DNA from: Caldisericia bacterium
GTDB lineage: Bacteria; Caldisericota; Caldisericia; JAAYUI01
Reading direction: 5' to 3'
Length of the DNA stretch: 64,000 bases
Assembly (NCBI GenBank): GCA_963674785.1
Contig: OY771555.1
Location: forward strand, 128,001-192,000
In this document: piece by piece, positions 1-64,000 of the stretch
Layout: each line of letters begins with the position of its first letter
How positions within the stretch are numbered: position 1 is the first letter of the stretch
Made by a program: the position numbers and the translations under genes
The notes under the pieces: generated by a model
Told to the model about the DNA's origin: nothing
Seen by the model: the letters and a program-made list of their open reading frames with translations, nothing else
Databases searched by the model: none

Positions 1-231
1 GATTAATAGTTTTCTCATCATGAAAAATACAATAGCATAAAAAAAATGTTTAATCAAATTTTTATGAAGGATTTCTCCCCATGAAACCAAAAACCAAATA
101 GGACTCATTAGCAAGAAGATTTCTTCAAATTCCAAAGCACACTCGCTGAATAATTATACATAATATTAAATATTAAACAAGTATCAATCTCTTTGTTGTT
201 TAAAAATGTCGAAAACATAATATTAGTTGCA

Positions 232-1416
232 ATGAAGAGGAGCTGTATCTTGATCGTTCTAGACGGATTGGGCATTGGCCCAATGTCAGATTCCTCGGAC
301 TATGGTGACGATGGCGCAAACACTCTCAAACATGCCACTGGTAATGGAAAACTTCCCTTGCCAAACCTGGAAAAATTTGGACTCTATAATTTTCTTGCTA
401 GAGACAAACAACCATCAAAAGCTAGTTGGTCTGAGATATGCCCGAGGTCTATCGGTAAGTCCTCTATAGAGGGACACTGGGAGATGATGGGTATCGTTAC
501 AAAAAAGAAGATGCCAACTTATCCTAACGGTTTCTCAGAAGACATTTTAAACGAGCTTTCTTCAAGAATTGGAAGAGATGTATTGTTCGGTGAACCTGCA
601 TCAGGGACTGAAATCATAAACAGATTAGGTGGACTTCACATGGAGACAGGTTCTCCAATCGTATATACATCTGCTGATTCAGTCCTTCAAATTGCAGCCC
701 ACGAAGACGTTATCCCCGTAAAAGAGCTTTATGAAATATGCTATGTTGCAAGGCATATGATGGTTGGAGAAAATGAAGTTGCCAGAATCATTGCAAGACC
801 TTTCGTTGGAACTCAGGAAAACTTTAAACGAACAAACAGGAGGAAAGATTTTCCCGTACAGATTCCAATACCGAACAATCTCTTCAAAATAAGAGAAGCA
901 AACATCCCAATATCATGCGTCGGAAGAACAACAGATTTTTTCGGTAACTATTGCACAAGGAGCGACAAACCTGTAAATATTGAGGAATCCCTTCAATCAA
1001 CAAGGATGTACAAGAAACTTCTTGGTGGATTCATCTTCCTTAACCTTGGAGATTTTGACAGCAAATATGGACATAGACGTGATGTTGATGGGTTTGCAAA
1101 TGAACTGAAAAAGCTTGATGAGCTTTGGGAATCTTTCCTTCAACCCCTCACATCAAATGATCTTTTGATCGTAACATCTGATCACGGCAATGACCCAACA
1201 AACACAACTCACACTGACCATACACGGGAAAAAACATTTGTTCTTGCACTTTTAAAAGGGTTTGAAGGACTGAAACTTGAAAACATCGAAATGGTCGATA
1301 TAAGCGCAACCATCTGTGATTTCTTTGGATTAACCCCTGAAAACGGCAAATCTTTTTTGAAGCAAGTCATGAAGAAGAAAAAAAGAAGGACTACTGGTTT
1401 CAACTCAGCTTCATAA
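232..1416 (+). CDS. deoB: Phosphopentomutase
   Basis: LIVLDGLGIG, GHWE, PIVYTSADSVLQIAAHE, RIIARPF, DSKYGHRRD, TSDHGNDP and DHTRE motifs. The in-frame ATG at 232 is a more likely start than TTG 193. Confidence 0.93.
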   Translation: MKRSCILIVLDGLGIGPMSDSSDYGDDGANTLKHATGNGKLPLPNLEKFGLYNFLARDKQPSKASWSEICPRSIGKSSIEGHWEMMGIVTKKKMPTYPNGFSEDILNELSSRIGRDVLFGEPASGTEIINRLGGLHMETGSPIVYTSADSVLQIAAHEDVIPVKELYEICYVARHMMVGENEVARIIARPFVGTQENFKRTNRRKDFPVQIPIPNNLFKIREANIPISCVGRTTDFFGNYCTRSDKPVNIEESLQSTRMYKKLLGGFIFLNLGDFDSKYGHRRDVDGFANELKKLDELWESFLQPLTSNDLLIVTSDHGNDPTNTTHTDHTREKTFVLALLKGFEGLKLENIEMVDISATICDFFGLTPENGKSFLKQVMKKKKRRTTGFNSAS

Positions 1417-1467
1417 GCATAAAAAAAGACCTTGCCTTATCCAAAATTATTTATAAAGTCATAAATA

Positions 1468-2235
1468 ATGAATGACGTTTCTGTTGCAAAAATCTGGAGG
1501 GAATTCACAAAGTCTGATTATCCCATAACAGACTCCAGTCAGATTAATCCACTAGCTTTTTCAATTTTGCTGGATGAAATCCATGATTCAGAATTTCGAA
1601 GAACTCCTGAATGGCATATTAATGAAGGAAGACTCTGTTTTATGCCTAGACTTCGAAACGAAAAACATCAAATCTGTATAAGATTCAAGAAAGACTCAGG
1701 TGGCAACTGGAAATTTCACTCAACACTACCAGTTAACACTAGGATAGATAAAATCGAATCCATTCCAACAAATTGTTTTCCTACATTACCCATACAGGAA
1801 CTTAGATGGAAAAGGGAAACCTTTGAAACTGAGATGAGGGTTGATCTTTTCAACACTCTGAAGGAACTTAAAGGCTCACAATTTGCAATTGAGTGGTTTG
1901 CAGACGGTGATGAGTTCAGAGAGCTAATAATCGAAATGCTCCCATTTTTGCCATGTCACAAAGCATTTATTTACTATAAGTGCTGGTTCCACTCTCAACT
2001 GCTTGGCGAGACTACAAATCTTTTAGTATTTGATGAAAACAAAGCTGAGATCGAACTTGAAAGATGCAAGCATCTTGCAATATATGAGCAAAACAGGAAG
2101 ATCAAAAAGCAAATCGACAAGAGAACCTATCTAGCTTTATATGAAACAACCTGGGATGATAGAGCAGGAAAATGTGGATGGAACGTAAAGATTTCATATT
2201 CTGATTTGTCTACTCACTTTCTTTTGACAAGATGA
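1468..2235 (+). CDS. Hypothetical protein
   Basis: 255-aa ORF with ATG start; its stop overlaps the next start (ATGA). No family recognised. Confidence 0.7.
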   Translation: MNDVSVAKIWREFTKSDYPITDSSQINPLAFSILLDEIHDSEFRRTPEWHINEGRLCFMPRLRNEKHQICIRFKKDSGGNWKFHSTLPVNTRIDKIESIPTNCFPTLPIQELRWKRETFETEMRVDLFNTLKELKGSQFAIEWFADGDEFRELIIEMLPFLPCHKAFIYYKCWFHSQLLGETTNLLVFDENKAEIELERCKHLAIYEQNRKIKKQIDKRTYLALYETTWDDRAGKCGWNVKISYSDLSTHFLLTR

Positions 2236-2615
2236 GGATCGCAATTCCATCTTTTCAAAACCATAAAAATTCTTTTCTCTCCAGTCATTTCGGTAAAGCA
2301 ACCTATATGGCAATAATAGATGTTGAAGGAAAAGATATTAAATTCGACTTCAAACCATTCCCCCACGAAACATGTGGCGAACTCGCCCTAAAATTGAAAA
2401 AAGAGGGCATTGAATTGATCCTTACAAACGCTTTGGCTGCAAGGATTTTGCAAGTATTTCAGAAGTTTGGAATCAAAGTCTATAGGAGTTTTGGCCTTAC
2501 AATTTCTGAAGCACTCTCAAGCTACCTATCTGGAAAAATCGAAGAATTACCTGCAAATGATATCCATCATCATCCACCAAACCCAGGCATAAAAGGTGGG
2601 ATTAAGAGCTCTTGA
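2232..2615 (+). CDS. NifB/NifX family (dinitrogenase FeMo-cofactor-binding-like) protein
   Basis: MRIAIP...SSHFGKA...GIKVY...TISEAL pattern. Confidence 0.85.
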   Translation: MRIAIPSFQNHKNSFLSSHFGKATYMAIIDVEGKDIKFDFKPFPHETCGELALKLKKEGIELILTNALAARILQVFQKFGIKVYRSFGLTISEALSSYLSGKIEELPANDIHHHPPNPGIKGGIKSS

Positions 2616-2655
2616 CAAGCATGCTATAAAATGTATTATGAACATATGCTCATAA
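2612..2655 (+). promoter_or_regulatory. Sigma70 promoter overlapped by a palindromic operator
   Basis: TTGACA (2612)-16 nt-TATTAT (2634). The palindrome TTATGA-A-CATATG-C-TCATAA (2636-2655) lies directly before the DUF134 HTH gene. Confidence 0.7.
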
Positions 2656-2667
2656 ATAAGGTAACGT

Positions 2668-3324
2668 ATGCCTAGACCAAAACATTGCAGATTTGTAAGC
2701 AAACATCGAGATGAATATGCTGAAACATGCACAAAAAAGATAGTTATTCATTCTGATGAACTTGAGGCGTTAAGGCTTAATGCAATCGAGTCGCTACATC
2801 AAGAAAAAGCTGCAAAAATGATGGGAGTTTCCAGGGCTACTTATGGTAGAATTTTGAAATCCTGTCTTAAAAAGGTTGCGTTGGCATTGGTTTCTGGACA
2901 TGAGATAATCGTTTCAGATGTTCCTTGGGTTGTGAGTGAAAAAGTTTCGAAGGAGAAAAAAATGAACAAAATTATTGCACTTCCAGTTATGAATAATGAT
3001 GAAAACACAGAGGTTTCTGCCCACTTCGGACATGCCCCATTCTTTGCAATTGTCTCTGATAAAGACATCAGCTTCATTGAAAACCATCATGGTGGTGGAT
3101 GCGGGGATGTTGTGCAGGTTCTTAAGAACAAAGATGTGGATGTCCTACTTGTAAAGGGTATTGGTGGAAGACCAAAAATTATCTGCGACCAGTTGGGAAT
3201 CGAAGTATACAGAGCATACGGAAATACAATTTCAGAATGCGTTAAGGCATGGGGAGAAGGATCAAACGAGACAGACGTTTCCTGTAACCATAAATCCGAA
3301 GACCACAAAAACTGCAACCACTAA
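2668..3324 (+). CDS. DUF134 HTH domain fused to a NifB/NifX domain
   Basis: N-terminal MPRPKHCR...ELEALRL...QEKAAKMMGVSRATYGRIL; C-terminal SAHFGHAPFF...GIG...GIEVY. Confidence 0.88.
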   Translation: MPRPKHCRFVSKHRDEYAETCTKKIVIHSDELEALRLNAIESLHQEKAAKMMGVSRATYGRILKSCLKKVALALVSGHEIIVSDVPWVVSEKVSKEKKMNKIIALPVMNNDENTEVSAHFGHAPFFAIVSDKDISFIENHHGGGCGDVVQVLKNKDVDVLLVKGIGGRPKIICDQLGIEVYRAYGNTISECVKAWGEGSNETDVSCNHKSEDHKNCNH

Positions 3325-3379
3325 CAGTCTTTAGATCACGAAAACAATCAGGTAGTCTGTAAAGCCAGCTTGGCGTGAA

Positions 3380-3826
3380 TCAGGCTATCTGATTTGTTCC
3401 CACTTCATCACCCAGATCATCATCTTCAACGTCGAAATCATCTTCGATTGACCAATCTTCTTTTTCCTCTTCCTCGTCGGTCTCATCCGATACATAGGCA
3501 AGAAAATCATCAACCAATTCCTCCGCTTTTGAGGCGTTCTGAGCAAGCGTTACAACCAAAACACTGTCGCTGGAAGTGTCTTTTAAAAGCTCTCTTGCAG
3601 GCGAATCAAAATCAACATACGCTGCAGAAATATCGTTGTTTCTTAAAAACTCAACAAGAGCTTGAGCCTCTGATAAAGACTCTGCGGTGTACACAACCAC
3701 CGGAACAATGTCTGATTCTAATTCAGATTCATCATAGAGAGTGATATCCTCATCGCACTCTTGACATATCTCGTCTTCAAGATTGATAAAAGACCCACAA
3801 CTCGGACACACATATATCCCTTTCAT
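3380..3826 (-). CDS. Zinc-ribbon / DUF2007-like acidic protein
   Basis: CPSCG...CQEC, then VVYTAESLSEAQALVEFLRNNDI and an acidic tail. Confidence 0.65.
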   Translation of the reverse strand: MKGIYVCPSCGSFINLEDEICQECDEDITLYDESELESDIVPVVVYTAESLSEAQALVEFLRNNDISAAYVDFDSPARELLKDTSSDSVLVVTLAQNASKAEELVDDFLAYVSDETDEEEEKEDWSIEDDFDVEDDDLGDEVGTNQIA

Positions 3827-3925
3827 TAGATTTCAATTCTATTAATTCCATTTCTATCTGTCAAATACAAATGGTTTAATTTTTTCTTGATATTTTCTGC
3901 TAGTATTATTGAATCGAGGTGTGGA

Positions 3926-5443
3926 ATGAAGACAGTTTTTTCAATAGTTTGCTCAACAATTCTTTTACTTACTCCAATATTGGATTTTGACGTTATACCA
4001 AAAAGCATTCAGTTTGAGGTTAAAAATGGGAGGGTATCTCCAAAAAGTGCATTGGTAATAATCCAATGTCCAGATGATACACCATGGAAAGCTGAATATC
4101 CGGAAGGATTCGGGGGAGAAAAAGAAGGAATTGGTGCGAAAAATCTAATCATTCATCCCCTCGGTGACCTAAGTACCGCATCTGAAGAATCGGCTCTGAA
4201 AATAACCTCTGGAAATGTAACAAAAAGTATAGAAATAATGGTAAATCGGGAGAAGATAATAAACTTTGACCTGCGAATCTTTCCTGAAAGAAGAGTTTTT
4301 CATCCAGGGGGCTCCGGTGAATTTGTATTCCTCATCACATGTCCTGATGAAACTGCATGTGGACAGATAAAATTCACTGAACCAGCAGAAAAACCGAGCG
4401 GCAGGGTCGCTGTAATGCCCAACTACCTCACACCTCCAGGAATTGCAAAAATTGCGATGAGTTCAAGCATTCACACAAAACCAAATTCCTTCAATCTTCC
4501 CGTTAAAGCAAATTCAAAAAACAGAAAATTCAGTGGGATAATAAAGTCGGAAGTCGTTGAACTTGGAGACCTACCCGAAAAACCAATTGCTGAGATCTCA
4601 ACAGATAATGTTTCATTTATTCCAGGAATTGATGAAGCTGGAAAAATCATCACAATCACACCTGATTCTGATACAAAAAACTTCCGTTGGGAGGCAGTAC
4701 CTGATAAACCCTGGATTGATTTTGAACCAAACCATGGATACGGAAACGCAAGAATTAAGGTCAATCTATACAAGGATGGACTAACCACTGATGTCGATTC
4801 AGGTAAAATAATCTTCACATTTCCAGGCATGGAAACCATCACAAGGGAAGTCGTGGTTGATCTTCTTCCAAACCCAACAGAAAACTTTTTCGTATCTCCC
4901 AAGACAGTTTTTCTAGGTCCGCTTGAAACTCTTTTTTCGAAACCACAAATAGAGATTGATGTTCTTACAGATACATCATGGGAGATAATTGAAAAACCAG
5001 AATGGTTGAATCTGTCACAAGAAAATGGGGTTGGAAAAACCATTATCGATTGTGACATCATTGAAGATTTTGAAAGCAACGAAAGGATGGTTGAATCAGA
5101 AGTAGTTATAAGGCTTTCAGACTATAAAGAATCCATTCTGTCGGTCAAAATCATGAACCTGACAACAAATAAATTCCTACCAGAAAAAGTGGACTGCAAA
5201 AAATCAGGAAACGTCTACAAGACAGATTTCTTCTGTGCAACATTCGATGGCAATGAAAACCTCTTTTTCATGCAACCAAACAACGGGTGGTTAGTTAGAC
5301 CAAACCTATCTGATTACCCAAAAATTGGACTTTCCATTTACAGACTTTGGGGGAACGATAACACTGAAACGCTGAAGGTTTTCAGGGTTATCCCAGGATT
5401 TAATCCAGAGCTTTATCTGTTGGATGTTTCTCTAATCGATTAG
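3926..5443 (+). CDS. Secreted protein with BACON/Ig-like repeats
   Basis: Signal peptide MKTVFSIV... after SD GAGGTG; repeated W-x5-PWI/WL-x-P-xG-xG motifs. Confidence 0.65.
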   Translation: MKTVFSIVCSTILLLTPILDFDVIPKSIQFEVKNGRVSPKSALVIIQCPDDTPWKAEYPEGFGGEKEGIGAKNLIIHPLGDLSTASEESALKITSGNVTKSIEIMVNREKIINFDLRIFPERRVFHPGGSGEFVFLITCPDETACGQIKFTEPAEKPSGRVAVMPNYLTPPGIAKIAMSSSIHTKPNSFNLPVKANSKNRKFSGIIKSEVVELGDLPEKPIAEISTDNVSFIPGIDEAGKIITITPDSDTKNFRWEAVPDKPWIDFEPNHGYGNARIKVNLYKDGLTTDVDSGKIIFTFPGMETITREVVVDLLPNPTENFFVSPKTVFLGPLETLFSKPQIEIDVLTDTSWEIIEKPEWLNLSQENGVGKTIIDCDIIEDFESNERMVESEVVIRLSDYKESILSVKIMNLTTNKFLPEKVDCKKSGNVYKTDFFCATFDGNENLFFMQPNNGWLVRPNLSDYPKIGLSIYRLWGNDNTETLKVFRVIPGFNPELYLLDVSLID

Positions 5444-6113
5444 CCCAGTATATCGTTGAAAGATACATTCCAAGTAGAATAAATCCCCCAACTTCTATAT
5501 ACATCGACAACCAGCTCAGATAAGTTGGCGCAAATTTCATTGGGAAAGCAAGTGCAATCATCATAACTGAAATTGCAAGCATTCCGCCTTTTTTCCTCAA
5601 TAATAGAATAGCAGTTGGAATAGTTATCAATCCAGGAATAAGGATTACAATCGCAAAATTTGAAACAGAGAAGATACTTGGGGCAATCAACGCCAACAAA
5701 ATGACAGGTAAAAACCCAAGATATAACCACAACCCATAATCAAATATTTTTATTCTCGCTGAAACATAAACAAGGAATCCACAACCGATTGTCAAAAGTG
5801 TTGGAAAACCGTACATCCCTGCCCAATTACCCGAAAGAACTCCAAGCTGGAAAATTGTCAAAAGACCATACGCAAGAAAAATAATTGTTGCACCGATTGC
5901 GACTTCAGTTTTCCCAAGCCACCAGGAAAGAATCATCACACCAGCTGGAACAATCAAACTAAAAATTATAAAAAACCAAGAGTTGGCTGTTGGCATCTGC
6001 AGATTTGGGATAATACCCAACTCCTGTAAACCTATGACCGCCACAAAAACTCCAACAAAAATCAAAATACCCGTATATTTACGTTTCATAAAATTAAAAA
6101 TACCATGTAGCAA
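5400..6113 (-). CDS. Multi-pass membrane protein
   Basis: About 7-8 hydrophobic segments. Confidence 0.7.
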   Translation of the reverse strand: MLHGIFNFMKRKYTGILIFVGVFVAVIGLQELGIIPNLQMPTANSWFFIIFSLIVPAGVMILSWWLGKTEVAIGATIIFLAYGLLTIFQLGVLSGNWAGMYGFPTLLTIGCGFLVYVSARIKIFDYGLWLYLGFLPVILLALIAPSIFSVSNFAIVILIPGLITIPTAILLLRKKGGMLAISVMMIALAFPMKFAPTYLSWLSMYIEVGGFILLGMYLSTIYWANRLEKHPTDKALD

Positions 6114-6183
6114 GTAAATTTCAATGTTGAATTAAAATTGACTACATTTAAAATGAACTCGAATACGCAAAAAGGGGTTCTTC

Positions 6184-7413
6184 ATGGAAAGCAGAATAAA
6201 AGATATTCGTCTCGCCCCAAAGGGACACCAAAAAATTGAATGGATCAAACCAAGAATGCCCGTTCTCACAGGGCTTGTAGATGAACTATCTGGGAAGTTT
6301 TCAGGAGTTTATATCTCGATGTCAATTCATCTTGAAGCAAAAACCGCATACATGGCACAAATCATGGCAAAATGTGGAGCAAAAGTTGCCATTTGTGGTT
6401 CAAACCCACTCTCAACCCAAGATGATGTTGTAGCGGCACTTGCTGAGTCGGGAGTTACTGTTTTTGCTCATCATGGTGAAACAGATGCAGACCATGCAAA
6501 AAACATAGAATCAACACTCTCAATTAACCCTGACCTTGTGCTTGATGATGGCGCAGACTTGATTGCAACAATCTCAGATACCAAGAGAGAACACAGAGTA
6601 CTTTGTGCAACCGAGGAGACAACATCAGGAATAACAAGGATGAAAGCGCTTGCAGCAGCAGGAAAACTTCCATGCCCAGTGATTGCTGTAAATGATGCCC
6701 AATCAAAATATCTCTTTGATAACAGGTATGGAACAGGTCAATCATCATGGGACGGAATAATGAGAACCACGAACCTCACGGTTTGTGGAAAAACCGTTGT
6801 TATTGGTGGATATGGTTGGGTTGGACGAGGTCTTGCAATGAGGGCATCTGGAATGGGTGCCAGAGTCATCGTCACAGAGGTTAATCCAATCCGTGCGATG
6901 GAAGCGCATTTTGATGGATTCAGAGTGATGCAGATGATTGAAGCCGCGCCACTTGGAGATATCTTCATCACCGCAACTGGGGACACAAACATCGTCGATA
7001 CAAGACATTTTGAGAGCATCAAAAATGGTGCAATTTTATCAAACGCCGGACACTTTGATGTTGAAGTCGAAATGAATGAACTGAATGCACTTGCAATCTC
7101 AAAAAGAATCGTCAGGGATAATATCACTGAGTACACTCTTCCGTCTGGTAAAGTGCTCAACGTGCTTGGTGAGGGAAGACTTGTAAATCTTGCCTGTGGT
7201 GATGGTCATCCAGCCGAGATAATGGATTTATCATTTGCTCTTCAAGCTCTCTCATTACTTCACGGGCTTGAAAACGGAAAAAACATGAGCAAAGATGTCC
7301 ACAAGGTTCCTGAGGCAACCGATGAAAGAGTCGCGAAACTAAAGCTTAAATCTCACGGAATCAATATTGATAAACTTACTGAAAAACAGAAGAAATACCT
7401 TGCCTCCTGGTAG
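6184..7413 (+). CDS. ahcY: Adenosylhomocysteinase
   Basis: SNPLSTQD, LDDGADL, EETTSG, KYLFDNRYGTGQS, GYGWVGRG, NAGHFD, EGRLVNL and GHP motifs. Confidence 0.97.
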   Translation: MESRIKDIRLAPKGHQKIEWIKPRMPVLTGLVDELSGKFSGVYISMSIHLEAKTAYMAQIMAKCGAKVAICGSNPLSTQDDVVAALAESGVTVFAHHGETDADHAKNIESTLSINPDLVLDDGADLIATISDTKREHRVLCATEETTSGITRMKALAAAGKLPCPVIAVNDAQSKYLFDNRYGTGQSSWDGIMRTTNLTVCGKTVVIGGYGWVGRGLAMRASGMGARVIVTEVNPIRAMEAHFDGFRVMQMIEAAPLGDIFITATGDTNIVDTRHFESIKNGAILSNAGHFDVEVEMNELNALAISKRIVRDNITEYTLPSGKVLNVLGEGRLVNLACGDGHPAEIMDLSFALQALSLLHGLENGKNMSKDVHKVPEATDERVAKLKLKSHGINIDKLTEKQKKYLASW

Positions 7414-7503
7414 GTTTACATAAAAAGTAATGTATGATACAATCGACATATAAAGGGATAGAAACCAATAGAAATCTAAACAGATGAAAGGGGTTCAATA
7501 AAA

Positions 7504-7908
7504 ATGGCAAAACTTGAATACGTTGAAGGAATCGGAGAAAAATACGCGGATAAGCTCAGGAAAGCTGGTGTTGCATCAACTGATGCGTTACTTGAGATGG
7601 GATCAACACCAAAGGGAAGAAAAGAAATCGCAGAAAAAGCAGACATCAGCGACAAACTGGTTTTAGAATGGGTCAACCACGTTGACCTCTTCAGAATTAA
7701 GGGTGTTGGTCAGGAATATGCAGACCTTCTTGAAGAAGCAGGTGTTGACACAGTTCCAGAGCTTGCTCAGAGAAACGCAGAAAACCTCACCAAAAAAATG
7801 GAAGAAGTAAACGAGCAGAAAAAACTTGTCAGAAAACTTCCAGAACTTAAAATCGTTGAAGACTGGATAGCACAAGCAAAAGAGCTTCCAAGAGTGATTA
7901 AGTACTAA
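7504..7908 (+). CDS. DUF4332 helix-hairpin-helix protein
   Basis: VEGIGEKYADKL...WVNHVDLFRIKGVGQEYADLLEEAGVDTVPELAQRN. Confidence 0.9.
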   Translation: MAKLEYVEGIGEKYADKLRKAGVASTDALLEMGSTPKGRKEIAEKADISDKLVLEWVNHVDLFRIKGVGQEYADLLEEAGVDTVPELAQRNAENLTKKMEEVNEQKKLVRKLPELKIVEDWIAQAKELPRVIKY

Positions 7909-7936
7909 GCACAACATCAAATAAATAAACTCAGAG

Positions 7937-7968
7937 CCCAGCTTGTTGCAAGCTGGGTGTTTTATTTT
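7937..7968 (+). terminator. Rho-independent terminator
   Basis: CCCAGCTTG-TTG-CAAGCTGGG followed by a T-rich tract. Confidence 0.8.
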
Positions 7969-7984
7969 AAGCTCTAGTACTAGA

Positions 7985-8488
7985 TTATAGCTCTTTATAA
8001 ATCTCCCATACTTTACCTTGTGATTCTCCGATAGTTCTCCTGATCCCCATATAAAACAGTGAGTTCATATGAGGTTCTATTTCTATATCTTGAGTGCTTC
8101 CCACAAACTCAATCGGATCAAAAAAAGAGATGCTATTGTGTCCATCTTCGAGTACTAGTTTGAAATAAGTATGGTGAGAAAATCTTGTTATTGGACATGT
8201 TTTTATTACTGCATCAAATTGTGGATTTCTAAAAACCCGCTTCGATAAAATCCCTTTTACAATAATTTGTGGCTCATTATCAACATATTCAAGTGTTATT
8301 TTCATCCTCATAAAAGCTCGTGACGCAGCATAGAAAAGAATCGCAACAATAAACACAGCAAAAATGGACATATGAAATCCATCGGTACCAAAAGTTATCA
8401 ACACAACAAACAAAATTAATAAGCCAAACACAAGCATCCATGCCTGTCTTGCAGGGTCATTTAAAACTGTACATTCAATTCTTTTCAT
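7985..8488 (-). CDS. Membrane protein, tandem paralog (last of array)
   Basis: Two N-terminal TM helices; YFKL...F and WEIYKEL motifs shared with upstream paralogs. Confidence 0.75.
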   Translation of the reverse strand: MKRIECTVLNDPARQAWMLVFGLLILFVVLITFGTDGFHMSIFAVFIVAILFYAASRAFMRMKITLEYVDNEPQIIVKGILSKRVFRNPQFDAVIKTCPITRFSHHTYFKLVLEDGHNSISFFDPIEFVGSTQDIEIEPHMNSLFYMGIRRTIGESQGKVWEIYKEL

Positions 8489-8492
8489 ATTT

Positions 8493-9134
8493 TCAGCCCT
8501 CTTTAAATGGATTGAATTCTTTTTCTTCTGTTTGCTTCAATCTTTCTATCAAATCATTGCTCGAATCAATTTTTCGTTTTGTTGTTTTTATTTCTGCATC
8601 AGGGTCTTTTTCGAAGCTTTCAAGAAGCCATAATGTTTCCCACATAAGATGTTTGCTTTCACCAATTGCAGTGTATGTATCTAAAAATGATGTTTTCTGC
8701 TCCAAATAATAAGTATCATCCTTATCAATATCAGTTGATTTAACAGACATAGTCAATGATCTGAATTCGGTATAAATCATAAGGTAATCATTTATTCTTG
8801 AGTACCGGTTGTTTATTCTTATTAATTGTTTGCCCATACAAAATTGAAATGGCCACACAATAACAGTTTTCGAGAGCAAGCCTTTTGCTGTTATTCTGGG
8901 TTTACCAAGTTCAAAATCGAGAATCACTCTTATCCTAAAGACAAACCAGGCTATGAGAAATGTGCACCCAAATATGCCAAATAGAAGGAGTACAATTGGG
9001 GTGTTGGAGTTAAAAATATTTGTTGTGACACCGAGATAAATAAATACAAAGAATTCAAAGAAAAGAAAAAAGATAATGGCAGGATTATTCAAAAACTGCA
9101 TTCTTATTTTGATATTTCGGCTTTCCTGATTCAT
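8493..9134 (-). CDS. Membrane protein, tandem paralog
   Basis: Two TM helices, VWPF motif, C-terminal NPFKEG. Confidence 0.75.
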   Translation of the reverse strand: MNQESRNIKIRMQFLNNPAIIFFLFFEFFVFIYLGVTTNIFNSNTPIVLLLFGIFGCTFLIAWFVFRIRVILDFELGKPRITAKGLLSKTVIVWPFQFCMGKQLIRINNRYSRINDYLMIYTEFRSLTMSVKSTDIDKDDTYYLEQKTSFLDTYTAIGESKHLMWETLWLLESFEKDPDAEIKTTKRKIDSSNDLIERLKQTEEKEFNPFKEG

Positions 9135-9229
9135 TTACTATTCTCACTTTGTTTCATCGAAAAAGACTCGATTATAAGCAACCAAAAGAAGGCAGGGTTA
9201 TTGTTCAGTCTGCATTTTATCGTTTCCAC
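9131..9229 (-). pseudogene. Internally deleted remnant of a further array paralog
   Basis: GTG-started 32-aa ORF METIKCRLNNNPAFFWLLIIESF... resembles the N-termini of its neighbours (FLNNPAIIFFLFFEFF; IECTVLNDPA). It has a G-rich SD and an ATGA overlap with the next gene. Confidence 0.6.
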
Positions 9230-9237
9230 TGTTCCCC

Positions 9238-9864
9238 CTATTCGTCCTCAACAAATGGTGACTCATAAAATTCTTCCTCAGCATTGTGCTCAATCTTTGA
9301 GGGTGTGATATTTGTCTTTTTGACATTGAGCTCATTTGTTTTCCAGTCTTCGATTTTTGAAAACAATTCATTCAATCGATATTCATTGTTTCCAACAACA
9401 TACAACGAATCTAAAATACTTGGATTTATCTTTTGCTGCAAATCTGAATCTAGTTCTTCAAGCAAAACCTTAGAAACAATTTTGAAAACGAATGAATTTC
9501 TAGAAAAAACAGCAAAATGCACATGAGATACTGCGCGTTTCATATATACTCTATTTTCTGATCCCCTTTTATACGAAAACGGCCAAACAAGAATGCTTTT
9601 TGAACTTTTTCCAGCAAAAGTCAAACGTGGTTTGGAAAGTGAAAAATCAAGCGTAAGTACAACTTTAAAGTTCAAATACCCAAGATAAAATACTGCAATA
9701 AACAAGGCAATAACAAAGACAGTCAAAACTGAAGGTTTATAAAATATGCTGAATTTTGTATAAACACCGAAAACAAAAAAGACGAAAATCTCAATCGCGA
9801 GAAATATCTTTAACGCGAAACCATTTCTGAGTTCCACTTCTATTCTATAATCTTTGTCGGTCAT
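9238..9864 (-). CDS. Membrane protein, tandem paralog
   Basis: Two TM helices, LDFSLSKPRLT/VWPF shared with 8493-9134, C-terminal SPFVEDE. Confidence 0.75.
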   Translation of the reverse strand: MTDKDYRIEVELRNGFALKIFLAIEIFVFFVFGVYTKFSIFYKPSVLTVFVIALFIAVFYLGYLNFKVVLTLDFSLSKPRLTFAGKSSKSILVWPFSYKRGSENRVYMKRAVSHVHFAVFSRNSFVFKIVSKVLLEELDSDLQQKINPSILDSLYVVGNNEYRLNELFSKIEDWKTNELNVKKTNITPSKIEHNAEEEFYESPFVEDE

Positions 9865-10460
9865 TATTCCTCACCCACAAACGGATTTTCAAAAACGAAA
9901 TCCTTTTCATCAACTTCTACATTATCTGATTCGGTTTTCGGCTGTTCCTTTGCCTTCAGTTTATCATAAAGGTTCCACACAAAATCTGGGTATGGCTTTA
10001 TGTTGATTATCATTTTGCTATCTTTCTGCCTTATCAGTGATTCTGTCTGAACTCCTTCAATTATTTGATTTGGAGGAAGCCTTTCGAAAAAACAAAATCG
10101 TCGATTTTCTGAATCAGTGATTGCAAGCCTGAAATATACTCCCTCATCTCTTCTTGCAACAATTATCATTTTCCCTTCAAAACGATACGGATAATCTATC
10201 TTTGCTTTAAGAAACCTTCCATTTATGGTGATGTTTAGATCTTTTGAAGTAACTTCCAATTTCACATTGATCAGTTGCAATACTGCATAAATCACATAAA
10301 TCAGCAGAACCGATAAAATCACAATTGCATATATCAATCCATCATCAACATTTGCAAAAATCATAATGATTATTGCTAGAATAAAAACTGCAAAAAACGA
10401 GCAACCAACAAATTTATTCGCTGCCAAAGAATAATTGAAATTACCAGTTTGTTCTTTCAT
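9864..10460 (-). CDS. Membrane protein, tandem paralog
   Basis: Two TM helices, YFRL...FFERL...IKPYP..VWNLY, C-terminal NPFVGEE. Confidence 0.75.
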   Translation of the reverse strand: MKEQTGNFNYSLAANKFVGCSFFAVFILAIIIMIFANVDDGLIYAIVILSVLLIYVIYAVLQLINVKLEVTSKDLNITINGRFLKAKIDYPYRFEGKMIIVARRDEGVYFRLAITDSENRRFCFFERLPPNQIIEGVQTESLIRQKDSKMIINIKPYPDFVWNLYDKLKAKEQPKTESDNVEVDEKDFVFENPFVGEE

Positions 10461-10468
10461 TTATCGGA

Positions 10469-11068
10469 TTATTCCTCAAAAGGTGAATCAATTTCAGAAG
10501 CTTTTCGTTTTCCAATATTTTTGCATTCTGGGTGTTTTTCTAGTTCCTGGTAGATTTGCCAGAGAGTGCTTGGGAAGGGCTTAATATTTTCATTTATTCC
10601 GAGTAACCATTTTTCTGTATTTGAAAGTATCTTAATGCCTTTCATCTCGGAGATTTCATTTTCAATTTTTTCATAAAAGCTGTGCTTTATTCCAGCTGAA
10701 TCATAAAAAACAATTTTGAAATACATCATTGATTGATATTGGTTTTGCATCACTGGGAGAACACAAGCATCGTATTTAAAAGGATTTTTCAAATCATGTT
10801 TCGTTCCTGAATAGTCAATGTGTAAAGTGCAGCACGATTCAGAAACATTCATTGATAAAACTGTCTTATACATTCCAGGCAAAAAAAGAATAATAATGCT
10901 AGCAACAAAAAGCAAAATCCCGATAATTATAAAAACAATCATCGCATCAAAGGGCAACACACCAATAATTATTGAGAAAAAACCAACGCATATAAGAACT
11001 AGTGTTAGCTTTGTCCTCCTTGCACCATCATCAAAATTACCTTCAATTTTTTTCATAACTACACTCAC
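10469..11068 (-). CDS. Membrane protein, tandem paralog
   Basis: Two TM helices, KPFPSTLWQIYQELEKHPECKNIG, C-terminal SPFEE. Confidence 0.75.
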   Translation of the reverse strand: MSVVMKKIEGNFDDGARRTKLTLVLICVGFFSIIIGVLPFDAMIVFIIIGILLFVASIIILFLPGMYKTVLSMNVSESCCTLHIDYSGTKHDLKNPFKYDACVLPVMQNQYQSMMYFKIVFYDSAGIKHSFYEKIENEISEMKGIKILSNTEKWLLGINENIKPFPSTLWQIYQELEKHPECKNIGKRKASEIDSPFEE

Positions 11069-11664
11069 TCCACAAATGGTGTGTCAGTCTCTGTATCTTT
11101 TTTCTCCCCAATATTTTTACATTCGGGGTGTTTTTCTAATTCCTGATAGATTTCCCACAGGGTGCTTGGGAAAGGCTTTAGGTTTTCAATCCTTCCTGAT
11201 GGTTGGTATGGAACATCCTTTGGATTCATAATAATTGGAATGTTTTTACCTCTGTAAGAATCATCATCTATTCTCTCGTAGAAATGTAAATCCCTGCCTT
11301 TATTGTCAAACATAGAGAGTTCAAAATACATCTGAGATCTATATTTATTATTAACAAGCGGGAGCATTCTTGCTTTGTATTTGGTCACAAAAATGATTTT
11401 ATCAGAAGTTGCATACTTGATACCGAGCTTTAGGATACCATTTACATTGTTAAAATATAGCCTAATCGTGATTAGCCCTTTTTTAAAAAGAACAAAAAAC
11501 GATACAAAGTATGAGATAGCTGCACAAACATAAAAAAATGTTGAAGCATATCTGATAATGTCAAACCCTATCCATATAAAAAAACCTGGAACTGGAAACC
11601 CAAGCAATAAAAACATCCCCAACCTTACAGGCATGTTGTCAAAAATACCATCAATTTTTTTCAT
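11065..11664 (-). CDS. Membrane protein, tandem paralog (first of array)
   Basis: Two TM helices, KPFPSTLWEIYQELEKHPECKNIG, C-terminal TPFVE; SD GGAGGAG upstream. Confidence 0.75.
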   Translation of the reverse strand: MKKIDGIFDNMPVRLGMFLLLGFPVPGFFIWIGFDIIRYASTFFYVCAAISYFVSFFVLFKKGLITIRLYFNNVNGILKLGIKYATSDKIIFVTKYKARMLPLVNNKYRSQMYFELSMFDNKGRDLHFYERIDDDSYRGKNIPIIMNPKDVPYQPSGRIENLKPFPSTLWEIYQELEKHPECKNIGEKKDTETDTPFVE

Positions 11665-11854
11665 GTCTTGTAAACTCCTCCATATACTTTAACACACAAT
11701 AAGAAAAATAATTTAAGTAAGAAACAGTTAGAGTTTACAAATTAATCAAAAACTGCGCTTTTCTGATTTGAAAGATTTTCCCTGACCACTAGGGAAAGCA
11801 AATGGAGTTTCGGTTGCTCCGAAGGCTTTGAAGATTTCCGTACAATGTTTAATA

Positions 11855-12943
11855 CTACTGTGCTAACTCTTTATTCTTTGTTTTTTGGACTATTTTGAGA
11901 CCAAATTCACTCAAAACTTCATTCATTGAACTAATCGATCCGGAAGTTTTAAAATGACTCCATACATAAAATTCTGCTTCGATGTTTATTTCTCCAAACT
12001 CCTTTTGAATAAAAGGGTTCTCACTATTTAGCTCAGGTAAATATTTCGGGGAATCCTCACCAATATTTCTTTGCCATATCAACAACGCTAGTTTTCTGTA
12101 TGTCTCCCATATCTTGATAAACTTATCAAAACTTATCGGCGATTCGAAGATTAGGTTGCGAATATCATACAATCTATGAGTTACATTATCTCTCAGCTTA
12201 TCTTTATAACCTTTGAACTTTTCATAAGTATCTTTTATTCCATCTTCTTCAGTAGGCAAAAGCGATTCAATTCTACATGTTATTGGTTTCTTTTGCCAAC
12301 TAATACTTGGCTTCTTTTTATCTTTGATCTCCTTTACCCTTACACAAAAAACATCAAGAAAAGAATGAATTCTGAAAATGAAAACTCTGTTATTGACATA
12401 TTGAAGTTTTGAAAGAGTATTAATAGTCTTATTTTTTAATGCATTTTTTTTATGGTCTTTTTTGTCTCGATTTGACTCATTTTCAAGTTGTTTTGATAAA
12501 ATATCTAACCTTTTTGTCAAAAGCTCAAATTTCTTAAAAGCAATACCAGCATCATCCAACGCAATTTTCTCAGGACAAAAAGGATTAATTATTACATACA
12601 AATCTTTATTAATATTCATCTTTCGAAGTTGAACTGGCATCTCACAATTAGGAATGTTAGGGCTTTCCCGGACAAGAATTTCATAATTGGACTTTATAAA
12701 ATCCAATGTAAGAAGTACATTTTTATCAATAACCTCGAGGGATTTTTCATAAATCTCGCGAATTGGAACTTTTGGTCTAATGTATTTTGAATATTGGGAT
12801 ATAAATGAGTTATGTTTCTTTACATATTTCAAAAACAGTTTTCTATCAACGTCTATCTCTTTATACAAGAATTGCTCTAAATCTTTGTGTTGTTTTTCAG
12901 ATACACAAAAAATGATACGTAATAAATCACAATAATTTGACAA
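11855..12943 (-). CDS. Hypothetical protein with HEPN-like Rx4H motif
   Basis: Very AT-rich and Lys-rich; KLRDNVTHRL. The frame stays open upstream to ATT at 12994. Confidence 0.55.
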   Translation of the reverse strand: MSNYCDLLRIIFCVSEKQHKDLEQFLYKEIDVDRKLFLKYVKKHNSFISQYSKYIRPKVPIREIYEKSLEVIDKNVLLTLDFIKSNYEILVRESPNIPNCEMPVQLRKMNINKDLYVIINPFCPEKIALDDAGIAFKKFELLTKRLDILSKQLENESNRDKKDHKKNALKNKTINTLSKLQYVNNRVFIFRIHSFLDVFCVRVKEIKDKKKPSISWQKKPITCRIESLLPTEEDGIKDTYEKFKGYKDKLRDNVTHRLYDIRNLIFESPISFDKFIKIWETYRKLALLIWQRNIGEDSPKYLPELNSENPFIQKEFGEINIEAEFYVWSHFKTSGSISSMNEVLSEFGLKIVQKTKNKELAQ

Positions 12944-12989
12944 TACCTGTAGGCTTTCAATTGCTTTTTCCCTGTCAAAAGCCTTTTCC

Positions 12990-13616
12990 TTAATACAAAA
13001 CCTCTTTTTTCTTCAAAATGTCTTTGACTCTCTGGAGTCGGGAGAGGTTGGCGCGTTCTGCTTCGTCAAGTTTCCCCTGGATAGAGCGAACTTCTGTTTC
13101 AAGTTTTGGCACCATGACGTGTTCAAGTGCATTGACACGTCTTCGAGTTTTTTGAATTTCGAGTGCAAGCTCGCGCATAGAGGACTCAAGCTCTGCAACC
13201 TTTATAATGCGAGGGATTAGCTCTTTATAGCTCGTCAGTGCCCTCATTGCCCCCGCCGTTGCGGTTTGTGGTGGCAGTGCAGTGTCGGGTTCAAACTCTT
13301 CAAGCTCAAGAGTAGGAAGGACGAGAGTCATGACTCTTTTTTCACCCCTGCTGACCTTGAGGTTACTTGTTTTTGTGAAACCACCATATTTGAGGAAAGG
13401 AAGACTCGCCGACTGAACAGCAAATCTTGCTTGTGCAAGCAGAAGCTCTGATGTGAAGAGTCTTTTTTCTTCCTTGTACTCTTTTGCAATCACAAGGAAT
13501 TCAGCCATGACCGCTTCAAGTTTGTCCTTCAAAAGCTTCAAGCCTTTGCTGGCCTGCTTATGGAGCCTTTTTCTTTTGAAAAGCTCCATTCTGTTTGCTG
13601 GCAAATTGAGAGACAC
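12990..13616 (-). CDS. ntpD: V/A-type ATPase subunit D
   Basis: ANRMEL...GLKLLKDK; EIQKTRRRVNALEH. Confidence 0.95.
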   Translation of the reverse strand: MSLNLPANRMELFKRKRLHKQASKGLKLLKDKLEAVMAEFLVIAKEYKEEKRLFTSELLLAQARFAVQSASLPFLKYGGFTKTSNLKVSRGEKRVMTLVLPTLELEEFEPDTALPPQTATAGAMRALTSYKELIPRIIKVAELESSMRELALEIQKTRRRVNALEHVMVPKLETEVRSIQGKLDEAERANLSRLQRVKDILKKKEVLY

Positions 13617-13623
13617 TTTGCTA

Positions 13624-14988
13624 TTACTCCGTCATATACTCTTCAACAAGACTTGATTTAATTCTCTTGAGTTGTGCTTTTGGAAGGAGTTTTAATAAAT
13701 CCCAGCCTATGTCTAATGTCTCAATGACATTTCGGTTTTCTGTTTCTTTCTGGGCAACAAATCTTTTTTCAAATTCGTCTGCAAATCTGACGTGTGCAAT
13801 GTCATCATATGAGAGTGCAGATTCACCAAGGATTACAGCAAGCTCTCTTGCGTCACGTCCCCTTGCATATGATGCAAAGAGTTGTGATGAAACAGCAGCA
13901 TGATCCTTTCGAGTTTTTTCATCCCCAATCCCCTTATCACGAAGACGAGAAAGTGATGGAAGAACGTCGATTGGCGGATAAACACCCGAACGTTCAAGCG
14001 ACCTTGAAAGGATGATTTGTCCTTCTGTGATGTATCCTGTGAGGTCTGGGATTGGGTGGGTTTTATCATCATCTGGCATGGTGAGGATTGGCATCTGTGT
14101 AATTGAACCCTTTGTGCCTTCGATTCGTCCTGCACGCTCGTAGAGTGTTGCAAGGTCTGTGTACATATAACCAGGATAGCCACGTCTTCCAGGAATCTCT
14201 CTTCTTGCAGCACCAATCTCTCGGAGTGCTTCGCAATAGTTTGTCATGTCGGTCATGATGACAAGTACATGATGACCAAGCTCATATGCGAGATATTCAG
14301 ATGTTGTAAGTGCCATTCGAGGGATTGCAATTCGCTCAATTACAGGGTCTGATGCGAGGTTGATAAACATGACAGCATGTGAGTCAGCACCGGTTTCTCT
14401 GAAGTTTTTAAGGAAGAAATCAGCTTCTTCAAATGTTACACCAAGGGCTGCAAAAACAACTGAGAATTCCTCACCACCACGGATACTTGCCTGTCTTGCA
14501 ATCTGTGAGGCAATTCTGGCATGTGGAAGTCCAGCCCCTGAAAATATTGGAAGTTTCTGGCCACGAACCAGGGAGTTAAGTCCATCGATTGCAGAGATTC
14601 CAGTGTTGATGAATTCATTTGGATAAGCTCTTGAAACAGGATTTAATGGGAATCCATTGATTGAGACTTTCTTTTTTGGGATTGGCGCAGGAAGTCCATC
14701 TTTTGGTCTTCCAAGTCCATCAAACACTCGACCAATCATGTCAGGGGTCAAGCTCATCTCAAGTGGTTTTCCAGTAAATTGAACTTTTGTTTTTCCAGGA
14801 TTTATATCTGATGTTCCTTCAAAAACCTGAAGGAGAGCAAGGTCGTGTGAGGTTTCAAGAACCTGAGCATGGCGAACTTCTCCAGATGGAAGTGTGATTT
14901 TTGCAACTTCACCAAAGGGAATATCACCACAATCGGTTACAAGCAAAAGTGGTCCAACAACTTCTTTTGTTGTTAAGTATTCTCTCAT
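13624..14988 (-). CDS. ntpB: V/A-type ATPase subunit B
   Basis: [47 protein letters not shown]. Confidence 0.97.
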
Positions 14989-16724
14989 CTTGAACCTCCA
15001 ATGCTATCGAGTGCTTTGTCCACTTTTTCAAGAAGTGCTGTAAAGAACTCACCTGATGGTTCGGCAGCTGTTTTTGCTGTTGAAATCTCGGCATGAATAT
15101 CAAGCTTCATGAAGTTCTTGAAATCGTCATCATCTTTGACAACCCTTGCTGCACCCTCATAAAGCTTTGTTACACATCTGAGCAAGTTCAACTGCTTTTC
15201 AGGAGTTGAATAGGTATCATCGGACATAAATGCGTTCTGTTGAAGGAAATCTTCACGGATTGAACGTGCATATTCGATTGTGAGTTTTTGACCAGGTGAC
15301 AGAGCATCTTGTCCAACAAGTCTTACAATCTCTTCAAGGTGAGATTCCTCGTCAAGGATGGCCATGATTTTCTTTCTTATCTCTGTCCAGTCAGCACCAA
15401 TGTTTTCATCCAGGTATGGCCCAACATCTTCAGCATAGAGCGAATACGAGTTCAGCCAGTTGATTGACGGGAAATGCCTCTTGTAAGCAAGCTGTGAATC
15501 AAGCGCCCAGAAGACTTTTACAGCTCGTAGTGTTGCCTGAACAACTGGTTCCGAAAGGTCACCACCGGGAGGCGAAACCGCACCAATCATGGTAAGTGAG
15601 CCTTTACGTTCAGGTTTACCAAGGCATTTCACATATCCAGCTCGCTCATAAAATGATGCAATTCGTGATGCAAGATAAGCGGGGAATCCTTCTTCTCCCG
15701 GCATCTCCTCTAGACGACCTGAGATTTCACGCATAGCCTCTGCCCATCTTGAGGTAGAATCAGCCATAAGGGCGACATTATATCCCATGTCACGGTAATA
15801 TTGAGCAATTGCAGAACCTGAGAAAACCGATGCTTCACGAGCTGCAACTGGCATATTTGATGTGTTTGCGATAAGAACAGTTCGTTCCATGAGTGGAGTT
15901 CCTGTTTTTGGGTCAATTAGTTCTGGGAATTCATTGAGAACATCTGTCATTTCATTCCCACGTTCACCACAACCAACATAAACAATGATGTCAGCATCTG
16001 CCCACTTTGCGAGCTGGTGCTGGACTACAGTTTTTCCAGAACCAAAAGGCCCTGGAACACAAGCTGTTCCGCCTCGAGAGATTGGGAAGAGCATATCAAG
16101 AATTCTTTGGCCTGTGATCATTGGAATTGTTGGTGAGAGTCTTTCTGAAACTGGTTTTGTGTGTCTAACAGCCCATCTATTGGCAAGTTTTAAGTCCTGG
16201 TCACCGACTTTTGCAATTGGCTCAGTGACTGTAAAACTTCCTGCAGAAAGTCCGGTGAGTTTTCCACTCATTCCAGGTGGAACCATGATGTAGTGTTTTA
16301 CCACCTTTGATTCCTGAACCCATCCAACAACATCACCTGGGTTTACTTCATCAGGAATATTATCAACAGGTGTAAAGTCCCACTTTTTTTCAGTATCGAG
16401 TGATTCCTCAGAAACACCACGTGCAATGAAATCACCATATTTTTTTTGAAGAACAGGAAGTGGTCTTCCGATTCCATCATAGATTGAGCCAATAAGTCCA
16501 GGTCCCATCATAATTGAAAGTGGAAGCCCTGTACATGTAACAGATTCACCTGGTTTAAGTCCCTCAGTATCCTCATAAACCTGTATTGAACAAACACCTG
16601 ATTTCATCTGGATTATCTCACCAAACAACCCGCTATCACCAACCCTTACAAGCTCATACATCCTTGCTTCTGGTAAGGAATCTGCTTCGACCAATGGCCC
16701 TGAAATTCTTACTATGCGACCCAT
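14985..16724 (-). CDS. ntpA: V/A-type ATPase subunit A
   Basis: Walker [39 protein letters not shown]; no intein. Confidence 0.97.
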
Positions 16725-17071
16725 TATCTTTTCTCTTTCCCGAGAAGATCAACACCAACAGCCTCCGTTACAAGCTTTCGTAAAGCTTTCCAGGCAGGAT
16801 CTTCTTCGCTAAAACCTGATGGCAAAACAAGCACAACAGGACCTGTGAGCCCTGATGATTCAATATTATCTTTCAATTGGTCAGCAATATCCTCAGAAAT
16901 CAGGATTATCGCCACCTCTTTATCATTCAGATATTTGTCAAATTCAGTTTCAATTTCATCTTTTTTCGGAGAAACAACCTCTGCACCCATATACCCCCAA
17001 GGCGAAACCTGAAGCGAGTTTCCAAATGCCACCATCTTGCTTCTTTTATTTTTTGTCTGCTCAGGAGGCAT
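16724..17071 (-). CDS. V/A-type ATPase subunit F
   Basis: ATG at 17071 after GGAGG; AIILISE...PVVLVLP...EAVGVDL; position in the operon. Confidence 0.85.
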   Translation of the reverse strand: MPPEQTKNKRSKMVAFGNSLQVSPWGYMGAEVVSPKKDEIETEFDKYLNDKEVAIILISEDIADQLKDNIESSGLTGPVVLVLPSGFSEEDPAWKALRKLVTEAVGVDLLGKEKR

Positions 17072-17996
17072 ATGTCCTCCTATAGGCACTCTCAAGCTCT
17101 TCAGGTGGAATTGCAACCATGGCACCCGCAATCAACATCGCAGCATTCCTAAATTCACGCTCAAGTTCCCAGAGATAACCAAATACAACCTCGGGGCCAG
17201 CTGGAATCAGTCTTGACTCAACTATTACATCAAACAATCTCTCATCAAGTTTCTTCTCTATTTCATACATATCGGATGTATGAATACCGAGATTCCTTCC
17301 AACGGTTTCAAGGTCAGTATCGGAGCGAAGATTCAGGTTTCCTCCCGGGAGTCCTCTGTAAGTACCATCACGTAAACCGGCACTTATAAGCAATCTTACA
17401 TCCAATGTATCAACCCAATAACCCAAGATTTTTTTGAAATATGGAAGTTTTGCGAACCTTGATGCTGATAAAAGATCGATCATGGTTTTTGACATTAATC
17501 TTCGGGCATTCCCAACCAACTCAAATTCATAGAGTCTTTTTGCCTTTGTAACAACATCTACGAGCTCAGATGGTAAATCAGAAATTTCACCGGATTCGCA
17601 AAATTTTGCTGTAACCGGTACAAGTGCATCAGTTATTATTGCGCCCTCAAGAACCGCTTGTACCTGCTCAACCCCTCTTGGGAATTGGAAATAGTATGCA
17701 AGGTCGGGTGAACCACACTCTTCAGCCATCTTCTGGGATACTTCGTAAAGATGTGTATTTGCTTGAAAAGAGAAGGTTTCGGGATTTCCATCAAACCAGG
17801 TGAAGGTTTCCTCAATAACAGCTACCCGATTTTTTGATGCAAGATTTCTGAATCTTAAAAAATCAGACTCCGCAAGCAACCTAGTCTCCAAAACCTTGAT
17901 TCTTGCTGATGTATATCTAAATTCCTCAGGATCAGGATTTGGTAAGGATGGCAACGAACTCATCTGCATCATCATCCACAACCCTCCTGCATTCAT
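17061..17996 (-). CDS. ntpC: V/A-type ATPase subunit C (d)
   Basis: YTSARIKVLETRLL; GPEVVFGYLWELEREFRN. True start probably near 17966. Confidence 0.85.
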   Translation of the reverse strand: MNAGGLWMMMQMSSLPSLPNPDPEEFRYTSARIKVLETRLLAESDFLRFRNLASKNRVAVIEETFTWFDGNPETFSFQANTHLYEVSQKMAEECGSPDLAYYFQFPRGVEQVQAVLEGAIITDALVPVTAKFCESGEISDLPSELVDVVTKAKRLYEFELVGNARRLMSKTMIDLLSASRFAKLPYFKKILGYWVDTLDVRLLISAGLRDGTYRGLPGGNLNLRSDTDLETVGRNLGIHTSDMYEIEKKLDERLFDVIVESRLIPAGPEVVFGYLWELEREFRNAAMLIAGAMVAIPPEELESAYRRTYAS

Positions 17997-18483
17997 CCAC
18001 GAGATCTAATACTTCATTGTATCCTGTGGTTTCAAAGACAATTTGGTAATCATTTGCCTCAGAACTTATCACCAGATTCTGTTTCTTTGCAATTTCAGGA
18101 ATCTCAGGTATTGATTCAGAAATCCTTACTCCAACTCGAATATTCCCATCTTTGCATCCAGAAACCCAATCCCTGATATGGTTTCTAACATCAGAATCGG
18201 AAAGCAATATTTCGGCTGATTTCACTGTAAGAGAATCAAGAGCATGATGAATTACACGAAGATTGCTTGCTTTTTCCAGTGAGTTTAACTGGGCTTCTTT
18301 TGAGGAAGCTAAAATCTCTCTTTTTTTGGCAAATTCACGAGAAATTAATTCTTTCTTCTCGGTTATCATTTTCTCATTATCGGAGGTTATTTTTGCAATC
18401 TGCTGTTTTGCCAATGAGAGGATTTTTTCAGCTTCGAGCCGTGCCTCATCCTTAATGAGTTCAATCAGAGACTCTTTGCTCAT
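17932..18483 (-). CDS. ntpE: V/A-type ATPase subunit E
   Basis: MSKESLIELIKDEARLEAEKIL coiled coil; position in the operon. Confidence 0.8.
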   Translation of the reverse strand: MSKESLIELIKDEARLEAEKILSLAKQQIAKITSDNEKMITEKKELISREFAKKREILASSKEAQLNSLEKASNLRVIHHALDSLTVKSAEILLSDSDVRNHIRDWVSGCKDGNIRVGVRISESIPEIPEIAKKQNLVISSEANDYQIVFETTGYNEVLDLVDECRRVVDDDADEFVAILTKS

Positions 18484-18485
18484 TT

Positions 18486-18968
18486 TTATATGATTGCACC
18501 CATCAAAATGATTGTAAGAAGAAGTCCAAGAACAGCATATGTCTCAACAAGTGCTGGCATGATGATTGCCTGACCAAAAGTTTGTTCCTGTTTTGCGACC
18601 ATATTAATTGCTGCTGCGGACGTTCTTCCCTGGTCAACTGCCGAGAAATAACAAACTATTCCCATTCCGATGAGCAAGAACATTAATCCAAGTGCCTGCC
18701 CGATTGATGGAATATTACCAGACATGATAGTCTGCGAACCAGCAAGGAAAGAGGCGATAAAGCCATAGAACCCCTGTGTTCCAGGAAGAACCGTGAGAAC
18801 AAAGAGTTTACCGAAAAGCTCAGGACGTTCTGACATTACACCAGTTGTTTGAACTGACGCAGTTCGGAGCCCTCGGGCTGAACCCATTCCACTCAAAAAT
18901 ACGTTGACAATCATTCCAAGAACAATCCATGTCACTGGGTTATTAAACATACCAAATTCTATACTCAT
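18486..18968 (-). CDS. ntpK: V/A-type ATPase subunit K (4-TM proteolipid, Na+-binding signature)
   Basis: LPGTQGFYGF, DQG and VETYA match the Enterococcus NtpK Na+ site (T64/Q65/Q110/E139). Confidence 0.92.
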   Translation of the reverse strand: MSIEFGMFNNPVTWIVLGMIVNVFLSGMGSARGLRTASVQTTGVMSERPELFGKLFVLTVLPGTQGFYGFIASFLAGSQTIMSGNIPSIGQALGLMFLLIGMGIVCYFSAVDQGRTSAAAINMVAKQEQTFGQAIIMPALVETYAVLGLLLTIILMGAII

Positions 18969-18971
18969 TTG

Positions 18972-20972
18972 TTACCTCCTGGAGGGAGACTCCTCCATCA
19001 CATTGATTCTAGTATGATTTATTTCTGAATATGGTGTATATTTTTTCCCACCACTCTCATAGAAACGTGAGTAAAACTCAAGGAAAACCAATCTTGCAGG
19101 ATGCACAAAACTTCCAATTATGTTTAGGAAGAAATTGAAAAGGTGACCTACAAAAAGTATTAAGATCGCAAAGATGATACCAAAACCCTTCAACCCCATC
19201 ATCGCGGCGATTGAATTAAAAGCTTGTCCAACAATAGATGTCGTGAGTCCAAGAGCCAAAAGCCTTGAGTAACTCATAACATCTGATAAAAAACCGGTCG
19301 TACCGTATCCACCAAGTACACCATAAAGCGATATTACACCTACACCAATTCTTCCACCGACCGATTTTGCATCTCTTCCCTGTGAAAAAATAAGGAACAA
19401 CGCACCGACACCAATCAGAATATACATTGTCATCATGAATACGGATGATGATGCTCCAGGTGTCAGGAAATCGATTGCAAACATTGTTAGACCTGACAGG
19501 AAAACAATCCAACCAAGGGAATCGGTTACCGCATACAACCACTCACCATTCTTGATCTGCAGATATGCCTTATACAGAATCCCAAGAAACTGAGTTCCAA
19601 TTCCAATATAGAGTGTCAGAACAAAGAACGGTATTGTTTTGATTAGTGGATCAATTCCTATTTTCACAAGATCGTTTCTAAGACTAACAAGGGGTTCCCA
19701 TGTAATAATTGTTCCAACCATGTCTCCACCCCAGGCACCAGTTAGAGCACCAATGATGGTTACATATACACCACAGGTAATGAACGTTCCAAAAAACTTC
19801 TTTGCGCTTTCTTCATGTTTGTAGATTCTTCCAAACCAAAGTGAAAAGCCAATGAGCATGAGTCCATACAAAACATCACCAAAGCAGAATCCAAAAAAGA
19901 TTGGGAAGATTATTGAAATTATAAAAGTACTATCAATTCCTCTGTAACCCGGTAATCCATACATTGCAGAGAGCATTTCAAAGTTTTTTGAGTATCTATT
20001 ATTCGAAAGCTCTACAGGTGGATTATCCTCGTCAGTTATGTCTGTGATCTGAAGATGATATTTTTCAAGATTCTGTGAGATTTTGTTTTTGAAACCTTCA
20101 GCTTTTTGGGCAGGAAGATAGCCAACAAAAACTGAGGCATACATGGAATCCAACCCTAGATTTTTCACCCTCTCAGATTCTATATCGTTTTCGAGGTTAT
20201 CAATGTTTACAATCAGAGCTAATTTATGTTTGTGAAAATCTTTTTTTAGGAGCTTAAGAATCTCTTTTTGCTCTGATTTGAGCCTTTCAATTTCAGCATC
20301 TATTTTCTCGACTTGTTCTTTTGGCGTGAGCTCCGAACTTGGAATCGGAAGAGATTCAAAACCATATTTTGAAAGTTCGAGTTTGACATCATCGCACTTC
20401 TCATGCTTACATGAAATTAGGACAACCCCTGAACTATAAACGGTTACTGCAACCTCATCCTCTGAATTGAGTTCTGAGATCTTTCCCAGATTTCTTCTCG
20501 GTATTTGACCAAGAATAAATGCAATGTGTTCCGTGTTTTCAATTCTTGTTGGGACAGGAAGGAATTTGTATCTTGAAATCAGATGTTTTTCATTCGAAAT
20601 CTTTGAAATTGAATCTTTAAGTTTGTTATACTTTTGAGAATACTCATTCACAGATGAAATAAATTCATGGAAATCAATACTATTTTTTAGTTCAACATAT
20701 TTTTCAGGTGTAAGTCTTGGTCTTGGCCAGGAAAAATTAGATATAAATGGTAGCTTTTCTGGAAAAAAACTATCGAGATTTTCAAGAGCTTTTTTTGCTC
20801 TGTCAAGTCTCAGAGAAAACTCATTTTCACTAGAATCAGTGAGTTTTCCTTCTTTTCCAGTCTCAACTTTTCTAAAGTGCAAAAGGTTTTGTTTTTTGAC
20901 AAGGTCTAAAGCTTCCCTTGCAGACCTCGAAGGAACTGCAAGCGTCACCTTCTTCATAGCAACTATTGCCAT
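18972..20972 (-). CDS. ntpI: V/A-type ATPase subunit I (a)
   Basis: MAIVAMKK, FFGFCFGDVLYG, SDVMSYSRLLALGL, HPARLVFLEFYSRFY. Confidence 0.95.
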   Translation of the reverse strand: MAIVAMKKVTLAVPSRSAREALDLVKKQNLLHFRKVETGKEGKLTDSSENEFSLRLDRAKKALENLDSFFPEKLPFISNFSWPRPRLTPEKYVELKNSIDFHEFISSVNEYSQKYNKLKDSISKISNEKHLISRYKFLPVPTRIENTEHIAFILGQIPRRNLGKISELNSEDEVAVTVYSSGVVLISCKHEKCDDVKLELSKYGFESLPIPSSELTPKEQVEKIDAEIERLKSEQKEILKLLKKDFHKHKLALIVNIDNLENDIESERVKNLGLDSMYASVFVGYLPAQKAEGFKNKISQNLEKYHLQITDITDEDNPPVELSNNRYSKNFEMLSAMYGLPGYRGIDSTFIISIIFPIFFGFCFGDVLYGLMLIGFSLWFGRIYKHEESAKKFFGTFITCGVYVTIIGALTGAWGGDMVGTIITWEPLVSLRNDLVKIGIDPLIKTIPFFVLTLYIGIGTQFLGILYKAYLQIKNGEWLYAVTDSLGWIVFLSGLTMFAIDFLTPGASSSVFMMTMYILIGVGALFLIFSQGRDAKSVGGRIGVGVISLYGVLGGYGTTGFLSDVMSYSRLLALGLTTSIVGQAFNSIAAMMGLKGFGIIFAILILFVGHLFNFFLNIIGSFVHPARLVFLEFYSRFYESGGKKYTPYSEINHTRINVMEESPSRR

Positions 20973-21292
20973 TTATCTTTTACCTTTGAGACAACCTTTC
21001 TTGCACAAACATCAATGTTTGTTTCTATTTTTGCTTTTTTTGTTTCGAATCTTTCGGAAAGCACACCTTCGGCTGACTCGATCTCCTTGAGGCTAGCATC
21101 AGAAAGTCTCCTAAAAGCAATTAGCTCGGACTGTCTAGCTTCTTTGATGCTGTCATCAAGTCTGGATTTTGCATTACGGACTGCATCATCAACCATCTCT
21201 GATGCGTCACTTTTGGCAGTTTTTATGATCTGTGAAGCAAACTCTTCAGCTTCTTTTATTTGATTTATTATTTCCTCATCCATGATGACCAC
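20963..21292 (-). CDS. V/A-type ATPase subunit G/H
   Basis: Short coiled coil IKEAEEFASQII; first gene of the operon. Confidence 0.75.
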   Translation of the reverse strand: MVIMDEEIINQIKEAEEFASQIIKTAKSDASEMVDDAVRNAKSRLDDSIKEARQSELIAFRRLSDASLKEIESAEGVLSERFETKKAKIETNIDVCARKVVSKVKDKWQ

Positions 21293-21370
21293 ATCCTAAC
21301 TCTTAAGCTAAAATCAGCAACTAAGCGTACATGTTGCTATGACACATAAATCTGGAAATAGTTTTTCATT

Positions 21371-21718
21371 CTATTCCACCAAATCAATCGGGATCATCTC
21401 TATTTGTTCACTGTCGATTGCGACAAGAAAAAACTTTTGCTCGTAATCCTCAAAACTCTTGTTTTCAGAAATAAAAACCTGACTCGCAGAAAATAATCTC
21501 TTTATTCTCGTTTCTGAAAGGCTCTCTTTTGCCACACCGAATCGATTCGATGTTCTCATTTTAACCTCAACAAAAGCAATTTCAGAAGCATTTTTTGCGA
21601 TAAGGTCTATCTCACCTTCTCTTACTTTATAGTTTTTAACAACAATACTAAATCCTAGCTTGGTAAGATGTTCACTGGCTCTTTTTTCGCCAATCTTACC
21701 AACAATCTGGTTTCTCAC
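21371..21718 (-). CDS. yraN: YraN family endonuclease-like protein
   Basis: GKIGEKRA...NYKVREGEIDLIA...FVEVKMR. Confidence 0.9.
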   Translation of the reverse strand: MRNQIVGKIGEKRASEHLTKLGFSIVVKNYKVREGEIDLIAKNASEIAFVEVKMRTSNRFGVAKESLSETRIKRLFSASQVFISENKSFEDYEQKFFLVAIDSEQIEMIPIDLVE

Positions 21719-22449
21719 TGGTTTTTTAGTAGGTCAATAATTTGGTTTTTTAGCTCTCCAGGGATTGTCTCTTTTTCGGAATCCCTTGAGATGATAAACT
21801 CAGAAAGATCGTTTGAGTGCAAGACTTTGATTGGAGAGTCAGTGATTCTAAGTGTTGTGTTTGGATGTGTGAAAACAACAACAGGTTCAATCCAGAGTCC
21901 ATCGGTGTTTTCTGCTACTGATTCATCAATCACTTCCTTCAACTCCCAAGTTGAACGTTTGATTTGTCTTGCTGGATTTCCTATATGCCCTCTATAAAAT
22001 CCACCTGCACGACCCCTTTTCAAATAGCTCCATTCTTCTCCCTGCCCATATATCTCACCGTTATAGTGTTTGCTTTCGATTGCAAATATTGCGGATTTCC
22101 CAACAACAATGTGATCAATATCACAATTTCTGCCTTTCAGCGAAATATTATTTAAAAGGGTGAAGTCATCGGAAATTTTCTCCAATGTCTTTGGAACGAC
22201 CTTTTGACCAGCAAGACCAGCTCTCCAGATTGCAATCTCTCCAGCTCTATTCATCAACACTATTCCACCAAAAAGAAAGAGTATAGTTCCGAGAATTATT
22301 AACATCCATGGCTGAAAAACACCGTCTGACGAGATTCCATAAGCAACAGCCACGAGTCCAAGTAAGATTAAAACAAAACCGCCAATAACTCCAAAAGTTT
22401 CTTTGACTATTTTTCTTTTTACAAAATCTCTTTTATTAATGACTAACAT
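21715..22449 (-). CDS. Membrane-anchored NERD-domain nuclease-like protein
   Basis: Two TM helices then DIDHIVVG..AIFAIESKHYNG...NPARQ. Confidence 0.85.
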   Translation of the reverse strand: MLVINKRDFVKRKIVKETFGVIGGFVLILLGLVAVAYGISSDGVFQPWMLIILGTILFLFGGIVLMNRAGEIAIWRAGLAGQKVVPKTLEKISDDFTLLNNISLKGRNCDIDHIVVGKSAIFAIESKHYNGEIYGQGEEWSYLKRGRAGGFYRGHIGNPARQIKRSTWELKEVIDESVAENTDGLWIEPVVVFTHPNTTLRITDSPIKVLHSNDLSEFIISRDSEKETIPGELKNQIIDLLKNQ

Positions 22450-23003
22450 ATCCTGAAGCTCCTTCTATGTATCCTTGAAAGCGCATTTTCCTTTATCGCC
22501 CTAAAATGCTCTGCGGTTCCATACCCTTTATTTTTTTCAAACCCATACTCTCGATAGATTTTTGAATACGTATACATGATATAGTCTCTTACGACTTTAG
22601 CAACAATTGAGGCTGCGGCAATTGCCTGAAATATTGAATCCCCTTTGACAACAGACTCAACACAAGATGGCATATCATTGGGGATATGTGGTCCATCAAT
22701 TAGAATCTTACCATCGGGATGATCAGAAAAAATGTCGAGAGCAACTCTCTTCATTCCACCCATAACAGCTCTAGAAATTCCATTTTCATCGATAAAATCA
22801 TTCGAAATAACGGTTAGACTTACTAAAGAACTTTCTAGAATAATATTTGCCAAAAGAGTTCTCTTTTTTTCAGATAATTTCTTTGAATCGTTAACATCTT
22901 CAATTGATTCGAACAATTTGCAACCACAAATAACAAGGGGGCCTGCAATAGGCCCCCTTCCTGCTTCGTCAATTCCAATGTGATTTTTATCAAATATTAA
23001 AAT
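22443..23003 (-). CDS. rnhB: Ribonuclease HII (probable ATT start)
   Basis: The catalytic GIDEAGRGPIAGP lies in frame upstream of the listed TTG (22916). Also DSKKL, LIDG, KGD...AAASIVAKVVRD, KGYGT. No ATG/GTG/TTG precedes the motif; ATT at 23003 follows AGGTAGGA. Confidence 0.9.
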   Translation of the reverse strand: MLIFDKNHIGIDEAGRGPIAGPLVICGCKLFESIEDVNDSKKLSEKKRTLLANIILESSLVSLTVISNDFIDENGISRAVMGGMKRVALDIFSDHPDGKILIDGPHIPNDMPSCVESVVKGDSIFQAIAAASIVAKVVRDYIMYTYSKIYREYGFEKNKGYGTAEHFRAIKENALSRIHRRSFRIC

Positions 23004-23010
23004 GCAGTTC

Positions 23011-23595
23011 CTACCTGATTATATGAAATCTATTGAGAGGCCAGAAAATAACAAATGCCTCACCAACAATACTCTTTTTTTCAATTGGCCCAAACGATCT
23101 GGAGTCTTTTGAAGAATCTCTATTGTCTCCAAGAACAAAATACTCGTTATCACCAAGCAACTCTCCACGCTTATGGCCTTCAGATTCTGGAGGGAGGACT
23201 TCTTGGCTATAATCGGTATCTGGAAACTTGTTCTCTTCAATAAACGGAACACCGTTTAAATAAACAGTTTTTGTATCTTGATCGTAGTCAATCCACTCGC
23301 CCGGAAGACCAATAACACGTTTGATATACTCTTCGCCATTATTCACACTTTTTGGTGGGTGAAAAACAACAATATCGCCACGTTTGGGTCCCGCCGAGAT
23401 AAAAGCAAGCTTATTCACAAGAATCAGATCATCGTTGAGAATAGTCGGAGTCATTGAACCCATCTGCACCCTAAAAGGTTGAACCAAAAAAGTTCTGACA
23501 CCAAAGGCAAGCAGCAGCGCAAGGACTACAACCGCGATCCACTCAAGAATCTCTCTTCTTTTCGACTTTGTTTTAGGAGAAGCTAATTCGGACAC
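23011..23595 (-). CDS. lepB: Signal peptidase I (paralog 4)
   Basis: GSMTPT, YIKRVIGLPGE, GDNRDSSKDSR. Confidence 0.93.
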   Translation of the reverse strand: MSELASPKTKSKRREILEWIAVVVLALLLAFGVRTFLVQPFRVQMGSMTPTILNDDLILVNKLAFISAGPKRGDIVVFHPPKSVNNGEEYIKRVIGLPGEWIDYDQDTKTVYLNGVPFIEENKFPDTDYSQEVLPPESEGHKRGELLGDNEYFVLGDNRDSSKDSRSFGPIEKKSIVGEAFVIFWPLNRFHIIR

Positions 23596-23598
23596 TTT

Positions 23599-23982
23599 TT
23601 AGTTCTCTTCCGATTTTTTAGCTTTTGTTTCCTTTCTAACAATCCTGTCTTTAAGACGCTGTTTCTTACCAATCCTGTCTCTAAGGTAGTAAAGTTTTGC
23701 CCTTCTGATTTTACCGTGTCTGACAACTTCAATTTTGTCAACAAGCGGGGAATGTAGTGGATAAACTTTTTCTACTCCAAGGTTCTTTACAACTTTTCTT
23801 ACAGTAAAAGTTTCAGCTACTCCGCCATTTTTTCTTGCAATCACGGTTCCTTCAAATATCTGAATCCTTGTTTTTGATCCTTCAGTAATTTTCTGATAGA
23901 CCTTTACTGTATCACCGATCTCAAAACAATTCGGATCCTTCTTGAGCTGATCCTTCACCACATCTCTAAGTAATGACTGCAT
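23599..23982 (-). CDS. rplS: 50S ribosomal protein L19
   Basis: GDTVKV...RIQIFEG...ETFTVRK...RRAKLYYLR; ATG at 23982. Confidence 0.97.
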   Translation of the reverse strand: MQSLLRDVVKDQLKKDPNCFEIGDTVKVYQKITEGSKTRIQIFEGTVIARKNGGVAETFTVRKVVKNLGVEKVYPLHSPLVDKIEVVRHGKIRRAKLYYLRDRIGKKQRLKDRIVRKETKAKKSEEN

Positions 23983-24092
23983 TTTATTCCTTCCTAATCT
24001 CCCTGGCAAAGGACACACCTAACCCAGGGCATACTTCTCATAACAGAATATCGAATATATGGTAGTGTAGGACAATATTCAAGTATTTTGTT

Positions 24093-24644
24093 TTAAGGAA
24101 TAAACTGAAAATGCCCAGGTGGCAGAAAAATTAAAAACGCTTTTCCAAGAATCTTTGACTTTTTGACAGGTCCAAAGGCTCTCGAATCAAGTGAGTGTGA
24201 ACGATTATCACCAATAACGTAGTACTCATCTTCACCAATCAACTCACCAGATGCAGAATCACTGTTTTCGAGATTTGTTATTTCTCCAGTTGGGTCAGAT
24301 AAAACATGGTCGCTGGTTTCAGAAATTCTTTCACCATCAATCCATATCTCTCCAGCTTTATATTCAATTCTTTCCCCGGGAAGCCCAACAACTCTTTTGA
24401 TATAGTCATCTTTCCCAGTATATGGTGGTTCAAAAATAACAATATCCCCTCTTTTTGGTCCATCAAAAATATACGCCATTCTATTTACAAGGATATAATC
24501 ACCATCATTTAGTGTGGGATACATTGAACTCATTCTCACCTGTCTGGGCTCAATTGCATAAACCCTGACAACCATCGCAAGACCAATAATCACAGTAAGA
24601 ACAACTACCCACTCGAGAATTTTCCTCATCTGTTTACTTTTCAT
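24093..24644 (-). CDS. lepB: Signal peptidase I (paralog 3)
   Basis: SSMYPT, YIKRVVGLPGE, GDNRSHSLDSR. Confidence 0.93.
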   Translation of the reverse strand: MKSKQMRKILEWVVVLTVIIGLAMVVRVYAIEPRQVRMSSMYPTLNDGDYILVNRMAYIFDGPKRGDIVIFEPPYTGKDDYIKRVVGLPGERIEYKAGEIWIDGERISETSDHVLSDPTGEITNLENSDSASGELIGEDEYYVIGDNRSHSLDSRAFGPVKKSKILGKAFLIFLPPGHFQFIP

Positions 24645-24657
24645 TTCACACTAACTT

Positions 24658-25206
24658 TTACTTTATGAGACCAACATGGTCAAGAGGCCAAAAGACGAAA
24701 AAGGCTTTCCCAACAATCTGATTTCTTTTTATCGGGCCAAAACTTCTTGAATCCATGGACACATTTCTATGGTCCCCAACAACATAATACTCATCTGAAT
24801 TAAGCTTTATCCCTTTTTCAAGAATCTCGGAAGCAGAATTAAAATCTTGCTTATAGTCTGTTTTTTGTTTATCACTATTTTCAACAAAAAGTTTTCCATT
24901 GATATAAATCTCATCGCCTGAGACAGAAATGTATTCACCCGGAAGACCGATAACCCTTTTTATTAAATCATCTCCAAAACCTTTATTTGGATGGAAAACT
25001 ATCACATCTCCACGTTTTGGTTTAGATGTATAATAACACATCTTGTTTATGAAGACTCTGTCATGATCTTCGATCGTTGGATACATAGAAGATTGTCTCA
25101 CACCCCTTGGTTCAAATGCATAAATCCTTGTCACCAAAGTAAGGGATGATGCAAAAACTATTGCCAAAACCCAACTTATAATCTCTTTTCTTAAACTACT
25201 TTTCAT
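24658..25206 (-). CDS. lepB: Signal peptidase I (paralog 2)
   Basis: SSMYPT, LIKRVIGLPGE, GDHRNVSMDSR; ATG 25206 after GGAGGGG. Confidence 0.92.
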   Translation of the reverse strand: MKSSLRKEIISWVLAIVFASSLTLVTRIYAFEPRGVRQSSMYPTIEDHDRVFINKMCYYTSKPKRGDVIVFHPNKGFGDDLIKRVIGLPGEYISVSGDEIYINGKLFVENSDKQKTDYKQDFNSASEILEKGIKLNSDEYYVVGDHRNVSMDSRSFGPIKRNQIVGKAFFVFWPLDHVGLIK

Positions 25207-25223
25207 AAAAACCCCTCCAACAA

Positions 25224-25757
25224 TCAAAAAATACTCAGGTGATCAAGTGGCCACATAACTATCAAAACCTGACCCTTGATAAGTTCTTTCTCAATCGGCC
25301 CAAATGCTCTTGAGTCTCTGGAGACATCTCTGTTGTCCCCTAATACATAATACTCGTCATCCCCCAGAATAATTCCATCGTCCGAGTTGCTTATTTGCAT
25401 TCGGTTCGAGGCTTCAAAATTATGTCTAATGTTATCTTTGTCAAAAATCTTGCCATTTACAACAAGTTTACTTCCATTGTCTTCAATCACATCACCAGGT
25501 AAACCTACGACTCTTTTAACAAGGTCTTCTTCTTTATCAGGTGACCTGAAAACGATAATGTCCCCTCGATGGGGTTTTCCAAACGAATATGCAAGTTTTG
25601 AAACAAGGATAATATCCCCGTCCATAAGAGTTGGAAGCATTGATCTCTGTCTAACCTGTCTTGGTTCTAGAACGGATACTCTCAGGAAATAAAAAACTGT
25701 CAATACCAGAAGTATCGACACAGCCATTTTTATAGAATTTGCAAAAACTTTATTCAT
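25224..25757 (-). CDS. lepB: Signal peptidase I (paralog 1)
   Basis: RSMLPT, LVKRVVGLPGD, GDNRDVSRDSR. Confidence 0.92.
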   Translation of the reverse strand: MNKVFANSIKMAVSILLVLTVFYFLRVSVLEPRQVRQRSMLPTLMDGDIILVSKLAYSFGKPHRGDIIVFRSPDKEEDLVKRVVGLPGDVIEDNGSKLVVNGKIFDKDNIRHNFEASNRMQISNSDDGIILGDDEYYVLGDNRDVSRDSRAFGPIEKELIKGQVLIVMWPLDHLSIF

Positions 25758-26301
25758 CTCTAAGACCATACAACCTATCAAGAATAATTGCTCCAGCAGC
25801 TCGAACCGAAAGATGATTAAACTCGGTTGGTCCGCAGATAGGATTCAGAATATAATCACATCTTTTCATCGTCTCATCCGTCAAACCCCAACCTGTTCCA
25901 AGAATTATCATTATGTTTTCTAGTTCCAATTTTCTGAAATCACCAAAGCTTATTGAATTTTCATTTCTCTTTGCACTGGTGCCAATGATACGAGGTTTCG
26001 CACCTGCGATCTTTGTAAAGTCTTCAATCGCCAAATCGAAATTGGGAGTTATTCTGCAAAGCTCAAGTGCATGTGATCTGTGTGGATTCCACGTCCTTCC
26101 ACCACCAACATTCCAGAAACCAAGGATTCTCTCAACGATTCCTCTCTGAAGTGGAGCAGGATGAGTGATGTAAAACCTATCAATTCCAAATGTTCTACTT
26201 GACCTTGCAAGGTCGTGAATATCAAATGGAGTCACAGATGAAGCTTGAATTTCATTTTTCCTGTCAAGTACCGGATGATGTATGAGGACGAGTGATTTCA
26301 A
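25750..26301 (-). CDS. SPOUT-family RNA methyltransferase (TrmD-associated)
   Basis: LIHHPV...DIHDLARSSRTFG...GTGWGL...FNHLSVRAA. Confidence 0.88.
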   Translation of the reverse strand: MKSLVLIHHPVLDRKNEIQASSVTPFDIHDLARSSRTFGIDRFYITHPAPLQRGIVERILGFWNVGGGRTWNPHRSHALELCRITPNFDLAIEDFTKIAGAKPRIIGTSAKRNENSISFGDFRKLELENIMIILGTGWGLTDETMKRCDYILNPICGPTEFNHLSVRAAGAIILDRLYGLRDE

Positions 26302-27044
26302 AGTTTTTCCTCCAGCTCTTTTATCTCAGATATGATTTTTAGGAGAATTTTTTTGTCAGTATTACAAAGATCAGCATTTAAAAGGAGGTCGGGTCTCATC
26401 ATAAGTGTTCTTCTGAGTGCCTGTTCAGTTCTCCACTGCGAGATCTTTTTGTGATTACCAGATCTGAGGATTTTTGGAACCTCTGATTCCAAAAGTTCTG
26501 CAGGTCTAGTGTATTGAGGATATTCGAGAAGATTGTCATCAAAAGATTCAACATCAAGTGAATCGTGTTTGCCAAGAATGCCTGGAATCAATCTTGTGAC
26601 GGCATCAGCCATCGCAAGTGCTGCAAACTCGCCACCTGTCATTATAAAATCACCGAGTGATAACCAATCTGTGCAATAGGAGGAGACTCTTTCATCAATT
26701 CCTTCGTAGTGCCCACATATAAAAGTAATGGCGGGAGCGTTTGAAAGGTCTTTTGCAATTTTCTGGTTGAAGGTTTTCCCAGCAGGCGAGGTCAAGACAA
26801 TCCTGGAATCCTCTGGTAAATCAAGTGAGTTAAGTAACCTGAAAATAGGTTCAGGTTTCATAAGCATTCCGGCACCACCACCATACGGTGTATCATCAGT
26901 TGTATTGTGCCGATCTCCCGAAAAATCCCTGATGTTTATTGCCTGAAATTCAAGGAGGCCAGCCTCTACTGCCCTCCCCATTATTGAAACTCCACAAGAG
27001 TTTTCAAAAAACGACGGGAAGGTCGTTGCAAAGACCAGCCTCAA
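26298..27044 (-). CDS. trmD: tRNA (guanine-N1)-methyltransferase
   Basis: DDTPYGGGAGM, CGHYEGIDER, GDFIMTGGE, LEYPQYTRP. Confidence 0.97.
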   Translation of the reverse strand: MRLVFATTFPSFFENSCGVSIMGRAVEAGLLEFQAINIRDFSGDRHNTTDDTPYGGGAGMLMKPEPIFRLLNSLDLPEDSRIVLTSPAGKTFNQKIAKDLSNAPAITFICGHYEGIDERVSSYCTDWLSLGDFIMTGGEFAALAMADAVTRLIPGILGKHDSLDVESFDDNLLEYPQYTRPAELLESEVPKILRSGNHKKISQWRTEQALRRTLMMRPDLLLNADLCNTDKKILLKIISEIKELEEKL

Positions 27045-27053
27045 AATTAATTC

Positions 27054-27458
27054 CTAACCTTCGGTTATTGATTGAACAATTCCATCTTTCACAACAATCT
27101 CTGCTGCGCCAAGCTTTGAATCAAGATTATCTCCTACTTTGATTTCGGTTGTTCCCTCAAGTAATCCCTGATTGAACAAATCTCCGTCCTTCATTTTGGA
27201 AACCTGATTCACTCTTGACTCGAGCTCCTTGATCGTTGCTTCTCTGGAGCTTTTTTCTCTTTCAAGCTGTTCTTTGACCTGCATAATCTGGTTATAATCC
27301 ATACTACCAGTTTTAAGCATGAGCTGTTGCTCTGATGATTTCAGCTTATCAAGTTCAACCTTGATCTCTGAGATCATACTCTGAACTTGTCCTGAGAACT
27401 GTTTTCTGAATTCTTCCGTAACCACCGATTTGAGGGTTACTTTTCTGTTAATCAACAC
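27054..27458 (-). CDS. ylqD: YlqD family protein
   Basis: RKVTLKSVVTEEFR...QG...VGDN...EIVVKDGIV. Confidence 0.85.
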   Translation of the reverse strand: MLINRKVTLKSVVTEEFRKQFSGQVQSMISEIKVELDKLKSSEQQLMLKTGSMDYNQIMQVKEQLEREKSSREATIKELESRVNQVSKMKDGDLFNQGLLEGTTEIKVGDNLDSKLGAAEIVVKDGIVQSITEG

Positions 27459-27701
27459 TTATTCAGAGGCCTCAATAACGTTTACTTCAGCTTTTTTACC
27501 ATGTTTGTTGGAGACGGCACGGATGAGAACACGGAGAGCGTTAATTGTGCGACCCTGTTTACCAATGACTTTTCCGAGATCAGCCTGGTCAACTTTGATT
27601 TCATATGTGAGGTGCTGTTCGCCAACGAGTTCGTTAATGTCTACCATGTCTGGGTTATCAACAAGCTGCTTTACGATGTAATTGAGTGTGTCTTTAAACA
27701 T
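27459..27701 (-). CDS. khpA: KH-domain RNA-binding protein KhpA
   Basis: LVDNPD...DLGKVIGKQGRTINALR; follows rpsP. Confidence 0.93.
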   Translation of the reverse strand: MFKDTLNYIVKQLVDNPDMVDINELVGEQHLTYEIKVDQADLGKVIGKQGRTINALRVLIRAVSNKHGKKAEVNVIEASE

Positions 27702-27705
27702 AATG

Positions 27706-28011
27706 TTAATCCTCCTGGTTAGTGGCAGAATCTGCCTGCTTTGTGTTTGTCTTCTGTTCCTGATACTTTGCCCATGTCCCCGTCTGCTTCAGCATTGCTA
27801 GTGCTGAATCGGTGTATTCAACTCCGACTCCGAGCCAGTAGAGAACTCTGTCCTCATTATAGTTGGATACTTTGTTATCATGAATGAAATCGATGTGTCC
27901 AAGCAGTTCGATATAATCACTGCTTGTTGCCTGTTTTCTGTCCATAACAACAAGACGGAAGCTGGGTTCGTGCTTCTTACCTACGCGTACAAGTTTGAGT
28001 TTCGCGGCCAA
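27706..28011 (-). CDS. rpsP: 30S ribosomal protein S16
   Basis: KLKLVRVGKKHEPSFRLVV...YIELLG...YWLGVG; TTG start at 28011. Confidence 0.93.
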   Translation of the reverse strand: MAAKLKLVRVGKKHEPSFRLVVMDRKQATSSDYIELLGHIDFIHDNKVSNYNEDRVLYWLGVGVEYTDSALAMLKQTGTWAKYQEQKTNTKQADSATNQED

Positions 28012-28188
28012 TTTGGTCTGGTCCCCCTTCTTTTGATTATGTTGCAATCGTGGAATTTTATGTATCTACCGCTGATTGTCAAGTGATTTAGGTTATAAGA
28101 ATGTTTTTAAGATGTTTACATTTATTTTTATCTAGTTATTGCACCCATATGAAACTCGAGTAGAATAGCACAAAACACTGGAGGAGCG

Positions 28189-29700
28189 ATGAAAAATAAA
28201 ACGATAACAGCCATAGCAATAACAGTATCAGTTATTATTGTTGCAGGAATTGGAGCATTTGCACTTATGAGCATCTGGAAGAATTCCTCAATAGATCCAC
28301 TTGCATTTATACCAGAAGATTGCGGATTCTACGCCGTCTTTGATTCAGGTTTAAACATGGAGGATGTAAAAAGACCTATCGAATCACTTGGAGACACATA
28401 CAAAAACGAATTTGAAGACTATTTTGACGAATTCATGGAGACTGACCTTTCATTTCTAAACCTCAACGGTTTTGTTGTGAAGAACTCCGACAGCATTTTA
28501 TCACAGGATTTTGTTATTGGTCTTGAAATCACAGATAAAGCTGGTGCAAGAAAAGGGCTAGAAAATATCTACAATATCTTTGATTTTGAAGATAAACCCG
28601 AAATTATTGAAGATGAAAAAGGATTCATAAAAATCGGGGATGATTTTGTGTGTTTTGTTGAAAAGAACTTCCTGCTAATATCTCAAAGCTCAAGAGCAAT
28701 AAATGATGTCCTTGATGTAAAATCAGGGGAAGATAAATCCATAATGGAAAATGCCGATTGGAAGAAAATCAGCCACGAATTGTCCACTAAATTTTCAATT
28801 TTTGTACAAGTCCCCCTGGGTAAAGAACCTCTTGTTGTCGCTGCAACAGAACTTTCAGAAAAGACTTCGGAGCATGGATTAGAGATAATACTTATCGAAG
28901 GGCGTCAAAGATTGAAGTCATCAATTCCAGATAAAGAAACAAGAGAAATAATCGCACTTTTTGATGAAGTTTTCGAAAATAGCCGAGATTTGTCAGGCAT
29001 TCTGTCGATGCTTCCCGATGCACCAATTGTTGGCGCTGCTTCTATGATTCCAAATTTCAACCTAGACATTTCAGACTCCAATGATAAGAATGTTTTCTTG
29101 GATGGTGATTATGGTTTCTGGGTCGACCCTGATGAATTCAATTCCCCAGCTATTTTTTGTCAGCTTATGAAGCCAACGGGTGTTTCAACAAGTAAACTTC
29201 TTGAATACATTTTCCCAGAGGATGAATTCAAGATTGAAGATAATCTGGGTGTAAAAGAAATTTATTCTTCCTTCTTTTTTCCAATGTCCCCATTTAATGA
29301 TGAAGAACTAGAAGAGATTTCATTTGAAACCGAACCATCTTTTTTTGCATCAGAAAAGAACGGAACAGCAATTATCTCAACAGAAATTGATGCCCTGGAT
29401 TTTCAGCCATCCAAAAAGAACATAAAAACTGAGGATGCGGTGGCTTACTGCATAATCGATTTCAAAACCATGATTCAAAACAGTCTTGATTCAATAAAGG
29501 ATTCCGAATATCAACCCGCATACGGATTAGATGAATACAAGGAAAGACTAAAGAAAATCGATCTTAAAGCAGTGATCAGACTCTATGAAAAGGACACAGA
29601 TATGAGACTTAAACTCTCGTTCTCTGGTGATTTAAAAGAAATAAAATCAATATTGATGGATGCTGCTGGCGAGATAACAAAAGAATCAAGTGAACAATAG
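28189..29700 (+). CDS. Membrane-anchored acidic exported protein (DUF3352-like), paralog A
   Basis: N-terminal TM; shares WKK..ELS..FS, GLEIIL..GR and SRDLS..LPD with the next gene. Confidence 0.65.
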   Translation: MKNKTITAIAITVSVIIVAGIGAFALMSIWKNSSIDPLAFIPEDCGFYAVFDSGLNMEDVKRPIESLGDTYKNEFEDYFDEFMETDLSFLNLNGFVVKNSDSILSQDFVIGLEITDKAGARKGLENIYNIFDFEDKPEIIEDEKGFIKIGDDFVCFVEKNFLLISQSSRAINDVLDVKSGEDKSIMENADWKKISHELSTKFSIFVQVPLGKEPLVVAATELSEKTSEHGLEIILIEGRQRLKSSIPDKETREIIALFDEVFENSRDLSGILSMLPDAPIVGAASMIPNFNLDISDSNDKNVFLDGDYGFWVDPDEFNSPAIFCQLMKPTGVSTSKLLEYIFPEDEFKIEDNLGVKEIYSSFFFPMSPFNDEELEEISFETEPSFFASEKNGTAIISTEIDALDFQPSKKNIKTEDAVAYCIIDFKTMIQNSLDSIKDSEYQPAYGLDEYKERLKKIDLKAVIRLYEKDTDMRLKLSFSGDLKEIKSILMDAAGEITKESSEQ

Positions 29701-29785
29701 CCTATCCAAAGCATATTAAAAACGATAACTAAATCCTTGTGTCAAAATAAGAAAGCAGATACTATTTTCGGTGTTTGGAGGAAAC

Positions 29786-31252
29786 ATGAAAAATAAAATT
29801 ACTGTTGTTTTAATAACCGTTCTTTTGGTTATTTTTATTGGTGGGGCAGTCTCACTTGGGCTTGTGGCTGATGCAAACGAGAATTCTCCTGGTCAGACAG
29901 ATTACGCCAGTGAAAATGCTATGTTGTTTGTGCAGTTTGACTTAGAGTACAACGCTCAAGATTTGATTGACGAAGTAAAACTTGTAATTCCGATGTTTGA
30001 AGATTTGATTGATGAAGAATTTGTTGGATTACTTGATTTTGATTACTCATTCATAGACCTAGCGGGTTTTTATGTATTCGAGTCATACAGCGAAATTGAC
30101 TACTCAATAAACAGCACCTTTGGGTTAAGGCTTTCAGGGGAAGGTGATCCTGAAAAAGGAATCGAATCAATTCTTGGCTATCTTGAAGAAACTTTTGAAT
30201 TAGGAATTGAACATACAGACGAAGGCTACATAATCATTGATAACATCTACACAATGTATTTGGCTGAAGACTACATTCTTTTTGCTGAAGATACTCAATC
30301 AATTGAGTTTGCTCTTGACATAAAAGAGAACGACAAGCCAACCATCGCTGATAGTCCCAATTGGAAAAAAGTTGAAAACGATTTATCTAAAAACTTCTCT
30401 TTCCTCATTAACTACCCATCCTTTATGGGCGAAAGCAGCATTCCAATTGCTGGAACATATATAAATCCAAGCAAAAATGAATATGGAATCGAACTTATTC
30501 TGGTTGATGGAAGAGAACAATTCGAAAACATGTTTTCTTTTGATGCTACGGGAGAGATTGCATCAAGTCTCAACTCTCTTTTTGATCAATCCAGAGACCT
30601 GTCAGATACAATATCATATCTTCCTGACACTGGACTTCGTGGGGCAATTGCTGGAATCCCAAATTTCGATGAATATTTCACTACTGTCGAGTTTCTTGAG
30701 GGCAGCAATGGGTATTGGTTAGACCTAGAAGATGAGTATCTTGGTAAAGAAGGTTTGATGTATGAGGCAACTGACATTGAACCAAAAGAGCTTCTTCTGA
30801 AGCTCTATCCTGAGAAAACTTACCACTATGAAGAAACCGAAGATGGGTTTGAGCTATACAGACTTCCATTCTTTTTTGATCCGTCAGAGGATGAATTTGA
30901 CATAACCGACAAAACTCCAGATTTGTTTTGTCAAATCGATGAAAGCAAGATATACGTCGTCTCAGACGAATCAATGAAACAAGAAACCTGGGAAAAATCA
31001 GAATTCAAGGATACTGGTGATTCTGTAGCATTCTTTGAGCTTGACTATGGAGAATTGCTCGAATCGATGGCTTCATCTGATGATGAAATGGGTTTTGGAA
31101 TTGATCCATCTCTTTTAGCGGGACTTGTCAAGGAAGCTGACATAAAAGTAAACGTCAGATTATTTGAATTAAAACCAAATATAAAGCTTGATGTAATTAT
31201 GAGTGGCGACTTCGAACTGCTTTCTGAGCTTGTTGAGAGTCTATTGCCTTGA
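29786..31252 (+). CDS. Membrane-anchored acidic exported protein (DUF3352-like), paralog B
   Basis: MKNKIT after GGAGG; homologous to 28189-29700. Confidence 0.65.
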   Translation: MKNKITVVLITVLLVIFIGGAVSLGLVADANENSPGQTDYASENAMLFVQFDLEYNAQDLIDEVKLVIPMFEDLIDEEFVGLLDFDYSFIDLAGFYVFESYSEIDYSINSTFGLRLSGEGDPEKGIESILGYLEETFELGIEHTDEGYIIIDNIYTMYLAEDYILFAEDTQSIEFALDIKENDKPTIADSPNWKKVENDLSKNFSFLINYPSFMGESSIPIAGTYINPSKNEYGIELILVDGREQFENMFSFDATGEIASSLNSLFDQSRDLSDTISYLPDTGLRGAIAGIPNFDEYFTTVEFLEGSNGYWLDLEDEYLGKEGLMYEATDIEPKELLLKLYPEKTYHYEETEDGFELYRLPFFFDPSEDEFDITDKTPDLFCQIDESKIYVVSDESMKQETWEKSEFKDTGDSVAFFELDYGELLESMASSDDEMGFGIDPSLLAGLVKEADIKVNVRLFELKPNIKLDVIMSGDFELLSELVESLLP

Positions 31253-31290
31253 TATTTTAATATATTTCATCTATACTTAGGCAAGCGCAG

Positions 31291-33534
31291 ATGAGAAGTC
31301 AAAGAGCGAGAATAGCATTCGTATTGTTTTTGGCAATCTCGCTTGCCTTTGCGCCCTACTCTGCTTCCGCAAGATCAATCTCTTGGAATATGTTTGGTTT
31401 CAATGCAAGCCATACATTTGCAACAGATGAGCAGATTTCCACAGACTTATCAGTCGACTGGATGTATGATACTGGAGGAGGAGTTGTTGCAACTGCAACC
31501 CCGTGTTACGAATCTGGGAGATTTTACGTCCCTCAAGCATCGGGCATGATCAGTTGTTACAATGAGGAAACGGGAAAGAGATTGTGGAGATCAAAGCTTT
31601 CTTCTGCCCCAATCGTTTCGAAACCAAAACCCGTTGGTGGATACCTAGTAACCACTTCTTATGATGGAAAACTCTACTCACTTTTTGCAAAAGATGGCAG
31701 CACCTACCGAAGCCGTGATATTGGATCACACACCTCAACCTCTCCTGTTGTGAGTAATGGGTATATCTTCACTGTCACAGATGAAGGTGAACTTGCCAAA
31801 TGGACAATAAATGGTGTTTTCAAGGTTCAACAAAAAAATATAGAATCGCAAGTAAAATTAGATACTGACCCTGTCGTAACGAGAAAAGGGATAGCTATTG
31901 CAACAAACGATGACAAGATAAAATGTTTCGACATAAGATGGGGTAAAAATCTTGAACTTAAATGGGAACGCTCAATTGCCATTCCATCTGGATCGAACTC
32001 CATGACCGAGACTGCCGATGGAATTTTGACAGTTGATTCTGATGGGATACTTCATTATCTAAACTGGGACAATGGTAAAGATATCTGGGCTCTTCCTCTT
32101 GGTGAAGAGGTTCTATCAGGGATCATAACTGACTCTGGGAATGCTTATCTTGCAACAATGAGTGGTAATGTTCACTCAATATCAATTTCAGGTGGACGTT
32201 CTGATTGGATGAGAAGCCTCAAAGAAGAGGTTGTAAGCTCAAATCTTTCCATCTCTGGTGGCAAGCTTTATGTCGGCAGCAAAAGACCTGCGAGACATTT
32301 GCACTGTTTAACATTGACGAGTAGCTCACTTTGGAACGAATGGTTCGAAATGCCGTTTGGATGTAATATCTCTGCGGGGCAAAACGGCGTGCTTGTTATC
32401 CCAACAAGTGGTCAGGGTCAATATTTATCTCTATCGACATCAGATACCATCTGGAAGTGTGATGTTGGAGGGCTTTCAGAAAGTGCACCAGTAGTCGACG
32501 GCAACCAAGTATTTTTCACTCTAACGGATGGTTCAGTTAGATCGATCAACTCAGACAATGGAAGACTTATTTGGAGAAAAGATTTTGAAACACAAATAAA
32601 TTCATCTCCTGCAATTGGAAACGGCAAGATAGTGCTTGCCCCAAGCAACAAACCTGTTGTGTGTCTGGACTCAAAAAATGGCAGGGAATTATGGCAAACA
32701 AATCTTTACAAGTATGTTGGCTCTGCACCAACCATCTATGGTAACACTGTATTTGTTGGGGCATGGGATGGACTTGTGTACTCGTATGACCTTCAAACAG
32801 GCAACCCTGAAAGACAATACAAAACCTACGGACAGATAACTTCCTCCCCGACGATCACAAGAGACGGTGTATTTGTTGGATCACACGACAGATTCTTCTA
32901 CAAATTTCACAGAATTAACGGGAACAATGAGTGGCTTTATCCAACAGGAAAAGTTAAGAGAACCTGTGCTGAATCAAACAGGAACGGTTTTGTAATCTCT
33001 GAGAACACTATAACCTCACTTGACATGAAAAAGAGTCACGTCAGCTTGAATTGGAGCCGCAAATTTGACTCTTTGGTCATCGCTGAACCCGCCTATAGCC
33101 AGACTCACCTTTTTGTAATGACTGCTGATGGCTATGTTACATGTATTGACCAGAACGAGGATAATGGGGAAACCTATGTGTGGAAAAAGAAGCTTTCTCT
33201 GGATGGTTCTTACAAGAGCATTATTTTATGCCGAGACAGATTATGCATTTTGACCGGAAAATCCATTTATATTTTGTCCGCCGAGACAGGTAAGGAATTG
33301 TGGAATTATAAGCGAGGAATCAATATTACAGGGATGGTTCTCTCAAATGGCAAACTCATAATCTCAACACAGTCTGGTTCAATTGTCTGCATGAGTCCAA
33401 CTCAAAATGTAAACGTACAAAAACCAGACAAGCTTCCATCCGCAGAGTACACACTCGACCCAAAATCCAAAGAGGATGTAATTAATGAAGCAATTCAAAA
33501 CAAAACAACACCTGACCAAATCATGGTTTGGTAG
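31291..33534 (+). CDS. Secreted PQQ-like (BamB-type) beta-propeller repeat protein
   Basis: Signal peptide, WNMFGFNASHT, many SSP...GxxxW repeats. Confidence 0.88.
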   Translation: MRSQRARIAFVLFLAISLAFAPYSASARSISWNMFGFNASHTFATDEQISTDLSVDWMYDTGGGVVATATPCYESGRFYVPQASGMISCYNEETGKRLWRSKLSSAPIVSKPKPVGGYLVTTSYDGKLYSLFAKDGSTYRSRDIGSHTSTSPVVSNGYIFTVTDEGELAKWTINGVFKVQQKNIESQVKLDTDPVVTRKGIAIATNDDKIKCFDIRWGKNLELKWERSIAIPSGSNSMTETADGILTVDSDGILHYLNWDNGKDIWALPLGEEVLSGIITDSGNAYLATMSGNVHSISISGGRSDWMRSLKEEVVSSNLSISGGKLYVGSKRPARHLHCLTLTSSSLWNEWFEMPFGCNISAGQNGVLVIPTSGQGQYLSLSTSDTIWKCDVGGLSESAPVVDGNQVFFTLTDGSVRSINSDNGRLIWRKDFETQINSSPAIGNGKIVLAPSNKPVVCLDSKNGRELWQTNLYKYVGSAPTIYGNTVFVGAWDGLVYSYDLQTGNPERQYKTYGQITSSPTITRDGVFVGSHDRFFYKFHRINGNNEWLYPTGKVKRTCAESNRNGFVISENTITSLDMKKSHVSLNWSRKFDSLVIAEPAYSQTHLFVMTADGYVTCIDQNEDNGETYVWKKKLSLDGSYKSIILCRDRLCILTGKSIYILSAETGKELWNYKRGINITGMVLSNGKLIISTQSGSIVCMSPTQNVNVQKPDKLPSAEYTLDPKSKEDVINEAIQNKTTPDQIMVW

Positions 33535-34930
33535 TCTTTTACTCGTAATTTTTTTTAGCACAAATGTTTTTGCCGGAGGGGAACTTATCCGAATTGGGCA
33601 AGCATGGTGTCAATGTGCTTTTCAGCCAACTGAAGTTTGTCTGATGGATAATTGGGTTTTGTATGTAGACAAGGAACTTCATCAAATATACACATTCACA
33701 CACAGCGGGACTTTTAATGGCAATCTTTCTCGCGATGGAAACTGTGTAGGTCCTGAGGATTTCACACCATTTAGACTTGCATATATCGACAATCTTGTTT
33801 TTGCAACCTGTCACCACGATAACGCAGTAAAAGCACTCAGAAATGGTAAAGTAACCGAGAAAATCACAACTGCAGAGCTCGGTTTCCCAAATGCCAAACC
33901 AACCGCAATAAATGCTGGTGATTACTTCATATATGTTGCACTTGATAATGATAAACTCGTTGCCATGTATTATGATTTTGAGGTTGAAACAATTATCGAT
34001 ACTAATTGTGTTGCAATGGATTTTTTGGATGAAAACCTGATCGTCATAACTGAAAATGGGTTTTTAAAAACATACGATGTTGATTTGAATTTCATTTCTG
34101 AGAAAGACCTTTCGGGTCATTACGCTGGTCAGATTCAAAATCCAACAGATATGGTTATGGATGATGAGGGTTTGATATGGATTACCCATGATGGTGGATT
34201 AACAGTTCTAAACAATGATGGCACTTTTGGGGTATGGGGTAACAAATATTCTGATATGGAAATCGAACGAACAATAATCAGTGGTGATCCGATTGTTGGG
34301 TCAAAAGGGATATTCCCAGCAAATGCTGTAGACACAAGTGGTGGCTACTTTTATCTCACCCAAAATGGAAAATACGGTTTAACAGTCTCAAAAGACCTTA
34401 TAAATCAGGTTCCAAGCTCCCAGGTTCATTTTATGGCAATTGCACTAACAGAAGATGAATACTGGAAACAAGCGATAAATATTTGGAAACTTCAACAGTA
34501 TCTTTATCCACAAGTCTTAGTTGCAGTATTCCAAGATAGCGGACTTGAAAAAATTGGAATAAACGGAAATGGCGTATACCTAAATGGTGAATATATAACC
34601 GATGATTTCTCAGAAATCGAAAATGTTGAGATTTTCGGAGATGAAATTCTTGAATGTTCTGCTGAAACATCAAACATCAATATCAACGTAACTGAAGGAA
34701 AGCTTGTGGCTGATGTGAGCAAATCTGATGAACCTTTTGAAACCTCTCTTGCTCTCCTTGAGATACATGGTGAAAAGACACCGCTCATCGTTGATGATAT
34801 AAGTCTAATCCATGCAAACAGATTTCAAAAAATTGAATGTGATATAAACATTCCAGAGTACCCATCTGTTTTGTTTGCTGTGATACTAAACAAGCAAGGA
34901 AAGTCACTTGGAGCAAGGATTATCAGATAA
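33485..34930 (+). CDS. Secreted NHL/beta-propeller-like protein
   Basis: Signal-like segment; FQPTEV, KPTAI and NPTDMVMD repeats. Confidence 0.6.
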   Translation: MKQFKTKQHLTKSWFGSLLLVIFFSTNVFAGGELIRIGQAWCQCAFQPTEVCLMDNWVLYVDKELHQIYTFTHSGTFNGNLSRDGNCVGPEDFTPFRLAYIDNLVFATCHHDNAVKALRNGKVTEKITTAELGFPNAKPTAINAGDYFIYVALDNDKLVAMYYDFEVETIIDTNCVAMDFLDENLIVITENGFLKTYDVDLNFISEKDLSGHYAGQIQNPTDMVMDDEGLIWITHDGGLTVLNNDGTFGVWGNKYSDMEIERTIISGDPIVGSKGIFPANAVDTSGGYFYLTQNGKYGLTVSKDLINQVPSSQVHFMAIALTEDEYWKQAINIWKLQQYLYPQVLVAVFQDSGLEKIGINGNGVYLNGEYITDDFSEIENVEIFGDEILECSAETSNININVTEGKLVADVSKSDEPFETSLALLEIHGEKTPLIVDDISLIHANRFQKIECDINIPEYPSVLFAVILNKQGKSLGARIIR

Positions 34931-34937
34931 ATTAATT
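34873..34937 (+). repeat. 65-bp direct repeat, copy 1 (3' end of the 33485-34930 gene)
   Basis: GTTTGCTGTGATactAAACAAGCAAGGAAAGTCACttggagCAAGGATTATCAGATAAATTAATT; 60/65 identical to 35325-35389. Confidence 0.9.
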
Positions 34938-35002
34938 AAGGATCTCGCAAACTTTAGAGTGGCATCTTCCTAAAAGTCTTAAGGAGAGTATGGTAGGCAC
35001 TC

Positions 35003-35324
35003 TTACTTGCCACTCTCATATTCCATCTCCATTGAGACTCTTTCAAGTACCCGACCTTTGGTGATTGGTATGAGTTCATTTCTTGAACAGTTCTTCACAA
35101 TCTTTGTGAATACTTTATCTCCTCTCTTTATGATACCGAAGACAGGTATCTTTGAGTCTGCTCTCCTACCCCTCTTTCCTCTTATTCTCTTTCCTCCAAA
35201 ATAGCTTTCATCAAGTTCTACTTCACCTTCTACTGGTGATTCATCTGCTAGTGTAAGAATCCTTCTTCTGAATTTGTTGAACAACTTCCCTACTGTTACA
35301 CGAGAAATGTTTGAAAAATCTGCA
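35003..35324 (-). mobile_element. IS1595/ISXO2-family transposase fragment (truncated)
   Basis: ISRVTV..LF.KFRRRI, GEVELDESYFGG, GKRGR, KIPVFGI. The C-terminal DDE part and the true N-terminus are missing. Confidence 0.85.
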
Positions 35325-35389
35325 GTTTGCTGTGATTCAAAACAAGCAAGGAAAGTCACATAGAACAAGGATTATCAGATAAATTAATT
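35325..35389 (+). repeat. 65-bp direct repeat, copy 2
   Basis: Five mismatches to 34873-34937. Confidence 0.9.
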
Positions 35390-35719
35390 TATTTTAATTA
35401 AAGTTTATATTCTTCATTTCTTGGCTCAAATGTTGTTACTATTGACATTTTTAATTAAATAATAGTAAATTTTACACCTTCATACTTATTTAGATTGTGC
35501 TAGAATCCTCTTACATATTGATAACAAACGTTGTCTAGGAGAGATTACAATAACAGATTAGGAATAATATTAACAACTAAAACATGGAACATGATTCATC
35601 GATCAGTTTGTTAAATATGTTTAACGTTTTGTATCGCAAAACGAAGCTTGTTGAGAAAGCACATGGTAGAAGTATCTTCCTCAACAAGGCAAAGAACTTG
35701 AAAGGAATGATTACAAAAG

Positions 35720-36139
35720 ATGGTAACAGTAGAATTCCAAGGGGAATACGATAAGGAAAAGAATCTGTCGATATTCAAATATGTCGATATACCACAATCA
35801 AAAGAAGACGTAGAGTTTGTCGTTGAAAAAGCCACACCACTTTGGAAAGGCGACGGTATTCATAAAAGCTGGAACATCACAGACATAACAGCACTCGGAC
35901 AAGCCTCACCAAGTCTTGTCATTTACTACAACAAGCTCTGTAAACCAATCTTGAAAAAACACGTACACAATTATGTCGTGGTAGCAGGAACATTGCTTGA
36001 AAAAGTTGCAACAAGTCTGTTTAACACATTTATGGGTGAAAAACACCCTGTTGCATCATCAATGGAAGAAGCGCTTGAAATAATTGAAAGACTCCAAAAA
36101 AGAGACGGAGTTTTTCCATCAAAAGCAGAAAATCTGTAG
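35720..36139 (+). CDS. STAS/SEC14 (SpoIIAA)-like small protein, paralog A
   Basis: Highly similar to the next gene (GDGIHK.WNITD, LVIYYNKL, LEKVATSLFNTFM, SS.EEA). Confidence 0.65.
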   Translation: MVTVEFQGEYDKEKNLSIFKYVDIPQSKEDVEFVVEKATPLWKGDGIHKSWNITDITALGQASPSLVIYYNKLCKPILKKHVHNYVVVAGTLLEKVATSLFNTFMGEKHPVASSMEEALEIIERLQKRDGVFPSKAENL

Positions 36140-36154
36140 AAAGGATGACAGTCT

Positions 36155-36571
36155 ATGAGAGTTGTTGAATTTGAAGGAAACTATGACAACGAAAAGAACA
36201 TTTCATTTGTGAAATTCATAAATACACCTAAATCAAAGGAAGACATAGAGTATTTTGTAGACAATACTCTTCCACTTTGGAGAGGTGACGGGATTCACAA
36301 ATGCTGGAATATAACTGATTTAACTGGTCTTGGGAAGGCATCCCCAGGTCTTGTGATCTACTACAACAAGTTGGTAAAGCCACACATCAAAAAGCATCTT
36401 GAGAACTATGTTGTTATTGCCGGATCAACACTTGAGAAAGTTGCAACAAGTTTGTTTAACACCTTCATGAGGGAAAGGCATCCCATTGTCTCAAGTATTG
36501 ATGAGGCAATGGTGATAATCAAAAAATGGCAAGAGGAAAAGGGTATTTTCTTCTCAAAGATTGGCGAATAG
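36155..36571 (+). CDS. STAS/SEC14 (SpoIIAA)-like small protein, paralog B
   Basis: Tandem duplicate of 35720-36139. Confidence 0.65.
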   Translation: MRVVEFEGNYDNEKNISFVKFINTPKSKEDIEYFVDNTLPLWRGDGIHKCWNITDLTGLGKASPGLVIYYNKLVKPHIKKHLENYVVIAGSTLEKVATSLFNTFMRERHPIVSSIDEAMVIIKKWQEEKGIFFSKIGE

Positions 36572-36573
36572 AA

Positions 36574-37023
36574 TCAGAGAGTAATCAGGGAGTTCTCGTA
36601 GTCTTTTACTCGAAGCTTTGTACTTCTTTTTGATTTGCCAGTCCAGATTATGTGTCCTTCCTCTTCGAGAAGTTCTTTCTGATAGTCAGGAGCTCCGGGG
36701 TATTTTTCTGAAAGTAATCCGTCCTTTTTAACGCATCGCCACCATGGAAAAACCTCTTCACCGATTACCTTATTCTCCTCAGACGCTCCCGCTACCATAT
36801 TCATAAAAATCCCTGTGCACATGGGGCATGTCCAATCCGCACCAAATTTCTTTGCAAGCTGATCTCGTATTTGATTCGCAGTAAGAAGTTCACCTTTTTT
36901 TGGAATTCTCATCACTTCTGCAACATCCATGGGAGTAGGCACCAGAAGAAGACCTTTTTCAGTTTCAGAAAAACTTCTTTCGCATTCCTTATAGAGTTGT
37001 TCTCTTTTGGTTTTTCTGGCCAT
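36574..37023 (-). CDS. MGMT/ATL-like alkyl-DNA-binding protein
   Basis: IPKKGELLT, TCPMCTGIF, PWWRCVKKDG, QKELLEEEGH. Confidence 0.8.
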   Translation of the reverse strand: MARKTKREQLYKECERSFSETEKGLLLVPTPMDVAEVMRIPKKGELLTANQIRDQLAKKFGADWTCPMCTGIFMNMVAGASEENKVIGEEVFPWWRCVKKDGLLSEKYPGAPDYQKELLEEEGHIIWTGKSKRSTKLRVKDYENSLITL

Positions 37024-37269
37024 CTAATTTCGATCTTTCCAGGCCGGAAGTTTAGCAAGATTCTTGATCGCCATCTCTCTTGCAGCGGCTTCGTCAAAGC
37101 CTTGTGACTGAACTAAAAAACCAGTCATACCAGCAACACATTCTTCATAACTTTTCATTGAGCCATCTTCTCTTGCACAGTAGAGGCAATAGTCCTTTGA
37201 CTCATCTCCAAGAGCAAAATCCTCCTTCTTCTCCATCGGCATTCCGCAACAAATACAAATTTTACTCAT
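37024..37269 (-). CDS. Zinc-ribbon (Zn_ribbon_2-like) protein
   Basis: CICCGMPM...DYCLYC..DG...LPAWK. Confidence 0.85.
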   Translation of the reverse strand: MSKICICCGMPMEKKEDFALGDESKDYCLYCAREDGSMKSYEECVAGMTGFLVQSQGFDEAAAREMAIKNLAKLPAWKDRN

Positions 37270-37867
37270 CTTTCCAGTTCCTTTCTGAAATCAGATTCAT
37301 ATAGTTATCAACAAGTTCATATCCTCTTTTTTTAAGTAATGACCCTTCTACACAATAAAATCTTTTATTCTGAAGATAGTGATGAATAAGCCCAATCCAG
37401 GTTGTAAAAAGAAAGCTCATGGGCATTCTTTTTATTAAACCTTTTTCCATTTCGGTTTTTGCGGCACTATACATTGAGTGAGAAATCGCGGAATGAATAG
37501 AAACAACACTTACCTGTACATCCTCGGGCAAGGTGTTTAGTTCAGAAATCAACCTTGCATAAAGGTCTTCATACTCAGATAAAGTTGCAAGATGTGTTTT
37601 TAGTACAGTTCTTATACCCATATCCGCATCAATATCCGCCCTCATTTTCCTTGTGACACGCATACCAAAATCATGCATTACGGTAACAAGTAATTCATCG
37701 CGAGTTGGAAAATGCAAAAAAACCGTTCCGTGCGAAACGCCTGCAGTATTTGCAATATCGATCGTTCTAGCTCCACTTATCCCATCAAGCTCAAAGTGTT
37801 TCATTGCGGAATCAATAAGCTTCCTATGAGTATCTTCACGTTTTTCTTTTCTAGATTTTGCGATCAT
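37262..37867 (-). CDS. TetR/AcrR family regulator
   Basis: HTH RTIDIANTAGVSHGTVFLHFPTRDEL. ATG at 37867; the listed upstream extension is antisense to the tRNA. Confidence 0.92.
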   Translation of the reverse strand: MIAKSRKEKREDTHRKLIDSAMKHFELDGISGARTIDIANTAGVSHGTVFLHFPTRDELLVTVMHDFGMRVTRKMRADIDADMGIRTVLKTHLATLSEYEDLYARLISELNTLPEDVQVSVVSIHSAISHSMYSAAKTEMEKGLIKRMPMSFLFTTWIGLIHHYLQNKRFYCVEGSLLKKRGYELVDNYMNLISERNWKDE

Positions 37868-37878
37868 ATCTTTTAAAC

Positions 37879-37935
37879 TGAGTTCAGACTCACTGAGTTT
37901 TGACTCATAATATGCCGAAACATCAACATTGTCAA
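37879..37935 (-). promoter_or_regulatory. TetR promoter with two tandem TGAGT-N4-ACTCA operators
   Basis: Minus strand TTGACA-17-TATTAT; inverted repeats at 37879-37892 and 37894-37907. Confidence 0.75.
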
Positions 37936-37983
37936 GTTCAACTGTTGACTTGTGAATACGTAACAATAATATATTAAACATGT

Positions 37984-38059
37984 GGGCGGGTGGCTCAGTT
38001 GGTAGAGCATTTCCTTCACACGGAAGAGGTCGCAGGTTCGAGTCCTGTCTCGCCCACCA
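37984..38059 (+). tRNA. tRNA-Val (CAC)
   Basis: Acceptor GGGCGGG/CTCGCCC-A-CCA, D-arm GCTC/GAGC, anticodon loop TTCACAC, T-loop GTTCGAG. Confidence 0.97.
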
Positions 38060-38093
38060 ATAAGTGCTCAAAAGAGATTAAAGGGGTGCAGTT

Positions 38094-40112
38094 TTGTTGC
38101 TTTACACGGTACCAATAGTCGGCTTACTTGGACTTATCACAGCACTAATACTTGGTGTTGGAATTTCAAGAAGTGATCCGGGAATCGGAAAAATGGTAAG
38201 CATTGCCGCCGCAATTAGAGCCGGGGCATTCGCATTCCTCCTGAAAGAATACCAATATATGCTTATCGCATCAATCCCATTTGGAATTGCAATTGCGTGG
38301 ATTATTGGCCTACAGGCACTGATTGCGTTTGTTTGTGGGGCTCTCTTTTCAATCACAGCGGGTTTCATTGGAATGAACATTGCAACGCTTGCAAACAACA
38401 GAACAGCACAAGCAGCAAGTAAACACGGTGAAGGAAAGGCTCTTGAGGTTGCATACTCAGGTGGTGCGGTCATGGGACTTGTTGTTTCATCACTCGGAAT
38501 AATCGGTGTTTCACTTTTCTTCCTCTTCTTCAAAGATGTCACTGATGCAAATACCCTTCGAGGAATTCTTGTCGGATTCTCAGTTGGTGCATCATTTGTT
38601 GCCCTTTTTGCAAGAGTCGGTGGAGGAATCTTTACAAAAGCGGCCGACGTTGGCGCAGACCTTGTTGGTAAGGTTGAAGCAGGAATACCTGAGGACGACC
38701 CAAGAAACCCAGCCGTTATAGCAGATAACGTCGGTGATAATGTTGGTGATGTTGCCGGAATGGGTGCAGACCTTTATGAATCATACGTAGGAGCGATCGT
38801 ATCGGCGCTTGTCCTTGCAGCAGTCGCAGGAGACTCAGTAGAAAAGATCAAGTTGATTCTCTTCATAGTCGCGGGTGGACTTCTTTCATCAATCGTTGGT
38901 ATCCTAATTGTCAAGCTTGGCGCAAGAGCCGGAAAGGTCAAACCTTCAGTTGGACTCCAGCTTGGAACTGGCGTTGCAGGACTTCTTTCACTTGGAATCC
39001 AACTCTACCTTTCGATTTCATTGCTCGGTAGCATCAGATATTTCTGGGCATCCGCAGGCGGACTTGCCGCAGGGCTTCTCATTGGGTTTGTAACTACATA
39101 CTACACATCAGCAAAACCAGTGAAATATATTGCTGAACAGAGCAAAGGTGGCCCAGCTACCAACATCATCGCAGGGTTTGGTGTTGGAATGGAATCAGCG
39201 GTTGTTCCAATTATTATCATTGCGATAGCTATCATTCTTGGGTACACGGTTGTTAATGGAGTCTTCGGAATCGCCCTTGCGGGGGTTGGAATGCTCTCAA
39301 CCTTAGCCGCGACACTAACCGTTGATGCTTATGGTCCAATTGCCGATAACGCAGGCGGAATTGCACAGATGAGTGGACTCGACCCAAAGGTCAGGGAGAT
39401 AACTGATAAACTGGATTCACTCGGGAACACAACTGCTGCCATGGGGAAAGGATTTGCAATTGGCTCTGCGACTTTAACAGCACTTGCATTCTTTGTTTCA
39501 TACACTCATGCAGTTGGACTAAACACACTCAATTTCCTTGAGCCAGGAGTGCTTGCTGGTGGACTTATTGGTGTTGCTATGCCAGCACTATTTTCATCAC
39601 TCACAATAAGATCGGTTGGATCGACAGCAAGCATGGTTGTTAACGAAGTTAGAAAACAATTCAAAGAAAAAGTTGGTCTTCTCGCTGGAAAAGCAGAACC
39701 TGATTACAAAAAAACTGTTAGTATTGCTACTCAGGGCGCATTAAACCAAATGATTCTGCCATCAATCCTCATGATTGCAACACCTTTTGTGGTTTTTTAT
39801 CTTTTTGAATTATTCAAAAAAGGGACAGGTATCCAAGCTCTCGGTGGAATGCTTGTTGGAGCAACACTAACGGGAGTCCTACTTGCGATCTTTATGGCTA
39901 ACGCTGGCGGCGCTTGGGATAATGCAAAAAAATATATCGAAGAAGGATTCTTCGGTGGAAAAGGTTCAAGCGTTCATAAAGCAACTGTTGTTGGGGATAC
40001 CGTTGGTGATCCACTAAAGGACACAACTGGCCCATCAATAAACATACTCATAAAACTTATGTCAGTAATTTCACTGCTATTTATACCATTTTTGTTAGAA
40101 TTAATGAAATAA
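38094..40112 (+). CDS. hppA: Membrane-bound K+-dependent, probably Na+-translocating pyrophosphatase
   Basis: KAADVGADLVGKVE, EDDPRN, DNVGDNVGD, GNTTAA (Ala indicates K+ dependence), ADLYESY, GDTVGDPLKD. Confidence 0.95.
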   Translation: MLLYTVPIVGLLGLITALILGVGISRSDPGIGKMVSIAAAIRAGAFAFLLKEYQYMLIASIPFGIAIAWIIGLQALIAFVCGALFSITAGFIGMNIATLANNRTAQAASKHGEGKALEVAYSGGAVMGLVVSSLGIIGVSLFFLFFKDVTDANTLRGILVGFSVGASFVALFARVGGGIFTKAADVGADLVGKVEAGIPEDDPRNPAVIADNVGDNVGDVAGMGADLYESYVGAIVSALVLAAVAGDSVEKIKLILFIVAGGLLSSIVGILIVKLGARAGKVKPSVGLQLGTGVAGLLSLGIQLYLSISLLGSIRYFWASAGGLAAGLLIGFVTTYYTSAKPVKYIAEQSKGGPATNIIAGFGVGMESAVVPIIIIAIAIILGYTVVNGVFGIALAGVGMLSTLAATLTVDAYGPIADNAGGIAQMSGLDPKVREITDKLDSLGNTTAAMGKGFAIGSATLTALAFFVSYTHAVGLNTLNFLEPGVLAGGLIGVAMPALFSSLTIRSVGSTASMVVNEVRKQFKEKVGLLAGKAEPDYKKTVSIATQGALNQMILPSILMIATPFVVFYLFELFKKGTGIQALGGMLVGATLTGVLLAIFMANAGGAWDNAKKYIEEGFFGGKGSSVHKATVVGDTVGDPLKDTTGPSINILIKLMSVISLLFIPFLLELMK

Positions 40113-40122
40113 AGGAGGCGCT

Positions 40123-41124
40123 ATGAGAAGAATAGGTGTCGTTACATCTGGTGCAGACTGTCCGGGTCTTAATGCAGCGATAAGAGCTGTTGCGAGAAAA
40201 GGCTTTGACCTTGGTTATGAAGTAATCGGCGTTCGAAATGGCTGGAAAGGTCTTATTGAAGATGACGTATATGTGATGCATAAAAGACATGTCTCTGGGA
40301 TTTTGTATCTTGGCGGTTCTATTCTTGGCTCAGGTCGCTTTGATCCCTTTAGTTCAGAGAAAGAATTTGCATCATTCCAGGAGAATTTTAAAAAATATTC
40401 CCTAACATCATTGATAGTAATCGGAGGATTCACATCGCTTCGAATTGCATCAAGGCTCAATGAGGCTGGTTTTGCAACAGTTGGAATACCCGCAACAATT
40501 GATAATGATGTATCATGTACAGAGGCCTGCATTGGCTTCGACACAGCAACAAACTTCGTTACCCACTCACTCGATAGACTTCATGCAACTGCATCTTCAC
40601 ATCATAGAGTAATGGTTGTAGAAGTTATGGGTGGAGGCTCAGGATGGATAGCTCTTATGGGTGGACTTGCAGGTGGAGCAGATTACGTCATCACACCAGA
40701 AGAACACACATCGTTTGATAAAGTTGTCAAACACATTGAACACAGAAGATCATCAGGCAAAAACTTCTCGATCATCGTCATCACAGACACAGCACAAGTT
40801 GATGGAATGCCTTTTGAAATTGGTGATTCACCTCAGACTGGCGTTGGTGCAAAGCTTGCCAATGAAATAGAAAAAAGAGCCGGAATCGATTCAAGATACA
40901 CCGTTCTTGGACACCTGCAACGAGGTGGAACACCAACGGTTGTTGACCGTGCGCTTGCAACAAGATTTGGATACGAGGCAATCGAATTACTCAAACGTGG
41001 TGAGGTTGGTAAAATGACATCCCTTAAGGCTGGACTTGTTGTTCCTGCCGATATGGATGCTGCAACACGTGAACGCAGAAGACCTGACCCAAAAATGTTC
41101 GAGTATGCGAAACTCTTCTATTGA
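40123..41124 (+). CDS. pfkA: 6-phosphofructokinase family protein with a degenerate active site
   Basis: PGLNAAIR, TIDND, GFDTA and LGHLQRGG are present, but GGFT replaces GGD[G/D] and MGG replaces MGR. Confidence 0.8.
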   Translation: MRRIGVVTSGADCPGLNAAIRAVARKGFDLGYEVIGVRNGWKGLIEDDVYVMHKRHVSGILYLGGSILGSGRFDPFSSEKEFASFQENFKKYSLTSLIVIGGFTSLRIASRLNEAGFATVGIPATIDNDVSCTEACIGFDTATNFVTHSLDRLHATASSHHRVMVVEVMGGGSGWIALMGGLAGGADYVITPEEHTSFDKVVKHIEHRRSSGKNFSIIVITDTAQVDGMPFEIGDSPQTGVGAKLANEIEKRAGIDSRYTVLGHLQRGGTPTVVDRALATRFGYEAIELLKRGEVGKMTSLKAGLVVPADMDAATRERRRPDPKMFEYAKLFY

Positions 41125-41151
41125 TAAATTGCAAAATCGACCACAATAAAC

Positions 41152-44100
41152 TTGTTTAATTCAAGATTCAATATAATCAGAAAACTCGGGGAAGGAGGAA
41201 TGGGTGAGGTGTATCTTGCCCACGATACCAGAACTGGGTCTGATGTTGCTCTCAAGATCGCAAACCTTGAGAGTTCAACTGCTAGAGAGAGATTCTTACG
41301 TGAAATTGAGATTCTTTCAAGTATTTCACATGAAAACATTGTTGACTACATAGACAATGGGATCAATGGAAATACTCTCTGGTATGAAATGGAATATATT
41401 CCCGGACTCCAGTTAATCCACTGGTTTAAGGGACAAAGCAATATTGATTTTAAAAGTCTTGCAAAAATCTTTTCTAAGATTGCATCAGCCTTATCTACTC
41501 TTCATACAAATGGGATTATTCACCGCGACATAAAACCCGATAATATTTTGGTTTGTAATGGGGAACCAATAATCGTTGATTTTGGTGTGGCACATCTAAT
41601 CGATAAGGGAGATCGAGCAAAGCTTACGAGAGCAGGTTCTGTTGTAGGTACAATCCAGTATATGTCTCCAGAACAAGTAACGGGAAGCCATATCGATGGG
41701 CGCTCAGACCTTCACTCACTTGGTGTGATCATGTATGAATTATTAACTGGAGAACACCCATACGAAGCAACCACTCTGCCGGGAATGATCTCAAGAATCC
41801 TTCAAGAAAGACCAATAAAACCATCAAGTCTAAACCCAGATATACCCGACAACCTTGAAATGATAATACTCAAGCTTCTGGAGAAAAACCCTGACTTGAG
41901 GTACAAATCAGCCGACGAACTCGAAACAGCTCTTCTGAGGTATTGTAGTGGAGGGGTTCTGACTGAGGCTGTCAATCTTTCACCACTAAAGACTAATGCT
42001 TCAAGAGATATTCCATTCGTTGGAAGAGATAAAGAACTAAATCAGCTCGAACTCTTACTTCACTCAGCAATCTCAGGAAGAGGACAGGCTATTGAAATCT
42101 TTGGTGAAGATGGTTTAGGAAAATCAAGATTGATTGAGGAATTCAGAGCACAGGCTCTTGGACACCTTTCAAAATTCCTATTGTGTTCACCACAAATAGA
42201 GGGAAGCTCAAGACTAGCAATATCATCAATTCTCGACCAACTAGCTGATTATGAAATCAATTTTGACAACAGGATTATAAAAAAACATCCACACATGATT
42301 AGAAGTCTTTCTGCAAAATTTGCAGACTCTGTCGGAATAGAAGAAAAGCCGCCTAACATCGGAGATTCAAAAGATATCCCAAACGTTGTTGCTGAAATAA
42401 TAATCAATGCCTTCCCAGAAATCCCATCTATTTATGTTTTTGAAGATGGAATTGATAGTCTTACATTTGAAATCGCAACAGAGATTTCAAAAAAAATTGC
42501 AGATAGAAAAATAGTTGTGTGTTTTGCGACAGAAAATGAGTTAAGCAAAACGATAGCAGAAAAAAAAGGCTTATCAGGGCAAGCAAATTTTTCAAAACTA
42601 ATTCTTAAACCACTTCAAAAAAATGAAATTGACGCGCTTTCAAGAGCTATCCTTGGCAGAGATTTATCCGAACCAGAAATGGATAAGATCTTTGCCAGTT
42701 CAAACGGAATGCCAAATGTTGCAATCCAGCTTCTCTCAAATATGCGTGAGGGTAGTAGGACAGTCTCACTCACATCTCTACCTGAAAATGTAAACAGCAT
42801 TTATCTTGAAAAAATCTCAAAACTTGGAGGGGAGACAAAACAACTTATTGAAGTGATGTCTCTTTTGAAGAAACCAATTCCAATCGGTCTATTGAGTCCA
42901 ATTTCATCTCTTGAAAAAGTGGATTTTGATCTTGCGTTTGAAACTCTTGATTCAATTGGATTCATTAAAGAAAAAAACATAGGCAGAGAACTTGTTGTAG
43001 AACTTGCAACAGCTGATTTGAAAAAGATAGTCTGTGAAGAACTGAAAAAAGAAAAAGCAAAAGAATACCATAATCGAATCGCTTCAACTCTTGAAATCTA
43101 CTACTCAGACACAAAAGATCAGGACATAAAAAAACGTATAGCAGAACACTATGTTGAAGCTGAAGAATTTGATAAATCATCAGAGCTATATTTATCAATA
43201 TTCAGTTATTACAACTCACATGGGAATTCAAAAAATGCAATTGATGCGATTAATGAACTTGAAAGAAACTTTGAGAAAATAACCAAAAAATCTCTGATTA
43301 TAAATTCTGTGTACTATTTCCTTATCAATTTTCCACTAACAAACCAAATGGAATTGTTTGAAAAATACAAGTTAATTGGTTTGCAACTATTAGAGAAAAA
43401 TGACCTACCTGGTTACACAGTTTTTTCGTATTATTCTGCAATTGGTGGTGCATACTTAAGGCAAAGACTTCTACTTGAATCGAGAAAACACATTGATAAA
43501 GCAAGAACTCTATACGACCAGGTCGAAGACAGTCGAAAACTGGATTTAAATATCCACGAAATTAATCAGGCAATTTTTGAAACAAACATTGAAACGCTCC
43601 GTGAGCTACTTGAAGAGCGAAAACGACTGCTTGAAAACACAAATGCTTCGGAGATTGACTGGATACCTTATTACAATAGTGAAGCAATATATTTCTCTGA
43701 AATTGGAAGCCATGCAAACGCCGTAGAAAACTTTAAAAAATCGCTTTCGATTGCCAAAAGACTCAACCATAAAAGGCAAGAACTTAGGGCGCTCACAAAT
43801 CTTGGAACTGCATGCGCTCACGCTGATCTTAATTTCAAAGCGATCGATTATTATAAACAGGCTCTAAAACTTGCAAAAGATCTTACTCTTGAAAACATTC
43901 ATGCCCTAATCTTAAATGACATGGCAAACCTTTATCTAAATGAAGGTAAAACCGTAGAATACCGAAATATATTACTTGAATACAAAAGACTGTATGAGGA
44001 TAAGGAAATCACAAAGGCTTTGATTGATTGGACATATAATTATTCACACCTCAAGGTTTTAGAAAATGATTTTGATGAAGCAGAAAACATCTTATCAAAA

Positions 44101-44769
44101 ATGAAAAACAGGGTAATTGAGTCAAACAGAAGTTTCTGGCTTCGCGAAGTCCTATATTATGAGGCACTGTGCACATTTGATAAAAACAATTTTAGAAGAG
44201 CAAAACTTCTGTTTTTACAACTCCTTGACCTTTTCAAGATTGATAAATTAGAGGACACCTTAACTCAGCTTTTCATATCAAATATTCATCTTGCCCACAT
44301 ATATGTCATCGAAGGCGAACTTGATGAAGCCGAAGAACACTACCAGAAAGCTTATTCTCTCTGCAGGAGTTACAAACAAGATATTCTTGAAAATAACCTC
44401 TTTTTTGCTGAAGCCCATATTGAGTTTGCAAAATCCATAAAAAAAGGCAGCTTTGGATTCAAAGAGTTTTTTGATGAAAGCTCATGGAGAACCTCATACA
44501 ACATTTTGATGCAGTTATCCAAAAAGTGTGAACACAAAAAATATACTATGTCAATTCTTCCAACAAGTGCTACAGAGCTTTTCGCAAAACTCGTTATCCT
44601 CAGAATAAAAAACGACAAGAAACTCCGGACAATTGAAAGAAGACAGATTTTTGAGCAGGCTGTAAATCAAATCGAACTATTATTGAAAAAATATTCAGAA
44701 CACAATTTTTCTTACAAACGTGATGAAATCATTGAGCTTAATAACGAGCTTATAATGCTTCTCGAATAG
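41152..44769 (+). CDS. Ser/Thr kinase - AAA ATPase - TPR protein (STAND-like)
   Basis: GEGGMGEVY, HRDIKPDN, DFG, YMSPE; FVGRDKEL, Walker A GEDGLGKS; helical TPR C-terminus. Confidence 0.9.
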   Translation: MFNSRFNIIRKLGEGGMGEVYLAHDTRTGSDVALKIANLESSTARERFLREIEILSSISHENIVDYIDNGINGNTLWYEMEYIPGLQLIHWFKGQSNIDFKSLAKIFSKIASALSTLHTNGIIHRDIKPDNILVCNGEPIIVDFGVAHLIDKGDRAKLTRAGSVVGTIQYMSPEQVTGSHIDGRSDLHSLGVIMYELLTGEHPYEATTLPGMISRILQERPIKPSSLNPDIPDNLEMIILKLLEKNPDLRYKSADELETALLRYCSGGVLTEAVNLSPLKTNASRDIPFVGRDKELNQLELLLHSAISGRGQAIEIFGEDGLGKSRLIEEFRAQALGHLSKFLLCSPQIEGSSRLAISSILDQLADYEINFDNRIIKKHPHMIRSLSAKFADSVGIEEKPPNIGDSKDIPNVVAEIIINAFPEIPSIYVFEDGIDSLTFEIATEISKKIADRKIVVCFATENELSKTIAEKKGLSGQANFSKLILKPLQKNEIDALSRAILGRDLSEPEMDKIFASSNGMPNVAIQLLSNMREGSRTVSLTSLPENVNSIYLEKISKLGGETKQLIEVMSLLKKPIPIGLLSPISSLEKVDFDLAFETLDSIGFIKEKNIGRELVVELATADLKKIVCEELKKEKAKEYHNRIASTLEIYYSDTKDQDIKKRIAEHYVEAEEFDKSSELYLSIFSYYNSHGNSKNAIDAINELERNFEKITKKSLIINSVYYFLINFPLTNQMELFEKYKLIGLQLLEKNDLPGYTVFSYYSAIGGAYLRQRLLLESRKHIDKARTLYDQVEDSRKLDLNIHEINQAIFETNIETLRELLEERKRLLENTNASEIDWIPYYNSEAIYFSEIGSHANAVENFKKSLSIAKRLNHKRQELRALTNLGTACAHADLNFKAIDYYKQALKLAKDLTLENIHALILNDMANLYLNEGKTVEYRNILLEYKRLYEDKEITKALIDWTYNYSHLKVLENDFDEAENILSKMKNRVIESNRSFWLREVLYYEALCTFDKNNFRRAKLLFLQLLDLFKIDKLEDTLTQLFISNIHLAHIYVIEGELDEAEEHYQKAYSLCRSYKQDILENNLFFAEAHIEFAKSIKKGSFGFKEFFDESSWRTSYNILMQLSKKCEHKKYTMSILPTSATELFAKLVILRIKNDKKLRTIERRQIFEQAVNQIELLLKKYSEHNFSYKRDEIIELNNELIMLLE

Positions 44770-44798
44770 ACCATAAATAAAAAAGTAAACATTGATTC

Positions 44799-44827
44799 TT
44801 GAAGAAGCCACATTGTTGTTGTATATT
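44799..44827 (+). promoter_or_regulatory. Sigma70 promoter of the leader-ABC-selD operon
   Basis: TTGAAG (44799)-17 nt-TATATT (44822). Confidence 0.6.
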
Positions 44828-44852
44828 CATGGCACTTATGAAGGAGATTGTA

Positions 44853-44942
44853 ATGACAACTTACAGATCGCTTTGAGCAAACAAAGGCAGATGGTTCATC
44901 TGCCAAGCCCAGACGGTCTGTTGCTTCATTTTGACCGTCTGA
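44853..44942 (+). CDS. Putative selenocysteine-containing leader peptide MTTYRSL(U)ANKGRWFICQAQTVCCFILTV
   Basis: SD AAGGAG 6 nt before ATG 44853. In-frame TGA at 44874, then 9 nt and the hairpin GGCAGAT-GGTTC-ATCTGCC, with the same geometry as the selD SECIS. Confidence 0.6.
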
Positions 44943-44967
44943 AAACTTAGACTTAGGAGGTCATTTT

Positions 44968-46131
44968 ATGAAGCGTTTCGTTACATTTGCACTTATTCTT
45001 TTCCTCGCACTTGGAGTCTTTGTCTCGTGTGGTGCTGAAAAAAAGGTGGATACAGAACCGACACCAGCAGACGTCACACCAGCAGAACTCCCTCTTTTGA
45101 GAGTGGGACACGTCAATCAGGATCATCACCTTGCACTCTACGTCGCAGCACTAAAAGGCGAATTCTTTAAGGATCAAGGTGTCTGGATGACAGAGATCAA
45201 ACCTAAAGAAAGATACACACTCCACACAGAAAATGGAGCTATCGCTGAGGTTCAACTTGTCAAATCTAAAGGTGGTTCAGAGATGACAAACAACCTCCTT
45301 GCAGGTCTTTTTGATATTGGCTTTGGTGGAGTTCCTGCAGTTATGAGTGTTGTTGATAAAGGAAAAGATGTCAGGATTCTGATGCCTTTGCAAAACGCTG
45401 GCGACCAGCTCATCGTAAAAAAAGATATGCCAGTCGAAAACTGGGAAGAGTTTGTAGAATACGTAAAAAATAACGAAACACAGCTGAAACTCGGATACAA
45501 AGCCCCAACTGCAGTTCAATACATCGTTGCTCAAAAGGCATTTACAGAAGTTGGAATCACACAAACAGAAGACCCAACAAATACAGATGCAATGGTTCTT
45601 TGGATCAATCAAAAGGGTCAAAATAACATGACCACAAATCTGGCTGCAGGTCAAGTTGATGGGTTTGTAGCAAATCAACCAACACCGGCACAAGCGATCA
45701 TATCTGATGTAGGAAAATTTATCACTGAACTTTCTGTATTGCCACCAGATGGAATGTGGAACCATCACCCATGCTGTATGGTTTGCAGCAATGAAAAGGT
45801 CAAAACAGAATACCCAGAGGAAACAAAACAGTTCCTTAAACTCATCATGCTTGCAACAGACCACATAAATGACGACATGGATGATGCAATCGAAATTGCC
45901 TACGAATTCCTCGGACAAAAAGAAGGGGTTGAACACTTATCCATTCCAACTGTATACTACAACTGCGATGACGATGAAGTTTGGAGAGGTGGAGTTGCAA
46001 CATGGGCAGTTGTTATGAATGAAATCGGAAAATATACAGGAGAACTAAAGGATATCAACGATGAAAGAGCAGTTGATCTCTGTGTTGATTTCACATTCCT
46101 TCACGAACTTCAAAAGGAGTTAGGAAAATAG
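44968..46131 (+). CDS. ABC transporter substrate-binding lipoprotein (SsuA/TauA/NMT1-like) with HPCC motif
   Basis: Lipobox FVS-C, GHVNQDHHLALYVA, WNHHPCCMVC. Confidence 0.88.
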   Translation: MKRFVTFALILFLALGVFVSCGAEKKVDTEPTPADVTPAELPLLRVGHVNQDHHLALYVAALKGEFFKDQGVWMTEIKPKERYTLHTENGAIAEVQLVKSKGGSEMTNNLLAGLFDIGFGGVPAVMSVVDKGKDVRILMPLQNAGDQLIVKKDMPVENWEEFVEYVKNNETQLKLGYKAPTAVQYIVAQKAFTEVGITQTEDPTNTDAMVLWINQKGQNNMTTNLAAGQVDGFVANQPTPAQAIISDVGKFITELSVLPPDGMWNHHPCCMVCSNEKVKTEYPEETKQFLKLIMLATDHINDDMDDAIEIAYEFLGQKEGVEHLSIPTVYYNCDDDEVWRGGVATWAVVMNEIGKYTGELKDINDERAVDLCVDFTFLHELQKELGK

Positions 46132-46163
46132 ACCGACAAAAGATTTCTAAAATTTTATGGAGC

Positions 46164-46973
46164 GTGGGTGGAGCAATTGTTCTACCCCTGCTTCTTTTTC
46201 TTGTTTGGGATTACAGTGCTGCAAGACTTGGCTCATCAACTCTGCTTCCCAGAGTATCCGATGTTTTTGATGTGGTTTTGCATCCCACAGAAGACCTAAT
46301 CAGACAAGGCACCCTGCTCTTCCATGTCTATGTTTCATCGATTCGGGTATTGATGGGTTTTGTGATAGGATCGTTGCTTGCCATAGTTCTTGGAATGATA
46401 ATGGGTTTATCAGACAAAGTAAGGCATTTTGTCACACCATTCATCGAGATACTAAGACCGCTTTGTCCTGTTGCCTGGATTCCCTTCGCGATAATTATCT
46501 TCGGTGGAGCGACCCTTTCAAACACATTTGGATACAAGTTTACTGATTCGATTCTTGATTATGTTCAGATTGCTCAACTATTCATTATCGCCTGGGGAGC
46601 ATTCTTTCCGGTATTAATAAACACGATTGATGGCGTCAGTGGTGTCAGAAAAATATGGGTTGAAACAGCAAAAACGATGAACGCATCCAAACTACAGATT
46701 TGGTCAAAGGTGATTCTCCCCGCAAGCTTCCCATCCATTTTGACTGGGCTTAAGGTTGGACTTGGTATCAGCTGGATGGTTGTAATTGCAGCCGAGATGT
46801 TTCCGGGTCCTTCTGCTGGAATCGGGTATCTGATGATGGAGGCATACGCACAAACTGAAATCCATATTCTCGCTGCCGGATTAATCACAGTTGGAATCAT
46901 CGGAGCGCTTCTGAACGCCATTTTAGCGGTTATCCATAAAACCTTTGCGGGTTGGCAGGCGAAGGAACGATAA
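46164..46973 (+). CDS. ABC transporter permease (SsuC/TauC-like)
   Basis: LRPLCPVAWIP, FFPVLINT, ETAKTMNAS (EAA loop), WMVVIAAEM. Confidence 0.92.
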   Translation: MGGAIVLPLLLFLVWDYSAARLGSSTLLPRVSDVFDVVLHPTEDLIRQGTLLFHVYVSSIRVLMGFVIGSLLAIVLGMIMGLSDKVRHFVTPFIEILRPLCPVAWIPFAIIIFGGATLSNTFGYKFTDSILDYVQIAQLFIIAWGAFFPVLINTIDGVSGVRKIWVETAKTMNASKLQIWSKVILPASFPSILTGLKVGLGISWMVVIAAEMFPGPSAGIGYLMMEAYAQTEIHILAAGLITVGIIGALLNAILAVIHKTFAGWQAKER

Positions 46974-46975
46974 AC

Positions 46976-47785
46976 ATGATAAAACTCAGTGCAATATATA
47001 AAGATTTTGATAAGCAGGAAGTTTTGAAAAACATCAATTTGAAATTCTTACCTGGGGAGTTCAACTGTATTCTTGGGCCAACCGGTTGCGGAAAAACAAC
47101 TCTTTTGAGAATTATTGCAGGGCTTCTAAAACCAGATTCAGGTGTAGTCAAAATCGAGAAGCCATCGATTTCAATGATTTTCCAACAGCAAACCCTTTAC
47201 CCATGGAGAAATGCACTCTCAAATGTTTGTCTTCCACTTGAGTTCAAGGGATACTCAAAAAAAGAACGCATCAAAATGGCAATGGCTAGATTAGCCGAGG
47301 TTGATGTAGCAGATGCAGCCAAAAAAAAGGTCTTCCAGCTATCTGGTGGAATGCAGCAGAGAGTACAGATTGCAAGGGCTTTGGTCTCTAATCCATCAGT
47401 ACTTCTTGCTGACGAACCATTCGGTTCACTTGATGAAAAAACAAGATACAAGCTTCAAAAAAAACTCAGAGAGATAACCCTTTCAAACAATACAACAACA
47501 GTTTTTGTAACTCATAATATTGAAGAGGCAATTTATCTTGGAGATAGAATTATTGTAATTGGAAACAAAGGGGTTCAAGCAGATTTTGATCTTACCACCC
47601 CACACCCTAGAGACAGACTTTCGAAATGGTTTACAAGTAAAATTCTTGAAGTAAGAAATGTTTTTGAAACACTCATCGAAGATGAAGATACAACTGATGG
47701 GATTGAAAAAAGCGAAGAACCCGAAGAAAATAACGACCCATTCAAAACAATGAAACTCGATGTGACAACAGATGAAAATGAATAA
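46976..47785 (+). CDS. ABC transporter ATP-binding protein (SsuB/TauB-like)
   Basis: GPTGCGKT, LSGGMQQR, LLADEPFGSLD, FVTHNIEEA; acidic C-terminal extension. Confidence 0.93.
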   Translation: MIKLSAIYKDFDKQEVLKNINLKFLPGEFNCILGPTGCGKTTLLRIIAGLLKPDSGVVKIEKPSISMIFQQQTLYPWRNALSNVCLPLEFKGYSKKERIKMAMARLAEVDVADAAKKKVFQLSGGMQQRVQIARALVSNPSVLLADEPFGSLDEKTRYKLQKKLREITLSNNTTTVFVTHNIEEAIYLGDRIIVIGNKGVQADFDLTTPHPRDRLSKWFTSKILEVRNVFETLIEDEDTTDGIEKSEEPEENNDPFKTMKLDVTTDENE

Positions 47786-48806
47786 AGAAGAAGAGTTCAG
47801 GCTTACAAAATTTGCCGGATGTGCTGGTTGAGAGAGTAAGTGGGGGCCGGGAGCTCTCAAGAAGTTACTCAGTGACTTACCTGTTTTTGAGTCACCAGAT
47901 TTAATCACTCGTGACGTCAATAAAGCTGATGCTGCCGTTTATAAAATCAATGATGATTTATACGGTATCTATACAATTGATGTTTTCTCACCAATTGTTG
48001 ATGACCCTGAAGACTTTGGTGCAATCGCCTTTGCAAATTGTATTTCTGATGTTTGCGCAATGGGTGGGACACCAGTTCTTGGGCTAAATGTTTGTATGTT
48101 CCCAGCAGCAGCTCCAGTTGAAAAACTCAACCTTATACTTAAGGGTGCATCTGAGTCAGCCCAAAAAGAAGGGGTAATAATTGCCGGTGGACACACAACC
48201 AAAAATGATGAACTCCACTACGGACTCTCAGTTTATGGGACTGTAAAACCAGTAGATCTCAGGCTTTCATCAAATGCAAAACCCGGAGACCATATCATCC
48301 TTACAAAAGGACTCGGGACGGGTATCCTTTTTGCAGCAAAAGATAGGGCTGAGGGCGTTAACTGGCAATCAGCAATTGATTCGATGAAACAGACATCCGT
48401 TATTGCGTCAAAAATCCTAACCGAATTTGGATGCAGGTGTAGCACCGATATTACAGGTTTTGGGTTTGTACCACATCTTCTTGAAGTACTCGAAGAGTCA
48501 AGGGTAGCAGCCAAAATTAATCCAGAATCTCTTCCGCTTCTTCCTGGCGTGATTGACTTTTCTAGATCATTTGCCTGTCCGGTTTTATCAACAAACATGG
48601 AACTTGCCGGGGCAAAGTTCGACTCTGGCAAACATGATCCTAAATGGATCAACATCTGCTTTGACGCCCAAACTTCTGGTGGCTTTATTGCATTTGTTTC
48701 AGAAGAAAATGCCGGTAAGTGTTTAGAAAAGCTTATTGATGCAGGATATCAGGCAGCAGATGTTGGTGAGGTTGCTGAGGGTGAGTCGAAAATTACATTG
48801 GTTTAG
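47778..48806 (+). CDS. selD: Selenide, water dikinase; selenoprotein (TGA = Sec at 47829)
   Basis: The frame is open from ATG 47778 (FRLTKFAGCAG-TGA-ESKWGP) through DAAVY, DVFSPIVDDP, ANCISDVCAMGG, GGHT, TDITGFG and DAQTSGG. The ORF track only captured the part from 48060. Confidence 0.93.
47841..47859 (+). promoter_or_regulatory. Bacterial SECIS element of selD
   Basis: 9 nt after the UGA: TGGGGGC-CGGGA-GCTCTCA (7 bp including G-U pairs, G-rich loop). Confidence 0.7.
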
Positions 48807-48832
48807 AGATATTCCAACCTGGGCTCGATCAA

Positions 48833-51511
48833 TTAATGGTTTCTGATTGGCCAAATTGTTTGTGTTTTGATAAAGTCTTCGTAACCAGACACATATCCAA
48901 ATCTTGACCTATTATAATAATTTGAAGGCATCAATTCAGACTCCAAAACATCGATAACTCCATTGCTAAGGAACTCCAATCTTACAAATTCCAAATCTTC
49001 CCTGCTGTCCTTTAATCCCCTGAAATATTCAAAATCACTACTCAATAAAACAGAACCTCTTTCTGGTAATCTAAAGGTCAAGAGTTTTTTCTCACCAAAT
49101 TTTAAATCTGTTATTTCTATTGATTCAGAAAACCTAGAATAAATAGGAGCAGCTTCCTTTAACTCATCCTTATAAGTATACCTCTCGTGCCCCCAACCCA
49201 TCAAATAAAAAACTCCTGAAAGATTCTCACCAAATCTATCCCCTCTAGTGTTAACTATTTCGAAAGTTATAGTTTCAGTACCCTGATCTATCATTTTTAT
49301 TGAAAATGTTGGGCATGGTTTCGTTTCATACAAATAGTTATAAAAATCACCACCTGCGCCAAAATGGAGAGTTCTATCCTGATAGATTATTTGAGGATCT
49401 CGAATCCACTGAACTGAATCAACCATAGATGAATACCAATACATAGGCATACTATCGATATTAACCTGGAATATATCCGAATCGATTTCTGGGAATTTTT
49501 CATTGTGAAAAATATTCTTAGCAACGGAAAAGTCAATACATGAGATCCTGTCTAAATACCTGATACCACTTAAATATTCGGGGTTTTCCAGGCTATCTAT
49601 GTATAAATCATCTCCAATTGCAGTAATAATTTTCCCTTTAAAATGTTTGTTTATTCCACCATTTTTTACAATCTCTATTCTTTCCATCAATTCGTCATAG
49701 TAGACAATCGTTGATGGTGTGAAGATAAACTCTTTAGGTTTTGAGCTTAAAACAAGTTTATTTGATTCACCTGTTGTTAGATTTATCGATAAAACTAGAA
49801 ATCTTTGTTTCCCTGATGCCCTTTCTTCCAAATCGAAGACTTTTCCAAAGAAATCATTACATACTATATCTGTCTCATCTTCATCTATATCATCGATCCA
49901 TGGACTTATCCTGTATTTTTCCAAATCGATTTTTTCGTATCCAAACTCCAGGATTTCACCAGTCCTCAAATCAATTTTCCGCATAATTCCATTTTCATGG
50001 TACGAATAACAGAAGAATCCTTTGTGGTAATATGATCCAGCGAAAAAATAATCCTCTTCATTAACATCAAAACTTACCTCTCCTCGCATACCACCATATG
50101 ATTCAACACTAACTGTATAAGCATCTTCATTTTCCTCTACATCCACCCTGCATCTAACTCTAGCATTTGAATCAGCATCATTAATCTCACTACTTGTAAC
50201 ACTATCTGAATAATCAAATGTCAAATCGTCCTTTAACGCAAAAGCACAAACAAAAGAATCACTGCACCAGTTTGACTCATGTGAGTAGTCATAAGCATAA
50301 ATTTTCCCATCGATGTTTTTGCCACCTGATTCTGCATTTGCTAAAACTCTTTTTATCAATTCACCAGTTTTCAAATCATAAATATCAAACTTCCCATAAT
50401 CTCTCGTAAACAAAAAATCACCAGCCAAAAACAAAGTTTCGATATGGTTTCTATCACAATATGGGATACTCAATACCTCTTCTTGGCTCTCAAATGAAAT
50501 CACCTTGTAGCATTGATTCCTAAATGTCCCCTCATCTTCGATGAATTGAGCTGATCTCATACAGTGATACTTCTCATTAAAATCATAGGTAACGCTCTGA
50601 CAACCATTGTTTTCAAATTGAATCCTTTTTATAATTTGCCCATCTTTGCCCAATAAAAACATAATTGTTGTCGTTTGTTAATCAAATTCATCTTCCCCCA
50701 CAAAAGTCAGATAAACCAGATATAAATCCTGCCTATTTAATACACTAAACCGTATATCTTCATCATTGATGATTTTTTTGATTTCTTCAGGGAGATCAAT
50801 AAATACTCCTTCTTTAAGATTTGCGATTTTTTCAGCAGTCATAAGCAAAGTGTCTTTCGAATAACGCTGACTTTTCCTTCGAAGAACTTCTTTCCCACTT
50901 TTCAAATCAATATATTTGTATTCATATTTTTCTCTGAATTTATCTGAAGAACCATCAATTTCTCTAATAAAAACCAAAAATTTGCCAAACAAAAGATCAT
51001 TATACATGAATCCTTCATCATCAACAGTAGGAGAACTCCAGGCAATTTGCATATCAATAAAGTCAAAAAGCTCAAGATAATATACACCATTAACCTCATA
51101 AATATTCTCAATATACCGTGTATTCCACTCCCAAGAATTATCAAGAAACCCAATATTTTCAGTTTTCATTTTCTCATCTAAAATCTGATTTTTATCATAA
51201 CCAATCGGATACAGCTTTTCATTCTTAAAACCTGTTAGGTCTTCATATTCCTTTGAATAGATATCCAATGGTCCATGAATATTGAGGTTTTTGTCAACAA
51301 CATATCTGAATCTGTGATAACTGGAATCCATGTATGATTCACCCATACTCTCATCAAAAGGCATCACATCGACCCCAAAGGTCAATGGAATGATTTTCGA
51401 AGGAGCAACAGGCAAATGAACTGTTACTTTCTCATTCTGCCCAGCAGAAATATTAATAAATTGAACAAACACGAAAACAACAACCAACAATAAAACCTGA
51501 AGTTTTCTCAT
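48833..51511 (-). pseudogene. Secreted beta-propeller-like protein split by an in-frame TAA (ORFs 50678-51511 and 48833-50662)
   Basis: TAA at 50680-50678 is followed in frame by CAA ACG ACA ACA ATT ATG. The signal peptide is only on the first part, and there is no SD before the second. Confidence 0.65.
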
Positions 51512-51573
51512 CTTGCCTCCACATGAAATACTATAATAATTATGTATGGTTTATGACAAAAATCCATAACCTA

Positions 51574-51600
51574 ACTTTTCTAACATGACCCCCGTACTAT
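51574..51600 (+). promoter_or_regulatory. ECF-sigma-like promoter ACTTT-N14-CGTACTAT
   Basis: The same motif and spacing recur at 53590-53616. Confidence 0.55.
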
Positions 51601-51632
51601 ATCTTGAAAGCAGCAACCGAAAGGAGAACGAA

Positions 51633-52928
51633 ATGAAAAAAATAATAACAATCGTACTACTGGGAGCACTTGTTTTAGGAATGGCAATCACAGGAACTGC
51701 ATTTGCAAGAGAAGGACAGAGGAATTCAGCAAATGGACAGACTCCTGCAAATGGAACTTTGGCAGAAAAGGTAAGAGAGATTCCACAGATGGGAACAGTG
51801 GTTTCAAAAAATGCAAACCAGATCGTAATTTCTGGTCCAGGAATGGATTTTGTTCAGATCACAATTACACTTAATGATGAAACAAAATTCTACGACGGAA
51901 CTGTCGAGCATGAGCAGGGTGAAGAGCCAACAGAAATCTCAATCTCTGACATTAAAAAAGGCGACAAGATTGTTGCTCACGGAAAGATTGTAAGAGACGA
52001 CGAAGAATCACCAACATCTTACATTGCAGCAAGAGTTGTTAAAGTTAACCAGTTTCCAAGACTGGATGCACCAGGAGACAGTGGAAGAGAGCAGCCACCA
52101 ACAATGAACGTTCTTTTCAAGTCAGCAAGCGGAAACACAATCACGGTTACAGACCCAGCTGGTGAAAATGAACTAACAGTGACACTTGCTGAGAATGCAA
52201 AAATCTTCAAACTCGTCAAGGGTGAAGATGATGAAAAGGCAACCAGAGAAGAAGTTGAAGTAAGCGGACTCTCAGAAGGTGACAAGCTTGTTATCACCGG
52301 AAAAAGAGTAAAAGACGACGAAGGAAACGTAACTGTCACAGCAATGATTATCCTCGTTGTTGACGAATTCCCAGCACAGCGTCCTGGAAAAGACAGAGGC
52401 GACGACAAAATGCACCAGGTTCTTGGCACATTCAACAGCTTTGATGGTGACTACATGATTCTCGATCCAATCGCAGAGGATGCCGAGCAGATTAAGATCA
52501 AACTCTCCGAAAAGACAGCCTTCGTCAAGTTTGAAAAATCAGAAACCGAAGGTGAAAAACCAGAAAAGATTGAGATGTCAAAAGATGATCTTAAAGCTGG
52601 ACAAAAAGTCTCAGTTCAGGTCATCCCAACAAGAGATGGTGATTCAGAAACAAGAGAAGCCACAGCAGTGGTTGTTGTCTTCCTTGACGAGTTCCCACCA
52701 GCAAGAGCAGGCGGAGAGATCACAGCAATCAACGCAAAGTCAATCACAATCAAGATGAAGAATGAAGACGAGGTAACATTTGAAATCACTGATGAAACAG
52801 TATTCCAGATTCACTCAAAAGATGCTGACCCAGTTGAAGCAACAAAGTCGGATTTCAAAAAGGGTGACATGGTCGGAATCGTCCACAGAGATGGTGCGGC
52901 AATCCTCATCACAAAAAGAGCAGAATAG
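51633..52928 (+). CDS. Secreted protein with tandem DUF5666/OB-fold-like repeats
   Basis: Signal peptide ending AFA; four repeats of I.L.E.T.F...D.KKGDK.V...A; SD AAGGAG. Confidence 0.75.
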   Translation: MKKIITIVLLGALVLGMAITGTAFAREGQRNSANGQTPANGTLAEKVREIPQMGTVVSKNANQIVISGPGMDFVQITITLNDETKFYDGTVEHEQGEEPTEISISDIKKGDKIVAHGKIVRDDEESPTSYIAARVVKVNQFPRLDAPGDSGREQPPTMNVLFKSASGNTITVTDPAGENELTVTLAENAKIFKLVKGEDDEKATREEVEVSGLSEGDKLVITGKRVKDDEGNVTVTAMIILVVDEFPAQRPGKDRGDDKMHQVLGTFNSFDGDYMILDPIAEDAEQIKIKLSEKTAFVKFEKSETEGEKPEKIEMSKDDLKAGQKVSVQVIPTRDGDSETREATAVVVVFLDEFPPARAGGEITAINAKSITIKMKNEDEVTFEITDETVFQIHSKDADPVEATKSDFKKGDMVGIVHRDGAAILITKRAE

Positions 52929-52953
52929 TAGCGAATAAATAAATCTTCTCATC

Positions 52954-52985
52954 AAAAACCCCCGAGGAATCCTCGGGGGTTTTTT
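52954..52985 (+). terminator. Rho-independent terminator
   Basis: AAAAA-CCCCCGAGG-AAT-CCTCGGGGG-TTTTTT. Confidence 0.9.
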
Positions 52986-52997
52986 AAATTTGTTATG

Positions 52998-53247
52998 TAA
53001 ATAAAACAATCAGAACACGTTGGAAGAAAAGTAGTTGATCAGCTTGTGAATGCTCTGAAATCGTCACTACAAAAAAGCAAAGCTGACAGCCAGGAAAGAC
53101 CTAAAAAGACTTCATTATGAAAGGTGTTTTGTTACTTTTTCATTCACAAAGAGTGTTTATGAAGAGCATGCAAGACTAAAACGTGAAGATGATATTGATA
53201 TTGAACTTATGACTGTGGAGGATGTTGTAAAGGAATTCAAACAATAA
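52998..53247 (+). pseudogene. Frameshifted remnant of a Mrr-like endonuclease C-terminal domain
   Basis: IKQSEHVGRKVVDQLVNALK... then, after frameshifts, KGV-FVTFSFTKSVYEEHARLKREDDIDIELMTVED; no start codon. Confidence 0.55.
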
Positions 53248-53319
53248 ACGACTGACAGTGTTGTTTCCTCATCTCAATCAGTATAATCACTATGACAGAC
53301 TAAAAGAGGGGAGGCGTAC

Positions 53320-53466
53320 ATGGGAAGAAAATCTTCATCTAGGAAAAGCAAGACTTCATAAAGAAAGACTGGTTCATCTCGTAATAGAAAAACCGTTAAT
53401 GTTAACTCCAACACTCGAAAAGACGGAACAAAAGTCCATGAGCACAAACGTTCTAAACCAGACTAA
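53320..53466 (+). pseudogene. Small basic protein (RKDGTxV..H.RSxP motif) interrupted by an in-frame TAA
   Basis: SD GGGAGG, ATG 53320, TAA 53359; the frame continues ...VNSNTRKDGTKVHEHKRSKPD. Confidence 0.5.
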
Positions 53467-53589
53467 TAAATCCAAGACTTTATCATCACACCACCAATAG
53501 GCAAAATACAAAAAAGAACTGTCGAGTCATTGAATGACATTAAAAAAAAATGAATAAAAATCCTTAACTTGCGAAGTGTAGCTATACTG

Positions 53590-53616
53590 ACTTTCTCTGA
53601 GATTCCTACGTACTAT
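53590..53616 (+). promoter_or_regulatory. ECF-sigma-like promoter ACTTT-N14-CGTACTAT
   Basis: Matches 51574-51600. Confidence 0.55.
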
Positions 53617-53646
53617 CTCATATAACAACAATACGAAAGGAATATC

Positions 53647-54300
53647 GTGAAAAGATTATTATCTATTGTGCTTATTGGAATGCTTTTATCAGGAGTGGTA
53701 GCCCTAGGAGTTACATTTGCAGAGGAAGAAACTCTTCCCGAGAAACCAGAACGACCAGAAACAATCAGATTAAAGCTCTGGGTTAACACTTCAAAATTTG
53801 TGAAGGATGATGTTCAGATTACTGATCTTGACCCTGCACCGACAACAAAATCACCACCTCTTCCATCAGAGCTTGCAGGAAACACATACATGCCTGTAAG
53901 AGCAGTTTTTGAAGCTCTTGGGGCAGATGTGCAGTGGATTGATGACGACAGAAGGGTAGACGTGCAGCTCGGAAGAATAAAGCTTCAGCTTTGGGTTGAC
54001 AATGTATCGACGGCAAAAATCAATGACGAAGAGGTGACCATATACAATGCCGACGAATCAAAGGTTCTCTACCCAACGATTGTAGATGGAAAAACAATGC
54101 TTCCATTAAGATTTGCCTGTGAATCACTTAAAGCTGATGTTAACTGGATTGAAAGTGAATCGGCAATCGAAATCGTATACCCCTCTGAAACGATGGAAGA
54201 GCCACCAGCAGATGGCGAAGAAAGACCTGAACCTCCAGGAGATGGCGAAACTCCGCCAGACAAACCAGAACCACCAGAAGATGGAGGAGAACAGCCGTAA
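53647..54300 (+). CDS. Copper amine oxidase N-terminal (stalk) domain protein with Pro/Glu-rich tail
   Basis: GNTYMPVRAVFEALGADVQW and GKTMLPLRFACESLKADVNW; signal peptide. Confidence 0.88.
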   Translation: MKRLLSIVLIGMLLSGVVALGVTFAEEETLPEKPERPETIRLKLWVNTSKFVKDDVQITDLDPAPTTKSPPLPSELAGNTYMPVRAVFEALGADVQWIDDDRRVDVQLGRIKLQLWVDNVSTAKINDEEVTIYNADESKVLYPTIVDGKTMLPLRFACESLKADVNWIESESAIEIVYPSETMEEPPADGEERPEPPGDGETPPDKPEPPEDGGEQP

Positions 54301-54324
54301 AAAAGGAAACTGATCAAAGTTTTT

Positions 54325-54357
54325 AAAACCCTCTGTCTTTTAAACAGAGGGTTTTTT
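54325..54357. terminator. Bidirectional Rho-independent terminator
   Basis: AAAA-CCCTCTGT...ACAGAGGG-TTTTTT between convergent genes. Confidence 0.85.
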
Positions 54358-54427
54358 ATTGATATTCATTATCTGGTAAAAGTGTTCAGGAATTTCAATT
54401 ATCTTCTTTGATAAACTAAGAGGGTCA

Positions 54428-55261
54428 TCATTTTTTTAGATAAACAAAATAGTAGATACCGCCAATAAATATAGCCCCACCTACGATATTTCCAAGTGTG
54501 ACAGGTACGAGGTTATTAACAAGAAAAGTTGACCATGTAAGACTACTTGCTCCACCACCCAGCCCACTTGCAGCTAAAACCCCAGCATTTCCTTTCAGAA
54601 ACAATCCCAAAGGTATGAAATACATGTTTGCAACACTGTGCTCAAAACCACTCGCAACAAACGCCATTATTGGGAAGTATATCCCAGCAATTTTACTAAC
54701 TAAATCTTTTCCTGAGATAGCCAACCACACAGCGAGAACAACAAGTATGTTGCAGGCAACACCTCGTAAAAATGCCTCCAGAAAACCTAGGTTTACCTTT
54801 GTGACAGCAATATTCAGAGCATATGTCCCTACCCCATAATCACCCATTTTGTAAAGACCACCAAAGTAGACAAGGATAACCAAAAAAATAGAACCCACAA
54901 AGTTAGCCGAGAAAACGATTGACCAGTTTCTAAATAAACCAGAAAGAGCTATTTTACGCTTAAAAAGAGAAATACTCATCAATGAATTACCAGTAAAAAG
55001 TTCTGCTCCACCAAGCACAACAAGAACAAGTCCAACACTAAAAACACTACCTCCGATAAACTTGCTCAATCCGAGTCCAAAATACCTAGAAACATCATGG
55101 GTGACAACAGTATAAAGATGTGATCCAAATCCAATGTATAACCCAGCTAAAATTCCCGACAAAAAAAGTTTGGAAAAAGAAAGTTTTGATTTATCTTTGC
55201 CAATATCAACAAGCTTTTGTGCTACTTCACATGGAGTTAAATAGTTTATATTAATACACAC
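54428..55261 (-). CDS. Formate/nitrite transporter (FNT) family channel
   Basis: GAELFTGN, CNILVVLAVW, FVASGFEHSVANM, PVTLGNIVGG. Confidence 0.95.
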   Translation of the reverse strand: MCININYLTPCEVAQKLVDIGKDKSKLSFSKLFLSGILAGLYIGFGSHLYTVVTHDVSRYFGLGLSKFIGGSVFSVGLVLVVLGGAELFTGNSLMSISLFKRKIALSGLFRNWSIVFSANFVGSIFLVILVYFGGLYKMGDYGVGTYALNIAVTKVNLGFLEAFLRGVACNILVVLAVWLAISGKDLVSKIAGIYFPIMAFVASGFEHSVANMYFIPLGLFLKGNAGVLAASGLGGGASSLTWSTFLVNNLVPVTLGNIVGGAIFIGGIYYFVYLKK

Positions 55262-55451
55262 CTTACTGTCTATGGATCACTCTTAGATACACCATAGACT
55301 TTAATATGTGATCAAATTAACAAGGCACATACTTATCGTCAAGATTGTTTCAATAACAGTTTCGGTGATAGTTGATTAAGGATAAATATAAAAAGAGGAT
55401 TTAAAATAATATATTTATACTTAGATATAATAACAATAATACAATAGATAC

Positions 55452-55476
55452 AAAAAAAGCCTCTATTACTAGAGGC
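55452..55476 (-). terminator. Terminator of the 16S transcript
   Basis: Minus strand GCCTCTAG-TAA-TAGAGGC-TTTTTTT, about 120 nt past the 16S 3' end. Confidence 0.8.
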
Positions 55477-55596
55477 AAATCTTTGTGTAATAGTAAGAAA
55501 ACTAGATAGCAATGTTCCAAAAAAAGTCAACGGGTCATCCGGTGAATTAAATCTTTTTTTGTTGTCTTGATATTTCTACCAAGAAAAGCTCCTTAG

Positions 55597-57132
<1,536 letters not shown>

Positions 57133-57292
57133 TCTTATATATGTATTATATATAAAGTGTTATATTAAATAACTAGGTGCTCTCACACCTATATTGTCAT
57201 TCTGGAATTGCACCGGATATTGACTTTCATGTGTTAATTGCTATCTAGTTTTCAAACTACTACATTTCCCAGAAGTGAATCGAGGAAAGTTC

Positions 57293-57379
57293 AGTTTACC
57301 ACAAAAGGTGACCACCGTCAAGCAGTTACCCTTTCGGCCAACGAGTAATGAAATATAACCCAAAAAGTTATAGAGTCAA
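57293..57379 (-). promoter_or_regulatory. Tandem rRNA promoters P1/P2
   Basis: TTGACT-16-TATATT (57379-57352) and TTGACG-17-TAAACT (57321-57293). Confidence 0.7.
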
Positions 57380-57578
57380 GGAATGGATATAACATGAATA
57401 ATATATTGCATTCATGGGACTTTCTTGAGAATCAAATTCAATAATCGAAAGGTTCCTTTAACCATCATTCGAAAGATTTTCACCAAAACGCTTCACATTC
57501 AACGATTAAATCGAATCCTTGACATTTTACGATATTCGGTCACTATTATTGCAACTATATTGCAAAAGGAGGCACTCG

Positions 57579-57890
57579 ATGACTGAACATTCAAAACACA
57601 GAGGATCTCGATTCAGAGGTCATTGTTGTCAAAAACATGGAGACAATGAAAACTCTCTTCCTGTTTTATCTGAGTTCCCAGTAGGCAAAAAATGCAAGGT
57701 TGTCTCTCTCATGGGTTGCATGATGAACAAAAGGCTCGCAAATATGGGTCTTGGTGTTGGCTCGATTATAGAGATAATCAAGAATGATTTATCAGGAGGA
57801 CCGTTGATCGTTTTTTCTGATTCTGTAAGAATCGCCATTGGTAGAGGAATGGCAAGGCAGATTTGCTGTGAGGAGATAAAAGATGAGTAG
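57579..57890 (+). CDS. feoA: Ferrous iron transport protein A
   Basis: RLANMGL..G..IEII...GPLIV...RIAIGRGMA; ATG 57579 after AGGAGG. Confidence 0.93.
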   Translation: MTEHSKHRGSRFRGHCCQKHGDNENSLPVLSEFPVGKKCKVVSLMGCMMNKRLANMGLGVGSIIEIIKNDLSGGPLIVFSDSVRIAIGRGMARQICCEEIKDE

Positions 57891-60147
57891 AGAATACGAA
57901 ATAGGATTGGCAGGAAATCCGAACGCGGGTAAAACTTCTGTTTTTAACCACATAACCGGAGCAATGCAAACGACCGGCAACTGGCCAGGAGTAACAGTAT
58001 CAAAAGTCTCTGGAAAATGCAGCGTTAAAAACGAAAAGATGAACATCGTTGATCTTCCAGGGACATATTCTCTCTCAGCACATTCTGAGGATGAACTCGT
58101 TGCAAGAGAATATATCGTAAAGGATAACCCAGATGTTGTGATAAACGTTCTAGATGCAACCGCACTTGAACACAATCTCTTCTTGACGCTTCAAATTATT
58201 GAACTTGGGGTTCCTGTCGTAATTGCCCTTAACATGACAGATGAAGCAAAAAAAAGGGATTTAAAGGTTGACGCAAAACGTCTTTCAAACATCCTCGGCG
58301 TTCCAGTAATTGAAACAATCGGAACATCTGGCGAAGGTGTTAAGGAACTTATGTGTGCAGTTCTTGATGTCGCAAAGTCCAGAAAGAGAAGTAACTATCT
58401 CGTCGATTATGGTCCCGAGATTGAACATTCGACCCAGAAGATTCAGGAAGTACTCTCCGAAACTGAAATCGCTAAAACAAAGTATCCTCCACATTTCTTT
58501 GCTCACAAGCTTCTCGAAAATGATAAAGCAATTTGCAACGAAGTAGAAACAATAAAGCATCCAGAACTCGTTCACGAAATCGTCAATAAGGAGATAAAAA
58601 GGTTAAAGGGGATTTTTGGGGATGATGTTGAAACTCTCGTCATAGATCGTCGTTACGAACAAGCAAGAATAATCTCGAAAGAAGTGGTGAAAGGAATCGT
58701 TAGAAGACAAAGATTTGTTGATAAAATTGATAGATTTCTTGCAAACAGATTTATTGGAATTCCAATATTTGGTATCGTTATGTGGGGGATATTCTATGCA
58801 ACATTTACTTGGGGTGCCCCACTCAGTGATTGGGTAGCCGAGGGGTTAGCATGGATAGACACAACATTGTTCGGTGCTCTCGTTGACTCATCATCCGTTC
58901 TTGTTTCAAATATTGGGAACTTCCTAAGTGGAGTTATCAACGATGGTATCGGTGGAATATTAGTATTTTTCCCATTCATTGTCATCCTCTTCCTTATCCT
59001 CTCGTTCCTAGAAGACAGCGGGTATATGGCTCGAATTGCGTACATAATGGATGGCATAATGTCCAAAGTCGGGCTTTCGGGAAAAGCATTCATACCATAC
59101 GTTGTCTCATTTGGATGTGCTGTACCTGGTGTTGTTGCCACAAGGACGCTTGATTCAAAAAGGGAAAGAATTTTAACTATACTTACTGCACCTCTTGTTT
59201 CCTGTGTTACAAGAATGGAAGTTTTCTTTTTCCTAGCAGCAATTTTCTTTGCAGGTTCGGCACTTGCTCAATCACTTGTTGTATGGTCAGTATTCATTTT
59301 TGGTATCCTGCTGGCTATCACTCTCGTTGCGATATTCTCTAAGATCTTCTTCAAAAACGAACCAGCAACACCACTTCTTATCGAGCTTCCACCATACAGA
59401 TGGCCAACACTTAGATCAGTTCTAATCCACACATGGGATAGAACCAAACACTTCCTCCAGAAAGCTGGTGGTGTCATACTTATTGGTGCAATTATTTTCT
59501 GGATCCTTTCAAACACACCAACAAGTGGAATAACCTCCTCAGCAACCCCATGGTTCATTGTACTTCTAGTTCTCGCTTTATGGATGGTTATAAATTCAGT
59601 TTTTTCAAAAAGATTATATAAGAACACCGAAACTCGATCAAAAACGGTTAAAACAATCAACATCATTCCATTCGTATTGATCGTTGGAGTATTCGTTCTT
59701 GGTGTCATGCCACATATCAGCTTAAGCGTTGATGCAATCGAACAGTCACTCGTTGGAAAAATAGGACACTCACTTGAATGGTTCGTTAGACCATTGGGAC
59801 TTGACTGGAGAGCAGTTATTGCACTCATTGCAGGATTTGTTGCAAAAGAACTTCTTATTTCAATCTTCGGCGTTCTTGGCAATTTTGCAGAGGATGCAGA
59901 ACCAGGTGGGCTTGAAGCAGGGCAAAATCCAGAGGGAACACCAGCAGTTATTGCCACTTGGTACACAACACCTGCTGTTCTCGGAATGATGGTTTTCTTT
60001 AACCTTTACTCCCCATGCCTTGCAACAATCGGTGCGATCAAAGCTGAGGCAGGTTGGAAATGGATGTGGTTCTCAATAGCTTATGGAATCGCTCTCGGAT
60101 GGATAATGTCATTCATTGTTTACCAGGTCGGGTCGCTTTTCATTTAA
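57883..60147 (+). CDS. feoB: Ferrous iron transport protein B
   Basis: GNPNAGKT, GNWPGVTV, DLPGTYSL, NMTD, LEDSGYMAR, GCAVP, ELPPY, YSPCLAT. Confidence 0.97.
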   Translation: MSREYEIGLAGNPNAGKTSVFNHITGAMQTTGNWPGVTVSKVSGKCSVKNEKMNIVDLPGTYSLSAHSEDELVAREYIVKDNPDVVINVLDATALEHNLFLTLQIIELGVPVVIALNMTDEAKKRDLKVDAKRLSNILGVPVIETIGTSGEGVKELMCAVLDVAKSRKRSNYLVDYGPEIEHSTQKIQEVLSETEIAKTKYPPHFFAHKLLENDKAICNEVETIKHPELVHEIVNKEIKRLKGIFGDDVETLVIDRRYEQARIISKEVVKGIVRRQRFVDKIDRFLANRFIGIPIFGIVMWGIFYATFTWGAPLSDWVAEGLAWIDTTLFGALVDSSSVLVSNIGNFLSGVINDGIGGILVFFPFIVILFLILSFLEDSGYMARIAYIMDGIMSKVGLSGKAFIPYVVSFGCAVPGVVATRTLDSKRERILTILTAPLVSCVTRMEVFFFLAAIFFAGSALAQSLVVWSVFIFGILLAITLVAIFSKIFFKNEPATPLLIELPPYRWPTLRSVLIHTWDRTKHFLQKAGGVILIGAIIFWILSNTPTSGITSSATPWFIVLLVLALWMVINSVFSKRLYKNTETRSKTVKTINIIPFVLIVGVFVLGVMPHISLSVDAIEQSLVGKIGHSLEWFVRPLGLDWRAVIALIAGFVAKELLISIFGVLGNFAEDAEPGGLEAGQNPEGTPAVIATWYTTPAVLGMMVFFNLYSPCLATIGAIKAEAGWKWMWFSIAYGIALGWIMSFIVYQVGSLFI

Positions 60148-60165
60148 AGGACATAAAAACACAAA

Positions 60166-60465
60166 ATGATACTTAAAAAAACTCTCGACGCTCTAAAAAC
60201 TGGAGGATTTAGAACCCTTCCAGAGCTTGCTGGTCACCTTAAGATAACTACTGAAGAGTTAAAAAGCATCATAGACATACTCGTTGCTACGGGAAAGCTC
60301 CGAAAAAAAGAGCAGCAAATAAGCGGAAGCACTGGCTGTAGTGGTTGTTGCTGTTCCCAATCATGCTCAGGTTGTTCTTGTCATAATTCAAAGAGTAAAG
60401 CATCTTCAGTAGAAAGCACAAGCAAAAACAGTATTTCATTCTATGAGATAGCAGAAAACCCATAG
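60166..60465 (+). CDS. FeoC-like winged-helix protein with Cys cluster
   Basis: TLPELAGHL...GKL followed by CSGCCCSQSCSGCSC; directly after feoB. Confidence 0.75.
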   Translation: MILKKTLDALKTGGFRTLPELAGHLKITTEELKSIIDILVATGKLRKKEQQISGSTGCSGCCCSQSCSGCSCHNSKSKASSVESTSKNSISFYEIAENP

Positions 60466-60596
60466 CTATGAATGTCATCGAGTTTGCATGCAAACTCAAA
60501 CTATTGTTAAATTTCTATATGTACACATTATCAGTTTTTCCAACACACCTAGGGTCTAGAATCATCTAGGAATTTCCAAGAAAAGGAGTAGAAATT

Positions 60597-61499
60597 GTGA
60601 AAACTATACAATATAGTTGCAAATTTATCGCATTAGTTGCTATCATCGCATTAGCCACGACATTTGCAATCACAACAATATACGTAAACGCACATACACC
60701 AGGTGCAAAACCAGAACCAATCTTCGAATTCAAATCGATAACACTCATGGATGGAACAGAAGTTATCGAGCTATCAATCGATCAGTTGAATAAATTCCAC
60801 GCTGAGGGAGTAGCGTTATCAACAGAAAGACAGCTTATAAAACAGGGAAAAAGTGATGAAGAAATCAGAGAAGCGATTGAGGAAAAAAGAAGTACAGAAT
60901 CAGGGGCAGGACCGTGTGGGATTAGTGTATATAGGGCAATGCTGATTGCTGCGCGTGAACTTTGGGAAGATGGGATAATCACTAGATCGGAACTCAAGAT
61001 TGAATCAAATTGGACTGGAGGAGGATCAATAGATTTTTGCAGGTATCTGACTGGAAACACGGATAGAATTGCAGTTGAATCAAAGGGAGAGTTCGTACTC
61101 TCAAACAAAGGGAAAACAGTAGACATCGATATTGATTATCCGGAAATCAAGAAAATTTCAAAAGAAATGAACTCAAGTTCTTTCTTTTACCGAATAACAA
61201 ATAAAAGTACAGGTAACTCGATAGATTTCCAAATAGCTGAAGATATTATTCCTGAAGGATATTTCTCACTTAGAAGTGATGCAAAATTCAATAGCGAGGT
61301 TTCAGAGAGTATTCTTAATGAATTCGCATCCTCATGGTCAGAGTTTCGGGATAATCTGCTTCTACTGAATGATTGGGAAATATTTGAGGGGATAGAGGAA
61401 CCACCAGCAAAAGCACCAGTAATGGCACTTATTGTTATCTTTGGAGTTCTAGCTCTCATCGTAATTATGTGGATTGTGGGTAAAACGAGGAGATTTTAG
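60597..61499 (+). CDS. Exported, C-terminally anchored protein, possibly FmdE-like
   Basis: Signal peptide; KFH...GPCGISVYRAM...GSIDFCRYLTG resembles the FmdE fold; C-terminal TM followed by KTRRF. Confidence 0.5.
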   Translation: MKTIQYSCKFIALVAIIALATTFAITTIYVNAHTPGAKPEPIFEFKSITLMDGTEVIELSIDQLNKFHAEGVALSTERQLIKQGKSDEEIREAIEEKRSTESGAGPCGISVYRAMLIAARELWEDGIITRSELKIESNWTGGGSIDFCRYLTGNTDRIAVESKGEFVLSNKGKTVDIDIDYPEIKKISKEMNSSSFFYRITNKSTGNSIDFQIAEDIIPEGYFSLRSDAKFNSEVSESILNEFASSWSEFRDNLLLLNDWEIFEGIEEPPAKAPVMALIVIFGVLALIVIMWIVGKTRRF

Positions 61500-61855
61500 T
61501 TTCTCGTTTTGTGTTTATTTTCATGTTTAAGAAAGTTTTATTATGAGTCAATCTCAAGCAATCGGTTAAAAACTAACCAGCTTAAGGTCTTCACACATCA
61601 AAGGTTCACCGCCTTTCCATTCTTGAGAACCCATAACCCACAATATGGGTTCTCATCAAAAAAGTAATTTTCAAACCAAGCAGGCAAAATATGATCACAA
61701 CAAAAATGCTTGATACACCATCTCTTTTCCAGGAGCCAGAACTCACCTCTGGCTCCACGACCTAAAGTCCATCAAAAAGTTATATGAATCAATCATTGAT
61801 GAGCTAATGCAAAAGAATAAAATAGGGCTTATAAGAAAAATAAATGAGTTAAGGA

Positions 61856-62149
61856 ATGTGTGACGCTATGCAGAAAATTAGACCCGGTCAGTTGATTGAT
61901 TTCATAAAGGAAAAAGGATTCACAACCATTAAAACAGCTGCAGGAGAGCTGAACGTCAGCGAGGAAGGAATCCTTGAGTTAATAAAACTACTAAGGAACA
62001 AAAAACACCTCGTAAAAATAGATTTAACAGAAGATTCTGATTGTGAAAGTGGAAGTTGCAGTGGATGCAGTGGTTGTGGTGCAAGTTATGTGATTCAAGT
62101 AGACGATGAGCAAATTGCATATGCTCTTTCATCCATTGCCTCCAGGTAA
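61856..62149 (+). CDS. Second FeoC-like winged-helix/Cys-cluster protein
   Basis: LIDFIKEKG...AGELNVS...CESGSCSGCSGC. Confidence 0.65.
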   Translation: MCDAMQKIRPGQLIDFIKEKGFTTIKTAAGELNVSEEGILELIKLLRNKKHLVKIDLTEDSDCESGSCSGCSGCGASYVIQVDDEQIAYALSSIASR

Positions 62150-62288
62150 AACTAGAAAACTTTTTCGGTATACAAAAAGTAAACAGTATAAACATCCCTA
62201 TATTTTACAATTTAGATATATTTCTAAAAACATCTGATAACAATTGTATCAAAAATTATAGTAAACTCATGGTGTCAAGGAGGGCACA

Positions 62289-64000
62289 ATGAAAAAAATT
62301 GGTACAATTACGCTTATAGTTTTATTAGTTTTAGTATTTTTCCCATCCTATTCCCACAATGAAGAAGTGATAGCAGACGTTCTTGAATCATGTCCCGAAA
62401 TCAGATCTTTTGGGGTTCTTCCAGATAGCATATATGTGAATACCAATGTCGCTCAAACCCAAAGTGGCGTTGTGATGCACGATTTCTATGGAGATATCGA
62501 ACTTACAACGCGGTCAATAAACACAGGGAGTTATAAATGCGATATCACATGTGAATTTACATATACGGATGTTAACTACACCCATCTCTATTGGAGAGTT
62601 ATCATTTATGATGGAAAAGTTCACGATGTATGGCTTGACGGAAAAAAGATCAAACCAAAACTCGAAGAAGATGACGGTCTCATGTGGATATCCACGGAAA
62701 TTGATGAAGACTTCGAGTATGGTGAGCATTCGATGAGATTTGTCTACAGTGTCGATTTTGAGCAATCAAATCCCGACAACACAAGATATCAATGCTTTGT
62801 AAAACGGATACCATGCTCATATGTACGAGGGATGGTGGCCAACGCATTTTGCACAGCAGTACACAGACATAATTCATACCTCATTTGATCTTAAAATGCC
62901 AAACACATGGTTCATGATGGGAGATTTTATCCCTGAAGAATACAGAGATGAACCTAGTCCAACAGGTGAATATCACATGGAACAATACGAATCATATCCT
63001 CCTATCATGAGGATATGCTGCGGTGAATATGAAGTCACAAAGTATGAAGGTGACACCTATGATGTCAGGATGTATGCCTTCAGGGGCCAATCTGGAGATG
63101 CCGAATATCTAATTGGCACAAGCAAAGATTCAATCGAGTTTTTCTCGGAATACTACGAACATCCTTGCACAAATGATTTCTTTATTGCCGCACAAACTGC
63201 CGGCAGAGGAAGCGGAAGAGGGATGGACGGCGGATTCATAATGGATACCAACTATCTGAATCGTCAGAATATGGCTGAGGATTTTATATCTCATGAGGTA
63301 TCACATGTTTGTTGGTGGGGAGGAACCGGAGTAATGGGGAATACTTCTCAACCAAACTTAAGATTTCTAAACGAAGCAACCGCAGAATTCTCAAGTCTTC
63401 TGTTCTGTGAGCAGGTACTCTCAGAACAGAAGGGTTTTGAAGAGTGGAAGCTTAGGATGGAGTGGTACAGAGACACGAAAGACTATTACAAATCAAAAGG
63501 GTGGACAGAACCTCCAATAATAAACCCGGCATCTGCAGACAATTTTTCAATCACGTACTATAAAGGTGCATGCGTTTTCTGGGCTTTAAGATATTACATG
63601 GGTGAAGAGAATTTTAGAAATGCGATGATCGAGATTTTCAATAATTACGCTAGATCAAATGCTCCAAGCGATGATGAGTGGTACAGACCATCAATTGCCG
63701 ATTTTTACAACACATTCAAAAAACATGCGAAAAGGGATATCAGCGGATTCTGGAGCACTTATGTTGGAAGCACTGAACTCCCAAGGCTTGATTATTCTAT
63801 TAACCGAATCAGATATAAAGGAGTAATCTATGATTCAGTAAACCTGAAAAATCTTACAGAACACAAATCACCATTAATGGTTCATGTGTACCACTCAGAC
63901 GGCACATATGAAGAAGTGATTCTGGAAGAACTTGACCAATCATTTAGGATCGATGGGCATGCCTCAGGAGTGTTATTTCATGATTACATGGGATCAATGC
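62289..64000 (+). pseudogene. Secreted M1-family (gluzincin) aminopeptidase with a frameshift near 62801; runs off the window
   Basis: The frame of ORF 62289 shifts +1 into an open frame HAHMYEGWWP...SHEVSHVCWWG...FLNEATAEF...YYKGA that is open to 64000. Confidence 0.8.

Follow-up and report, generated by a model that had tools for sequence, protein, structure and literature searches.

The window analysed here, a 64,000-nt stretch of a Caldisericia contig, contains, upstream of an ABC transporter operon, a short leader that we consider slightly more probably than otherwise to be a translational attenuator of the ermC/cat type with a selenocysteine (Sec) UGA as the sensing codon. By comparative sequence analysis, the leader comprises four segments with two predicted alternative folds. 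From the same comparisons we infer Sec insertion, SelB binding, a selenium response, and the polarity of the switch. More tentatively, at a little under even chances, the leader may be a natural riboregulator that gauges Sec-charging by recoding, with the first dedicated selenium-regulated ABC importer of a selenium compound as its target, the substrate-binding lipoprotein (SBP) of which has an invariant HPCC motif. An earlier sequence-only reading of this DNA had proposed the central elements, namely a short ORF with a Sec UGA, a SECIS-like hairpin, and alternative folds over the transporter Shine-Dalgarno (SD) sequence. This proposal is supported in part, by the invariance of the UGA, a reading frame kept in five of five distinct leaders, covariation, and the Sec machinery of the genome.

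The elements listed in that reading were all present when read directly from the sequence. A sigma-70-like promoter on the + strand (44799-44827; 9/12 matches in the promoter scan) is formed by TTGAAG (44799-44804), a 17-nt spacer, and TATATT (44822-44827), and in the alignment, inspected by eye, the three congeners have promoter-like hexamers at the corresponding position. The leader start codon ATG 44853 is preceded by the SD sequence AAGGAG (44841-44846, + strand), which is kept in the genus. As a counterpoint to attenuation, the divergent locus L024 has no SD sequence before its AUG. The ORF (44853-44942, + strand) consists of seven codons, the in-frame UGA as codon 8 (44874-44876), which is the candidate Sec and sensing codon and is invariant in 6/6 aligned rows, 21 further codons, and a stop TGA (44940-44942) located 25 nt upstream of the transporter ATG 44968; its read-through product spans 29 codons. 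Past the UGA, the ORF continues for 21 codons in all four genus members, and in L024 for 11 codons followed by TAG. A promoter-proximal ATG (44838-44840, + strand), 10 nt past the -10 box and 12 codons upstream of the UGA in the same frame, is a possible start of the leader ORF, which would then be nearly leaderless. An AUG in the UGA frame 10-13 nt after the -10 box was found in all five distinct leaders (12, 12, 12, 13, and 10 codons), although an in-frame AUG alone is weak evidence.

The leader (44830-44990) folds with -53 kcal/mol, compared with a mean of -36.0 kcal/mol (sd 3.5) for shuffled sequences (z -4.9), and none of the 200 shuffles was as stable. At gathering thresholds, an Rfam search over the window returned rRNA and tRNA only, with no match in the leader; at E values up to 10 over positions 44500-48400, two chance-level matches were obtained, both outside the leader. 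A short ORF lies upstream of the transporter genes, as an attenuator on the same transcript would. An RNA-library contig from an ~89%-identical relative, an assembled sequence that indicates neither a transcript start nor an expression level, begins at 44849 and extends into the SBP gene, which weakly suggests that the transporter mRNA includes the leader.

The bacterial SECIS consensus is a stem-loop about 9-14 nt past the UGA, with a small apical loop containing G, usually GU. The leader hairpin GGCAGAT-GGTTC-ATCTGCC (44886-44904, + strand) lies 9 nt past the UGA, and one extra G-C pair can close within it to give 8 bp and a GUU loop. The geometry agrees with the consensus throughout: in the five distinct leaders, the hairpin is 9-10 nt past the UGA, the stem has 7-8 bp, and the loop reads (A)GUU(N). 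As to translation of the frame that carries the UGA, an AUG is available in 5/5 leaders and an SD-preceded start in the genus only. The selD gene of the same operon has its TGA at 47829, followed by a 9-nt spacer and TGGGGGC-CGGGA-GCTCTCA. The sequence-only reading had equated the geometry of these two hairpins; the 9-nt spacer and the 7-bp stem are indeed shared, whereas the leader loop closes further to GUU and the selD loop CGGGA lacks GUU, the latter being a counterpoint to the proposed attenuator.

The SECIS reference set consisted of selD and two genes with a TGA conserved in the best ortholog matches, the latter being kept after an ortholog check from a noisy initial selenoprotein scan (184 candidates, of which 12 were fetched and 10 run through Pfam). 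The TGA of one reference gene is conserved in 5/5 genomes and that of the other in 4/5, G004 being without it and the G001 match also having a TAA. The reference stems have 5-8 bp and are located 9-14 nt past the UGA, with the loops GUU, GUA, GUC, C-GUG-C, C-GUG-A, UGGAU, CGGGA, and CGGGU. These ranges cover the spacer and stem of all five distinct leaders. Using a descriptor devised after the leader had been seen (9-12 nt spacer, 7-8 bp stem, 3-5 nt loop, and GU at position 1 or 2), leader-type hairpins were found after 48 of the 112,657 TGA triplets of the genome (0.04%), including the leader and both reference genes. Among the 22 inspected of the 47 other matches, there was no comparable leader. 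The genome encodes selA, selB, and tRNA-Sec (selC), together with a Sec-type selD, so the machinery needed in the host is present; selB and a Sec-type selD were also found in all five relatives tested. The leader hairpin is described here as a putative SelB-binding SECIS that would direct Sec insertion.

Segment 1 (44864-44873, + strand) comprises the last codons before the UGA and pairs with positions 44911-44920 of segment 2 (44910-44920, + strand) as helix P1 (1:2). Through positions 44910-44918, segment 2 can pair instead with 44933-44941 of segment 3 (44933-44943, + strand), which holds the second stop of the leader. Segment 3 has another partner in segment 4 (CTTAGGAGGTC, 44952-44962, + strand), which includes the transporter SD sequence AGGAGG (44955-44960), and helix 3:4 thereby buries it. 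The off fold, composed of 1:2 and 3:4 with the SD sequence hidden, and the alternative fold 2:3 with the SD sequence free, are mutually exclusive, as in an attenuator. No terminator-like site was detected on the + strand between 44800 and 44970 by the terminator scan. The 3' tails of the leader vary among species, and helix 3:4 does not form an intrinsic terminator with a U run as in trp-type leaders. With no + strand terminator found, control would act on translation.

All four leader helices contain pairs changed on both sides: three of the 10 pairs in helix 1:2 (93% of cells paired), two of the 10 in helix 3:4 (98%), and five of the eight in the SECIS-like hairpin (96%), with five both-side changes among the nine pairs of helix 2:3 (98%); these counts are not independent events, because only five distinct sequences, four of them from congeners, were available. 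At alignment columns 34-79-104, a three-way covariation was observed, with G/C/G in some sequences and A/U/A in others. For the off fold, to which the alignment was fitted and which does not include helix 2:3, 95.7% of 164 cells were paired and 10/28 pairs were altered on both sides, a result matched by 0/500 shuffles; slid controls gave 29-46% paired. RNAalifold recovered the off fold from a plain MAFFT alignment. The alternative folds of the sequence-only reading were thus retained, with corrections. Its hairpin A is identical to helix 2:3 and covaries. For its hairpin B, which would enclose the SD sequence, the register GTCTGA/TTAGAC exists in the window genome only; the conserved SD-hiding helix, which also covaries, joins 44933-44943 with 44952-44962. 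The pairing of 44864-44873 with 44911-44920 had been overlooked. An outer helix between the SD sequence of the leader itself and CUUCA was considered and dropped, as its covariation was unconvincing and the pairing is disrupted in G002.

Segment 1 directly precedes the UGA at 44874, so a ribosome waiting there would cover it and favour helix 2:3. With the stretch from 15 nt before to 11 nt after the UGA masked, the structure of minimum energy became 2:3 instead of 1:2 plus 3:4 in 4/5 sequences, the fifth adopting the 2:3 fold already when unmasked. The accompanying gain in predicted SD accessibility (mean unpaired probability) was modest, from 0.17-0.41 to 0.46-0.59, and in the genus leaders a local hairpin AGACUU/AGGUCU is predicted to be still able to hold part of the SD sequence. 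With consensus pairs only, the on fold of the window leader is slightly more stable than the off fold (-28.4 vs. -26.2 kcal/mol). All three of these points weigh against the attenuator.

From these predictions, the attenuator would operate as follows. With no ribosome on the leader, helix 1:2 would be the base of a long hairpin with the SECIS-like stem-loop at its tip, and 3:4 would hide the SD sequence, leaving the operon off. At low selenium, Sec-tRNA(Sec)-SelB would be scarce, and the ribosome would dwell or terminate at the UGA, covering segment 1 while the apical hairpin and segment 2 stay free; segment 2 could then pair with segment 3, and the released SD sequence would allow translation of the transporter, plus selD in three of the four species. 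At high selenium, SelB bound to the hairpin would deliver Sec-tRNA, and the ribosome would traverse segments 2 and 3 as far as the second stop; after its passage, helix 1:2 would re-form and 3:4 would close, returning the operon to the off state. In L024, segment 2 itself carries the second stop; a ribosome that had read through would there prevent 2:3 from forming and spare 3:4, which fits read-through as the off condition. The sequence-only reading had likewise favoured expression at low and repression at high selenium, for a different reason, having missed that a ribosome at the UGA masks segment 1. Two counterpoints to attenuation concern the ribosome itself: RF2 might terminate at the UGA too fast for a useful dwell, and the second stop in the genus is 12 nt upstream of the SD sequence, so that re-initiation after read-through is possible.

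The same segments can be read with reversed polarity, which we regard as unlikely. A read-through ribosome would then melt 3:4 and end 12 nt before the SD sequence, re-initiation or a new 30S subunit would follow, and plentiful Sec-tRNA would switch the operon on in a feed-forward manner. In 4/4 genus members, the second stop indeed belongs to segment 3 and precedes the SBP start by 25-30 nt; a ribosome placed on it raises the predicted SD accessibility to 0.75 in the window, and the compensating indels in G002 keep the frame up to it. A stop codon in segment 3 is, however, expected anyway, arising naturally because CCU(G/A)AG complements the CUUAGG preceding the SD sequence. Reversed polarity also leaves helix 2:3, the best-supported helix, without a role, and in L024, in which the read-through stop is about 57 nt from the start and belongs to segment 2, 3:4 is predicted to persist there with an SD accessibility of 0.17. 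Short leader ORFs commonly end at stop codons, and any pause of the ribosome where an ORF ends would serve the four-segment logic; the leader could therefore be an ordinary short uORF ending at the UGA, with a hairpin that merely caps 1:2, no selenium sensing, and an output that tracks general translation or RF2. This is very unlikely, given that the first stop is always UGA whereas the second uses all three codons, that the hairpin spacing and GU loop match the true SECIS elements of the clade and recur after so small a fraction of TGAs (0.04%), and that selD belongs to the operon in 3/4 species.

A translation-free RNA switch was judged quite unlikely. Here, SelB/Sec-tRNA, another protein, or a small ligand would bind the hairpin and the UGAG region and stabilise 1:2 plus 3:4, in the manner of a riboswitch or of the E. 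coli selAB operator. The switch helices are real, the L024 leader ORF is without an SD sequence, and E. coli offers a precedent, since SelB bound to a SECIS-like element in the selAB 5' UTR represses selAB, according to the accessible part of PMC13449736. The two cases are alike in that expression of an operon of the selenium pathway follows, by proposal in Caldisericia, the state of SelB/Sec-tRNA through a SECIS-type hairpin in the 5' leader. The E. coli element is presented there as a protein-bound operator with no UGA and no leader ORF, 3 nt from the SD sequence, whereas the Caldisericia hairpin is preceded by an in-frame UGA, stops about 50 nt short of the regulated SD sequence, and belongs to a four-segment switch. 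A UGA-less hairpin adjoining the SD sequence, as in a selAB-type operator, is thus not what the leader contains. Without translation, the invariant UGA at SECIS distance, the in-frame AUG in 5/5 leaders, and the canonical SD sequence before the second in-frame start in the genus are left unexplained, and helix 1:2 has no opener at hand except the ribosome. In addition, the leader matches no Rfam family and has no aptamer-like core, because the nucleotides separating the hairpin from the UGA show no sequence conservation. A Sec-type UGA with a SECIS-like hairpin could also encode a functional selenoprotein only 28-34 residues long, such as a selenium or metal carrier partnering the transporter, and Cys-Cys occurs in 3/5 distinct peptides. 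This is highly improbable: the peptides share no more than (R/G/L)-(S/L)-L-U and a few residues at paired RNA columns, their length after U is 11 in L024 and 21 in the genus, and the window peptide matched no NCBIfam family. The Cys-rich peptide noted in the sequence-only reading is not conserved as such and probably has no function of its own as a product.

Five distinct versions of the attenuator-like leader were compared, representing four species of one Caldisericia genus and the divergent L024. The leader was found upstream of the SBP gene in 4/4 genus species, at two near-identical metagenome loci, and at L024, the SBP of which is 53% identical to that of the window. An archaeal origin of L024, suspected from its GatD gene, was rejected, as the GatD of the window genome is 81% identical to it and L024 thus belongs to a related bacterium. 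The short ORF, the in-frame UGA, and the hairpins are conserved in these relatives, with covariation in both hairpin A and the SD helix. The reading frame is preserved in 5/5 distinct sequences, including that of G002, where +1 and -1 indels flank the hairpin and the frame is restored. The UGA is invariant though unpaired in the consensus structure, and the second stop varies among TGA, TAA, and TAG. A covariance model (R1) identified the leader in 4/11 family genomes and, with stricter filters, in 4/93 phylum genomes. A second model including L024 (R2) identified the same four among 41 class genomes, plus three matches at E 0.06-0.9, which were rejected on inspection for lack of the UGA-hairpin architecture. 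Scans of genome contigs and metagenome contigs yielded three loci each with very narrow peptide patterns, by which distant carriers may be missed. In the window genome, the covariance model matched a single locus, with no second copy. Within the searches made, uncultured Caldisericia of a single genus, together with one relative, were the only carriers found, which limits how far the element can be generalised.

In ermC/cat translational attenuation, an antibiotic-dependent stall acts on the nascent peptide in the leader ORF. The Caldisericia leader resembles these systems in its short ORF, in the four segments pairing as 1:2 plus 3:4 or as 2:3, in the hiding of the SD sequence by 3:4 and its release by a ribosome on segment 1, and in the lack of a terminator. 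The proposed stall differs, being at a UGA that needs SelB and Sec-tRNA, and it is only in the Caldisericia leader that helix 1:2 is topped by a SECIS-like hairpin. Attenuators that work through leader peptides are known both for antibiotics and for standard amino acids. None has been described for the 21st amino acid as far as our literature searches reach, subscription journals being largely outside them; the sequence-only reading had likewise known of no Sec-codon uORF attenuator, and no equivalent was found. If the proposed mechanism is true, stop-codon recoding can serve as a sensor beyond its role as a coding device, the leader would be a compact, RNA-only, selenium-responsive genetic part, and there would be regulatory evidence for selenium import by this NitT/TauT-type transporter.

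In the trp/his/leu leaders, the supply of a charged tRNA is sensed by ribosome speed at leader codons, as stated in the accessible part of PMC3892789. The likeness to the Caldisericia leader, as proposed, is that the amount of one charged tRNA decides which alternative RNA fold forms; the former use intrinsic terminators and runs of sense codons, and the latter has no terminator found, an SD sequence as the target, and a single recoded stop. The same part of that source reports for Treponema primitia fdhF(Sec) that completion of the transcript depends on selenium. As described there, an undecoded Sec-UGA at low selenium alters expression through ribosome behaviour at the UGA/SECIS, which is comparable, but the UGA is inside the regulated gene, the transcript is truncated prematurely, and low selenium means less product. 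The Caldisericia leader, in contrast, has a dedicated ORF and is proposed to switch a downstream operon on at low selenium.

The regulated operon on the + strand comprises a substrate-binding lipoprotein of the NMT1_2 / NitT-TauT type (44968-46131; PF13379, E 1.6e-25), an ABC permease (46164-46973; PF00528), an ABC ATPase with an uncertain start codon (46952-47785; PF00005), and selD (47772-48806; TIGR00476, 267.7 bits), with its in-frame TGA at 47829-47831 and SECIS at 47841-47859. The sequence-only reading had named it a transporter-selD operon, which holds for three of the four genus species; in the other one, selD is missing from the operon. The HPCC motif of the SBP is invariant, with P268, C269, and C270 in 27 sequences. 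The transporter is a distant relative of the Sao transporter SaoX/SaoP/SaoA, so far as the latter is described in the accessible text of bioRxiv 10.1101/2022.07.06.499078, in which the word "leader" does not occur. The permease has SaoP as its best NCBIfam match (155.9 bits, under the cut-off of 295), and the SBP, a lipoprotein with a Cys-Cys motif, has a weak SaoX match. The differences are that all scores are under the family cut-offs, that the gating position of the permease has neither Cys nor Sec, and that there are no Sao neighbours. In Methanococcus, selenium starvation induced transporter genes, none of which was required, according to the accessible part of a 2024 study (PMC11097638). 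A further counterpoint to attenuation lies in the operon itself, in that selD, among the induced genes, requires Sec.

The source genome is represented by a single contig of 2.23 Mb. All leader elements listed in the sequence-only reading were found at 44799-44970 of the window, confirming the earlier observation: a sigma-70-like promoter (TTGAAG-17-TATATT, also recovered by a promoter scan), AAGGAG and an ATG (44853) opening a short ORF, an in-frame TGA (44874), a SECIS-like hairpin beginning 9 nt 3' of it (44886-44904), the second stop of the ORF (44940), and the AGGAGG and start codon (44968) of the transporter. Four pairing segments were delimited: segment 1 (44864-73), formed by the codons directly ahead of the UGA, and its partner segment 2 (44911-20), and segment 3 (44933-43) and its partner segment 4 (CTTAGGAGGTC, 44952-62), which includes the Shine-Dalgarno (SD) sequence. 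The operon downstream encodes an NMT1_2-type substrate-binding lipoprotein (SBP, 44968-46131), an ABC permease, an ABC ATPase and SelD, whose gene has an in-frame TGA (47829) with its own stem-loop 9 nt further on. The leader folds at -53 kcal/mol against a shuffle mean of -36.0 (z -4.9), a stability equalled by none of 200 shuffles. An Rfam search of the leader returned no family match.

The genome encodes selA, SelB with a winged-helix domain, and tRNA-Sec adjoining selB, so that the Sec machinery assumed by the sequence-only reading is present and the organism can decode UGA as Sec. SelB and a Sec-type selD were present in all five relatives tested. The SBP gene was found in 4 of the 41 relatives searched, namely this genome and all three remaining species of the genus, and the leader accompanies it in all four. 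Covariance-model searches detected the leader in 4/11 family, 4/93 phylum and 4/41 class genomes; three further weak matches were spurious on inspection of the sequence. Scans of sequence collections yielded two more loci that are near-identical and a divergent one, L024, whose SBP is 53% identical and whose leader scored only 29.9 bits against the genus-built model. Within the reach of these searches, the element is restricted to one genus and one relative, and the short ORF, its UGA and the hairpins are kept across both. GatD is an archaeal marker; an archaeal origin of L024 was rejected, since its GatD is 81% identical to that of this genome, and L024 is therefore bacterial and related to it. 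The GatD-type gene of these Caldisericia (L062, G000:C1:1308846-1310225 in this genome; L024:2374-3753) exceeds the cut-off of the gatD_arch model.

The UGA does not vary in any of the six alignment rows, even though the consensus leaves it unpaired; the last stop of the leader ORF varies (TGA, TAA or TAG). An AUG in frame with the UGA lies 10-13 nt past the -10 box in all five distinct leaders, at a distance of 12, 12, 12, 13 and 10 codons from the UGA, and a second in-frame start in the genus is preceded by a canonical AAGGAG. The leader of one congener, G002, differs from the others by a 3-nt in-frame insertion 5' of the UGA, and a +1/-1 indel pair around its hairpin regains the frame up to the common stop position. 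No SD was found ahead of the AUG of L024, whose leader may, as a guess, be read as a near-leaderless message. The leader peptides are poorly conserved, which suggests that the act of translation counts more than its product.

Two genes of the clade with an in-frame TGA kept in orthologs, together with selD, provided a comparison for the hairpin. One encodes a secreted protein whose N terminus bears a UxxC motif, its TGA being present in 5/5 genomes at 34-69% identity; the best matches of the other, a PQQ-type beta-propeller protein, carry one TGA in 4/5 genomes, the match of the relative G001 having a TAA as well. The stem-loops of both genes and selD lie 9-14 nt 3' of the UGA and have 5-8 bp stems with GUU, GUA, GUC, C-GUG-C, C-GUG-A, UGGAU, CGGGA or CGGGU loops. 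The leader hairpins, with a spacer of 9-10 nt, 7-8 bp and an (A)GUU(N) loop, fall inside this range of true SECIS elements, and 5/8 of their pairs are altered on both sides. A descriptor of this geometry, drawn up with the leader already known, matched 48 of 112,657 genomic TGA triplets, including the leader and both genes. Counted from the U of the UGA, the G-U of the loop comes after about 21-24 nt, the place that the SelB-contacting G23 and U24 take in E. coli fdhF.

Both genes are located outside the window. The UxxC protein (TGA at L026:199-201, G000:C1:1767789) is a secreted, multi-domain protein of ~790 aa with BACON/Ig-like and copper amine oxidase N-terminal domains, an N-terminal U-T-K-C and a GUU-loop SECIS 11 nt 3' of the TGA. 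The TGA of the beta-propeller gene (L025:1045-1047, G000:C1:1493975) is followed after 12 nt by an 8-bp GUC-loop hairpin and occupies a repeat position where the remaining blades have F, D, S, W, A or Y; the protein may represent an undescribed selenoprotein family. A small secreted protein (L030, G000:C1:541302) carries GTYG-TGA-GSGGGC past its signal peptide; a weak hairpin with a GUUG loop follows the TGA after 7 nt.

From a plain MAFFT alignment of the four genus members, RNAalifold predicted two structures: segments 1 and 2 paired in a long hairpin with the SECIS-like stem-loop on top, and helix 3:4, which buries the SD. In this off fold, counted on the six-row alignment A4, 95.7% of 164 cells held standard pairs and 10/28 pairs showed both-side changes, values reached by 0/500 shuffles, with the caveats that a single genus supplies four of the five distinct sequences and that the alignment is partly biased to the off structure. 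Sliding the partners by 1-3 columns reduced pairing to 29-46%. Helix 2:3, which leaves the SD free and corresponds to hairpin A of the two mutually exclusive hairpins proposed earlier, was left out of the model used to fit the alignment; it was paired in 98% of cells, with 5/9 pairs altered on both sides. Both-side changes are found in both alternative folds. Columns 34, 79 and 104 covary, reading G/C/G or A/U/A depending on the sequence, as expected of a segment shared between two partners. By consensus-pair energies, the off fold was lower by 2.7-8.2 kcal/mol in 5/6 rows; in the window, the on fold was lower by 2.2 kcal/mol, so that the energies of the two folds lie close together.

In its architecture the leader follows translational attenuation of the ermC/cat type; a search of the leader for terminators found none, and the SD is the target. 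For the full mechanism, a translational attenuator sensing the Sec UGA is favoured by a modest balance. The leader would be translated, and a ribosome holding the UGA in the A site would cover segment 1 and halt just before the hairpin, the presumed SelB-binding site. When Sec-tRNA(Sec)-SelB is scarce, longer dwell or termination at the UGA would let helix 2:3 form and the transporter be translated; prompt Sec insertion would carry the ribosome past segments 2 and 3, behind which 1:2 would re-form and 3:4 close, giving a response to selenium. To model the ribosome, bases from 15 nt 5' to 11 nt 3' of the UGA were barred from pairing; 4/5 sequences then changed their minimum-energy fold from 1:2 and 3:4 to 2:3, which the fifth adopted even when free, and the predicted mean SD accessibility rose from 0.17-0.41 to 0.46-0.59.

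The low-Sec-tRNA "on" polarity is argued for by L024, where the read-through stop lies within segment 2: a ribosome modelled there blocks 2:3 and keeps 3:4 (accessibility 0.17). In the genus, the second stop is just 12 nt 5' of the SD, and re-initiation past it could reverse the polarity; this possible reading is rated lower because it leaves helix 2:3 without a role. What comparison of the sequences shows is the folds, frame, invariant UGA and SECIS-like geometry; leader translation, insertion of Sec, binding by SelB and regulation by selenium are inferred. The earlier interpretation is upheld in its core, with details corrected. An RNA-library contig from an ~89%-identical relative starts at 44849 and runs through the SBP gene, and a DNA contig of the same study reaches further upstream, which hints weakly that the mRNA includes the leader and has its 5' end close to the predicted promoter. 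The RNA-library contig has four leader substitutions (positions read by eye); the hairpin and 2:3 stay paired (C-to-T giving G-U, A-to-G giving U-G).

Among the closest known systems are the ermC/cat and trp leader-peptide attenuators, the SECIS-like operator of E. coli selAB (PMC13449736) and the selenium-dependent transcript completion of Treponema primitia fdhF(Sec) (PMC3892789). In none of them do a dedicated leader ORF, a Sec UGA with SECIS and an SD-sequestering switch occur together. No Sec-codon leader element was found in the literature searched, mostly outside subscription journals, and the words leader, uORF and attenuat- are absent from a 2026 review of prokaryotic selenoproteomes (PMC13188914).

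The claimed transporter-selD operon holds in 3/4 species; in G002 the Sec-type selD genes, of which there are two, lie at other sites, which links the leader to the transporter and not to selD. The G002 operon has a 381-aa secreted protein after it in place of selD, and of the two selD copies of that genome one adjoins DsrE-like genes (loci L021/L023, L037 and L042). The best NCBIfam match of the permease is SaoP and the SBP weakly matches SaoX, all under cut-offs; the similarity to Sao is distant. A search of 5.8 billion proteins gave 32 SBP clusters at E 1e-30 or better, a small family whose outlying members bear labels such as Phycisphaerales and Nitrospirae. Across 27 aligned SBPs, the invariant residues include Pro-Cys-Cys (the PCC in HPCC) and several positions in a histidine-rich GHVxxDH block, which suggests a soft-metal or metalloid binding site. 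A Sec-sensing leader would speak for a selenium compound as the substrate.

The gene immediately 5' of the leader (41152-44769) encodes a Ser/Thr protein kinase of 1205 aa that contains AAA_16 and TPR regions; this gene is also upstream in G002, its C-terminal end is upstream in G003, and it is absent there in G001. Two ORFs past selD (609 and 277 aa; 48833-51511, - strand) have no Pfam or NCBIfam match. The window also contains a complete 16S rRNA gene (55597-57132, -) and a tRNA gene (37984-38056, +).

Follow-up and report, generated by a model that had tools for sequence, protein, structure and literature searches.

A predicted selenium ABC importer encoded with SelD in a Caldisericia bacterium, with a candidate regulatory leader

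In a Caldisericia bacterium, the gene for selenide, water dikinase (SelD) stands at the end of an ABC transporter operon that probably encodes a dedicated importer of selenium species, feeding SelD. The operon was studied in a window of 64,000 nucleotides (positions 128,001 to 192,000 of contig OY771555.1, assembly GCA_963674785.1), and all coordinates refer to this window. Since relatives of the transporter in other phyla repeatedly adjoin the selenocysteine machinery, it is a strong candidate for dedicated bacterial selenium uptake; a specific selenium transporter is not known according to the portions of reviews and research literature available to us. We infer what the ligand is, that it moves inwards and that SelD receives it from the protein families, their genomic partners and the structured leader that precedes the operon.

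Operon structure and the selenocysteine trait

Four contiguous genes on the + strand make up the operon, as had been read from the open reading frames: They encode a substrate-binding lipoprotein (SBP; 44968..46131, 387 aa), an ABC permease (46164..46973, 269 aa, GTG start), an ABC ATPase (46952..47785, TTG start, with an in-frame ATG at 46976 as an alternative start and an acidic C-terminal tail) and SelD (47778..48806, 342 aa). The overlap between the last two genes noted in the sequence-only reading is also there. It measures 8 nt, with the ATG of selD at 47778 and the stop codon of the ATPase gene at 47783-47785, and in this genome translation of selD is coupled to that of the ATPase gene. 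The gene overlaps and the short intergenic gaps suggest that all four genes are co-transcribed; in the lone RNA run that was searched, the only match was a conserved stretch of 32 nt from another organism.

The selD product is clearly assigned (267.8 bits against TIGR00476, cut-off 125) and carries selenocysteine (Sec) as residue 18, encoded by a UGA at 47829-47831 in the context G-C-A-G-U-E-S-K; we take U18 and K21 to be equivalent to Cys17 and Lys20 of the E. coli protein. There is no second selD in the 2.23 Mb single-contig genome, which also encodes selA, selB and tRNA-Sec (selC), making the Sec-decoding trait complete. YedE (TIGR04112) was not found in this genome, the marker completeness of which is 92%.

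The binding protein

At its N-terminus, the SBP has a signal peptide and a lipobox-like F-V-S-C. The two motifs that had attracted attention from the start, D52-H53-H54 and W264-N-H-H-P-C269-C270-M-V-C273, are strongly conserved: D52, H53, P268, C269 and C270 are invariant across 33 aligned family members, and the Cys-Cys pair occurs in 68/68 genomic loci that cover the site, as Cys-Cys-Cys in most relatives. Judged by these motifs, the Cys-Cys pocket may be where a selenium species is bound. Homologues with Sec in place of a Cys in HPCC, which it had been proposed to look for, did not turn up among the SBP homologues.

The protein belongs to Pfam NMT1_2 (PF13379; 90.8 bits, cut-off 24.7) and misses the cut-off of every curated NCBIfam model. 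SsuA_fam (TIGR01728) matches partially, over residues 215-322, with 59.8 bits (cut-off 163.5), SaoX (NF040735) reaches 31.2 bits (cut-off 300), and TIGR04553, the model for a PhnD-family ABC binder with selenate as its putative ligand, is absent among the NCBIfam matches at E<=0.01. A search of 5.8 billion proteins gave 32 close clusters, beyond which no match lies between E 7e-61 and E 2e-7, and 100 representatives at E<=1e-30 were found among 1.84 billion proteins; of 27 more distant profile matches that were scanned, 21 pass the generic SsuA_fam cut-off. By sequence, the SBP thus defines a small, unnamed and distinct group of the NMT1_2/SsuA superfamily, here called the HPCC clade. Public sources name its relatives no more closely than 'ABC transporter substrate-binding protein' or 'NitT/TauT family', the generic nitrate/sulfonate-type annotation that had been anticipated from automated pipelines.

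The AlphaFold model of the SBP (pLDDT 89.8) finds its best Foldseek matches in the regulatory domain of CmpC/NrtC, NrtA, CmpA, TauA and SsuA, at 12-17% identity, and model and matches together confirm the NMT1_2 periplasmic binding fold. Going solely by secondary-structure topology and by the alignment of P-C-C with the Cys-rich motif of THI5, the D-H and P-C-C motifs would both lie in the cleft.

Permease and ATPase

The permease and the ATPase are members of the Pfam families BPD_transp_1 and ABC_tran, respectively. The only solved relatives of the permease by sequence are NrtB (E 3.5e-25) and CmpB, and about 18 residues are inserted in it as compared to NrtB. The description of the system as an SsuABC-like importer needs to be divided: It holds for the superfamily, NMT1_2, but not for the permease, which is closer to NrtB/CmpB than to SsuC (NrtB, TIGR01183, 115.4 bits, cut-off 209; SsuC, 100.5 bits, cut-off 347; TauC, 108 bits, cut-off 342). 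An SBP fold like those of the Nrt, Cmp, Tau and Ssu systems together with an NrtB/CmpB-like permease points to machinery that handles small anions. An ordinary importer of nitrate, bicarbonate, sulfonates or another sulfur compound, placed next to selD by chance and with a Cys-Cys that is structural, for instance a vicinal disulfide, would account for the Pfam NMT1_2 and ABC domain matches, and nitrate, bicarbonate, taurine or sulfonates are the ligands of the nearest structures. The misses of the specific models SsuA_fam, NrtB and TauC speak against it, however, as does the genomic linkage described in the next section, and we regard such an importer as quite improbable.

Among the NCBIfam models, SaoP (NF040733) scores highest for the permease (155.9 bits, below the cut-off of 295); in the genome-wide search, an insertion divides this match into two parts with 104.5 and 56 bits. 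The ATPase matches SaoA with 179.9 bits (cut-off 360). For the SAO transporter, SaoX/SaoB-SaoP-SaoA, Haft and Gwadz have proposed an organometallic substrate, and the part of the preprint available to us describes SaoX as a lipoprotein of the SsuA type whose cleft carries a conserved CC motif and whose gene often has double-cubane neighbours (bioRxiv 10.1101/2022.07.06.499078). The operon studied here might accordingly be imagined to import, in the manner of SAO, an organometallic compound, a soft metal or a metalloid, for example arsenite, with the Cys-Cys ligating the metal; sel genes would then be nearby because a downstream pathway, double-cubane reductases or other enzymes, needs selenoproteins. 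A Cys/His pocket also suits soft metals or arsenite, and 3un6, a solved relative, was crystallised with zinc according to its title. Yet the scores for SaoP, SaoA and SaoX are all far below their cut-offs, and the gate region of the permease has neither Sec nor a conserved Cys: In 61 aligned permeases there is no in-frame stop and no Cys above 40% frequency, the only frequent one being Cys101 (39%), and the A-A-E-M region has no Cys, with the exact gate column placed as in the SAO preprint. Neither SaoB nor SaoC turned up in this genome, which is a weak argument as the control genomes gave no match either. Together with the identity of the genomic partners (see below), this makes an SAO-like importer unlikely.

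Genomic neighbourhood and co-occurrence

The reading as a selenium importer finds support in the neighbourhood of homologous genes. We surveyed 70 homologous SBP loci from several phyla with flanks of up to 10 kb. The selenium link that had been expected from profiling the SBP against the sel genes was recovered: selA, selB or selD is present within 10 kb in 21 of the 70 loci (selA in 16, selB in 13, selD in 15), as compared to about one expected by chance, and among loci with full flanks the fraction is 8/24. The linkage, with P ~1e-21 if a chance rate of 1.5% per locus is assumed, is about 20-fold over chance and recurs in differing arrangements and phyla. In Caldisericota and in Sedimentisphaerales/Pirellulales, selD is located directly 3' of the ATPase gene, other Planctomycetota have selA-selB-(x)-selD downstream of the transporter, and bins labelled Anaerolineales carry divergent sel clusters upstream. 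On the SBP tree, a quick one, the linkage is scattered, requiring 14 changes of the label, at least 9 of which are forced by well-supported branches. Moreover, none of ten other NMT1_2 paralogues from 34 of the same genomes shares a contig with selD, albeit in a small control. Both the linkage and this control argue against the chance adjacency that an ordinary anion importer would imply.

In favour of such an importer, no sel gene was found in the fetched flanks of 49 of the 70 loci, and one member of the genus (L012) retains the operon and its leader with no selD adjoining it and has two selD genes elsewhere. The Nitrospirota clade has a sel gene in 0/9 rows. The sequence-only reading had held that homologues mostly unlinked to selenium genes would count against it; this applies to the number of such flanks, many of which end on short contigs, but not to the excess of linked loci over chance. 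At the level of whole genomes, selD scores above the cut-off in 66 of 69 host genomes (Fisher P 2e-5, for hosts that span several phyla); as selD is also found in 148 of 201 genomes of Planctomycetota, the main host phylum, the co-occurrence profile is only mildly informative and provides weak evidence. Among linked selD genes without Sec, 9 of the 11 tested encode a fusion of SelD with an AhpD/CMD thiol-redox domain. Genes for sulfonate utilisation were not among the neighbours of the homologous loci.

Other neighbours are in keeping with a selenium importer and also bear on the remaining explanations. Double-cubane reductases or their activase are encoded in 6 of 70 loci (the reductase NF040772 with 415.7 bits, cut-off 350), and a gene for a class-I methyltransferase, with weak ArsM-type matches, in 5 of 70. 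These would suit a metal or organometallic substrate. They fit the selenium reading too, and 955 of 970 double-cubane proteins occur in SelD-containing assemblies, according to the consulted part of the SAO preprint (bioRxiv 10.1101/2022.07.06.499078). On the other hand, none of the 14 scanned representatives of neighbour clusters matched a Sao model, and the direct partners of the transporter are selD, selA and selB themselves and not selenoprotein clients, with selD even coupled to the ATPase gene. Putative outer-membrane barrels, present in 35 of the 70 loci, resemble Alginate_exp, Porin_O_P and DcaP, that is, anion porins and not the TonB-dependent receptors for metals. One of these barrels weakly resembles ExtI, a porin from a selenite/tellurite reduction operon, and some loci encode NapH-like and ResA/TlpA-like redox proteins, as might be expected if the system served selenium in another way than as a nutrient: Oxyanions of selenium or tellurium could be scavenged or detoxified for reduction, or the binding protein could be of a sensor type. 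We consider this very unlikely: The ExtI match amounts to just 27 bits (cut-off 150), type I ABC systems with an SBP are importers, and the coupling to SelD, SelA and SelB speaks for an assimilatory role.

The 5' leader

The SBP gene is preceded by a covarying, structured leader (44836..44967, + strand) that was found once per genome in 4/4 genomes of this genus; searches of 89 further Caldisericota genomes and of 67 loci from other phyla did not recover it. It represents a new element, defined by four sequences from this genus only. Upstream of it, a promoter-like -35/-10 pair (44799..44827) agrees with the consensus in 9/12 positions, a consensus match only; all four genus members retain the TTGA and a -10 rich in TA. 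The leader can adopt two mutually exclusive pairing schemes with 97.1% and 96.4% of cells paired and with 9 and 7 pairs, respectively, changed on both sides, as compared to 25-47% in slid controls.

Within the leader, a mini-ORF of seven codons (44853..44876) has an AGGAG Shine-Dalgarno sequence at 44842-44846 and ends in a UGA at 44874-44876; this UGA is invariant and lies 6-7 codons downstream of the start codon in all four sequences. Read-through would be followed by exactly 21 further open codons up to a second stop (44940-44942), which is TGA in three sequences and TAA in one; since the other frames hold only 0-2 stops, the open frame is not distinctive. Hairpin 1 (44886..44904) begins 9-10 nt past the UGA, with a stem of 7-8 bp, compensatory changes in 5/8 pairs and an invariant G-U-U in the loop (G135, T136, T137). 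It thus agrees with what we take to be the geometry of bacterial SECIS elements, a hairpin about 11 nt after the UGA with G-U in the apical loop. Further downstream, switch segments 2 and 3 (44910..44943) pair with each other as hairpin 2. In the alternative scheme, the partner of segment 2 is the end of the mini-ORF (44864-44873), and that of segment 3, as an anti-Shine-Dalgarno sequence, is the complementary Shine-Dalgarno region of the SBP gene (44952..44962). The latter interaction comprises 10 pairs with 97.5% of cells paired, one compensatory and three one-sided changes. Across the switch segments, alignment columns 36, 81 and 104 change in concert.

These four related sequences suggest that the leader may sense the selenium status, as a candidate selenium- or SelB-responsive translational switch. 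If Sec-tRNA is scarce, the ribosome would be held at the UGA of the mini-ORF and cover switch segment 1, allowing segments 2 and 3 to pair and leaving the Shine-Dalgarno sequence free. If the UGA is read through, or if SelB occupies the hairpin, the fold that sequesters the Shine-Dalgarno sequence would form; the direction of control is likewise a proposal. The UGA could also be conserved for base pairing alone. For an ordinary anion importer, a leader with a UGA and a SECIS-like hairpin would be out of place.

Discussion

Our analysis favours an importer that supplies SelD. In the proposed pathway, the surface lipoprotein would capture a selenium compound in a pocket formed by the invariant Asp/His and the vicinal Cys-Cys; in diderm relatives, a dedicated outer-membrane barrel would admit the compound first. 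The NrtB-like permease and the ATPase would then move it into the cytoplasm, and SelD, made from the same message, would turn the resulting selenide into selenophosphate for the synthesis of Sec-tRNA by SelA. The predicted ligand is most likely a small, thiol-reactive form of selenium: Selenite could form an S-Se-S adduct or be bound as an oxyanion, and selenide or Se(0) could form an S-Se adduct. A more far-reaching possibility, which we put forward tentatively and hold to be rather doubtful, is that operon and leader form a self-contained module for selenium acquisition, the first dedicated high-affinity selenium ABC importer combined with a leader that gauges the decoding of UGA as Sec. If true, amino-acid attenuation would here have a counterpart for selenocysteine, with a shortage of Sec-tRNA turning on the importer and SelD.

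Several known systems resemble parts of this arrangement. NrtABCD and CmpABCD share the architecture of small-anion importers and an SBP fold of about 390 aa (TM 0.64-0.67 to NrtA (2g29), CmpA (2i4b) and the regulatory domain of NrtC/CmpC); however, the identity of the SBP to these proteins is just 15-17%, the D-H and P-C-C pocket motifs are specific to the SBP family, and the genomic partners are sel genes instead of genes for nitrate or carbon uptake. With SsuABC and TauABC, to which pipelines would assign the SBP, it has the NMT1_2 superfamily in common, but neither the specific models nor the sulfonate-utilisation neighbours. The HMP-P synthases THI5/THI13 also have the NMT1 fold, which matches that of the SBP, and in a profile search the Cys-rich motif of THI5, which serves in iron binding, aligns with the P-C-C site; yet THI5 is a cytosolic enzyme, whereas the SBP is a secreted lipoprotein encoded in an ABC operon.

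The SAO transporter comes close in several respects: Both systems have an SsuA-type lipoprotein with Cys-Cys, although the SaoX motif is known to us from its description only, and, as far as the consulted part of the preprint goes, double-cubane neighbours in some loci, anaerobic hosts and selenium-using genomes are shared as well (bioRxiv 10.1101/2022.07.06.499078). They differ in that the transporter subunits studied here are devoid of Sec and have selD, selA and selB as partners. YedE/YedF were likewise put forward as candidate selenium transporters from co-occurrence and selD neighbourhood, in the part of that study available to us (Lin et al. 2015, PMC5322559), but YedE is an unrelated protein with 10 TM segments and not an ABC system; its deletion in Methanococcus gave no clear phenotype, according to the available part of the report (PMC11097638). 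Finally, the 5' UTR of selAB in E. coli contains a SECIS-like element bound by SelB, as described in the accessible part of the source (PMC13449736), and in both cases a SECIS-type hairpin would tie the expression of selenium genes to the status of SelB and Sec-tRNA. In contrast to the selAB leader, the predicted hairpin described here follows a mini-ORF that ends in UGA and is embedded in a four-segment anti-Shine-Dalgarno switch, and the candidate leader would control a transporter-selD operon.

The candidate importer operon and the selenium genes of its host

The observation that started this analysis is real. As the sequence-only reading had claimed, genes for a substrate-binding lipoprotein (SBP; 44968-46131, 387 amino acids), a permease (46164-46973, 269 amino acids), an ATPase (46952-47785, with an alternative ATG start at 46976) and SelD (47778-48806) form a contiguous run on the + strand, and the end of the ATPase gene overlaps the start of selD: the selD ATG lies within the final ATPase codons, resulting in an overlap of 8 nt. 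The interpretation of this operon as a selenium importer is the best-supported reading of our data, and we consider it probable that the candidate transporter serves selenium acquisition for SelD. The SBP begins with a signal peptide that is followed by a lipobox-like F-V-S-C. The selD open reading frame requires that the in-frame TGA at 47829-47831 is read as selenocysteine (Sec), and with this reading the protein matches TIGR00476 with 267.8 bits (cut-off 125). The genome, a single contig of 2.23 Mb, contains selA, selB and, adjoining selB, a tRNA-Sec, and its only selD is the operon copy; selU and YedE were not found in it at a marker completeness of 92%. In public records, the closest relatives of the window's proteins are labelled Caldisericia.

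Several searches around the operon gave no usable signal. Neither FdhA nor GrdA was found when we looked for further selenoproteins to define the SECIS element of the host, and the GrdA control was silent as well. A hairpin in selD that starts 3 nt past the UGA had an energy no better than shuffled sequences (z -0.27), and informative covariation was absent across three sequences; for these two reasons, it is unusable as a reference for the leader hairpin discussed below. An RNA run considered as evidence for transcription matches only the stretch 47519-47550, with 90-95% likeness, and its flanks differ; its source is thus another organism. Rfam returned no family at E<=1 across 44500-49000. 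Upstream of the operon and outside it, the region 38094-44769 contains, judged by their translations, a membrane pyrophosphatase-like ORF (672 amino acids), a phosphofructokinase-like ORF (333 amino acids) and an ORF of 1205 amino acids with a Ser/Thr kinase-like N-terminus. These ORFs are syntenic across the genus (neighbour clusters c21, c15 and c16), and a tRNA-Val is located at 37984-38059.

A distinct family of binding proteins with an invariant Cys-Cys site

The SBP is a member of Pfam NMT1_2, yet it scores below the cut-off of every specific NCBIfam model, including SsuA_fam (59.8 bits, cut-off 163.5) and SaoX (31.2 bits, cut-off 300). A word-indexed search of 5.8 billion proteins returned 35 relatives, 32 of them close (E<=7e-61) and separated by a gap from the remainder at E 2e-7, and a full HMMER search of 1.84 billion representatives yielded 100 proteins at E<=1e-30. 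Among 27 scanned distant hits to the family, 21 passed the generic SsuA_fam cut-off and none reached that of SaoX. An ESM Atlas group of 78 SBPs of about 370 amino acids, mostly from Methanobacteriota, scored almost as close as the family's own cluster.

Both motifs that had been noticed in the SBP are present: D-H-H at residues 52-54 and W-N-H-H-P-C-C-M-V-C at residues 264-273. In an alignment of 33 members, the invariant columns include D52, H53, G102-G103, G-Y-K-A-P (176-180), P238, P259-P260 and P268-C269-C270, and most members have the form H-P-C-C-C. Across the 70 homologous genomic loci described below, the Cys-Cys pair is kept in all 68 that cover the site, and it is preceded by H-P in 66 of these. 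The suggested search for homologues with Sec in place of Cys came back empty, with no in-frame stop in the 70 loci and no truncation at the motif among 184 stored proteins; since gene callers would truncate Sec-bearing forms, their absence from protein sets is weak evidence. The AlphaFold model built on the family alignment is confident (pLDDT 89.8) and matches binders of nitrate, bicarbonate, taurine and sulfonate as well as the NrtC/CmpC regulatory domain at 12-17% identity. In this predicted model, the invariant residues of both lobes sit in loops past beta strands and at the N-termini of helices, and they would thus occupy the ligand-binding positions of the fold class. In a profile search, the P-C-C site aligns with the Cys-rich motif of THI5. 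Some members are circularly permuted: P0060 and P0099, which we read, carry the P-C-C-bearing C-terminal half first and the D-H-bearing N-terminal half second and keep both motifs, and match geometry indicates the same for P0080, P0089, P0102, P0108, P0123 and P0127.

Among solved structures, the permease has sequence relatives only in NrtB and CmpB. Compared with these two proteins, it has about 18 additional residues (residues about 117-134, window 46500-46560), which lie between transmembrane segments and cut the match to SaoP into two. SaoP, the permease of the SaoX/SaoB-SaoP-SaoA (SAO) system, is nonetheless its top NCBIfam match, and one could imagine that the importer takes up a soft metal, a metalloid or an organometallic compound in the SAO manner. 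The SaoP match reaches 155.9 bits against a cut-off of 295, and the SBP likewise stays below the SaoX threshold; we regard this possibility as rather unlikely. Around the A-A-E-M gate region, 61 aligned permeases contain neither Sec nor a conserved Cys.

Recurrent linkage of the candidate importer to selA, selB and selD

We scanned 185,579 species genomes with a pattern plus tblastn and obtained 70 loci. Most of them are from Planctomycetota; the others come from Nitrospirota, Verrucomicrobiota, bins labelled Anaerolineales, Omnitrophota, Elusimicrobiota, Lentisphaerota, Thermodesulfobacteriota and three Caldisericia. The gene order SBP-permease-ATPase is constant in every locus of sufficient length. 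When neighbouring ORFs were called and clustered, and the cluster representatives annotated, the commonest neighbours turned out to be SelA (PF03841, 460 bits), SelB, SelD and putative outer-membrane barrels. According to tblastn, flanks of up to 10 kb contain selA, selB or selD in 21 of the 70 loci (selA in 16, selB in 13, selD in 15), and in 8 of the 24 loci with full flanks. Four arrangements occur: (i) selD immediately 3' of the ATPase gene, in Caldisericota and Sedimentisphaerales/Pirellulales; (ii) selA-selB-(unknown)-selD downstream, in several Planctomycetota; (iii) selD and selB-selA upstream, in Anaerolineales-labelled and other bins; and (iv) a cluster on the opposite strand, in a PVC bin.

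Could the adjacency of selD be a coincidence? The sequence-only reading had called for phylogenetic profiling against the sel genes. In this profile, selD is present over cut-off in 66 of 69 host genomes, and one of the three others (that of L018) has selA-selB at a contig end, but selD is common in Planctomycetota anyway (148 of 201 genomes), and we therefore give this profile little weight. Under the assumption that a genome of about 4.5 Mb contains sel genes in no more than three positions, a locus would have one nearby by chance in at most about 1.5% of cases, and with this assumed rate, 21 of 70 loci corresponds to P about 1e-21. Moreover, when 68 SBPs are placed in a quick maximum-likelihood tree, the label "sel-linked" has to change 14 times, with at least nine changes forced by well-supported branches; thus, the linkage is not a single inherited accident. 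Some loci scored as unlinked are short contigs that are near-identical to linked ones, as the pair L054 and L064 exemplifies. None of 10 other NMT1_2 genes from 34 of the same genomes lies on a selD-bearing contig, 10 being too few for a strong test. Taken together, a chance neighbourhood appears unlikely to us, and a function of the importer in selenium acquisition remains our preferred reading.

Envelope and redox proteins in the neighbourhood

A putative outer-membrane barrel adjoins the SBP gene in half of the loci (35/70). The barrels are Alginate_exp-like in 25 loci, DcaP-like under the Pfam threshold in seven and Porin_O_P-like in three, the representative of the last type having a weak ExtI match. 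Weak-to-moderate Pfam matches, signal peptides and, in the consensus of the putative outer-membrane cluster c3, a C-terminal aromatic residue point to this assignment. In 11 of the 70 loci we also observed a secreted protein of about 420 amino acids (cluster c7; L025:16553-17722, L026:12066-14715, L078:13977-15242 and eight further loci), which is not matched by any Pfam or NCBIfam model. It has a signal peptide and few invariant residues, and a C-terminal F-E-Y-G is conserved. Its gene is placed between selB and selD in three loci and elsewhere adjoins the SBP or porin gene; the protein could be a further envelope part of the importer system.

Other neighbours include a double-cubane reductase (NF040772, over cut-off) or its activase in six loci, a class-I methyltransferase in five and a following NapH-like ferredoxin in five. 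A cassette of a methyltransferase, a double-cubane reductase (NF040772), a second HGD-D-like protein and an activase adjoins the transporter at L020:15600-20800, L021, L022, L023 and L062:3900-8900. As reported by Haft and Gwadz, double-cubane reductases are almost confined to SelD-positive assemblies (955/970), and the cassette links these SelD-associated enzymes with the importer. The Caldisericia genome has its own double-cubane reductase cluster (G000:C1:1110536-1115213; one match over cut-off and three partial), about 0.94 Mb from the operon.

Among 15 linked selD genes, 12 lack the TGA, and in 9 of 11 tested transporter-linked selD genes without Sec the protein is fused C-terminally to an AhpD/CMD thiol-redox domain (L026, L029, L050, L057, L060, L062, L064, L077 and L078). 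At least one genome, that of L050, has an additional, separate Sec-type selD elsewhere. It is tempting to speculate that a selenium-independent SelD beside the importer would solve a start-up problem under selenium starvation. The Nitrospirota loci (L046, L059, L071, L033 and L041) have no sel genes in their flanks; they encode a ResA/TlpA-like thiol-disulfide oxidoreductase, an FtrD/EfeU-like membrane protein and two small proteins without assignment. These redox and fusion neighbours fit a thiol chemistry around the substrate, both in the periplasm and in the cytoplasm.

A leader that may sense UGA decoding

The leader of the operon provides a second, bolder hypothesis beside the importer. 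The 198-nt gap 5' of the SBP gene is conserved in four genomes of the genus. It contains a promoter-like pair (44799-44827), a Shine-Dalgarno sequence with a mini-ORF of 6-7 codons that always ends with Ser-Leu-UGA (44853-44876), a first hairpin 9-10 nt past the UGA (44886-44904; invariant G-U-U loop, 5 of 8 pairs compensatory) and a second one that segments 2 and 3 can form (44910-44918 with 44933-44941; 4 of 9 pairs compensatory). In an alternative fold, segment 2 (44911-20) pairs with segment 1, the end of the mini-ORF (44864-44873), and segment 3 (44933-44943) with segment 4, the Shine-Dalgarno sequence of the SBP gene (44952-44962). Either scheme is conserved across the four sequences: 97.1% and 96.4% of the cells are paired, as compared to 25-47% in controls slid by 1-3 columns; leader columns 36, 81 and 104 change in concert. 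Read-through of the UGA would add exactly 21 codons in all four sequences, with the second stop within segment 3. The covariance model R1 detected the leader once per genome in the four genus members among 93 Caldisericota genomes, and neither in the other 89 nor in 67 loci of other phyla. When metagenome contigs were scanned by pattern, 22 stretches came up, of which two are real, both near-copies of known leaders.

In these four related sequences, the layout looks like that expected of a translational attenuator that responds to the decoding of UGA. A ribosome paused at this codon would cover segment 1, segments 2 and 3 would pair, and the Shine-Dalgarno sequence of the SBP gene would stay open. 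Upon read-through, or if SelB clamped hairpin 1 inside the 1:2 helix, the 1:2 and 3:4 pairings would form and close it. We infer the sign of the regulation and any involvement of SelB from this layout, and the UGA may be conserved for base pairing only. An attenuator of this kind has its nearest precedent in the selAB leader of E. coli, in which translation is repressed by SelB on a SECIS-like hairpin (PMC13449736). If the leader described here is real, no regulatory element before it would have been shown to control a transporter with Sec decoding itself as the sensor.

Relation to known systems

According to passages in two reviews (2022 and 2026; PMC9312934, PMC13188914) and in a 2024 study on Methanococcus (PMC11097638), a specific high-affinity selenium transporter is not known in any prokaryote. 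YedE is unproven as a selenium transporter, and our literature searches on selenium uptake and ABC transporters found no description of the SBP family in this role. For at least three organisms, Peng et al. 2016 (PMC5029168) mention that an "ABC transporter-related ATPase" is encoded near orphan selD genes, and this ATPase may overlap with the family described here. The family turns the open question of a dedicated selenium importer into a directly testable one. It is a concrete clonable target as well, with a soluble lipoprotein whose Cys/His pocket is sharply defined, a transporter of three genes and natural SelD fusions and couplings. If confirmed, it would account for the supply of trace selenium in selenoprotein-rich anaerobes, put right the label "nitrate/sulfonate/taurine" that these genes carry, and help both to engineer selenoprotein expression and to read selenium cycling from metagenomes. 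In comparison with established transporters and judged by its model scores, the importer falls outside SsuABC/TauABC; it resembles NrtABCD/CmpABCD in the fold of the SBP and in the permease but is distinct from them, and it shares with the SAO transporter the theme of a Cys-Cys lipoprotein and the double-cubane neighbours while standing apart from that system as well.
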